A program made the position numbers and the translations under genes. Positions 1 to 64,000 of a stretch of DNA of 64,000 bases are shown here, one piece after another (position 1 is the stretch's first letter; every line of letters begins with the position of its first letter). Location of the stretch: positions 64,001 through 128,000 of the IMG/VR virus record IMGVR_UViG_3300028888_000053. One strand, given 5' to 3'. This DNA comes from a virus. Lineage: Duplodnaviria; Caudoviricetes. Under the pieces are notes generated by a model. That model saw only the letters and a list, made by a program, of their open reading frames with translations, searched no databases and was not told the DNA's origin.

Positions 1-676
1 TGTCAATCTTAGACTGCATCTCACGCTCTCTAATATCACAGAACTCTTTAGTAATATTAGTTTGAAGAGCAGCGATAGCGTCAGTTGTAGCCCGACCATT
101 AGCATTAATAGCGCCAACGACACTATTGGTATTACGATCAGCCTGAGACCCCAGTTGATTTGTTTGCTCGATGGTCTAGATTCTTGATTCATAACCCTAC
201 TGAGTTGTTAAAAGACGATTCTCGCAGCAGCATTCACACAATTGATGTGCTAATGCGGCGTTTCCACTCTGAATTGCATTGATTGTCTATAAACCAGTCA
301 TACCAACTTGAGAACCAACGCTAGTAATAGCATTATTTAAAGTGAAGATACCGTTCTAAACGGTCTATACTTCTGTATTCAAAAGACTTGCTAACTGACT
401 TATAGCAGAACCATTACCTTGAATTGCATTCATAAGCAATTCACGACCTGTGTCATTGCTCATTTGATTAGAAAGGAAACCAGCTGCGCCGTTATTTCCA
501 TAACCGCCAAAACCATTGCCACCCCAACCAAAGATCATCCACAAGAATAAAATCCATATCCAATTACCATTACCACCAAAACCATTGTTGTTCAACATTG
601 TAGTGTAAAGTAAATTTGGATCTAAACTATTACCAGATATAGAATCTGGGAGCATAAATACTTTGCTGTCTGCCAT
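1..676 (-). CDS. Gly/Asn-rich membrane + coiled-coil phage protein (partial, runs off left edge)
   Basis: The ORF-track fragment 365-676 ends at TAG. The frame stays open to position 1 with TAG=Gln (...CCENRLLTTQQGYESRIQ...). Contains the hydrophobic stretch WIWILFLWMIFGWGG. Confidence 0.75.
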
Positions 677-809
677 AATTTAATTTTTAAATGTTAATAC
701 TTAAATTCACTATTATCATCGATGACAATGCAATTATAGCCTCGCAAAAGTAGTTACGTAAACGATATTCAAAAATAATTTTAAGTAGAAAAAGTCAAAG
801 ATATATAAC

Positions 810-841
810 GAAAAAAGGCCAGCTTTTTGGGCTGACCTTTG
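810..841. terminator. Intrinsic terminator
   Basis: aaaaaaggccagc-ttttt-gggctgaccttt imperfect stem with flanking A-tract, just downstream of the minus-strand stop at 859. Confidence 0.6.
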
Positions 842-858
842 TGAACTCAATATTAATT

Positions 859-1659
859 TTAATGAGTCAATTTATATTGTTCATATTTATGAACTAATTT
901 ATCGTAAAATTCAGGAAATTCTTTTAAAATATTATTGTAATACTCAGTATACACTTCTTTTCCATTACTATTTTTTAAAGCATGTTCCTGTGTCATAATG
1001 ATATTTGGAATAATTTCGTATATATGTTCCAGTGCTCGCATTCTCCTATTTTCTAAAACACAGAATAAATAATACCAACTCTCATCACAATTAGGAACTA
1101 ATCGCATAAATAAATCCCTATCAAAGAATCGTGGATCTGTAAATGTATGAGCTGGAAATAACATTCCAAAACATCCACTAGCAGGTTTCTATATTGTTAT
1201 TTCCTCATCTGGAACTAATTTATTAATTAATTCTGGCACACCTGATAATAATTCACATTTTATATTACCATTTTCTGGATATAATCCAAAGAAAGAACCT
1301 CCTATAATTACATCGTCAGGATATTTATTATGACTATTAATAAAATGATTAATCAATCCTTTCGGATACATTTTATCATCGTCCAATATCAATACTGGAT
1401 GATCAGGATATTTTTCTAATACTGGAACTAATTTCTTATGAGATCTAATATTACCTTTATCCCAAAGTATTTCAATGTCACATCCAGTAACTAAAGAACT
1501 AATAATCCTTGGTGTCTCTTTATCTGGAAACTCTTCTTCACTTAATACTAATACTAATTTCTAATCAGACATCTAATTAAGAATAGAAATTAAATTAAAT
1601 GGAAGAGTCTTGATTCTTGGTGGCCAACTTGTTAATGAAATGATCAATTGTTTTTCCAT
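859..1659 (-). CDS. Glycosyltransferase (GT-A fold)
   Basis: With TAG=Gln, 266 aa: MEKQLIISLTSWPPRI...SHKKLVPVLEKYPDHPVLILDDDKMYP (DxD motif). Joins fragments 1189-1392 and 859-1164 in one frame. Confidence 0.75.
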
Positions 1660-2011
1660 AAAACATTCGCATAAAATAATAAATAATAAACATACAAGCT
1701 ATCAGCAATATTAACAAAGTGTAGCTAGCATCAGAAATTGGTAATTTAAAATAAGAATCTATTAATGATAAAATATAGTATATAGATAAGAAATGGATAC
1801 ACAACCTATGTTTCCAACAGAAATGTAAAAGATAAGAAAGAATATATAATGCGTAAAGATAAACAAAGCTAGCACTTCCTATAAATGCTAGAAAATGTAG
1901 ATGAATATGGAAGAATTCAAACACTGTATATAATATACATATCGAAGCACTTATAATTGGAAGAAATCTTGTACAATAAGTTAATCGATTTAACAATGAT
2001 GAAGATATCAT
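1595..2011 (-). CDS. Four-TM membrane protein
   Basis: 138 aa, several hydrophobic helices, TAA stop. Confidence 0.65.
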   Translation of the reverse strand: MISSSLLNRLTYCTRFLPIISASICILYTVFEFFHIHLHFLAFIGSASFVYLYALYILSYLLHFCWKHRLCIHFLSIYYILSLIDSYFKLPISDASYTLLILLIACMFIIYYFMRMFYGKTIDHFINKLATKNQDSSI

Positions 2012-2301
2012 AACTTACCACCCTCTTTTTCAGAATAATATCTTGATACTGAACCCAATCTTGGTGCAGCAGTTGTTCTTTCTTTATGAGGACCTTTATA
2101 TATTAACTACTAAGGTATCTATTCTCTAACCTATTCTCCCTTCTCCTCAACTTTCTTATCCGTCTTTTTAATAAGAGAAAATAAATTATTGGCAGCATCC
2201 GCAAATCTTTTATGTAAAGCTTCCCATATAGCATTAGACTGTCGAGTTTCATTATCGTTAGTAGTCTATTGCTAATTTACTAATACTTCTTCGTCATTCA
2301 T
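2008..2301 (-). CDS. Small hypothetical protein ending in KEGGKL motif
   Basis: With TAG=Gln, 97 aa MNDEEVLVNQQQ...YSEKEGGKL*. ATGA overlap with the next gene. Confidence 0.6.
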
Positions 2302-2620
2302 TGTCTTTCTTTATTTTAAAAAAGTCCTTATCTTCCTACATCTTCTATTTGTATTCTTCTAATTCATCTTTATACCATACTAATTCATTAAAACCAAAAC
2401 GCTTTCTTCCTTGTGGTATTCTATCACATCTTAATAAATAATCAAATTTACTTCTAGAAATACCAAGAAATTGAAAAGCCTAAGTTTTACTCATAGGAGT
2501 CCTACCTAATAAATGAATTAACTATTCTTTCTCTTCACTAGTTAATTCACACTAATTATGCTCTATCTTATAAGCACTATCCCTTAAATACTACGCTAAT
2601 ATTTTATCAATAAATTTCAT
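2294..2620 (-). CDS. Excisionase/MerR-like HTH DNA-binding protein
   Basis: With TAG=Gln, 108 aa; MSKTQAFQFLGISRSKFDYLLRCDRIPQGRK...LVWYK pattern. Confidence 0.6.
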
Positions 2621-2655
2621 AAAACACAAAAGGCCCTCCGTAGAGAGCCTTATTA

Positions 2656-3105
2656 TTACTCGACAAATAATGAATAGAGGATCTCAAGAAAATCAGCAGA
2701 ATCAACGTGCTGACCATTAATCTCTACATCATTACCAGCATTAACTTCGACGATTTCATTATATTCATCCTCTGTTAATGTTGCATGATTAATAGTCACT
2801 TCCTCCTGACCACGCTTAGAAACATAAGCGTTATACTCTTCATTAATTTGGTCTGTTAGTTCTTTTAAACGTTTATCTTCCTCTTCGGTTCTATCAGATT
2901 TTTGCTGTAATTCAGTAAATTCTGCAGGAATTAATTCTTTAGTAAACTCTTGAATATCAGCATCAAATGACTTGCGTACTTTTCCATACTCAATACGCAT
3001 TGCCATAATTTTAACCTTGAGGTCTTTACTTAATTGTGAATCTCCATCTTTAAATGCAACTTTTGTGATAAAGTTGTGTTTTGCTAATACTTCGTTTGTA
3101 GTCAT
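2656..3105 (-). CDS. Hypothetical protein (acidic, helical)
   Basis: Intact 149-aa ORF with its own promoter (3152-3179) and a downstream hairpin (2627-2651). Confidence 0.7.
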   Translation of the reverse strand: MTTNEVLAKHNFITKVAFKDGDSQLSKDLKVKIMAMRIEYGKVRKSFDADIQEFTKELIPAEFTELQQKSDRTEEEDKRLKELTDQINEEYNAYVSKRGQEEVTINHATLTEDEYNEIVEVNAGNDVEINGQHVDSADFLEILYSLFVE

Positions 3106-3151
3106 TTTCTTATAAACATTAAAAATTAAACATAAATCATAATCTTCTACA

Positions 3152-3179
3152 ATTATACTACAATTTTAGAAGAAATCAA
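3152..3179 (-). promoter_or_regulatory. Promoter TTGATT-N16-TATAAT
   Basis: Member of a recurrent motif found upstream of operon starts. Confidence 0.6.
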
Positions 3180-3201
3180 ATAAAATTAAAGAAAATTTAT
3201 A

Positions 3202-3657
3202 TTATGTATTTTTATATACTAATTTAAGCTTTTCTGGGAAAAACTCTCCATCTAATACAATATAAGTGTTGACTAATTTATGTACTTTAGAACAATCAAT
3301 AATAGATCTAAAACAATTTAACTTATAATCATTTAAATCCGATGGAAATATAACACAAGAATTACCATTAAGTACTTCTGGTAATGTCTTATTATCAGTT
3401 ATTTCTATATACTCACCAGGATTTAATAATATCAGATAATCATATTCATTTCGATGTATCGCTAACAACATTTCATATAAATCCTATATTTTATTTGGAT
3501 TATCATATGTATAACCAACAATATCTGCTATGGAAGGATATTCTTTTAAAGTATCGCTAATAAATATATAATCAGTAACACCTAACTTATCATGATATTC
3601 TTTCCATTCTTGAATATTGTCTTCTGAATCAATAATTGAAATTATTCCTATTTTCAT
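3202..3657 (-). CDS. Glycosyltransferase-like protein (GT2/GT92-like, DxD apparently degenerate)
   Basis: With TAG=Gln: MKIGIISIIDSEDNIQEWKEYHDKLGV...YDYLILLNPGEYI (the family pattern would be D.DEY). Confidence 0.5.
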
Positions 3658-3689
3658 GCTAATGTAGTATGTATCAAATATGTAAATTA

Positions 3690-6600
3690 TTATTTATCAA
3701 AATTAGATTGTAATAAATCTATTTTATGTACTGCTAAATCAAAATTATTAGCACCAGAATGACTTGATACATACAGAATGGAATCATCTCTGCATATACC
3801 TTCTGGTTCACGTTCAATATCCTCTAAAGAAATAATGTAATTAGTATATATCTATTTTGTTTTCAGATTAATTAATAATATTCCACCACGACCGCCTGTC
3901 ACATTATATGAAAATTCATAAAACATCATGTCGTTTTCAATATGAACATCTTGTTGAGCTCCCTCAAATGTAAATGAAAATTGATCAATAATGTTACTAT
4001 CTGTATATGTAACATTTCCAGACGTTGGATTTGGCAAAGGAAATTTAAGAGCAATTTTAGCTCCATATCTATCACTGGCAGATGCGGCATAACCATAACA
4101 CCAAAGATAACCAGTCTTAGCATCGACCGACCAATCCCAATTTAATGAAGTGTTAAATTTAGAACCATTATAACTAATCTTTTGAACACGACTCATAGTT
4201 ACATTTGTACCAGAAATTGACATTGTTTCAACGTGACAATTACAACTACCAGATGTCCATTCGCTAATATAAATATATGGAAAACTGCCTCCTTGTGGAA
4301 TGGTACTTGAGAATGATATTGCATTACAATGCATAGCATATGTACTCGTAGCTCCTTCCATAGCGCCACTTGCTATTACATTCATATTTTTCTTCTAAAG
4401 AATAAGTACTCGTCCACTTGTAAAGAATTGTACAAGATATTCGCCATAAATTGCCATTCCTCCTGCCCATTGATTCGTTACATTAAAATAATTTTGAAAT
4501 ATTCTAACCGAAAGTACAGTCTTTATATCCCAAGTATTTGGTACAATAATTACATCAAAATCTTCTCTATATACTGGAGCAACACTAAATGTTTGGTCAG
4601 AATTTTTTTTGAAATTAGCAATAAGATAATATTTATTACTTGCATTATACGTGGAAAGCTATGATACATCATGTACACTTGTAGCTGGGCCAATAGTCCA
4701 TGTCCAAGCAAACTCTGTTATGCGCCAAGATACATCTGCTACAGGATTATCTGGAGGCCAAAGTATCCCAGATGAAAAATGAGTAACTCTTGAAGTTGAC
4801 ACCATTCGAAGAATAAACGCTTTAACATCAGTGCCACCAATTTCAGTATATTCTGTTAGTACATTATTGCGTATAAATAAAGCTTCAGATGAATTTAATC
4901 CTCCTTTGTTAGTATCACTACCATCTTTATGATATAAATATTCAAATGGTAAAGCTGGAAACTTATCACTTATTTTTATCATAATACACGCTCTCTTAGA
5001 AGAGGTCGGTAAATATGTAATATCCTTGCCATTAAAAAAGATATTAAATTTGATAGCAGGATCTGAAACCAAACCTAATATTGTATTTGGCGTTTCAACA
5101 ATAGTTTCTTCACTAGAAGGAACGTGACCAGCTAAATTAATCGTTACTTTAGAATATTCAGGTACGCCAGTATTAGAATAAATTGTAAATCCATTATTAG
5201 AAGAATTGTTATTCTAAACAGTTAATAGTTTACCTGTTCTTTTTACAATATAAATATACTATCCTGTAACGAAATTAGATGGATGTGCACTAGTACTCCC
5301 CTTTGCTATACCATTATAGTTATACATAGGAGTATACACTCCATCTAATGAAGTATCAGATAAATCATAATGACATATATGGATAGGAGAATATAAAGAT
5401 TCAACAGTTGATGTTGGATAGGTAAAAGTTACCATAGATGATGCTGGAAATCCATATGCTGGGTTAGAATAAGTAGCTAGTCTAGAAAAGTTATAGCCCT
5501 ATAACCTTGGTGCTCTAAAAATATAGCCAGGATCTAATGAATTCTCAGATAAAGGAGTCGGAGATCCAATAAAAAAATACTCACATAACATTATCGCATT
5601 TGCAAATGTTATTTCTCCTATAGACCAGTAAGCAGGTGGTAATAAATATATATTAAAGGATACGCCATAATTATTACTAAGTGTTACTGCATATGGATCT
5701 GCATTATAGTAAGATGTACCATCAGTCTTAACACAAATAATATAATTTCCATCATTAGATTTGTCAACAATCCTAGCTGATGATATTCGAGAACCTACAT
5801 TCGTAATACTCGGTTGACTTGCTTTTCCTTCAATAGTAGAATATACTCTAAAATATCTTTCTTTACCATTATCAGATAAAGCTATATTTACAGGGAAAAA
5901 ATCCCAAATAATGTTTTTTAAATATAAAGATCCATCTTTATACATTTCTTTAACAACTTGTGCGTCATGTACACATGCTATTTCGTTTTGACGTAATCCG
6001 TATGAATACTATCTTAATGGATTGTAATATTTGATAGTTCCTTCTATAGGAGTTGATACACCAATTGAACTATTAACCACTTCTTCCGTCCCCCAGTCGT
6101 TAACATTGTAGCTCCACGCGCTGTCAGCCTGCCATTCATCGTCCAATAAATAATATTCTGTAGAAGATAATTCGTAGTTAAGATATACTCCAGACATTGC
6201 TGTTTTAAAAGCAGACGAAGTAGTATAAGCAGCAACATATGTATATAAACTACCATTATAATATGCCATTGCTTTTTCTGCATATTTCGGAGCAATAGGG
6301 CTTATTGAACCATAGAATCCATATGAACTTAAAATATTCGGTACATAAGATGTAGCTTTCACATTTGATAATAATGCCTGAAATCTAATATAACCAGAAT
6401 TAGCTGGAGCTTGCGAACCTCCCCAAGTAAGTGTTCCTAAATCAACAGTTCCAACTCTTTTCGCATACCATCTTTTTCCATCCTATATATAGATTTCATC
6501 CCTCACATCACCAGCTTGCAACATTCCATTTGGACATATACTAACACTACTACCAGTACCGTTTAATTTACCTGTTAGTAATGTTATATTAGGTCCACCA

Positions 6601-7784
6601 GTCTATTCCACATGAGCTTCGTAATCACCATCTCTAACACCATTTCTTTTGAAATTCAAAGTAAAATTAGAAATAGTTGTAGAAGAGGATGTATCTCCGT
6701 GTGTAATAAAGAATAAGACATATAAATCCTATGCAAAAGTAATGTCAAATGATGTAGTCGTATTATTACCATGATTTAGAAAGGCTTTGGCGCCAGAATT
6801 ATAATACCAGGACATAGTTGATGATTCTCGAACATCAGAATACTCTGTTATTAAAGTTCCATATAAGTCATATGCTCTCATATTTGTTCTCCATGAAGTA
6901 GCTCCACTTATATTAAATGAGACATGATAAGGAACTCCACCAATTACTTTGGTATAATATGTCTCACTAAATGATGGAGGTGAAGCATAATATTTTGCAG
7001 GATACACACACTAATTAAATCCTGTAGTTTTAATACCAGACATAGAAAAGTTTCTAATTTCTCCTGCACTATATGGTTCATAAGTTAGTTTTTTACCAAA
7101 CCAATTTTGATAGTCAGTTTCAAATTGTTCTGCAGTAGTAGGTTCGTTACCAGAGCCATAAAGAAGAGTTAGATCTATAATGAATACTTTTCTGAAATAT
7201 ATGTCAACAACAGTTGACGTGGTCGCGGAGGATGCGGTGTAAAACCATAACAGAAAAGATAATGGGGAATTTGCAGTTACGCTGATGATACTATTCTTTG
7301 TAGTCCAAGGTATATTTGCAGATAATCCTACAACATTTAGGTTGGAGTTATTCCCATATCGGCCATTGAGAGTCGCATTTGTTTGTGATGAACCTGTTTT
7401 GTAATCATAAGATACGTAATAAGTGTGACCTTTTATGGGTGCTGTTTGGTAAGCGGTTTTCATGAAAAAGTTAGGCTGAGCTGAAGTACCAGGAGTTGAC
7501 GTATGGGTTAAATGACATACTCCATACTCAAAGTCCTGTGTTCCTAAGTTTTTAGTCCAATAGGTTGCTTCCACTGGATATGCTTGCTAATTCCACACAA
7601 TACTTCTTCCCTTTAAACTCTTAATAAGTGCCATAGTTGCATTAGTCGTAGTCTGTGAATCATGAGCATCAGCGGTTTGTCTATAACTAAAATTAACATC
7701 CTACTCATAAGAACCTCTTTCAATCAAACTCTCCTAACAAGTAGATGTCTATAATAATTTTGGTATCGTTCTATATGAAGGCAT
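3690..7784 (-). CDS. Large tail fibre / receptor-binding protein with C-terminal beta-propeller-like domain
   Basis: Six ORF-track fragments share one frame separated by TAG; 1364 aa. C-terminus has QGGMAIYGEYLVQF / MHCN / REPEG blade-like motifs. Confidence 0.75.
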
Positions 7785-7786
7785 AA

Positions 7787-9049
7787 TTATTGAGTTATAA
7801 AGTAAATAGTATTAGAATCAAATGAAGAAGGAGTAGTGGAAGTGATTTCAATTGAAGAAGTATCACCAGACAATTTTCTAAAACCACCATTTCTATAAGC
7901 ATACATAGTACCATCTGATACTAAATCAGCTCGATAACATCTATCATTTTCATAATCTGCATATACAGACTCTGCAACTTTAATATAGACTTTACCATCT
8001 GCAGAGGTTGGTTCTGTTTGAGTCCACCATGTATCTGCTAAAACAAAATAGCCACTACTATCAATAGTTCCTACTATATATACTGGTTTTCTAGGTAATA
8101 AATTACCAGTATGACCAGCAGTGGTGTTAATATTTAAAGAATATCTTAAATCAACCAACGATATATTTTGTTTAATTGTACCGTGTGCTGTATAACCACC
8201 ACTAACATCACCAGTACCAGAATAATAATAAATTTTTGAACCAGCAATAAATTGCGATGGATTTTTTGTTTTAGTAACTGCTGTTCCAGATGTTGTCGTA
8301 AATGATTCCCATGTCCCATCTTTTTTCTACATAATAAGACTCTATAGTTTTATTCCATTAGAACCAGCTAAAAGACGTGAATAATATATTTGCAAAGTCG
8401 TTGTATCATTACTATCACTCGTCTCTTGTAAACCTACAGTTGTGGCATTATAAGCATAAGAGGCATATTTACTTGCGTTATATACAGTACCATATGTTTC
8501 AATTGTTTCAGGAAAACTAACAGTACAATTCGTAGTACTTAAAACTTGGATTTCATAAGTTCTAGCTAGAGTAGTTGATGTATATGCTGAATATACTCTA
8601 ACTCCACATTTTATAGGGTCAGTTTGATAATATGTATTAAATTTAGCCTCAGTATCATAGTCTAATACTACATGCTAATAAATTGGATAATATGAAGTAG
8701 AATTAAACTAATTTAATATAGCAGAACATTCTGTAGTGCCAGATCTACTAATTCTCACATCGTAAATGCCCTAGCATCTATTATGTGTAGTTGTGATTTT
8801 AAGTCTATAATGGACTTCCCAAGGCACATACCAACTAGAAGTACAATGAACATTTAAGAAATAAAGATATCCATTTGCAGTATCATTTGCAGTGCAAGTA
8901 TGAGTATAAGTATGAAAGTTACTATCACCCTCGACAACACATGGAGGCACACATTCTTCTAATCGCTTACTAGAAAACATGCCCTTTAATTTTATAATAA
9001 AATTCTCTAAAAGATAAGTGAGTTTAGCTCTGTCTAAATATTTTGCCAT
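7787..9049 (-). CDS. Tail fibre protein
   Basis: With TAG=Gln, 420 aa MAKYLDRAKLTYLL...FDSNTIYFITQ*. Confidence 0.7.
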
Positions 9050-9065
9050 ATTATTTACATTTTAT

Positions 9066-9767
9066 TCATTCTAACACGCGACGGTGTTTATATAACCATT
9101 CTTTCTACTTCTCTATATCTGTTTTCTTAGGATTCCAACTTGCACTACCATAATGTAAGATATATTCCCTTCTATTAATTTCTTTAAATGGTAAATTAGC
9201 ATCAACACATGCTTTATAAAACCAAGCACCTGTATCATACCATTTATTTGGATCTTTATCGGTTATCATCCATGTATAATCTTCATTGCAAAAACGTATA
9301 TTATTTTCTTTACACATTGGGACGTTTATATAGCACAAAAGTGGATTTACTCGTTTGATAACTTCTCCTGCATATATCTAATCAATTTGTCCAGAAAACA
9401 CTTTCGTTTCATCCCATAATGCTTTTGGATTCTTCTCTAGTAACGTATCACTATCTAATAATATGAATCCTTCTGGAATTAGATCGAAACAAATGTCTAC
9501 ACTTTTTATATGTCTAGCACTACCCCATCTATTAGTCGCTCCTAAAAACTATTGTTTATTAGGAAATTTATCAAGCCAAGCATCAAGGTTACATATCTAA
9601 CCTTTTGTATTATCTAAGATAATAACATTCTTATTATCTGTAACTAACGGCTTCTGATCAGAATTATCAAAAACATATAATGTGAATTTCTTAACATATT
9701 TATCAAGACTTTTGATTAATGCCTCCGTTAATTCTGGTGTATTATAATGTATTGTTAAAAAATTCAT
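9066..9767 (-). CDS. Glycosyltransferase family 2-like
   Basis: With TAG=Gln, 233 aa: MNFLTIHYNTPELT..YVFDNSD..FILLDSDTLL (DxD)..YDTG..HYGSASW. Confidence 0.75.
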
Positions 9768-9768
9768 A

Positions 9769-11784
9769 TCAATAAGAACTATAAGATCCATACGCGGCAG
9801 CATTATCTTCTGCTTCACCTAATATTTCATCAATTTCTGCTTCTGTAAAGGGTTCTAATGACATTGGAATACAATATTCCTCAAGAGATTTGCATTTTAC
9901 TTCTTCGGTAGAAGAGTTATATGTACAAATCGTAAGTATACAATAATATAAATTATCATCACTTAGATCCTCATTATTATAGTATGGGGTACTGATAAAT
10001 TTCATATTAGTATCACCATCATCTTCATCTTCATGACAACCCATATAAAAGTATATCTGGTCATTATTAAAAAATAGACAATGCTCTCCATCAGCAAATG
10101 GTTGAAAATCTTCCCAGTGCATTCTCATTCTACGACCAGCAACCAAAGAGCTATCACAAGCTACTATCTTCAAATCCGCCGCAATATTATCTACATACGT
10201 CTTAATTCCTCCACTAGTAACAGGATTAGTACTATTTGCTGTAGGTGTAGTATCAAACGTCAATTTATTCTATTTATTATTCCATGAATTCACCTATTCT
10301 TGAGTTGGTAGCGGTATATATTTACCGTAAGATACACTACTACTAATATAAAACTAAGCTAGATAGCCTTCTGTTACATGTTTAGTAATACCAATATAAG
10401 TATCACCATCTTTTTGTAAAGTTACAACTAACGAACCCGTGTAATTTGTTAGATTAACTCTTAATACTGGTATCTTAGAATTATTATAATCAGAATTAAT
10501 AGATGTATATGGATTGGTGTCTAATTTAATTGGATAGACATCCTGAGTATAGTTATTCCTATCAACCATGTCTTGCAAAATACCATAATCAGTTATAGTG
10601 ACAGTCCCATCACGATTTACATCAGCAGTACTATTAGATGTATTTAACCATGTACTCATAATAGCAGAAAGATCCAAGGAATCACATATACCATTACCAT
10701 CTACATCCCCTGGTAGCCAGCCAGTAACTGTAGTAACAGATATAGCGCTAGTACTTGGTAAATAAGGTCTCCATTTAATAGATCCAGAACCGTTAGAAGA
10801 TAATACATAATCTCCATTTTGTAATTTTCCCTCATCAGTGCTTCCTGTATAATTACCATTAACAGAAGGTGCTAATCCATTTGCAGAATAGGTTACTACA
10901 CTATGACCTTTATACCAACCTGGAGTACCGCTTGCCCCTGATTTACCAAGGACATAATATGAATCAGAAATATGTGCTGAATTTGTGGAAGATGCATCAA
11001 TATAACTTCCATTACCAAGAAGTATATTGTTGCCAGACATAGCCTATCCTGAAGAATTCAGTAAATTAACACCTTTGGTTTGAAAAGTACCAGTTGATTT
11101 AAATGTACCAGTCATTTTCAATGTACCATTTGCTACACACGTTCCAGTGAATATCATATCCTTTAACGTATCTAATGTCGCAAACTAGCCATAACTTAAG
11201 CAAAGTGGTTGATAAGTAGCCCTTCCAAGAGTATCTACTCCACATACTCTTAATTTTGGCACAGATACAAAACCGTTGCAATCAAATACGAACTGTGTTC
11301 CATATGACGAAGAAGAACTGCTTAATAATGTAATAGAATACTGATTAGCATCAACAGAATGACTAACCATTGTGCCAGATATTGCATTATTAATATCACT
11401 AGCTGTATAATTAACATTAAAATTAGTCATTACTAATTTGGCTCCACTCTCAAATAATACATCTTTACTAAATGTTTTCTCACCAGAAATAGTCTAATTA
11501 GTATTTAATGTTACATATGAATTATTCAAGGCTGTATACACAGCTCCAGATGTTACTAATCCAGTACTACCAGAAGTAACAGATGTTGCAATATCACGGG
11601 TAGTTAAAGTAGCTGAACCCTAACCAACTAATACTTTATTAGATGCTACAGAGGTTAAACCAGTACCTCCATATGTAACTGAAATTGCATTACCATTCCA
11701 TGTTCCAGCTTTTATTGTATTAAAATATGCATCTCCAATAAAACGAGCTGCTCCATTAACAATTAAGTCTTTTAAAATTGCCAT
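9769..11784 (-). CDS. Tail fibre protein with dockerin type I domain
   Basis: With TAG=Gln, 671 aa. Contains the fibre repeats GTWNG..YGGTG and FDTTPTANSTNPVTSGG, and the duplicated Ca-binding loop GDVDGNGICDSLDL...ADVNRDGTVTITDY. Confidence 0.75.
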
Positions 11785-11786
11785 AA

Positions 11787-14093
11787 TTATATTTCTATTA
11801 ATTGATTACATTGTACCGTGGTATCATACTATCTATCTTCTGCAAGCAATGGTGTCGCTGCTGATCCTTTTTCTAACTTCCAAGCACCAATATGCATATT
11901 TTTATCTGTAGATGATGATGGATAATTATATAAATTTAACCATAAATTTTGCGCTCCAATACCACTTGCTTGTGATGATGTTACTGTAAATGTTTTAACC
12001 AAATGATCTGCATGGCTATTAGTAAAATCAGATGAAACATACCAACTAAATAATGATGTACTACCACCACCCCAATAAACCATTAATCGAGATGATGCAC
12101 TACCAGCAATATCTACATCCCATAACTACATTGTATACGTTTCATCAGCAATAAGATTTTCTGACATATCTAACTAATAAGCCATATAACCAGTAGGCGT
12201 TACAGAACGCGGTTCTTCTAAGAATAAATTAGAATTAACATATTTATAAATTTTACATTCATTATTAGATTCTAGTACATCAAATTGACTTACTCCATTT
12301 TTTCCAATACACCCTATACCATTCTCTTCAATTTCATAAGTATAAAAATTCTACTTGTTATCAACACTTGCTCCAACTTTATACAAATCTAATATATCAT
12401 CATCAGATAATACAGTAGTGTATATTCTAAAATCAGACATTAAACCATGATAAGAAGTTGCTCCGTCTCTAGAATCGCGTCCTATACGATATGTTGTAGG
12501 AAATGTTAAATTATTAAATGTTTGTGTAAAAGTCTGAATTAAAGCTCCATTTAAATATGCTTTAATTTCTGTGTTTCCACTTTTTGTGATTGCTATATGC
12601 TACCATTGATCATCCACAATTGTTAATGTAGAAGTTAAATCCGGAGAGCCATTCCACCATAATCTTAATTTATTTGTAGCTGTTTTTTCAATAGAAAATG
12701 AAGTATTTGAATAACTTCCAAAATAAACAGATCTCGCACCATTTTCACCATTTGGTTTTATCCAAAATGAATAAGTTAAAGCAGTATTAATAATATTACT
12801 CAAATTGAAATTTTGAATTAGTATACCACTTGTATTTCCATCGAATGACGTACTATTAGCGTATCTTGCTGCATCACTCTATATAGTCAGACTTCCTATA
12901 ATGCTACCATTATTTTGGTAACCAGAGGTGTCATAAACATTAGTCTCATTTCTTGAATTTACAACAAATGGAGTTACGTGATCTTTGCGTTCTACTTGCA
13001 CATTTGAAAAGAGAAAACTCTCTCCTTCACTAATATAACCAACTACGTATATATTAAACACGGAGCCAGATGGCGTATCGTAGTTCCAAGTATAAACTCC
13101 GTTTACTCGTTGCCATTCAGAAGTAAATGTAAAAGTTTTAATGATATTACCTTGAGTATTGGTGCCATTTGTACTATATATATAGAGTATCCCTGTTTTA
13201 CCAATAGTTGCCCCCTCTCCTTTAACATAGACTGAACCTACGATTTTATCACCTTTGGATAATGCTGTACCTAAAGAAGATGAAGTAGCCATTTCTATTT
13301 GGCGATTCACTGTAGTACTCTTACTTGTAACTCTGCATACCTAACCAGATACAGCTGGAATTTCATCGGCTATACTTTTTACACCATAACTTCCAAAGCC
13401 ATAAGAAGACCAACCAGTAGTAAAGTAGTTACTTTTAGTACCAAGTAAATTTGTTGTCGATTCTACATAAGGATCATCTAACTTATAATGTAATACTAAT
13501 CCCTATGCTAAATCATGTACTTCTTTAGGTGATAAACAATGATCGTAGATGCGAAAATCATTTAATATACCTACTAAATCATAACTATGACCATTTGAAA
13601 ATCCTCCTGCAATTTTAATTTCATTTGCTGATGTTGTTGTAGGATTTCTATAAGTTTTAGCTTTTCCATAATAATTACCATCAATATATAATAAACATTG
13701 AGTACCATCAAATGTTATAGTGTAATGGTGCCAAATATTATCAGAATGTGCAGTAACATCTGTACCATCATTTTGAAATGGATTCTTCAAAGAATCTCCA
13801 ACATTTAAATAATATTTGCCATTATATAACCAAAAATTTAAAAAGGCATATGTAACAGAATTAACAACAAAAAACATCGCATTTGCATCTGAAGTTTTGC
13901 TCCAAAAACAAAATGAGCAATTATTTGTTAATATAACTGGTTTGATAATCCAGTAACTTGATCCGTTACAATTTAATCCATTGCCTATTTTACCGGTAGT
14001 ATATGATGTAGTACCTGTTACTGTGATATTTATATCGCTTAATCCTTTATTTTCTAACGTCCCATTAAGTGGAAGCCAAACCTGTAATGCCAT
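11787..14093 (-). CDS. LamG/concanavalin-A-like lectin tail protein with carbohydrate-binding-like inserts
   Basis: With TAG=Gln, 768 aa; two LamG signatures (WHHYTITFDG..LYIDG..LNDFRIY; SDFRIY). Confidence 0.8.
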
Positions 14094-14095
14094 AA

Positions 14096-15007
14096 TTAAT
14101 TAAATACAAAATTTAAACATTTATTTGTTGTATCATACTACAACTAACAATTAGTACTAGAGGCTGAATTAGTAGTACTGCCATTAATCTTAATCGATTT
14201 TACTTCTGGTTCTGTAATATAATTTGTAGAAGTACCTATTGCTAAATTTGCCCAATATAATGCACTTGCGGTAGCATAAGAACTCAATGTTGTCGTTGTA
14301 CCATTGGTATTCCATACTTTAGAATTACTACCAGTTTCAACTGTACCAGAAGTGGTCATTTTATTTAAACCAACAATACCTAATACTCCAGTACTTGGTT
14401 TAAATTTTGCTAAATGAGTTGCATAAGTAGTATTGATAACTGATTCTAGATTAAATGTTGCATCATCACTGTAAGAATAACCTAACAGTAAAGGTCTCCA
14501 AGAAGTATTACCTGATGTTGTTTTTGTTTGAGTGACTTTAGTATCAGAAGACCGAGTTATAAACTCACACGTGTCGTCATCATAAATAAGAGCACGTTTT
14601 ATATCATCGCCATATATACTACAAAATTCATAATAATCGCCACTCTATCCATATGATAATGGGAGATAGTAATAAGCACCTACATCATTGTACTTCAACA
14701 ATACTCTTCTATTTACAGATAAAGCAGTGGTAATTTCAGAATATGGATGTCCAGGAAGAACTTGTCCATTGTCATCTTCATTTATTTCAATAATCAAAGG
14801 ATTATCCCTTTCTGCAGACTATGCCTATCCTGCATAATCGGCATATCCAGCAGTTTCGGCATATTCTGGTACTTCTGGATCCTAAACAACATATAAATTA
14901 TTAGCATCATAATTATATGTCACACCATCTATAGTTACAGATCCAGCAGAAATTAAAGTAGAATAATCTTTTTGCTTTATTTTTACTATTTTATTTAAAT
15001 TTGCCAT
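14096..15007 (-). CDS. Tail fibre-associated protein
   Basis: With TAG=Gln, 303 aa MANLNKIVKIKQKDY...YDTTNKCLNFVFN*. Confidence 0.65.
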
Positions 15008-15063
15008 AATAATAATTAAAAAAGGACGAGAAAACACAGTTGCCATAGACCCTGGCTCGTTTA

Positions 15064-15621
15064 TTATTCATAATATGTTATTGTCGCTAAATTAGAATTT
15101 ACTCCTGTTCTTTCATTATTTACATTATATCTAAAAGTTGCTCTGACAGTTACATTAACCTTATGCTTTTTCCAAATTATATAACGCTATTTAGATGTTA
15201 ATACGTTATGAATTTGAATAGAATATACCATTCCGACTTGAATCTATTCAATATCCAATGACTATCCACAAAATTTATGTTTTACAACATTTGCATTACC
15301 AATCTTTTTGCATCGAGAATATGCACAATGTCCAATAGATGTTTGTTTGGTTTCAATAAAAATACTTAAATGATTTAAATAAGCATTATTACTCATATGT
15401 TTTGCTATAGCAGTTTCTGATTTATAATCATCATGATCACCGTTTGTAATCATGTCTTTTAATTTCATGGCAAATTTACTCTATTTTAATTCGTAATATT
15501 TAGGAATTCTTATAACTTTCACATAAATATTTTCATCATCGTACCATAATTTTAAAGGATAAGGAAAGTTTGAATCATCACCATTTATAGCTACTCTATC
15601 TTGCGTTAAATTATATTTCAT
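15064..15621 (-). CDS. Hypothetical protein
   Basis: With TAG=Gln, 185 aa, extends fragment 15262-15468. Confidence 0.55.
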
Positions 15622-15627
15622 AGTTCA

Positions 15628-18174
15628 TTATGTTAAATCAAGTATTTCAATAGTTGTCTAATACGTATTTGAATCTAAAGAGCCATCTCCCTTTACGAAT
15701 TGCACTGAAGTTCCATTATTAGTGACGAACTTTGTAGCATATAAAGATGCAGTTGACGGCTAAGCATATATTCCTGTATTAAAATAAACAGGCTATGTAG
15801 CACTACCAGTGCTAATAGTTCCAGAACCATGATTATAGCTTAATAGCAATGCTCTATAATCAGTTGTAGTAGTATTCTACTATGCTACTTTAGAATCAGT
15901 ATTTGGATTAGAAGGCATTGTAACTTCAAATACCACATCACCCACACTACCTATTTCAACTGTTTCGCCCCATGTTAAAGTTGGGCTATTACCAGTGACA
16001 GCTTTCCATGATGGCATCTCAGATGTATTAGTCATCCAAATATTATTATTTGTATCTGCTGGAGGAGCAGGAAGGAATCCAGCTGAACCAGAGCTATTCT
16101 AACTTGCACCTAATTTTATTGTAAAATAATCAGCACTACCACTTTGTCCACTTCCTGTGCCTGCCGCTAAATACGAAACAGATAAAGGAGATTCTGCTGC
16201 AAAGTTTATAGCTTTTGTACTATTAGCTGTTCCAACTCTACTTGTACCACTTGTATATATATTTCTCCAGGTGTTAGTATTCGGATTAGAAGGAATAGTC
16301 AACGTCTTTTCAACTCCATTAATATTTACAGTTAAAGAACTACCCCATGTAGATCCGCCACCAGTCACAGATGAATTTCCTGCATGTAAAATATTATAAA
16401 AATTACCGCCAGTATCTCTATACTGTAGTTTTCCTACACCACCAGAATAAAATCCTATAGCACCTAATGAACGTTTATTGCCACTAGAATCTTTATTGGC
16501 AAAACTAATGAAAGCAATGTGATCTCCAGAACTTCTATAGAATTCTACAATACCTTTAGAATAACTAGAAATTGTAGAAGTAACTGTTTGTTCAGTAGAA
16601 CTCAATTTTAAATATGTATCATCTAAATTACTGATACCTAATGCCGTCTTAACACTCCATAAACCAGCCCATTTTGTTGTTCCGCCAGAAGCAAAAGAGT
16701 CAATTGTTAAAAAATACTAAGGACTAGTATTTTCTGGAAGTGCTGTATTATCTTTCCATTTTAATTGGCCTAACATAGTACCACCGGCAGTAGGAAGATA
16801 ATCATTTACATTTAAATTCTTCTATATTACATTATAATTACCAATCGTAGTTCCAGGATTATCAACTAAAGCAATAATCATATCTCCTGGTTCTACATAT
16901 GTTCCAAGAAAATATGTATTAGATGTACTAGAATAACTACCAACAATCCAAGTATATCCTTTCTTTAAAGTTGTTCCTAATGTTGGTTGTAATGAAGAAT
17001 CAACAACAGGAGCTGTATTTGTGCCAGATGCAGTAGGAGTATATAAACCAACATATTGTAATGCGCCATTTAATGTGGCGACAGAATTGGAAATAGCATT
17101 CTATACAAATGCAGTAGTAGCTATCTATGTAGTACTAGTACCAGCTGATGCAGTAGGAGCCTTTGGTGTACCTGTAAATTCTGGAGAGTCTAATGGAGCT
17201 AATGCAGTCTCACTCACAGAATATACTTTCATTATATCGCCTTCTGCCTTTAAATTAAGAGAAACTTTTACTGCTCCAGTCGTTCCGAACGCGCCAGCAT
17301 CTATAATAGCATTAGTATCTAGAATAACGTCGTCTTCGTCGCCCAGTGACACACTACCAATAAAATATAACATCCACCCATGGGATCCCGAATTATCATA
17401 ACATATTATTGGGACGACCCCATTTTGCATATCTGTCCGCAATTCACTTGGTGTAATACCTTGGATAGCTTCTCCTTGTGTATATTCAGTTATATAGTAC
17501 ACATGCACCTTTTTGTCAGCAATAGCAGTCTATAATTCCTGTTGACTTGCATAAGCAGTTGAATCAACAGTTCCATCTGCTTTTAAAAATTGAGACGATG
17601 TACCTCCTCTTTTAACAAAACTTCCAGCTTTTAAAGCGCCTGTACTTGGATTATATGTCAATCCAGTACTTGTATTAGCATTTACATACTATATTGTAGT
17701 ATCGGCACCACTTGCACTAAATGGAATAGTTCTATCACTCGATGTCCATGTGCTCCCCGCCTTAACAAAATATTTACCAGAAAATGCAGTAGCATATAAA
17801 TAACCATTATAGTTTAAACGAGTGTCTCCATTTGGTTCAGTAGTCCCAGTATAAAAACTCGCTCCAGTCTATTTACTATCATAAGGAGCTAAAGTATATG
17901 AAACAGAATTTGAACCACCAGTTCCAGTTAATTTCCAATACTAAGATGTAGCAGAAGCAGAAATATTAAAAGCTGTTGGTTTCTTTCCAAAATACTTTCC
18001 ATGAGACCATAGTATACCCTAATCCTTTATAAATACAATAGAATTATAAGGGATATTTCCTACATAACCATTAGTAGCCGTAGTAGTTTCCGAAGTGCTA
18101 TTTAAATAATTAGCACCCTAGAAAATCGCTAACGTATCAACTGTTATAAACTTAGACTATATTTTTCCTGCCAT
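15628..18174 (-). CDS. Tail fibre protein
   Basis: With TAG=Gln, 848 aa; APLDSPEFTGTPKAPTA, GGTSSQFLKADG and YLPTAGGTM fibre repeats. Confidence 0.8.
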
Positions 18175-18203
18175 AATATTCCTGTTAAATTAATTTTTCG
18201 TTT

Positions 18204-18232
18204 ATTATAATATATAAAATGCGAAAAATCAA
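18204..18232 (-). promoter_or_regulatory. Promoter TTGATT-N17-TATAAT
   Basis: 30 nt upstream of ATG 18174, immediately after the terminator. Confidence 0.65.
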
Positions 18233-18248
18233 ATTATTTTAAATAAAT

Positions 18249-18276
18249 AAAGCGGAGAATGATTTTCCCCGCTTTT
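18249..18276. terminator. Intrinsic terminator
   Basis: aaagcggagaa-tgatt-ttccccgctttt stem-loop after the stop at 18296. Confidence 0.65.
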
Positions 18277-18295
18277 ATATTGATTTTTAATAAGA

Positions 18296-20011
18296 TTAAG
18301 CATAATATTTAATACCTTCATCATCAACTTCAGCCCAAACGAGATGTATTTCGGAACCATCCATATTGGAATTATTATCGATGTTAATTGCGACAAATTC
18401 AGAGCCAAAACATAACGAATTTGTCCTTATACCAGAATCCCATATCTTTGCAGCAGTTGTACTTGTCGCTCCCTAAGATGCAAGCTAATAAGCATTTACT
18501 GGACGCCAAGTATTAGTATCAGTCCAAGGAACATTGACATAAGGAACACCATTATCATCCAATGCAACGGCATAAGCTTTACCTGTAACGCCATTTCCAC
18601 TTAAAGTTTCATTTTCACCTAATACATTCAAACTAAATACATGATTGCTTAAATCTAAACCGTCTGCAGCTGTATAAGGAGTACTTCCAATGGTAATTTT
18701 TTGATCTGCTAATGTAATAGTCGCATCACCAGTTGTAGCTAACTAAATATGTGATACAGCACTAAAAGCTCCACCGTTTGCCTATGTGAGTAAATTTATA
18801 TATTTTCCAGTGCCAGAAGAATTATATGATGTTGAATTATTTGCTGTAGCAGTTATTAATGAATATTTATTATTAGTAGTTGTTACGGTTATTGTATCAT
18901 CGCTTGTTCCAGATATTGTTGTGCTGCCTGTAAATACTAATGTTTTAGCAGCACTTGGATTGTATGTTAAACTTGTTGGAGTGTCTTTTGTATCCTGAAT
19001 AGTTAATGACTAAAAACTAGCCCAAGTAGGAGATGAAGATCTTATTGCTAAATACTGATCATTAGATCCGTTAGCCAATGATTTAATAGCCTATCCATCT
19101 GCTCCTAAAATTAATGTATTATTGGTTAATACATCTGAAGCAGTAACTGCACCATCTATGTTAGCTTGAGCAACAGTCCAATGTGAACTTTGATACGATG
19201 GCTGGGATGACTGGCTGGTTGTTGCATCAGAAATAGCAATGATTAGATCTCCAACTTCAACGTGTATGGAACTTCCACTCGGTTTTGTAGAAACAAGTTT
19301 ACCAGCACTAGTAATCCATCCAGCCTCATTAACTCTATACGTCCATCCTGCTGAATAAGCACTTTTATCCAAAGTGTCACCAACTATTAAAACACCTTTA
19401 AATACCATGGCATTACTAGCGCCAAGAATATCATCTATTGCTGTTTTGACTGCTCCAGAAGTAATTAAATTAGAACTATTTTCAGTCACAGTACTGTCAA
19501 TTTTCTTTGTTTCAACCGCGTCAGTACCATTTCCAATTAATACTTCACCTACTGCTAAACTATCTTTACCAGTACCACCATACTATACATCAATTTTAGT
19601 ACCATTCCATTTTCCAGTTCCAATTGTACCTAAAGTAGTAATTTTAGTAGAACCAGTCCAGTTGCTTAACTCGTTTTCTGTGACAAGATCTGTCAATTTC
19701 GTCCATGTAACAGAAATTGTAGTATCTGCATTGTTTGTTAATACTGGGATAGAAGCTCCATCTGTTGACAGTGGCTTTGCGCTGGTTGTATTGCCGGCTG
19801 TACTATTATATATTAATCCAAGTCCATATGACGCAGCAGAAGAAAAATCTAACCCATGAGTAAGTAAATGGCCATCACCAGTAAATACTAAAGAGCGATA
19901 AAAATCATTTGAGCTATTATTCCACTCTTTATCATTAGAGTTATCTTTTAACCATTTCTTCGAAGAATTAAGATTTTTTCCTATATATACTAATTTCTAT
20001 ACGTTTGCCAT
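18296..20011 (-). CDS. Tail fibre protein
   Basis: With TAG=Gln, 571 aa; AMVFKG..GDLIIA..WTVAQANIDGAV and YVNVPWTDTNT repeats. Confidence 0.8.
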
Positions 20012-20016
20012 AATTT

Positions 20017-21123
20017 TTATTTAACAATTTCTAACCAATTAATATACAACATCTTCTTGTCTGTGCCATCAAACTTGAAGTCTTTACTAATTGTAAGAGT
20101 ATCGTCTATGGCAGATATTGTATCATCATCTTCTTCTATTTCAATCTTTACAGGAGCAGGAATGCCAGCAATTCTAGTATCTACATAGTTCTTAGCTGTT
20201 GCCAAGGTATTATATACCAACTAAGGACTAGCAGCAATTCCATCTCCTTCTGGAGCAATAATAGCTCCACCATCTGTTTCAAATGTATTTTGGAGTATTA
20301 CTGTTCCTCTAATCTCTGTTGTAGCAGGCTATACCATATTATAGACTAATTGAGGACTGGCGGCAACTCCAGTTTCCTCTGGAGCTATAATACCACCATT
20401 CTCATCAGTTTCAAATTCATCCTATAATTTTACGATACCTGCTTTAATATTTGTTGCAGGAGCGTTTACTCCATGCTAATAACCGTCTACAAAAATACCA
20501 TCCTGTAAAAAGTAAACTCTTCCTTCTTCATTGTGAGTATCTCTATCAAAAACCTAAGTAATATCTTTAGCAAAAGTGACAGGAATCTCACCTTTCTTGA
20601 TGATAGAAGCATTTACTTCTATGTTATTGGCAGTTCTATTATTTTTAGGCCCAGTAAAAAGTAACTAAACTTGATACGGAATATCAGATAACTGTATTAA
20701 TACGCTCTATAATCCATAATAACAACTTTCTAAATCATTACTTGTTACTTTTAATACTATATCATATGAATTCTGCGTTTGTTCTTCATTAACTACGAAT
20801 GGAGTAGAAATTAAAGTCTTGACATTATCCTTAGCCTATATAGTACCAGAAAATGATACTGAATTTACTTCTAATCGCAAATTACGCTAAGAACATAAGT
20901 CACCAGTACTAGTTAATAGTAAAGTCTTGGTTAAAATAGTACCTATAGTATGATTCTATAAACCAGTTACTCTAAATGTGTACTCTAATTCGTTTTCTAA
21001 TGTTTCACCACCATTCAATATTTCAGCAGTATTATAAGTGCCAGACAGCTTCGTTAAAGCAGTAGAACTACCATTAATTTTAAAGGATGATAAAGTTGCA
21101 CTTATGTTGTCTATTACTGCCAT
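20017..21123 (-). CDS. Tail fibre protein with two phage fibre repeats
   Basis: With TAG=Gln, 368 aa; duplicated PAT...G.V.LQ..FETD..G.IIAPE..G.AASPQLVYN. Confidence 0.75.
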
Positions 21124-22061
21124 GTTAATTGAGTAGCTATGTTATTAATATTTGTTGTATTTTGAGAAATATTGGTTGTGTTAGTGGAAATACTAGTAGT
21201 ATGCTACTATACTGTATTTGACAATGCAGAAATTGCAGAAGTATTCATGCCTATTGCAGTATTCATACCAGAGACAGTCGTGTCAGTATAAGCTTTTGCA
21301 GCGTTGAGAGCATCTGCTATATCTTTATCTGACTCACTTCTTGTTTTGTAATTTGATAAGTCAATAGAACCGCCTAAGGCATCCCAACCATCTGATGTGT
21401 ATACATAATTCATACCAGTGGTAATTACATTATATACATCACCTATAGTTGGATCTTCAATTTGTTGTAAAGCGTTTTGATTTTGAACACTACCTTTAAC
21501 TCTATATACTGAAGCAATTAAAGAATCCGCATAAGATTTTGCTGCCGTCTCTGCGGCGTCGGCTTTATCCTAAGCAACTCCTTCCAAATAAGTATTATTA
21601 GCTGAAATTGAAGTTGTTACATATTCCTCTGTGGCATAATATATATTACCTGTCTTTATTCCATTAGAATCAATTGTGATAACATTATTACCCTAATCAT
21701 CCTATACAAGAATACTTTCAGTAACGACACTGCCATCTGCCGAAAAATAATCAGCAAGAGTCTTTAGAATTGTACCACTCTAATTAATAACAACAGGGAA
21801 ATCTCCAAGATTTAAAACAACTACACCCGTTTTTCCATTTACAGAATCAACTGCTCCTCCACCTCCAGAACCGCCACCGCCTCCAGTGGTTCCATCGCCA
21901 AAGATTTTACCATCAACGATAATGTAATTACCAGTATTATCTGATACAAAACATATTGCCCCTGGTTCTGCATCTTCTGGAAGTGTAGCTAAAGCTAAGG
22001 CTTCAGCCTTTGTTTTACTTGCATAAAACTTTACACCTAAATCTTTTATATCTAAAGCCAT
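21114..22061 (-). CDS. Tail fibre protein
   Basis: With TAG=Gln, 315 aa; VDSVNGKTGVV, YRVKGSV..GDVYNV..GMNYVY..WDALGG, C-terminal coiled coil. Confidence 0.75.
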
Positions 22062-22062
22062 A

Positions 22063-22272
22063 TTAATTCCAGTGTAAATTTTTGTTTAATAAATCTAATA
22101 TCTATTTATCAGTCTTAGACATTAATCCAGACTATTCTTCAGTGGCATCTTCTATTAGAGGAGCCCATTTGTTGTATTTGTATATAAGAATTTCTTTATC
22201 ATTCTTAATCCAAACATGTGAATATGTTGGAGGGGAAGTGACTCCCCTCCAAACTGATATATTCTTATTCAT
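22063..22272 (-). CDS. Small tail-fibre-associated protein
   Basis: 69 aa with the ATEEQSGLMSKTDK fibre motif (TAG=Gln). Confidence 0.6.
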
Positions 22273-22634
22273 TTGAAAATCTATTTTGCAATCTATTTAC
22301 ATTGTGATCTCCATAATTGAAATTCACGCTCTTCATCTTCATGATTACCAAGTCTAGCATTTGCCAATAAAGCCAACTCGTCATCTATTGAATACTTCTA
22401 ACGAATTAATTCGGAAACAGCATTTTCGTAATTAGTAGAAGAAATATAATATATATCACCATTGATAAAAACCGGTAACACTTCTTCTATTTCATCTTCA
22501 TTAAATGCAATCGATATTACCTTTCCGTTTTGAACCATGGTAGAAGGTCCTAATGTCACTTCTTCTAACAAACCATATTTTGTTTTTAATATATGTCCAT
22601 CAGAAGCCTTTAAAGATTTTTTAGTTTTTATCAT
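22269..22634 (-). CDS. Probable tail fibre assembly chaperone
   Basis: With TAG=Gln, 121 aa; VSELIRQKYSIDDELALLAN...EFQLWRSQCK. Confidence 0.55.
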
Positions 22635-22642
22635 AATACATA

Positions 22643-25600
22643 TTAATTTTGAAGTATGTCATTAATGTATAATCTAACATCATTCTTGTATGCCAAGAAA
22701 GCATCTTTAACAGACTAAGTATTTGTAGTTAAATATAACGCATTTCTTCTATTTGAACCAAAAGGTGTTGTAGGCGAAATTGTTGTTGGAACAACATCGG
22801 TATTAATATGGATAATATGTCCACTGTTTTCATAAGAAATAAATGCATTAGCTCCAATATACTATAAGTTAGTAAAATAAAATTCGTGAGAACGTGTGAG
22901 CTGCGAAAAAGCTGAAGCATAAATATGTGTTACATTATTAAACGTAACCCCTCCGTCATTAACTCCACCTGCCCTTAAAGGTGCATTAAAATTATTAAAA
23001 GCACTAGTTCCGATTTTTGAACACGATTGCCCAATTTTTATATTCCCCCAAGAATAAGTTGAATCGCAATAGAAACTTCCGTCGCCAATTTCTTCAATAT
23101 TATCAAATGTAATAGTGTTATCATTTGCTGGTGGTATTCCACTAGCTTTATAGAAGGTATATGATAATTTCTTAACATATGGAGCGAGTGTACTCCAATC
23201 GAAGCAAGGACTATTAAGTTTGTAACTTGAAACATATCCAATAGTCAAGTTTTTACTATTTATCGGAGCTCCTAATTTATACATAGGAGCGCCAGCATTT
23301 GCATAACTCCATTGTCCTCCACCTAATGTAACATTAAACATCGAATAACCCCAAAATGCATTTGTACTAGAATCACTAATTAATAAAGACCCTCCTATAT
23401 TAGTAACAATATTTCCTATTTGTTCAATAGTATTTGCTGGATAAAGAAATAATGGATTATCTACGCCTGTCGATAAATTCATTTCAACCGTTAAAGATAA
23501 ACTAAATATTCCAGCTGACTAAGATGTTCCATTATTAAAAATTTTCTTTATTTTCGTACATTTAGTAAGATCAAATTGCAAATTCGATAGTAAAGAAGTT
23601 AGACTACTCAGGTTCACAACAGCAGAATTTAATGTTGAAGGCAATACAATCTAGCCATAACCATAATAGTTAGAATATATTGACGTCCATAAAAATTCAG
23701 AAATACGTTCTGGTAAAACTAAATTTTTAAATTTAAATGATGTTGGCACAGTAAATAGAGTATTACTTACTCTAAAATACTATAAATAAGTCAAATCGTA
23801 AACAGCGCTATCTGTATCTGATTGTGATAAAATAGACGTTCCTGTGCCTGCACTACACTAAATAGTATTATTGCCAGTAGAAATTGTATACTTAACAAAA
23901 TGAGATCTTTTTAATTGCGTATCACCTAAATTATCTAAGACACCACCAGCAAATAAATCATTTAACCATTTCAATTCTGGATTGTAAGATGTTGTACCTG
24001 GTGTAAACTCATCTATATTACATACCACTTTATCATAATATAGTATTTTACTACATACATTTTTGCCATATAATACAATATTCAACGTACAATCATCTGG
24101 TGTCTATGAATCTGGAATATATCTTAATGTAGTAAGTATATGCGTTGTAGAATCATAAGAATATTCCAAACTTCCTGAAGTCACAGAAATAAGCACATTT
24201 GTTCCAATTTGAGTATCATTGAATAAATGCTATTTAGTACTTGCAGAATCTACATTTAAAGAAATAATACTACCATCTTGATTCACTATATCATATTCAT
24301 TTCCAACAACTGAAGCAACAACTGATGTAATAGGAATATACTAAACAGTAATTGGATTCGAAACTGCAGGTTCACCACTAACCGGTGTTGCAGTAATAGT
24401 TACCACACAAGATTTGCTTTCATTATTAGATATAGGCAAAGCGGTTAACGTTGCCATATATGAATCTGATTCGCTCGTATTAAGATTAATATATGGTTGT
24501 AATTCTGTGGCATTATCTCCAGAAATCTACATAGTGAATTTAGCCAATCGATTAGTATTAATTTGTATAGGATCTCCATTCTCTCGCAAATACTAGCTAG
24601 TTAATGTAATCCTAAATTCATCAGAGTCCATATTAATAATCGTTAACGCCGATCCAAATGCATTAAATAATATAGCCTTTTGCTCATCTGTAATAGTTAA
24701 ATTTCTTCCAGTACCAGAAATGGCAATATTTTCTATATTATAATTAGTAATTAACGTAGCTAACGTAACTAATTTAGATATTGTAGATGCACTTAAATCA
24801 TCTGGATTATCACCCTATCCAATAATAATCTCTACGTTAGAGAACTAACTATAATGATCAATAATTAAATCAAGAATTGTATTATATAAATAATCACTAC
24901 AATGATTAATAGAAATAGTATCAATCTACGATGAATTTTGAATTGTCAGATTAGCCAATGCAATATTATTGGTGAAATCAAGTTTAATTGGTTTATATAA
25001 TATAACGTCTTGTAGTTTCGATCCTTGTGGCAATGTGATATCTAAATAAGAATCAGTTGAATCTAATGTTCTCAACATAGATAAGGTACTTAAGTCACAT
25101 GATAAAGCACTCTCTATGTTTTTATTTAAATTTATTAACTATAATTCTTCAATATTCGGAATAAAAGCATTCTTAAGAAAGTCCAAATTATCAACATATA
25201 AATTTCCTGCAGAAGATCCGAGTATAAATTTTGTTAAATATGGAAGGCTATTATCATATGCAAACTATACTAATCTAGTATTATACTAATTTCCATAGAA
25301 ATTAGAAAAATCAATACTAGTTGCTCCATACAATCCAAATAAGTCATTTTCATTTGAATTTGCAGTATATTCAACATTAAGCTAACCTATTCTATCTGAC
25401 GGATTATCTGTAAGTGTTAATAATTTTGTTGGAGTATAAGACCTAGATTCTGCATCATAATAAAATCTCCATTTATTAAATGCCGATTCGATACTAATTG
25501 TATTATGTGCTAACTTTGAGATGTCATTTGCAAATTTAAAACCAAATTTATAATTTCTAATTGATTCGGCTCCATATAAAGCATCAAACCATTTTGTTCG

Positions 25601-28600
25601 TTTAGATAAGAACCATTCTCTATGATACTTTCTATTTCCTTGATATTTTGCCAAATTATTTACATCGTAATTAACGACATTAGTACTTGTATTAAGCACA
25701 GTAGGATACATATATTTAACTTCTGCATCGATATTATCTGCAGCATCAGGCATTTTACTGTTTAAATATCCAGCAATAACATTATCGGTTAATACTGTGC
25801 GTAATTTCTAATATGTTACTTCTACTAATTTACCAAGGCCTAATACATACTAATTACTAGTAGTATTATGTATATATGCATCATAGCAATATTCGATATT
25901 ACCCCAAATTGCATGATACGAAACATTATTCGAATCTATACCATTGTATACTCCACTTGTTTCATCAGCATCCCAAGGAAGCTCTAATAAACCAGTGTTA
26001 GCTATACCAAGAATTGTGTCATTGTCATAGAAAATATAGAAAGCTCGCATGTGACCCATTGGATAATTACCATTAGATCCGTCGTTATCAGAAACTTTAG
26101 GATCGCAATAAAATCCTAACATACAATTTTTAATACGCTGATCTGCATTAACGAACATTTTTGTTAAGACATAATATTTTAAGATATAATTTACATTAAA
26201 ATATAAATGTAAATCCCTAGCAAAAATAGCCGCATGACTTTCTTTTTGACTCTATGGCCATAAATATACATTATTTTTATATAACCATTTATATAAACTA
26301 TTTAATAAATATGGCGTCGTTCCATTCTAATAAGCTATATATCCAGCATCATCACTATCAAAATCAGGATATCTTGGTTCCCAAGCCTATTCTTGACAGA
26401 ACCAAGCTAAAGGCTAACCGACATCTGTGGTTTTTTCAGTAAATGGATTTAAATTACGATAAGTTGCATTCTCAGAATCTGGCATTTCTCTTCCAAATGA
26501 AGAATCGCCTTCTTTCATATAAGGAAAAGTAAATGCTCCAATATTACAACGTATTGATCCCAGTAAATTTAAATGCTCTATATTTGTTGGTTTATTTGTA
26601 GAGAATTCCCAACATTCTGTAGGATTAACATATGTATTATTAGAACTAGACGTAAATGTCGAATGCGTGTCATCAAATGAACTATCAGTAATACCAAATA
26701 ATTCTTTCAAATGATCAGCTTCATTTTGAACAATTTCATTATCAAAATAACTTGGTTCATTTCCTGATGTATTAGTAAAACCAAATACATCTTCTGAAGC
26801 TTTTTCATTATTTAAATTATATTTTCCAGCATATACTATATTACCAAGTGTGCCATCTTCATTCCTGCCCTAGAAAAATAAATAAATCTATCTACCATCA
26901 ATGCTCTAACGTACTTCATATGGAAATTCTGCCGCTTCATCAACATCATTCATTGGCAAATGAACGCATTCCTAATTATACAAAATATCGCCTTTATTGA
27001 TAATTGAGTCAGAAGATTCTAATGCATACTAAGTCATTCTTGCAAAACCCGTATTGTGCATACCTGAAGATTCTGCATAATCTGCTTTCAAACAGAATAT
27101 ATTGGCAGGCATGGAATTATAAGAACTTTCTTGCAATCCCGTCTCATCAATTCTATTTGTGTTAAATAGAGAATATTGTGCAGGGTTTGAATCAGTAACA
27201 TTATTAATAAATTCACTAGGATTAAAATTAATTCCTGTAACATTAGAACCAGTAACAAACGTCTTAGTATAAGAAATTGTATTGCCTTTTGGATTTGTTT
27301 TATCCCATCCAGTATTAAATGGTGCAATATCCGTAAGCTTTTTTCGGAAATAAATTCTAAAGTTTTTAATAGGATAATTCATTGAAGAAGTACCCTATCC
27401 AGAAAGAGCTATTCTATCAGCATAAAAATTACCAGCATAAGCAGTCTAATTAGAATTCATTTTTTTAATTAAGAATGTTTCTCCTGCTAATAATCGCCAG
27501 CTCTTTGTTTCATTACCGCTATTATCTCGAGCCAGTAATTCATTGATAGTTTTCCATGGTTCTCTCACTCCATTTTCATGAGCACGAATTAACATATAAA
27601 CAGAGCCAACAGGCAATGTATCTATAGTTACTTTTTGTCCATTACCAACATGGTTGGTATTTAGTGAAATGGCACTTGAGAAAATATTATTCTAAGTACT
27701 ATATTCACCAATATTGGTATTATTATGAATATTATATAAAGCCTAAACTTCACTGAAAGTTATTGCTTTATTATAATATTGTATACCATATAAATATAAC
27801 GAAGTGTTATTTGCGGTAATAATTACATTATTATCATTAGCGGTACTAGTCCCGCTGCCTAAAATCATCTAAGAAGTACCATTAACATAAATAATTGCTA
27901 CATTACCATAATTACTACCATACCATACAAATGTAACTTCTTTTATAGAATTTTCACTAGAAAACTATGTTGTTACACTTTGTGTTCCTTGATAAATCGT
28001 TGCACTTTGTGAAGTTATTTTAAATCCATCACAATTATTCTTGATACAAGAAATTAAAGTTTCATTTGTATTTTCATTCACAGTTGAAAATCTAAATGAT
28101 ATAGCTTTTGGCGTTGTGATATTTAATGGTTGAATATTGGCATTAATTAATGCTCCATTATTAATAATTATGGCTTTTCCATCATTAGACCATCCATTTG
28201 AAGACCAATCAAAACCAGTAAACTAGAAAGAATATCCATCGATATTCATTTCATCAACAGCGGAACTCTATCCGTTTGGTATAAAATCAATAACTGGATT
28301 TGATGGTACAATTAAATCGTTAGCTAATTCAATCGTATCAACTAATAATGTAAAGTAATAATTACCAACCGAAACCGTTATAGTATTTAAATCAGATTGC
28401 AACAACTAATGAGACCAAGATAAATTCTATAAAGAATCGCTTTTGCCAGAAATATTAATTGTATTTATTTCTTTTTCATTTACTTTATAAACAACCTATC
28501 TATCAGTTGGGATGTATGCATATAAATTTAAATTAATAGTATCATATTGTGTGGCAACTATTCTATTTTCAGCCTAATTAACATTAGGCATGCCAATAAT

Positions 28601-29551
28601 TTTAAATGCAAATTGAGGATTTGAGCCAGAAGGATTAGAAATTAACTAAAATAAAACAACATCAGATTCAATTGTTGTGTCTCCTAGCGTAATTGCACTC
28701 TATATATAAAACGGATATTCGTTTCTGGTTGCAGTAGAACCAACTATATTACTTAACGTAAGATTATTTAAAGATGTTCCAGTAAATGAATTCACTGTAC
28801 TATTCAATCCAGAATATATTGTTGTTGTAATATCATTTGCGCGAATACCATACGTGGCTGATGTTATATTTTTTCCTAAAGAATCTGTTAATTCTAAATT
28901 TAATCCAAAAATAGAACTTGTACTCTATACAATTGTTGATATATCGTTAATATTTGTTAATTCTGCATTTAATTTAAGTTTAAATGACAATATATCTTGC
29001 GTTGGTAATACACCATCACTTTGTGCAAAAGTAGCAGCGCCATCACTATCAGTATACGACATATCAATTCTGATAGTATTTTTACCTTCTATAATATAAT
29101 CACCAGAAATTACATATGTTCCATATCTATCACTATTTGAATATGTAGCAGGAGCATTAAAAGTTGCAATCAATCCATTATTAACATATAGATTAACTTT
29201 TGCTTGTTTGTTATTAATTCTAGAGTTGTCGGCAGTAATATTATATGAATATCTAACTGTTACATCTGTTCCAGGAAAAGCATAAGAAGGAACCACAAAA
29301 CTTGTTAAATTTATAAACTTTTCAGATTTTGGTGTAAGTTTGATATCATAAGGAGTTTTTGTCCCGTCTACCTTTGTTACTTCGACAGAAAATTCATCTG
29401 TATTTTCTTCGTGTGTAAACACAATATCCTAAACAGTTTTATTGACGGTAGTAACGATGTCATTAAATTGTGATTTTATTGCGTTCTAAACTTGTTGTCC
29501 AGTAAATGGTACTGAACCCCAATCTGTATTAATATCATTACGTAATTCCAT
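22643..29551 (-). CDS. Giant (~2300 aa) tail/surface protein: LamG-like + CotH-kinase-like + leucine-rich repeats (BspA type at C-terminus)
   Basis: Seven ORF-track fragments lie in one frame; the junctions I read contain only TAG. Motifs: GTSSMNYPIKNFRI, LKADYAESSGMHN, SIDG, YAGKYNLNNEK, NADQRIKN, FYDNDTILG; C-terminal IGDGSF/IGTSAF/IGANAF repeats. Confidence 0.75.
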
Positions 29552-29556
29552 AATAT

Positions 29557-29748
29557 TTAATTATTTTTCCATGATTCACTATTGCTCCAAGGTTTGTCAC
29601 TTTTCCAAGTTCCAGAACCAAAACAGCTTGTTATCATCTCCCAAACTACTTTTAAGCCATACATCACTCGCGATATTTGCAATCTTAAATAATAAATGGC
29701 AGAAATAGAAGCTTTTTCATTATTCTCACTAAAAGTATAATCTATCAT
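29557..29748 (-). CDS. Small Trp-rich conserved phage protein
   Basis: 63 aa ending SCFGSGTWKSDKPWSNSESWKNN. Confidence 0.6.
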   Translation of the reverse strand: MIDYTFSENNEKASISAIYYLRLQISRVMYGLKVVWEMITSCFGSGTWKSDKPWSNSESWKNN

Positions 29749-29754
29749 ATCTTA

Positions 29755-30546
29755 TTAATTTTGATTGGTAAACCATGCAATATATTCTTTATCTGAATTT
29801 ATTGTAACAGTGTATGAACTATTTGTACTTACTGTATCCATAGAATCAGATCCATTGGAAGCTGATTTCCATGCAGCAAATGTATAACCATCTTTTGGCG
29901 TTGCAGTAATAGTTACTTGTGTGCCTTTTGATACATTAACATGATCTCCAGAATATGTTACAGTACCCATACTATCATCTATTGGTCTTGCATATATAGA
30001 ATATTTTAATGAATCCGTCCCATCATATAAAAAATAAATAGTATTAGGATTTAATTGTTTATTTGCTACTTTTTGATTATATGCTGTCGTGGTTAAAATT
30101 TCATATGATGCATCATAGTTGAGGTTTGCTGCTAAATTTTGCGCTATTTCATCAATTGAATCTATTTTATCAGATACTGCTGATATGGAATTTGCAATTG
30201 TCTATGCTTCATTTTTAGCAGTATTTGCATCTTCTGCAGCCTATTCAGCAGTTTGGATATCAGTACTAATAGATGTCATTTGCTACTTGATATTATCTAC
30301 ATCATTTTGAATTTCAGTAATTACCTCAGAACTTGAAATATTATTTTCTACTTCTTGTATTTTTTCTTTTAATGTTTTATTAACTTTAAATTCTAATCCT
30401 CCAAGTTCTGGATCAATAGTAGTATCACTCCAATCATAAGCAATGTCTTCTGCAACGGCAAGTACCTTAGATCCATCACTGGTAGCAAAATTAGCAGCGA
30501 GAATATTAGATATTTTCTAATAATTATAATTATTATTCTTTTCCAT
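29755..30546 (-). CDS. Coiled-coil protein with C-terminal InlB B-repeat-like domain
   Basis: With TAG=Gln, 263 aa; GTQVTITATPKDGYTFAAW...YTVTINSD..YIAWF. Confidence 0.75.
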
Positions 30547-30548
30547 TA

Positions 30549-31829
30549 TTAATTAATTTTAAATTGATAACTTAAATTGTCATAAGATGCTGGCTTGATA
30601 TAATATACATTATATTTCACATCTCCCAACATAATTCCATTGCTATATGTTTGATACGACATGGCGGTAGATACCGAATTAGATATTTCAAACCAATGCT
30701 ATAATGATTTACCTTGTGGTAGACAGAAAAATAGATATGTATTTGATGATAACTATCCATTTCCTAAATCACAACCAGAATATTTATAAATATTATCTCC
30801 AGTAATATCTATAGTACCACTTGAATTTTTAATTGCAAATTCAGATCGGCCAACTAAATATCCACCAGTTAATGCTGCAGCTGGCGCATAACCAATATAG
30901 TATGTAGTTTCAGTTTGTGGTTGAGCACTTGAAGATACATTTACTGTTAATGTTTTTGTGAATGAATCATAAGTAAATGTTAAAGTAGCAGTTCCTGCGC
31001 TATTAATAACAATCTAATGTAGTGTTGTATCCCAATATGCTACAGATGCGTTATTTGTGTTTACTGTAACTAAATTTGTAATAACAACAGGTTCTATCTT
31101 AGAATGAATAGCATAAACCTCTACCGTCTAATTACCTGCCGAATCTGTAACTTCTAAAGTTGAAGCCCCAGTTCCAATTCTAATATCTGTAATAGTATCT
31201 GTTTGAAGTTGTGCTTCAATAGCATTTAATCGAACAAGAATACTATTCATATCAGGCTAATTATTTTCTAGTGTTGTAACTCTACTTTCTAAAGAACCAA
31301 TTCTAGTGCTTAATTCTGTATCATCATATGTACTACCAGAACCACCGTTCTCTAAGGCTCTAATTCTTTCAAGCGCACTAGATAATGAAGTTTCTACGGC
31401 TGTTAATCTAGTTCCAAGACTAGTGTCTCCACCTCCTTGTAATGCTAAAATATCTCGACTATTTCTCGCTACATCACTCCACAGTTTTTCAACTTCTAAT
31501 AATTTAGCAGAAGTTAAACCCTAAGTAATATTTTGAAGTTCTAAAACATTAGATCTTATGGTTTGTAAATCATATGCTAAAGTATCTAAGTGGTAGCTCG
31601 AGACAATTCTACTTTTCTAATCGTTTAATAATGAGTCTATGTTTGGTTTTCCAGCAATAGCTTCCCATGTTAATGAGAATTCGTCTGGAATACCTAAATT
31701 ATATCTAGCACGAGCTTTATCTACATCCGTTGTCAGTTCACTAAAATATCGATTAACTTTAAAGAACTCGCAAGGTTTTTCATGTAGACCATCCTTATGC
31801 GTCGATATGTGGATTTTTGACTATTCCAT
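30549..31829 (-). CDS. Coiled-coil / Ig-like structural protein
   Basis: With TAG=Gln, 426 aa; YFSELTTDVDKARARYNLGI, heptads, Ig-like VTVNTNNASVA..GTATLTFTY. Confidence 0.65.
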
Positions 31830-32637
31830 AAAACTAATGCGTTAATGTCTCTAAATCTAAATAATCTAAGTAATATTCATCATCTCTCTTTATAACCTGT
31901 TTTATGGAATATACATCCATATCTTCTATGTTATCTTTGATAACTATATCAGAATAAGCACACCAGATATTATTTATAGGAATACTTATAATAACATTAT
32001 ATCCATTTATTTTATTCCCACTAACCTGAGTAGAAATATCATTTCCACTAGTATCAGACAAAGTGTGATATAAACTGCCATTATAATCGAAAAGGATATT
32101 TTTGAAATCATAATTCGCAGAGTTTCCATTTTCATCCTCCATATAATAAATAACTCCCTTATCTCTTATTCCATCATCTAATATATTATATAATGGGTTG
32201 TAATAAACTATCCAAGGTTGTACCTTATTATTCTCTATAACATATACCTAAGGTAATATCTGATCTTCAGTAATAGCTATAGAGAATAATTGATACACTT
32301 TAGATGGATTTTTATTCAAACCCCATGTTATTTTCTAATTTGCCCCATTTAATTCAAATGAAGAATATATCGTCTAGTAATCATTAATAATATAAATATT
32401 ACCAATTACTAATTTCTTCTATAACATTAACTCCATGAACTCTTCATGTGTAACTTCATGGGTCTTAACCTCAAGCTTAGAAATCTCTCTTGCTATATCA
32501 TCAACACCAACAGCTCCTATATTCCTTCTAATATAAGACTACTCAATAGTAGTGAATCCAGCAAGATAATCTTTTCTACTAAGATAATTCTTCAGATCCT
32601 CAAATAAGACATGCTAATAACAATGTGGATCTTTCAT
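31795..32637 (-). CDS. Conserved structural protein
   Basis: With TAG=Gln, 280 aa; YIINDYQTIY..KGVIYYMEDENGNSANYDFKNI. Confidence 0.65.
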
Positions 32638-32804
32638 AAGCTTAAGTATTTAGCTATAATGTATTCAGGGCGATCAAGATACTCTTTAATATCTAGCAGA
32701 TTGATCATATCTAAAATATAATCATAATTATATGTATAACCGCTAAAATATGCTTTGAGCATCTTCTTATATTCATGAATTATTTTTCTTTTTAACGGCG
32801 ACAT
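32634..32804 (-). CDS. Small hypothetical protein
   Basis: 56 aa, overlaps both neighbouring genes. Confidence 0.45.
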   Translation of the reverse strand: MSPLKRKIIHEYKKMLKAYFSGYTYNYDYILDMINLLDIKEYLDRPEYIIAKYLSL

Positions 32805-33580
32805 CCACAATCTGCATTTTTAAGACCAGGCTCTCTAGTGTTTTCACAGAATGAGTTACACCCAGTCGTAAGTTCTAATACATTCTAAGCATCTATATAT
32901 AAATGATCTTGTAGATAAAATAATATTACATTATAAGTCATCCAAACGAAATCTCTTTTAAATCTTAATTGACTATCAGCCTATTCACAACGATCAGGAC
33001 AATAATCAAATAATGCTTTAGATAATTTAATGTAACATTCTTTTAATTTAGCAGTACTAAATACATCAAAACTAGCTTTTGAAATAGTACCTCTATAATC
33101 GTCTGAATAACAATTATTTAATTCTACAATTTCTTTAATGTCAACTGGATATGCTGTACTAGTTTCTCTATTATACTTAAATACATCACATCCGTCACTG
33201 ACATAAATATGATTATATTGTGTAAGATTTTCGTCATCATAAACATCATTCTCCAACCAATCTAATGTAGGCAATATCAAATGATGTACTATATAATAAC
33301 CATCTTTATCAATAGGAATCCTAATAGAATCAGCTGTTTCGCTAGCAGATGGGAGTTTGTCATGTTTCGTATAAACAGTCTTGACAACCTCTTCACCTTT
33401 ACTAGATTCATAGAATAATGATGTTATTGAAACAGTTTTCGAATATTTGAATGTCTCAAATCCTCCGCTGAATTCAGGAGCGTCCTCATCCAAATATCTA
33501 TGAAACTCAGGATTCTTTGTGTAATCTGTGATGGCAATAGTTCCATCAAGATCCTATGTGATTTCAACAGATAATTCCAT
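32792..33580 (-). CDS. crAss-like structural protein with C-terminal CGC motif
   Basis: With TAG=Gln, 262 aa ending ..KNADCGCRR*; directly downstream of the portal. Confidence 0.65.
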
Positions 33581-33597
33581 ATTCAATCCTTAATAAA

Positions 33598-35790
33598 TTA
33601 TTCATACTATCTTACTTTATCGTTATAGGGATTACCATCATGTAACTACATAATCTCAACATCAACTCTCTTCTGGTCGTTATCCATTTCACGATCTTTC
33701 CAAGTACGCTCAGTCTTAGCTTTATACCATGCTATTTCAGTGTCCATCTTGAGTTTTTGTTGTTCAAGTTGCATCTTAGCTTCATTAAGCTATTGAATTT
33801 TATTTTGAGCTTCTTGTAATTGTTTCTGAGCCTCTTTGAGCTATTGTTCCATCTATTGTCCCTATTGTGTGAGCTGCTATATTTGATTATTTTCTTCTTT
33901 CTGTTTAGCCATCGCTTTTTGAACTTTATATTTCAAATCACTTAAGCTCTTACATGTTAATGCTTCAAAAATAATATCCGGTGCCAAGGATCCAGATCTT
34001 ATAAAATCAGGTATAACAGCTTTTATCTATTCCATATCTTTCATTACGTCTGTACTAGTCGTAATGTGAATATCATAATCACTTAATGTAAAATGTTCTG
34101 GCAAAGCAGTAAAAATCCTCTAATACTTTTCACCTAAAACAATAGTTCCGGTTAATCCATTTTTATAAACAACTTTCGCTTCATTAAGTGCATCTAATAA
34201 GATTTCATTTGTGATTAAATCCATCTGTACAAAATATTGTTTTGTAACAATGAATGAATTATTAACACCTTGTTTTATATTTGTAACAGCATCTCTCTAT
34301 TCAATGCCATTAAGTCTTTCTCTAAATACTCCAGTAATTGAACTACAAGTATCTTCAATACTCTGGATTGCCATTTGAAATGCCTGAATGGTCTAACCTT
34401 TAATAGAATCATCATAACCATTAAAGATAGTATTCAATGGAGCCTATCCATTACCTACACGTCCTTCCTACGAACTATCCAAGAATGCGGTGCCAGCTTT
34501 TCTGTAAGCCATCCATTTTTGAATTCTCTCAGTTAAATCACCACCTAAGAACGACGGTAACAAACTAACATCCAAAAACTCACCAACTGTACCACTATTA
34601 GCAATAATACTATCTCTTAAGAAGAATAATACATTATATCTCATCTAAAGAGGAGCACATGCTAATACTAATGAATAAGGCTATTCTGTTCTATTTAAGA
34701 AATAAATACCATTAACACTTAATCCACAATAAGAAGGATTGTCAATACTTCTTCTTACATCCTCATCCTTTCCATGTAAAATGTAAATTGATTCTCCAAT
34801 TCTAACAGTTTTATATCTGAACATTACAAAGTCCTTATCTGTCTCCAACCATTCAACTTCGTATACAGGTATAAACTTTGCATATCTATCAAACTAGAAA
34901 TCTGTTGGATAACCAGGTACAACTTCTTGTCCAGCTAAAATACCATTCGTAGCAGGTAATCCATTGTGTGGAATGTTAACAATATAATGACTAGAATAAT
35001 CCTACATTGATACTGTCCATTCGTCTTCAATAGTTTTTAAATCCTCTTTACTTAATTCTCTACCATATTCATTTAATATTTGACTCTTAGTCATCCATTT
35101 TCTACAAACGACTCTATAAGAATCTCTAACATAAGGAGAATTAGGATTTCTATCAATAAATGTATTAAGTGGATTTAAAACTTCAATTTCAACATTATTC
35201 TTATTCGGCGTAGACTTTACTTTATAAAAACTATAACCAGTAATAAGAATATCCAATAACAAATGACGTAACTTGTTGATAATATCAGTACTTCTAGACT
35301 GCATGATATATTCAATAACATTCTAAGCAGCAATCTCATACTCAGATATAAAATTAGTATTTATATCTTCAATTAATTTATTTAATTGCTACTCTATATC
35401 ATGATCAACAATGTCTTTTCCATCCATGAAACCAAGAATGGAATTCTTTAATTTACCTTTAAGGAATTTAAAAACCTCCTCGGTAATTTTTAATTGCTTA
35501 TCTCGTTCTATGTTGGAAATAGTCCTGGAATCTTTACAAGAAACTTTAGGCAGAATAGGAGTTCCTAAATACTCACCAATTAAAGCATCAACGTGTTTCT
35601 TAATCAATGGTATAAACTCCACCTTTGTTGCATTTCCTATACCGCAATTCTCTTCTAGGTAACGGTAATCTTCCGTTCTTAATTTACCAGCATAATAATC
35701 ATAAGCCTTCTATAACTCGAGTTTAGGATATACTAATTCAGTTATCGCTTTATCAGTAAGATCCTGTAAACGTTCCTGTTCTTTAGTCAT
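33598..35790 (-). CDS. Portal protein
   Basis: With TAG=Gln, 730 aa; KAYDYYAG..YRYLEENCGIG..FIPLIKKHVDALIGE, SITGVFRERLNGIEQRDAVTN, C-terminal Gln-rich coiled coil; adjacent to terminase. Confidence 0.9.
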
Positions 35791-35817
35791 AATTATACAT
35801 ATTTTTATTTTCGCAGA

Positions 35818-35846
35818 ATTATAACATATTTTAACGCTTTTATCAA
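35818..35846 (-). promoter_or_regulatory. Promoter TTGATA-N17-TATAAT
   Basis: Upstream of the portal ATG, after the terminator. Confidence 0.6.
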
Positions 35847-35890
35847 CTATTTGGTAAAGTTTTGTAATTTATTGACTTTTATTAACAAAT

Positions 35891-35921
35891 AAAGGTCAAC
35901 TATGATGAAATAGCTGACCTT
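35891..35921. terminator. Intrinsic terminator
   Basis: aaggtcaacta-tgatgaaa-tagctgacctt. Confidence 0.6.
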
Positions 35922-35932
35922 GCGAGTATATA

Positions 35933-36703
35933 TTATTCAGACTGATAGCTCATATCTCTGTCACCACATACAAGTAATTGAGCGACATAAGAGTTCTTAA
36001 ATTTTTTACGCTTGAATATATCCCAGAGATATTCACTTATAAAACCCTCCATCCTGACTTGCCACTTAAGAGAATCTTTATTCCAGTTAAATAATTTCTG
36101 TTTTTTAACAAGTAATTTTTTTAATGATTCGTCATCATGTACATTAAAATATTCATCAATCTTATCCAAAACACCAAAAACAAATTCGGCGCCTTCTAAG
36201 AAATCTTCTTTCTTCATGATGAACATATTACAGTACGAACAGTATTTATCATTTAAAAATGTTCTTAATAATTCAACATCATCAGGATAATATTCCTAAA
36301 AAACAGCAAGTAAAGCATGTACATATTCTTCAAAATGCTGTAACCTCATTATCAAATGATTAGGTAATCCACTACTCCAAGGCGTAGCAAATATAGCACC
36401 ATGAGAATCAATTATACTCTTTACATTAGAAGTATCATCCATAAACTCTTCAAAAAATCTTCTATAATGGCAAAAACCAACATACTGAGACAACTTTTCA
36501 GGATGTTTCCATAAATGACGAATTTGACAACATTCGCCATATCCTATCTTGTGCTTCTAAGTGAATTCATCATCCAACAATATTACAGGAAGCTCTGTAT
36601 TTGTGACATTCTCATTCTGCGCAGCAATAATGTACCCATCTCCTTTCGGAAGCTTATTATTAATTTTGTTGTGAGCACAGATGAATATATTCAAGTCATC
36701 CAT
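35933..36703 (-). CDS. DUF4422-family glycosyltransferase-associated protein
   Basis: With TAG=Gln, 256 aa; IFICAH..YGE..LWK..YVGFCHYRRFF..NMFIMKKE..GFISE. Confidence 0.75.
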
Positions 36704-36852
36704 TAACATTTCTTATTAGTAATTATGTTTGCTATGGCATTCATAACAAAGTCTTTAACATCACTGGAACCCTGACTGATATAAGCTAATATCTGTTTTA
36801 ACATATAATTATTTTCTCTTAAAAGGTCCAGTATTTCATTCTCATTATTCAT
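36703..36852 (-). CDS. Small hypothetical protein
   Basis: 49 aa, translationally coupled on both sides. Confidence 0.5.
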   Translation of the reverse strand: MNNENEILDLLRENNYMLKQILAYISQGSSDVKDFVMNAIANIITNKKC

Positions 36853-37157
36853 TTACAACACGCGTGATTGTGAGGTTCTCTGTGATAAGGCTAATCAAAT
36901 GCGTCATATTTATAACCGGTATAAAAATTAATATCACCCAAATGACGCCATCTCATTTCCTCACGAAAATACTTTAAAAATTTGTCATCATCTAATTCAA
37001 TAGCAATATGAATTGGACGTTCATCACAATCTAAACCAAGCTATACATCCCAACCTTCAGTTTTCAAAGGTACTATCTTTAAAGGACCAATATAACATTT
37101 CTTATATTGATTAAAAATAATATCTAGGATCGCTTGTCTTAACTAATCCATATCCAT
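36849..37157 (-). CDS. Small conserved protein between terminase and portal
   Basis: With TAG=Gln, 102 aa; overlaps the terL 3' end. Confidence 0.55.
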
Positions 37158-39408
37158 AGTCGTCCATATTGAAATTGTTTGTAAAATTAACTTTAACTTC
37201 TCTCTTCTTCGGAATAGCACCCCAATGTTTTACTCCATTCTCATCATAATAGAAACCAATATCACGAAAATCATTATTGGCTTCTTGCTTTACAGCTTTA
37301 GGTACAACTCCAGATAATTCTTCGTCTGCCAACATTGCCATACCACATGCTGCGACACAGTCAAACTTTCTTTTAAATTCAAAAGTGTACTAACTAAGTT
37401 GTTCGATCATTTCTTCAAACCACATATTTTCTCCATACTCTTCAATGTAGTCTGCTATTAAATCATTCTAATGATTAATAATAGAAGTTGTGGCAGGGGT
37501 ACCATATGAGTTTGTTCTTTTTTTCGTTATGTCTGGATATGTAGCACTTGGACGATGCATAAAGTATCTTAAGAATTTATTAGATCTAGCAAAAGATAGT
37601 AATGAAATACGAGTCGCCTCTAAGTTAATCTGACAATTGTAATACATAGCCAAGGCAATTGCAGTCTAAAAAGCTTGTTTCAATTTTTCTGGTCTATCCT
37701 TATACATTGCTACAAACTAAGGAGGTTTCATTCCATATGCTCTTCTATAAATAACCATACAGAACTAAGATGCATCTCTTGTTTCAGAACTAGTATCTTC
37801 TTGTCCTAAGTCAATAGAGTCAATACCGGCAACATATAATGACTATTGCATTGGTATTACTTCTTTCTAGACTTCTTCTCGTTCTCCATTCTCGTTAACA
37901 ACAAAACTCTTCTATGGAATCCATAATGGATGTTCAAGAATCTATACTTTACCAGATCTTATATTCTACCAAATAACATCTGTAATATTAGCAGAATTAA
38001 ATTCATGATCGCCACTCTTATACTAAAATTTAAACATTCCTTCATCAATGTGTGGGCATTGATGCATTGCTCTAATTCTAGTTAACTAAGTTGCTAGTAT
38101 AGCTTTATTAAACTAGTTAACACCTTCTTTAGAAAATGCTTCTTCCAAAGTATAACAATACTCAGCACAATAATCTAATAATGCTTTTGGAGAAGAAGAA
38201 CGCTGTGCTCTTTCTTTGTCGTAATATTCCTTTGCTTTTACTTCGTCACAGTATCCTCTTTCGTCAATGTAGTTTTCTTGATATACAGCTTTATAACAAG
38301 GAATAAAGAATGCAGTATACATCACAGATCCATCTTCTGTATATGTATTTTTAAATGGCAATACATCATATACTTCTGGATTAAATGAAACAACTCTTAA
38401 TCCTTCTAGCATAGCTCCTTCATCACCACCAGTACCTCCTAATGAAATCAAACCGATCTTCTAAGCACCAAGAGTTACAAGGGCTGTTGCCTTCACTAAC
38501 TAAGTAAGTAATTCCTTATTATGTCCAGCCTCTTCCATTACAAATAAATCAGTACGTTGACCACGGACCTTACTACTTCTATCTGCAACGATAGCTGTAA
38601 TCTAAGATTTCCAACCAACCTCAACTTCCTGTCCATTTACTTTCTTTAAGAAAGAAGCTCGTTTCTAATATCTAGAATTAGATACCTGTGTTAGTTTTTT
38701 AAATCCACCATCTGTATTATCATTTAAAAACGATAAAGCATCCCATACTTTCTAAATGGTAGTATCAACATAATTCTACGTAGTTGCAGACAAAATCGTA
38801 TTACTTCCACGAAATGAATTATACTAGTTAGCCATTACAGCAGCATTAATTTCACTAAAGCCAATACCACGACTTTTCATTAATGCTACATTCTTTCTTA
38901 AATACTTACATAATTCATAGTAATGGAAATATTCATATTGATATACTAAAAATTGAGGGAATACTAAAGCTCTTGAGGTACCTGCCTTTTCTACATTTGG
39001 ATTAGGTAACTAATAAAAATTTAAAAAGAAATAATGATTACCAGTAATAGTATATCCATTTACTGTCATTCCATCCCTGCAATAGACATACTACTAATGC
39101 CAAAAATCTTTAAAAGCTTTAGTATTTTTCTTTGCTAAAGTATAATGTCCATTTTTTAAGAAACCATCCCTTGCTTCTGTAAACCAAGATGGATTAAAAT
39201 CAAGTCCATGATCTTGATTGATCGGTCTATATCCAGTTATTTCATAACTAAGTGTAGTATCAAAGAATGGGATAGGATCATCTTTTTTAACATCCCATTC
39301 TCCCTTGTGTAACTATTCAACTTGTTTTTTAATCTCCTTGAATTCATTTTCTTCTTTCTATTTCATTTCAGAAAGAATCTTCAATACTTCTTCTGGTAAC
39401 TATTCCAT
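37111..39408 (-). CDS. terL: Terminase large subunit
   Basis: With TAG=Gln, 765 aa; ITGNHYFFLNF, Walker A-like MKSRGIGFSE, Walker B FVMEEAG, GGTGGD, nuclease YVAGIDSID and KFDCVAA. Confidence 0.92.
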
Positions 39409-39414
39409 AATTCA

Positions 39415-40002
39415 TCACAAATCATCAGGTAAATAGCCATCTTCAGCATCACCACGAATACTAGATTTCTCGCTAATTTCCTTTTTAACTTGATCTTCCA
39501 GAATCAATAATTCTTCATGAACTTTATGAAGATTAGAAATTTGTTGTTGTAATTTTGTTACATCATATAATGGTTTTCCTGTCTAGTCATCTATTTCTGT
39601 TGGATCAACAAAATCAAAATAATCTATAAATTTATCGGCCATTCTTTGTGCAGCCTGAAGTAATCGAATACTTCTATTTGATTCTTGTAATTCTTTGAAT
39701 TTTCTACAGGCTGCACGAAAATCAGGATCATTGAACTCTTCTTCTGTCATATTAGCATCCTATAAGGCATACTCATGACGTTCGCGTTCAAACATATCTT
39801 TGTATGGACTTAGCCAATGTAAGGCTAAATAGATATATTTAAACTCTCGAAAAGCTCTTAATTTCTGTTTGCCAGTCTTATCTTCTGGACATTTATTTCT
39901 TTTAACATCTAATAATGCATCAAATTCTTTGATTAAAAGTACACCAGGATCTTCTAACTACACCTATCCAGTTGTATCATCATAAGAAAAAAAACTATTC
40001 AT
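39415..40002 (-). CDS. Probable terminase small subunit (conserved gene upstream of terL)
   Basis: With TAG=Gln, 195 aa, helical, ends SSIRGDAEDGYLP. The assignment rests on position. Confidence 0.55.
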
Positions 40003-40031
40003 TTACTTATTATCATTAATCATTTATTTAA

Positions 40032-41435
40032 TCATTCAGATTTAATACCAATCTTTGCTAAGGCGTCTCTATTAAGTGATGGCGTTGTTTTTTTACTCGT
40101 TGTTTCTTTACTCTTTTTATATCTTTCATAATCGTCTTCACCCAAACTAGCTAATGTCCGATTCGCCTTCTAAATTCTTCTAAATTTTTCCATTGTCGGT
40201 TGTTTGTTAAAATCTAAGATCATAGAATCCAACTAATCCCAAGTATTTATAGATTGTCTACCTTTAGGATCTGCTACTACTTTACCATCTCCGTTGAAGT
40301 AATAATTAACACCATTAACTGTTTTTACTGGCTCTTCTCCATTTAATTGAGCTTTGGTGTATTGAGCAGTACCACCACCTTGATGTTTCTTCACTTTACC
40401 ACCACAAGCCATCTAAGCCTTAATGGCACTCATGACTTTACTACCACCACAATTCTTTGTGATCTTTTTTCCACATTTTGCCTATACTGGTTTATGAACC
40501 TTATTACATACTGGGCACATAGTTCCGCCTTGTTTCATATAAACTAATTCATAACCCTCAGGACAAATCTTCTTGAGCTCTTTAATATACTCTAACTTAG
40601 CACCACGTTTAGCACTTTGAACTCGTGCTGTTTGTTGTGCTGCTTGTTGCATAATACCTTTAATAGTACCTGGCTGTTGTAACTAAGCTAAAGCCTATGG
40701 CTCTTTTTGCTGAATAATACTAGCTCCCTTCTTTACTAACTATTCATTCTATACTAATTCTGCAAGAGAATTAGGATCTTGAATGTATGCGGGAATAACT
40801 GTTTGTAAGGCATCCTAAAGTGTTTTATCTGGATTGGCACCAATAAATGCACACATACCTAGTAAAACAACTTGTTCATCCTGGTCTAATTCAGCCTGAC
40901 CAGAAGTCAATTGGCCTCCTTGTTGATGTACTGGTTTAAAACTACTACTCTATCCTAATAACATGTCGTGTTCGTTATCATATAATTTTGTTGGATCATC
41001 TGGATCTACATATAAATATCTATCGTATTCAGGAAAATATGTACTTATTGTTTGTTGAGCATATGGATTTGGTGTCCAACTTAAAGAATAAGTATCAATT
41101 CCTTTTGCTGCTTGGTCCCAAATAAATTTTTTAGCCTAATTCTTAGCTGTATTAGACATATTAGATGGATCATATTCTGAACGAGCCTTGTCCCAATTTT
41201 TTCTACTCTAACGAACAAGGTTTTTCACCTCGCGTCTAGACCATCCGTTACTTCCATCCCATCCCTTTACACCATTATTTTGATTATTAGCGTAACTAAA
41301 CTTCTCTCCATCAAAATATGCAGTAGTTGGTGAAGCGTTTAATCTCTATCGTAAAAATTTACGATTTCTTCTACCTTTGTACTAAGCAGCATTTAATATC
41401 GCATCGTATGATTGATTAAAATCAAAATCTGCCAT
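40032..41435 (-). CDS. Putative virion protein with many K-x-GG motifs and a Cys cluster
   Basis: With TAG=Gln, 467 aa; VHQQGG, AKRGA, CPEGYELVYMKQGGTMCPVC, NCGG, MACGG, KKHQGGG. Absent from the standard-code ORF track. Confidence 0.7.
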
Positions 41436-41437
41436 AA

Positions 41438-41677
41438 TCAGTCAATTTTAATTAAGTCTTTTGTATTAAATATTGCCTCCTATAGTTCCATTAAAGTATT
41501 AAACCACATACATTTAATACCTTTTAAAGCATTACTTTTCTAGTCAGACTAATGTTTAAAGACATTAGATACTTTCGACACTACAATCATAGTGGGAGAG
41601 TTCTCTATTTGCTATTTTAATTTTACTCTCTAACCAGGGAGAAAATAAATCTTATCATCTTCTTCTGTATAATTCAT
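41438..41677 (-). CDS. YodC/DUF2158-like small protein
   Basis: 79 aa; FLPGQRVKLK..PTMIV..CMWF..EAIFNTKDL. Confidence 0.55.
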
Positions 41678-41688
41678 TTCTTATCAAT

Positions 41689-42279
41689 TTAATTTTTAAT
41701 ACTTTCAAAACGCTCTGTTAATTTAGTATTAACAACAGCAATAACTCTATTCTCATTAATCATCTCAAAACCTTGTCTGAAAAATGGAACGTTAACCATA
41801 GAAGTGTTGGTATAAAAAATAGTATCACCAGGTCTTATATACTCAGTCTTAGGACCAACTTCTACAACTTCTGCAACCGTGATAATACTCTTCTCTTCTT
41901 CTGTTTCTCCAGTTTCATTACTCTTATATGTAGGTTTATAACCTTCAATATCATAAATGAAACCAGATGCGCTTTTCTTAATCCTTTGGAAAGGATTCTC
42001 TTTAAACGGGCGTACTAAGATATTATTATTAATAACCTTTAATTCAAGGTCTGGCATAATATCATTAAGTTTCTCAGAAAACTTCTTTACTACATTTTCA
42101 TTATCAGCTAGTTTAGAGGTCATTTCATCTACTTTCTGATTGAATTTTTCACGAGCCTCCATTTCAAATAATTCCTGACTCGATTTGCCATTTACCTCAA
42201 AATGCTTTGCGTCACTCTCAATACCAGTTACCATTCTGGCTAATTTTTCATTTGATGTCTACAAATTTCCTTTTTCCAT
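41689..42279 (-). CDS. GroES (Cpn10)-like co-chaperonin with N-terminal extension
   Basis: LKVINNNILVRP..KSASGFIY..AEVVEVGP..IRPGDTIFY..INENRVIAV. Confidence 0.75.
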
Positions 42280-42307
42280 AATCATTATCATTTTTAATTG
42301 TTAAACA

Positions 42308-42577
42308 TTACCATTTACCGGCTGGACATACCTCATCAACAACTTTCGTTTTCCATGACAATTTACATCCACAACCTCTTTTCATTCCTCCTAAATTTTC
42401 TAAACTAACTTCACCCGTTTCTGGATTTAACCATAATTTACTATTGCACATTCCGTCAAACTTCTTAGAATATAAAGGACAGATTCTGCAAATCTACATT
42501 CTCTTTTCACTAATATCCATATTTAAATCGAGTGCGTCATTGACAATTCCTTTTACAATATGACCAACATTATACAT
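42308..42577 (-). CDS. Cys-rich zinc-binding protein
   Basis: 89 aa; RMQICRICP..C..GCGC..K..CPAGKW*. Confidence 0.7.
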
Positions 42578-42580
42578 ATT

Positions 42581-43480
42581 TCAATAAACAATAGGTTTTC
42601 GTCTCTCTCGTTTTTGATCTCTGATTAATTTCTTCCTATAGAAATCCAATATTCTTTTTACATCATCTTTTAAATAATCACAATGATATAATGTATTATT
42701 ACCTTTATAATCATAATGATTAATCATTAAGTCTTTAATGTGATAATCTTCATTTTGACTCTCTATCATAAAGGCATAAAAACTCAATTGCAATTGATAC
42801 AAATTATAATTGCAATTATCTAAATGGTTTACAGGATATAACATTTTTTGTGTATTATGCAAACCTTGATCGTAATACCCTTTAGTCTTTATGTCTTTTG
42901 TGAATTTATGATCTATTATATAAATATCATTATTATCTTTAATTAACAAATCAGCCTGACCAGCTATATTAATCATCTTATCGTCTGACGAATAGTTTAT
43001 CAAATACTCAGGATAAACTCCATTCTGTAAATCTGAGGCAGTATTCTCCCTATGATAGGTTAATTTACCGCCAATACCAAATTTAGTTAAATTAATATCG
43101 GTATCGTAGAAAGAACGCTCGAGGTCCGCATGCATTTTTGTCCCACGTTCGCGTGCGGACCTGTTGCTTTCTTCCCACTCATCTAAAATTCGTTGTTGTT
43201 CTCGATTAAAATCATTCTCCGATATGTCATATAGATCCAAAATCTTCTTATCGAAACGCTTAGAAGACAGTAACGACTTTTTCTCCATCTGCCACCTGTC
43301 TTTCGGGATTAATAACTCCAAGGCTTTTAAAGCACTATAGAATTCTTTATTAAAAGGTTGTTCAAATGAGTGGATCAAAGTGGTTACTGATATATATTTT
43401 AAATCTTCATCATTAGCATTCCAATAACAATGATTTTCGTCATTGTAACATATATCTCCGTTCTTTTTCGTGATGTCCAT
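42581..43480 (-). CDS. PD-(D/E)XK nuclease (RecB/Cas4-like exonuclease)
   Basis: YISVTT, RGTKMH, PE, IAGQADLL..IIDHK, YQLQLSFYA. Confidence 0.85.
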   Translation of the reverse strand: MDITKKNGDICYNDENHCYWNANDEDLKYISVTTLIHSFEQPFNKEFYSALKALELLIPKDRWQMEKKSLLSSKRFDKKILDLYDISENDFNREQQRILDEWEESNRSARERGTKMHADLERSFYDTDINLTKFGIGGKLTYHRENTASDLQNGVYPEYLINYSSDDKMINIAGQADLLIKDNNDIYIIDHKFTKDIKTKGYYDQGLHNTQKMLYPVNHLDNCNYNLYQLQLSFYAFMIESQNEDYHIKDLMINHYDYKGNNTLYHCDYLKDDVKRILDFYRKKLIRDQKRERRKPIVY

Positions 43481-43533
43481 AATACATATTCATTAACATG
43501 CTATGTAATCACAAAGAGCGGATTACATAGCGA

Positions 43534-43746
43534 TCATTTGTCTCTATATTTATATTTATAATGATAATCTATTCCGAGAATTGCACCAACAAAAGATAAT
43601 GCTTCTCCAAACGCTACAAGCACGGAACTATCTATGATTCCTAATGGAGGAGCAATAAAACCAAAAACAATTAAAAAACAACCTACTATCAACACCAATG
43701 AAGCTGATATCAGTTGAGCTTTAAATTGCAATTCAGTCTACTCCAT
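43534..43746 (-). CDS. Two-TM membrane protein (holin-like)
   Basis: PPLGIIDSSVLVAFGE between two TM helices, basic C-terminal tail. Confidence 0.55.
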
Positions 43747-43812
43747 GCAAACTCTAATTAATGTTAATATCTGTTATTAAATCTAAATAAAATAAAATAA
43801 TCTACAAATAAT

Positions 43813-43854
43813 TTGAATTACGGACATTATAATCTTATAATTCAGCAAAATCAA
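43813..43854. promoter_or_regulatory. Overlapping divergent promoters
   Basis: Plus strand TTGAAT-N17-TATAAT (43813-43841); minus strand TTGATT-N17-TATAAT (43854-43826); located between divergent genes. Confidence 0.65.
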
Positions 43855-43877
43855 ATATTTAATCTAATTAATTAATT

Positions 43878-44753
43878 ATGTACGAAAATCATGCATTAAA
43901 ACTCGTTCCGCGATACAAGAAAGGAAGTGGAATACATATAAAAGAATCTACTAAAGGAAGCTTTACCAAATACTGTAATGGTAAGGTTACTAATAAATGT
44001 ATATAGCGAGGCAAGAATAGTCCTGATCCAAAAATTAGAAAGAAGGCTATCTTTGCTTAGAATAGTAGAAAATGGAAACATTAGTTTGGTGGATTAATGT
44101 GGGCTGATGCTATGCAGTTTGATTATAATACCTTTTAGAAGTCAGGACTACCTGCTAGCCAACCTCATTCTACACAAATGGATATTGATGCTATAAATCA
44201 ATAGCTAGCTTAGAATATGGCTCAAAAACAAGCTGACATATAGACATAGAAATTAGAAGACCAAGCAATAAGCAAAGCTAATAACGAAAAAGCTGAAGGA
44301 TTAACTAATTCAATATTAGATGGAGGACAAAAAATTGCAATGTCATTTGCTAATGCTGCAGCAAATGCAAAACAGTTTAATAATCAAGCCGATCAAACAA
44401 AATTAGAAGAAACACTAAAAAATAAAGGCCTATTAGATAAATATAAAGCTGGAGAAATTACTGCCGCAGATGCTTATGCTAAAGCTGGAGGAACTAGGCT
44501 GAAGTTTAACTAGGATGGATCTTTACAATTACGCCAAATTAAACTTACTCCACAGCAACTCGCTCAACAGCAAAACGATCCAATGGCTTTGTTATAGCAA
44601 TTCATGCAATTTTATCAAGCTCAATCAGCTAAAAAAGGTGGAAAAATTAAAAATAAAAAAAGATTAATACCTAAAGTACATCAACCATTTGGACATGTAT
44701 CTGTACTTGACGATACTGGAGTTATTAATCCTAGAACTTTAAAATTAAAATAA
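43878..44753 (+). CDS. crAss-like putative virion protein with IHIK..CNGKVT..RKWKH domain
   Basis: With TAG=Gln, 291 aa; KLVPRYKKGSGIHIKE..FAQNSRKWKHQFGG...AKKGGKIKNKKRLIPKVHQ. Confidence 0.7.
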
Positions 44754-44754
44754 T

Positions 44755-45489
44755 ATGGCATTTAATACATGGGATATCGTTAGTTCATATAATAATAATA
44801 CAAATGTACCATATTCAGTATACTAGCAAGCAAATGATCCTGTAAGACATGTTAGAACACAAAAAAGTTTTCTTGATAATACACTGAATGGTAATGATAA
44901 ATTAGATAGATTCCTAAATTTAATGAGTCAAAGATTGTATGATTCGACTTCAACATAGTCTGCATCTTCTACAAGCACATCAAGTACTGATGATGAAGAT
45001 GATAATGTTCAATTAGAATCTGTTTATAATCTTGGTACTTAGAGCGTAGAAGAGGACGAAGGAACTAACGACGATAATAAAAAAAAAGAGCAGACTCTAA
45101 AGTATAATACAGCAAGTCAATATTATAATATGCCACTCGATAAACTTTTACAAGTTACTGGGTTGGATTCTATTGTAAATATAACTAGTCATACACGTTC
45201 TGATAAACATAATGCTGAAGTGGGAGGAGCTCAACATAGTTGGCATTTACAATCAAGAGCTTCCGCATCTGGACATATGGGAGCATATGATATTGTTCCT
45301 AAAAATGGTGATTTCAAACAGATGTTTGATGCACTTACTTCTAATGAAGCGTTTGTAGAATGGGCCAAGGCAAATAATTATAATATCAATGACGAAACTA
45401 ATAGGTCTGGATATGGAGCGCATTTACATTTAGCGCCAGACTGGTTCGTAGCAGGTAGTACAAAGTATAGAAAGAAATATACATCATGA
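44755..45489 (+). CDS. Peptidase M15 (Zn peptidoglycan peptidase) with acidic N-terminal extension
   Basis: ITSHTR..HNAEVGGAQHSWH..AYD..HLH. The frame is open from ATG 44755 with TAG=Gln. Confidence 0.8.
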
Positions 45490-45734
45490 AAAAGTTTTTT
45501 AATGAACTGTTATCCTCTGGAATTACTCATCGTATTTCTTCTAAAAGAGTTTGTGGAATTCTTGGATGGTTAACAATATTAATATTAATTATATTATCAA
45601 CATTATATGGACTTGAAATTCCAAGTATAGCTGATACATTTTTATTCTGTTGTATGGGATTGCTTGGAATTGAGTCTGTAACAGCAATTTGGAATAAACC
45701 TAAAAATAATAATTTTAAAGACGAAGAACTATGA
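45486..45734 (+). CDS. Holin-like two-TM protein
   Basis: ISSKRVCGILGW.. with two TM helices; ATGA overlap with the M15 peptidase. Confidence 0.6.
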   Translation: MKKFFNELLSSGITHRISSKRVCGILGWLTILILIILSTLYGLEIPSIADTFLFCCMGLLGIESVTAIWNKPKNNNFKDEEL

Positions 45735-45790
45735 GTAAATTTAGAGATGCCTATTGACAAATTATAAGTGGAGGCATTCAATATTAACAT

Positions 45791-45833
45791 AATAAACCCC
45801 GACTTCAATAAAATGAGGCCGGGGTTCTTTATT
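45791..45833. terminator. Bidirectional intrinsic terminator
   Basis: aaaccccgacttca-ataaaa-tgaggccggggtt between convergent genes. Confidence 0.7.
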
Positions 45834-45868
45834 TAATTGACATTATGAAGAAAGTTGTTTTTCAAATT

Positions 45869-46051
45869 TTATTTTCCAATTCCATATGATTCATAATAAT
45901 ATACATTATTTAACGGAGCATAACAAATTTTTACTGCACTCTTTGCTTTGTCTTTAAATTCTTTTGGAATAAAAATTTTATTATACTGATAAAGTTCTTC
46001 CACATTAGGCTTTAATGCCTATTCTAAAGTTAACACTAAAACATTTTCCAT
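45869..46051 (-). CDS. Small hypothetical protein
   Basis: 60 aa with one TAG=Gln. Confidence 0.45.
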
Positions 46052-46052
46052 A

Positions 46053-46244
46053 TTACTTAACACTGATTTTATTTAATTCGTCCTGCCAATCAAGGAAATG
46101 CTGATCATTTTCAAACTCTAGCTATCTCGCAAAATTATCAATGAAGTTAGCTTCTTTTATACTTCGTTTAAATGCCTTACATAACATTTTAATCTTATGA
46201 CGGCGACGAATCAGTTTATACTTTTCTTTAATCTTCTTCAACAT
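46053..46244 (-). CDS. Small basic hypothetical protein
   Basis: 63 aa with one TAG=Gln. Confidence 0.45.
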
Positions 46245-46419
46245 AAATCACTCCTGGTTCTCTAATGTCAATAGCTACAAAATCTCTAGCTTCACGCTCA
46301 TTCTTCATAACCATTTCTTGAGTTAAAATTTCTCCTGTATTGGAGTCAAAAATTTTTCTAATTACTTTGTTTCCAACTGCTCGCATATTCCATATATTCA
46401 TTAATCCAATGTAGCTCAT
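46228..46419 (-). CDS. Small hypothetical protein (start uncertain)
   Basis: ORF track; may start at a downstream Met. Confidence 0.4.
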   Translation of the reverse strand: MSYIGLMNIWNMRAVGNKVIRKIFDSNTGEILTQEMVMKNEREARDFVAIDIREPGVIYVEED

Positions 46420-46514
46420 TATCTCTTACATTATGTCCAATCTAAATAGCATAATTTAAAAAATCTGTTAAAGACATTAGTCCATTATATACAATTTCGG
46501 AAGGTACTAAATCA

Positions 46515-46802
46515 TCAATTTTCATAAATCATCCAATCATTAATGTTAAAACCTTTTATCCCAATACCTAATTCATTATTATAAATCATATTATTTAAAT
46601 TATCATAAATAGATATTATAATTTCATTAGTGTATTTATTCTTAAAAAAATAATAAGGAATATCTTCTAATTCTTTTGGTTTTTGAGTTAAATCTTCATC
46701 ATACTCAATAATCTCAACATCTTCTAATGATATTCCAAGTTTTCTTAACTTTTTCTCCAAATGTACTGGAGAATATATTTTCCCTTTATATTTAAATTTC
46801 AT
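46515..46802 (-). CDS. Hypothetical protein
   Basis: 95-aa ORF immediately after the tRNA. Confidence 0.6.
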   Translation of the reverse strand: MKFKYKGKIYSPVHLEKKLRKLGISLEDVEIIEYDEDLTQKPKELEDIPYYFFKNKYTNEIIISIYDNLNNMIYNNELGIGIKGFNINDWMIYEN

Positions 46803-46814
46803 AAGCTTTTAATG

Positions 46815-46890
46815 TTGGGGTAGTGGGAGTCGAACCCACTTTAACACGGGGTTAGAGCCCGCTGCATGAGAACCGTAATGCTGCACCCCA
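46815..46890 (-). tRNA. Amber suppressor tRNA (anticodon CUA), tRNA-Gln-like
   Basis: Acceptor TGGGGTG/TACCCCA; D-arm GCAT/ATGC; anticodon arm GCGGG-CTCTAAC-CCCGT (CTA at 46855-46853); T-arm GTGGG-TTCGACT-CCCAC; no encoded CCA. Confidence 0.92.
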
Positions 46891-46899
46891 ATCACTATA

Positions 46900-47352
46900 T
46901 TAAACTTTTTGTATTTGCTTTCTTAACCCCTCAATTTTATTATCTATTACTGTATTGACGCATCGTTTAAATGTATCTGTTCCTCTTTTAATAAGTTTAA
47001 AATCAATCGCCTTATCAAAAGCTTTACTTAATTCATTTAAAGAAATAGGACTGTGTTTTGAATATAATTCACAAGTCTCTTGAAAGACTTCATCACTAAT
47101 AGCATCAATATCTTTCTTAAACTGTTCCACATGAGCATTAATAGCATTTTTAATTGCTACAGCTCTTTGTTCTGCACTATTCTATGTTTCTGGCTGATCT
47201 TTTAAACCAGATACTTCAGGAGTATATCCAGATGTCATCCGAATAGAATATCCATGATCAGTAATGTCATAATTAATTGTAGTATCACCAACTACCAACT
47301 AACCCTTACCAGGCTTTAACTGTTTTAACTGTTGTATTAATTCATGTATCAT
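46900..47352 (-). CDS. Hypothetical protein upstream of suppressor tRNA
   Basis: With TAG=Gln, 150 aa. Confidence 0.6.
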
Positions 47353-47398
47353 ATTAGTAAAATTTAACGTTATTAATTTGTTTATTTTATCTAATGCA

Positions 47399-47426
47399 AT
47401 TATAAACAAATTTTCAAAAAATGCAA
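47399..47426 (-). promoter_or_regulatory. Promoter TTGCAT-N16-TATAAT driving the tRNA-containing operon
   Basis: Same motif family as the other late promoters. Confidence 0.5.
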
Positions 47427-47473
47427 GTTTAATATAGTTAAGAATTGTTAAAATGATTGTTAAAAAAGATTAA

Positions 47474-49150
47474 TCAATGTATGTTCTCAAGAAAATCGCT
47501 GTTTTCATCAATAATTCTTTTTATAAAAGCCATATAGTCTTTTTTAACTATTTGTAACTACTATTCTTTTACTTTAGGATCTCCATTAAAATTCTACCAT
47601 TTCCACTATCTTCTATTTAAATTGACATATTCTTTTTCCTACTATGACGTTAGACGGTTATTTTCTCTTATTAACTCAAATTTTTTCTAATTTGACAGTC
47701 CTTCTGGTCTTCCTCTTTTTGGCTTTGATGCATTCTAAACAGTTTCTTCATTTTTCAAGTCTTTATTAATACGCTGTTTTGTTATAGACTACAAATGTAA
47801 ATCATCATCAAATTTATCTTCTGGCTTTACTTTATATGAAGTTTCTACAACTTTAACAGTTCCCTAACCAGGTGTATACATTGTTGTTTCTGTTACTTGC
47901 TACTATGTAGGAGTAATCACTCTAATATTTGGATCAGCCTATGCATTTCCAAAATAAGGTCTTATCTTATGACCTTTTAAAACTTCATATTTTTTTCCAT
48001 TACGCTCAATAATACTTCCAACTGGAATTGCACTTGTTTGATTAGTTTTCGGAACTAAAGTAGGAATAGTAACTGGAGTTTCAGCAGCTCTTAAAGGCGT
48101 AACAATTGGTTCTGGCCGAGATCCAATAAGCTTTCTACCATCAATACTACCAATCATATCCAAATAAGCAGTTGATGCAGCAGGATCTTTTCCAATTAAT
48201 TCCATCATTTCTGGATCTTCTGCAATAAATTCAGACCATACTGGCTATTTTAATCCCTATTCTGCCAAAGACAAAGATGTATTATCTAATACTTCTTGCC
48301 TAGCAGGATTACCAAACCAATTGCGGAAATTATCAAAGTGACCAACAAGTCTTTGTAATACTGGTAATTCCGTAGCTCTTTCTGCAATTCTTTGCATTCC
48401 CTTCTTTGTTACAGCGCCAGCAGCTTTACGTACCAAACCACCAACCTAATATTTTCTTTTAAAATTATTAATTGGACCACCATGCTTTTTAGCTTCAATT
48501 CTTGGACGTAAAGATTCTGTTCTACCTCCATAGGTAACAGATGAAGGACTAATAACTGTGGCTGGAATATTACTTCCTGTTACATTTTTAACAGTTGGTT
48601 TTAAATAATATGGAATTTGTTTAATATTACGTACTATATTATTAAATCCTTTTCTCCAAGATTTACCAGCAATCCAAATTCCTGGATTGGTAAAATTTGC
48701 AACGATTGGATTAATATCAAGTTGTTCGCTAACAAATTCATTCCATGGTTTGCCAGTAACTTTTGTTGTAAGAGAATCCACACCAGCTCCAAGAATTTCA
48801 GCTTTAGCTAAAGGTTTTGCAACCCAGCCAATATTTTTCCCTAACTACATTACTCCATTTGTTAAACTAGACGCAGAAGTCAAACCTCTGCCCAATGGAT
48901 GTAATAAGCCAATTACAGTAGCAGCGCCCGCTGTGGCTAAAGGTAATGATACTGGCTATTCGCCACTAAGCTAAGATCCTATTGAACCAACTAATTCGTC
49001 GCTTTTTCTACGTATCCAACTACGATTTGCCGGTTCGATTTTTGCATCATGGTATTCTTCCGCATTAAACTTTGGATCAATATAAGTTGTAATATTAAGT
49101 ACTCCAGATGGATTCTAATGTTTTTTAATTAGTTTTTTCATTTTTGTCAT
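47474..49150 (-). CDS. Leader-bearing cargo protein (MKKLIKKHQNPSG), NPG domain, internal KKHGG..KYQVGG
   Basis: With TAG=Gln, 558 aa; joins fragments 48446-48781 and 47939-48208. Confidence 0.7.
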
Positions 49151-49164
49151 TATTTATATTGCAA

Positions 49165-49965
49165 TTATTTATTCTAAAAAGATTTATTACGTAGCTCTAA
49201 TACTTCTTGTAATTTTTGTAAACCAATTTGATTTCCACTCCTCTTTGCTCGTTCTACTGCTGTATCAATAGCTTCCTAAGGCATTTCCTTAACATTTTCT
49301 GGAGTTATAAATCCTGTATCCATTGTTTTAACATATCTAGCAAATGGCATTAAATCATACGGCTTTTCCATATGATGATATATAGCCTGTATAACATCTT
49401 CTGAAGCATCAGGAAAAACCTAACTTACTAAAGAAGCACCAATAGGACCATGCCCGTCGCCAGATAATAATTTGCCAGCATCATGTAATAATGATGCGGA
49501 TACAGCATCTTGCTTAGAATAACCATTAGGCTATGTTACCGCAAATGCGCGTTTTGTTACTAATTTGGAATGATCCCATGTCGTAGGATCATTAAAATGC
49601 CATGCTGGATTTTCTAATCTTAGCTAAGCAGGATATATACCAGTTTTACCATACTATGTCTACAAGCCACTAACCACTTCATTCATGATAGATCGTACTT
49701 TATATGGATTAACTATACCATTCTAGTCAACTATTTCAGAAATTGAATGAGTTGGCCCTGTATATGGTATATAAGTATTGCCAGAAGCTAATCTTGACTA
49801 TTCTACATTAAATGGCATATTACGTTTATGAATCGGTAACTTAGTTTCTCCAATAACTCGCATCATAGAATAAGGATATTGCTTTTTAAACATATATGCA
49901 AGAATTGGTTTACGAATTAACTTAGTTAAAAATCCAGTATAGCCTTTTCTAATTAATTTTTTCAT
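49165..49965 (-). CDS. Leader-bearing HD-domain phosphohydrolase (MKKLIRKGYTG)
   Basis: With TAG=Gln, 266 aa; WH..TWDHSKLV..SLLHDAGK..GHGPIGA..AIYHHM..MD. Confidence 0.85.
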
Positions 49966-50010
49966 AGTATTATTTTTAAAATATTTAATACATTATCGTT
50001 TATTTTACAC

Positions 50011-50039
50011 ATTATATATCTTATTATTTGAAAAATCAA
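50011..50039 (-). promoter_or_regulatory. Promoter TTGATT-N17-TATAAT
   Basis: Upstream of the HD gene. Confidence 0.6.
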
Positions 50040-50099
50040 GTATTTATATTTAAAATTGAATTTATTAAAATATAATACTCATTTTATAAAAATAACATA

Positions 50100-50426
50100 A
50101 TGGAAGAAGATATAAAATATAATTCAAAAGAATGGAATGACGCTTATTTAAATTCTAATATTCATCGATTATATTCTAAAGACAAGCCGCTATCTCCACA
50201 AGATCCATTAGTAATGGCGTTTCTACCATGGAAAAAACTTGGAAAACTAGGAGCTTTATTTGGAATTAAAAAACTATCAGATAATGCATATGATGCATAT
50301 CAAAAACGTTTGTAGGATAAAGAGGTCTCAGAATAGAAAAATAAAAAGAGGTTATTACCAAAAATAAAATTTTGGCAAGATGCTAATCTTTTAAAATATC
50401 CTATTACATATGAAATTAATTAGTAA
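50100..50426 (+). CDS. Hypothetical protein
   Basis: With TAG=Gln extends to TAA at 50426 (108 aa). Confidence 0.55.
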
Positions 50427-50736
50427 AATAATACACTTCTTTAATTTTATTCCTAAACTTAATTATATAGAATACAATAACAACTTAGAAAAAGAATTAC
50501 AAGAATATTTTTTAAATGGGATAAAATACTCTGATTATATTCTAGACAAATTTTTACCTTATATATTATATAAATGTAAATTAAAAGGTCTCTATCCTAC
50601 AAGGCACGAAATTAGTAAATATTTAAAAAAAGAAATATCTTTTGATTAGATTAGAAGTAAATGGCAGGAATTTGAGTAGAGTAATCAAACAGCTGAAGAT
50701 TATAATCACATTATAATTAATGGATGTCATTATTAA
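50410..50736 (+). CDS. Hypothetical protein
   Basis: With TAG=Gln extends to TAA at 50736 (108 aa), ending just before the terminator. Confidence 0.55.
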
Positions 50737-50755
50737 TTAGATAATAAAATAAAAA

Positions 50756-50793
50756 AAATAAAGCCAGGCTAAATTAATAGTCTGGCTTTATTT
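50756..50793. terminator. Bidirectional intrinsic terminator
   Basis: aaataaagccaggcta-aattaa-tagtctggctttattt. Confidence 0.8.
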
Positions 50794-50796
50794 GTA

Positions 50797-51318
50797 TTAT
50801 TTCTTAATAAAACTAGTTCCTTCAAATTCTCTAATCTCCCCTGTCTTACTATCTTTATATTGTAATACACCTTTACTACCAGGTATAAATCTTGGATCTC
50901 TACTTAACTTCTATAATCCAGCAACAGTTCCTCTTGTTGCATAATTACCAGGACCAGATTGTGGAAATAATATTTCAGCTCCTTCTGGTAATTCATCATA
51001 TAAAGCATCAAATAACTATTGCTTTTCCTCCTATGTAATTGTTGCTGGAACTTTATTCTACACATCATCCCAAGTTCTTATATGAACATAGAACTTATTA
51101 TTTCCTTGAGGTTCTAATACAATCTATCTTGGTTGTACATTAGTACTACCTGGTAAAGATAATCTTATCTTTCCATTACTCTATACTTGTTTTGTTACAG
51201 CTGACTTAGGAGTTGATTTAATTAACTTTGGTAATTCTTTAGCAACCTTAGGAGTAATGCGGTTTATGATTTCACCAATAATTTTACCGCGTTGATTCTT
51301 TGGAATTAAGTGTTTCAT
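50797..51318 (-). CDS. Leader-bearing cargo protein (MKHLIPKNQRG), alpha/beta payload, possibly GNAT-like
   Basis: With TAG=Gln, 173 aa; TAATG-coupled to the upstream gene. The fold guess is weak. Confidence 0.7.
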
Positions 51319-51839
51319 TATCGAATAAGATCAATTTCAACATTTGGGTCATTTATGCGTTCTGGGTGGTTTGTATATATATACCTAGGTATTTTGTAGC
51401 CATTCCGGATCTATAATGATGGATAAGGCTAAATTGGAGTCAATGGAATAACATCTCCAATTTCAGTTTGTGGTATATCTATCCACTCAGGAACATTATC
51501 AAGTTGAGTTGTACGTAATGTTTTATAAAGATTTTCTGTATATGGTAATAACACCATATCGTTGTCCAAAGATACTGGGCCAACAATACCAAAAGTTTCA
51601 GTTTGCGGCTACTCTATTGATTTTACATATCGAAATGATTGATATGGAGCAGTTTTAGAAACAACAGCGTCAGTTGCCTATACAACAGCTTTTGGATTGT
51701 TTGATTTTGGAGTTTTCGACGCACGGGCTAGGATATATTTAATTACCTTCTATGCCGTTGGTGCCAATTCTTTGCTTACAATTGGAGCAGCCTTTCGTAC
51801 GATAGCTCCTGCTTGATGTTTTGGAATTAATTTTTTCAT
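51318..51839 (-). CDS. Leader-bearing cargo protein (MKKLIPKHQAG), unknown payload
   Basis: With TAG=Gln, 173 aa; ATGA-coupled. Confidence 0.7.
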
Positions 51840-62007: not shown

Positions 62008-62289
62008 ATGAAGACATTTTTATTGAATGCCTTCTCGTTGCAGATGGTAGACGTGCCATGCTGTGTAAAGTTTGAGGAAGTTGACGAACTTCCAGATGGA
62101 CTAACCTCTGCAATTGGTCATCAAGATACAGCTAACGTTCTTGGTGTTCCAATGAACAGGATTAATGTTCATCTCTCTCAGGGTGATATTGCCTATGTAG
62201 CTCAGCTGCAAGGTGGTAGACTTCCTGAAGGGTCAACAACCTTACCTGAAGGGTTCTCCTTCAAGTACATCAAGGTTGTAGTAGACTAG
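62008..62289 (+). CDS. DUF1874 / STIV B116-like protein
   Basis: LLNAFSLQM..SAIGHQDTANVLG..NRINV.L..GD..VAQ..GRLPEG.T.LP; ends at TAG at the expected family C-terminus. Confidence 0.8.
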   Translation: MKTFLLNAFSLQMVDVPCCVKFEEVDELPDGLTSAIGHQDTANVLGVPMNRINVHLSQGDIAYVAQLQGGRLPEGSTTLPEGFSFKYIKVVVD

Positions 62290-62404
62290 CGAGAAGACAT
62301 TGTTGGGTTCATCCTATACCCAACGCGTAGACAAAATGGGGTTGACTTGAGAGGGGTTCAAATAGAAATTCCTCACAGTACTAATCTATTCAATAAAACA
62401 AAGG

Positions 62405-62641
62405 ATGGATAAGTACATGTTAAAATTCAATGGCTGTTTGAAATTCCTTGGTAGTTTTGAAGACTGTCAACGGAAGTTGAAAGAGATATACCCTGACAGA
62501 ATGAGTCAGAGATATTGCAGGATTGAGCGCTTCGATGAGAATCAACAACCAACAATGAAACATCCTCTTCGTGGAGTATTACCAACACCACGTCGTAGTC
62601 GTAGTTTCAGCTCAGACGGAGACGTTGAATACTATGATTAA
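62405..62641 (+). CDS. Early hypothetical protein
   Basis: 78-aa ORF. Confidence 0.6.
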   Translation: MDKYMLKFNGCLKFLGSFEDCQRKLKEIYPDRMSQRYCRIERFDENQQPTMKHPLRGVLPTPRRSRSFSSDGDVEYYD

Positions 62642-62689
62642 TTAATATACGTGAATACCCTCGCGATGGTGGCTAATCGCTAAAAAGAG

Positions 62690-62926
62690 ATGTATACAAT
62701 TCAAAAGCAAATCGGCAATCAGTGGCAGTATGTATTAGATATATTGACTTCTTCTTATGAGAAGGAAATCATATCGTTTATGAAGTCAATTACTACTGCT
62801 GGGGAAACTCTGCGTCTAGTAAAAGACGGTCGTGTGATATATCTTTATACGGTTATGGATACCAAACAATCCTGTGATGGGATTGGTAGTGAGTCAAAAA
62901 CTGCATTAAGAATCAATAAACGATGA
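62690..62926 (+). CDS. Early hypothetical protein
   Basis: 78-aa ORF, coupled to the next gene. Confidence 0.6.
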   Translation: MYTIQKQIGNQWQYVLDILTSSYEKEIISFMKSITTAGETLRLVKDGRVIYLYTVMDTKQSCDGIGSESKTALRINKR

Positions 62927-63240
62927 AACTTCAGCTAAAATACAAGGATTACGGTACCTCAGAAATGGGGTATCCGTACCTTGAAGACGAAGTTTGGTGG
63001 GAGAAGGAAGTATCCTGCCAAGCGGAACTTGAGGTCGCCAAACAGGAACTCTACGCGTATGTACGTAAGGAGTTCTCCATTGACTGGTTGGTTGACTCTC
63101 TAGAAGAGAAATCAGAGAAGTCATACACTCTCAATCACCTTCGTTGTGAAGTGGTGAATTTTGGGAGTGTGATTGATTGTTGGGAACTTCGAAAGAGTGA
63201 ATTCATCTTCAACCAAGACGTGGTTGAAGTGTTAGAATAA
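62923..63240 (+). CDS. Early hypothetical acidic protein
   Basis: 105-aa ORF. Confidence 0.65.
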   Translation: MKLQLKYKDYGTSEMGYPYLEDEVWWEKEVSCQAELEVAKQELYAYVRKEFSIDWLVDSLEEKSEKSYTLNHLRCEVVNFGSVIDCWELRKSEFIFNQDVVEVLE

Positions 63241-63289
63241 GATGGTTTGTTGTTCTAGGATTGTCAGTACGTGATGTATAGACAATCCA

Positions 63290-64000
63290 CCCTATGGCCT
63301 CATGTGTAAGCGTTTCCGTCGCGAGGCTATAAGTAGGTTACATACCGAAACTAATTACACATATCAAATCCAATGTGGGTAACCCATTGGCGGCAGGCTT
63401 CTTGTCGTAGGATAAACTCGTGAGAGTATAAAGTATACCCCTTAAGAAAGGGTGTGCGTTGGAGTAATCCAATCCGAAAGAAAGCAATGATAATCAAGTG
63501 GTATCTGTAGTATCCTCGGGCAGAGGAGAACGGGTATTACGGAGGCTCTAACCAAGCTTCCTTGGGTGGTAACACCGACAATGATTAGCATTAAGTAACT
63601 CCTGAAGATTGCCAGTCTTAAAGAGTTACTAATCTGTACTGAAAGACCTATGGACAGCCAATGTCCGGTTGTGTGTGGCAACGCATCTCAGAAATGATAG
63701 GTTAGTAGTAAGTATAGAAGTAAGTAGTCGTGGCAGACGAAAGCAGAAAGGCGTTGGGATATACGTTGGTCAAAAGCCAGTAAGTTCACAAGCAGGACTA
63801 CGTCTTTCGGGTTGGTTCTTTTATTATTAGTAATAATTATTAATTTTAAAAGTACAAAAGCAAAAATGTTCTGCACTCGGGACTAACAATCCAGTTGTTC
63901 TTCTGTAATACGAAGACTATCAAAAGTACCGCAAGGAAATTGGTAGAAATGAAACGAGTAATCAATTGGTAAGAGGAGGCATCCTCTGTATCCGCAAGAG
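63290..64000 (+). ncRNA. Large structured non-coding RNA candidate (ROOL/GOLLD-like class), probably truncated at the window end
   Basis: No plus-strand ORF of 60 aa or more; at least 7 GNRA-capped hairpins and longer G.U-containing helices. Confidence 0.6.

Follow-up and report, generated by a model that had tools for sequence, protein, structure and literature searches.

The window analysed here, a stretch of 64,000 nucleotides comprising bases 64001-128000 of a 212,277-bp virus record, ends in a gene-free region rich in hairpins, and the question is what this region encodes. An earlier note, made from the sequence alone, had proposed a large ornate non-coding RNA on the plus strand, with GOLLD and ROOL among the candidate classes. 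An RNA of this kind is borne out by an Rfam match to GOLLD and by covariation in relatives. We conclude that it belongs to a known class, GOLLD, and represents a new divergent lineage missed by the standard Rfam cut-off. Between 63355 (possibly 63292) and 64000, the window very probably holds a single GOLLD-family RNA, with its 5′ domain, its linker and the beginning of its 3′ domain.

The gene-free stretch (63241-64000) comes directly after a 105-aa plus-strand ORF that ends at 63240. Its longest plus-strand ORF is 53 aa (with a TTG start), and a minus-strand ORF of 79 aa is the longest overall. No ORF of at least 80 aa occurs on either strand, even with TAG read as Gln. The region sits in a plus-strand block of small standard-code ORFs that adjoins TAG-recoded structural genes on the minus strand. 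Folding energies were compared with those of dinucleotide shuffles, a check proposed in the earlier note. For 63290-63830, the plus strand reaches -170.2 kcal/mol (z = -4.21), a stability that none of 100 shuffles attains, whereas the minus strand reaches -125.8 kcal/mol (z = -0.82), with 23 of 100 shuffles as stable. Because the plus strand folds far beyond its shuffles and the minus strand does not, the strand asymmetry previously deduced from G·U pairs is real, and covariation in relatives (see below) likewise places the structure at the RNA level on the plus strand. The seven tetraloop hairpins first picked out by eye are all in place (63370-63390, 63416-63427, 63459-63472, 63565-63576, 63673-63686, 63688-63697 and 63929-63936), as are the CAAAAG repeats (63771-63776, 63855-63860 and 63923-63928).

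GOLLD RNAs are among the largest non-coding RNAs of bacteria and phages. They were reportedly described by Weinberg et al. in 2009, and we know of no function established for them since then. The Rfam model for the family, RF02032, covers only the conserved 3′ half (the 3′ domain) and has a gathering score of 150 bits. At this threshold, an Rfam scan of the window and the extended locus returns no GOLLD, only a tRNA elsewhere. When hits are filtered by E-value instead, the final 255 bases of the window align with the 5′ part of RF02032 at 52.7 bits (E 1e-12), a match that is cut by the window end. The note had pointed to the following DNA for the 3′ end, and the next ~150 bases complete the match, which then covers the full model of 416 positions, lies at window-equivalent 63746-64149 (84.8 bits, E 3e-22; 1.3e-23 in a whole-genome search) and is the only one in the 212-kb genome. 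Of the two named candidates, GOLLD thus stands and ROOL does not; the ROOL model has no match on the window at E up to 10, nor on the extended locus at E up to 1. The note had also foreseen that an Rfam match would confirm the RNA while taking away most of its novelty, and this is how it turned out.

Since 84.8 bits is below 150, the RNA fails formal Rfam membership. We placed this score among those of other phages by scanning IMG/VR for three GOLLD core motifs (AAAGCAAAA, CGCAAG and CTCAGCC) at the right spacing. The motifs occur in this arrangement at 52 loci, against ~6 expected by chance (a rough estimate). A search of 49 motif-bearing records with RF02032 gave 35 full-model matches (E at most 1e-17) with scores from 64 to 324 bits and no gap, a continuum that includes the window RNA. 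Only 10 of the 49 records reach 150 bits and the other full-length matches score 64-123 bits, so the cut-off is conservative and marks no natural boundary, and standard Rfam annotation misses most of these phage GOLLDs. In a blastn search against GenBank phages, neither the window RNA nor the RNA of another motif-bearing locus (L017) has a match. The conserved loop and junction motifs of GOLLD (the UCAAAAG loop, AAAGCAAAAG and CGCAAG) are present and are kept in 18-21 of 21 relatives; conserved loops in the window RNA are UCAAAAG, AAAGCAAAA and CCGCAAGG. Nearly all RF02032 helices, including the long-range helix, are retained in the cmscan alignment of the 3′ domain. Homology to GOLLD is not in doubt despite the sub-cut-off score.

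GOLLD RNAs exceed 800 nt; their 3′ region is universally conserved, the 5′ region less so, and the linker is variable (PMC12286853). The RNA described here is ~770-860 nt long, lies on the plus strand and ends near 64152, just past the window; the remainder was read from the extended locus (L001 2261-2412). It follows the GOLLD plan, with a total of more than 750 nt, a variable 5′ domain of ~400 nt (63355-63745), a linker (63809-63856) and a 3′ domain of ~400 nt (63746 to ~64152). Because RF02032 models only the 3′ half, and in view of the published plan, we assign 63290-63745 to the 5′ domain. The parts within the window are listed below, where A1 and A2 are MAFFT alignments of 10 and 21 sequences, respectively.

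63292..63332, plus strand: leader hairpin of 9 bp (UAUGGCCUC...GAGGCUAUA), from the local fold, upstream of the conserved core
63355..63745, plus strand: GOLLD 5′ domain, from nhmmer homology to relatives and from RNAalifold and pair counts on A1 and A2
63413-63430, 63433-63457, 63458-63473, 63487-63495/63583-63591, 63498-63506/63532-63540 and 63513-63527, plus strand: covarying helices of the 5′ domain, part 1
63541-63561, 63562-63581, 63595-63629, 63645-63651/63697-63703 and 63727-63738, plus strand: covarying helices of the 5′ domain, part 2
63688-63697, plus strand: conserved GAAA hairpin in the 5′ domain
63746..63808, plus strand: first 3′-domain stem-loop (Rfam positions 1-64), from the cmscan alignment and A2 covariation
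63809..63856, plus strand: A/U-rich variable linker from the first 3′-domain stem to the 3′ core, aligned to the unpaired low-confidence linker of RF02032
63857..64000, plus strand: 3′-domain core up to the window end (Rfam ~117-261), from cmscan and covariation
63857-63865, plus strand: AAAGCAAAA in the 3′ core
63873-63884, plus strand: 5′ strand of the long-range helix
63899-63916, 63917-63946 (with CCGCAAGG at 63929-63936) and 63973-63986, plus strand: hairpins of the 3′ core

Sequence homology to relatives starts at ~63355-63392, and the conserved core begins at the GGCAGGCUUCUUGUC hairpin (63392-63406). The leader hairpin shows no sequence conservation among relatives and its own fold z-score is not significant; counterparts of unrelated sequence occupy the same relative place in four relatives (L015, L046, L065 and L060). 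The UCAAAAG loop of the first 3′-domain stem-loop (63770-63776) is the same in 18 of 21 sequences, and the linker differs among relatives in both length and sequence.

Three loci (L046, L015 and L023) align with the window RNA across both domains in nhmmer searches, with E-values down to 3e-70. With profiles, E-values for relatives reach 1e-180, and at least 27 relatives are homologous to the window RNA in both domains. Further relatives were collected by scanning IMG/VR twice more with subfamily motifs, and metagenomes and genomes once each, and a profile search yields 32 loci that cover the 5′ domain, 27 of them non-redundant. One relative lies on a contig binned into a Prevotellaceae MAG whose RUG-series name suggests to us a rumen origin. 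At ~17 further sub-cut-off GOLLD loci, equally far from the 3′ core, the opening 100-150 nt of the 5′ domain recur, with the GGCAGGCUUCUUGUC hairpin, AGAAUAA and the next hairpins. No nhmmer similarity was found between the 5′ domain and the upstream regions of ten above-cut-off GOLLD loci; the proposed equivalence of the 5′ domains rests on their position and on the known variability of this region. In IMG/VR, no relatives were detected of the flanking 124-aa and 105-aa proteins, through which syntenic loci were sought.

The subfamily HMM also matches Prevotella phage Lak-A1 (E 3e-34; L097 1259-1809, equal to MK250015.1 176491-177041 on the minus strand). This match includes CAGAAAUGG, UCAAAAGG, ACAAAAGCAAAAG, GUACCGCAAGGAAA and CUCAGCC. 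A further match lies in a 553,716-bp IMG/VR contig (L062 4732-5227). A cmscan of both loci against Rfam gives nothing at E up to 0.001.

Covariation in the collected homologues, which the earlier note had put forward as a check, is far above controls with slid partners. On A1, RNAalifold predicts 96 pairs, of which 61 have compensatory changes. In a ribosum-scored structure of 163 pairs, 88.4% of A1 is paired against 37-44% with slid partners, and 105 pairs are changed on both sides against 34-41. For A2 and a structure of 186 pairs, 92.3% of cells are paired (35-45% when slid), 137 pairs show double changes (64-72 when slid) and the covariation score is 0.514 against ~0.09, with none of 500 shuffles reaching any observed value; because the structure was derived from the same MAFFT alignments, all these counts lean slightly its way, by far less than they exceed the slid controls.

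Several of the individual helices proposed by eye are also borne out in the 21 relatives. The stems actc/gagt, ttgga/tccaa and ggtg/cacc and the agtaactc/gagttact helix are supported by covariation. The enclosing helix gtggtatctgt/acgggtattac is the best supported of all, and its core (gtggtatct/gggtattac) is 98.9% paired with double changes in eight of nine pairs. The tca-GAAA-tga stem covaries as well; the adjacent pair changes from C-G to U-A to G-C, and the GAAA loop is found in 20 of 21 sequences. Two proposed helices do not hold. The gtagtc/gactac helix crosses a well-supported stem (63746-63754/63800-63808) and its pairing is not kept in relatives, and the atgtgtaa/ttacacat helix falls in the non-conserved leader and is unsupported. 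Near the start of the conserved core, RNAalifold on A2 pairs GGCUUCUUGU (63396-63405) with GAAAGAAGCA (63476-63486) as an alternative to the local hairpin at 63392-63406, which in A1 has compensatory changes too.

In the 3′ domain, helices are 79-100% paired in relatives, with compensatory changes. The first stem-loop (helices 16-18 of A2) is 94%, 79% and 94% paired, with double changes in 17 of 21 pairs. The long-range helix, annotated as a pseudoknot in Rfam, joins 63873-63884 with 64026-64039 and is 89% paired, with double changes in five pairs. The loop of the hairpin at 63973-63986 reads GGCA in 13 and UCGC in two sequences (15 of 20 relatives).

At the 3′ end, the last stem extends past the end of the Rfam model, with AAAAGGU...GCCUUUU as its sequence in relatives and GUG(U)UGGU...GCCACAC in the window RNA, where it ends at ~64152. 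A scan for sigma-70 promoters and terminators around the RNA found nothing convincing, and the nearest good terminator comes after the downstream 124-aa gene. With neighbouring ORFs on either side in the same orientation and no obvious promoter or terminator of its own, the RNA is likely to be co-transcribed and then processed, and is probably cut out of a longer plus-strand transcript. An rRNA-type boxA leader (GTTCTTTGAAA) was considered and not adopted; its best match, ~200 nt upstream, has three mismatches, and the nearest thing in four relatives (L015, L046, L065 and L060) is a loosely similar hairpin with C(C/U)UUUAAAC after it.

Five nucleotides past the last GOLLD stem is a tRNA-like minihelix (L001 2417-2459, window-equivalent 64157-64199) with the sequence AGGCUU-CUCGUGAGGGAGUGA-UGGGUUCGAAUCCCA-C-AAGCCU. 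It combines a canonical T-arm (GGGUUCGAAUCCC) with an acceptor-like stem of 6 bp and a small GUGA hairpin, and has neither a D nor an anticodon arm. Neither ARAGORN nor the Rfam tRNA model calls it a tRNA, its fold is no better than shuffles, and it is absent from the relatives of the RNA. The idea that it is a copied 3′ end of a host or phage tRNA was rejected, given that the genome holds no second copy and that 185,579 species genomes hold no exact match. The position of the minihelix resembles that of the downstream tRNAs, tRNA-like elements or self-cleaving ribozymes that set the 3′ ends of other RNAs; unlike such tRNAs, it lacks the D and anticodon arms, is not called a tRNA and is unique to this phage, and so is only a candidate for this function. 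Because tRNAs or pistol ribozymes follow the last stem in other GOLLD loci, a processing role is plausible, and more speculatively the minihelix could be an RNase P site.

The 3′ flanks of the relatives are mutually unrelated and hold tRNAs, pistol ribozymes or terminators. At many GOLLD loci (L007, L019, L020, L025, L011, L013, L038 and others), the terminal CUCAGCC stem is followed by a tRNA at a distance of 6-20 nt, and at others a terminator-like hairpin comes first and the tRNA after it. A tRNA right after the GOLLD stem is consistent with co-transcription and release by RNase P. Five of 16 loci scanned have a same-strand pistol ribozyme (RF02679, 52-57 bits) that follows the GOLLD 3′ end at 6 to ~280 nt:

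L010 3451-3512, minus strand: pistol ribozyme (RF02679)
L048 2050-2111, plus strand: pistol ribozyme (RF02679)
L008 4605-4666, plus strand: pistol ribozyme (RF02679)
L043 1979-2040, minus strand: pistol ribozyme (RF02679)
L056 603-664, plus strand: pistol ribozyme (RF02679)

These ribozymes may define the GOLLD 3′ end. A literature search found no mention of GOLLD paired with pistol ribozymes.

The carrier is a 212-kb phage record with a crAss-like terminase and portal, and in its minus-strand structural genes TAG has to be read as Gln. The terminase shares 43-46% identity with those of human-faecal phages and ~28% with those of crAss-like phages of Bacteroides, Azobacteroides and Flavobacterium. 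As is typical of GOLLD, the RNA is phage-borne and near tRNAs; a tRNA cluster starts 3.65 kb downstream, and the genome has eight tRNAs above cut-off. Two further observations concern tRNAs. Within the window, Rfam reports a tRNA on the minus strand at 46815-46890 (38.7 bits), and ARAGORN finds none anywhere. An interrupted tRNA lies between a tRNA-Met and a tRNA-Pro, where the Rfam tRNA model stretches over 144 nt (L066 3873-4016, window-equivalent 67873-68016).

A homologous terminase (26-50% identity) occurs in all five phage records with close relatives of the RNA, three of which have in-frame TAG and one in-frame TGA. A crAss-like terminase is also found in 16 of 45 further GOLLD-motif records, and in none of the ten above-cut-off GOLLD records, five of which are complete genomes. 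No GOLLD was found in the three nearest terminase relatives (48-50% identity), and the RNA is therefore a dispensable, accessory element in this phage group. The lineage of the RNA is divergent and is carried by crAss-like phages of Bacteroidota from gut and rumen; several of them, the present phage among them, read a recoded stop as an amino acid in late genes. Among the terminase genes of GOLLD-bearing crAss-like relatives, there are 5-12 in-frame TAG codons in five records and ten in-frame TGA codons in one, and none in the others; both kinds of recoding thus occur among GOLLD carriers. The records with recoded terminases are as follows:

G054 (the record of L059), 26797-28884: recoded terminase
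G053: recoded terminase
G012: recoded terminase
G041: recoded terminase
G059: recoded terminase
G033: recoded terminase

The published GOLLD alignment contains Caulobacter, Vibrio, Roseobacter and Mycobacterium phages, and Bacteroides and Flavobacterium genomes only as partial matches. In a literature search, we found no mention of GOLLD together with crAss-like phages, crAssphage or Crassvirales.

On a different reading, the locus encodes an RNA class separate from GOLLD, with an ancestral 3′ module as the only part in common, its own 5′ domain, another or no oligomer, and perhaps another role in crAss-like and Lak-like phages. Its score is below the Rfam cut-off, but phage GOLLD scores run continuously from 64 to 324 bits with no gap at 84.8, and the RF02032 match takes in the whole model, long-range helix and conserved loops included. 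The 5′ domain has no sequence similarity to canonical GOLLD loci; however, poor conservation of the 5′ region belongs to the definition of GOLLD as published (PMC12286853), and the first 100-150 nt are shared with many sub-cut-off GOLLDs. Still in favour of a separate class, 5′-domain relatives in the tested phages occur only in records with a crAss-like terminase, which none of the ten above-cut-off records has, and Rfam misses the Lak-A1 relative altogether while the subfamily profile finds it. On balance, we regard a separate class as improbable.

Could the stretch instead be a long structured leader or an intergenic processing region of a plus-strand operon that, for example, regulates the downstream 124-aa gene? 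The GOLLD match itself argues against this, and so does the fact that relatives keep the RNA, whereas the flanking proteins have no detectable relatives in IMG/VR and the 3′ flanks of relatives are unrelated to one another. With same-strand small ORFs on both sides and no promoter or terminator found around the RNA as the points on its side, an operon leader seems highly improbable. A self-splicing intron or other known large ribozyme, or chance hairpins in A/T-rich spacer DNA, would explain the size and the GNRA loops and nothing further. The models for group I and II introns, RNase P, tmRNA, ROOL and OLE have no match even at E up to 10, the minus strand folds no better than shuffles, and the covariation in A2 rules out a chance origin of the hairpins; we consider the probability of any of these to be negligible.

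Taken as a GOLLD RNA, the molecule can be compared with the one member whose structure has been solved. GOLLD env-38, determined by cryo-EM (PDB 9MEE, Kretsch et al. 2025), forms an RNA-only cage of 14 copies in which the 5′ domains are the caps, the 3′ domains form the rings and the linker is disordered inside (PMC12286853). The likeness of the window RNA to GOLLD includes the two ~400-nt domains joined by an A/U-rich variable linker, the full-length match to the 3′-domain model with the long-range helix, UCAAAAG, AAAGCAAAAG and CGCAAG, and the location in a phage near a tRNA cluster. It differs in its score of 84.8 bits (below 150), in a 5′ domain that cannot be aligned by sequence to high-scoring GOLLDs and in its carrier, a crAss-like phage with TAG-recoded late genes. 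ROOL is likewise a large ornate RNA of phages and prophages that is found near tRNAs, and forms an octameric RNA-only cage (PMC12286853; PMC5737381), but its halves are intertwined, whereas the domains of the window RNA are separable as in GOLLD.

By analogy with env-38, a distant member, we hypothesize that the RNA probably self-assembles into a homo-oligomeric cage during infection, in which the 5′ domains would act as caps and the 3′ domains as a ring, with the linker inside. Potential cargo or targets could be tRNAs or ribosomes. In GOLLD, the L21a kissing contact is made by a self-complementary GC/CG dinucleotide (PMC12286853). The GGCA/UCGC loop of the hairpin at 63973-63986, which was mapped to L21a by position only, is compatible with self-kissing of this kind. 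The tRNA cluster 3.65 kb downstream and the ribosome pull-down reported for GOLLD (PMC12286853) would point to a role in translation.

In its widest form, the finding would describe a GOLLD lineage that had gone unrecognised, escapes Rfam annotation and is marked by a conserved 5′ domain of its own. It would be widespread among Bacteroidota phages of gut and rumen, including crAss-like phages with genomes of 100-245 kb and probably Lak megaphages, and many of these phages would recode TAG or TGA in late genes. A different cap could then build a cage of another geometry, and the position by a tRNA island could tie GOLLD to the takeover of translation. We hold this full picture only tentatively and think it unlikely to be right in every part.

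The crAss-like phages are the most abundant phage group of the human gut, and a divergent GOLLD branch common among them widens the known host range of the family. Only 10 of 35 full-length matches pass the Rfam cut-off, which hides most phage GOLLDs. For comparison with the solved cage, the alignment of the lineage provides 27 sequences with a well-supported 5′-domain structure. Knock-outs and pull-downs in Bacteroides would come within reach if such an RNA is carried by a cultured crAss-like phage.
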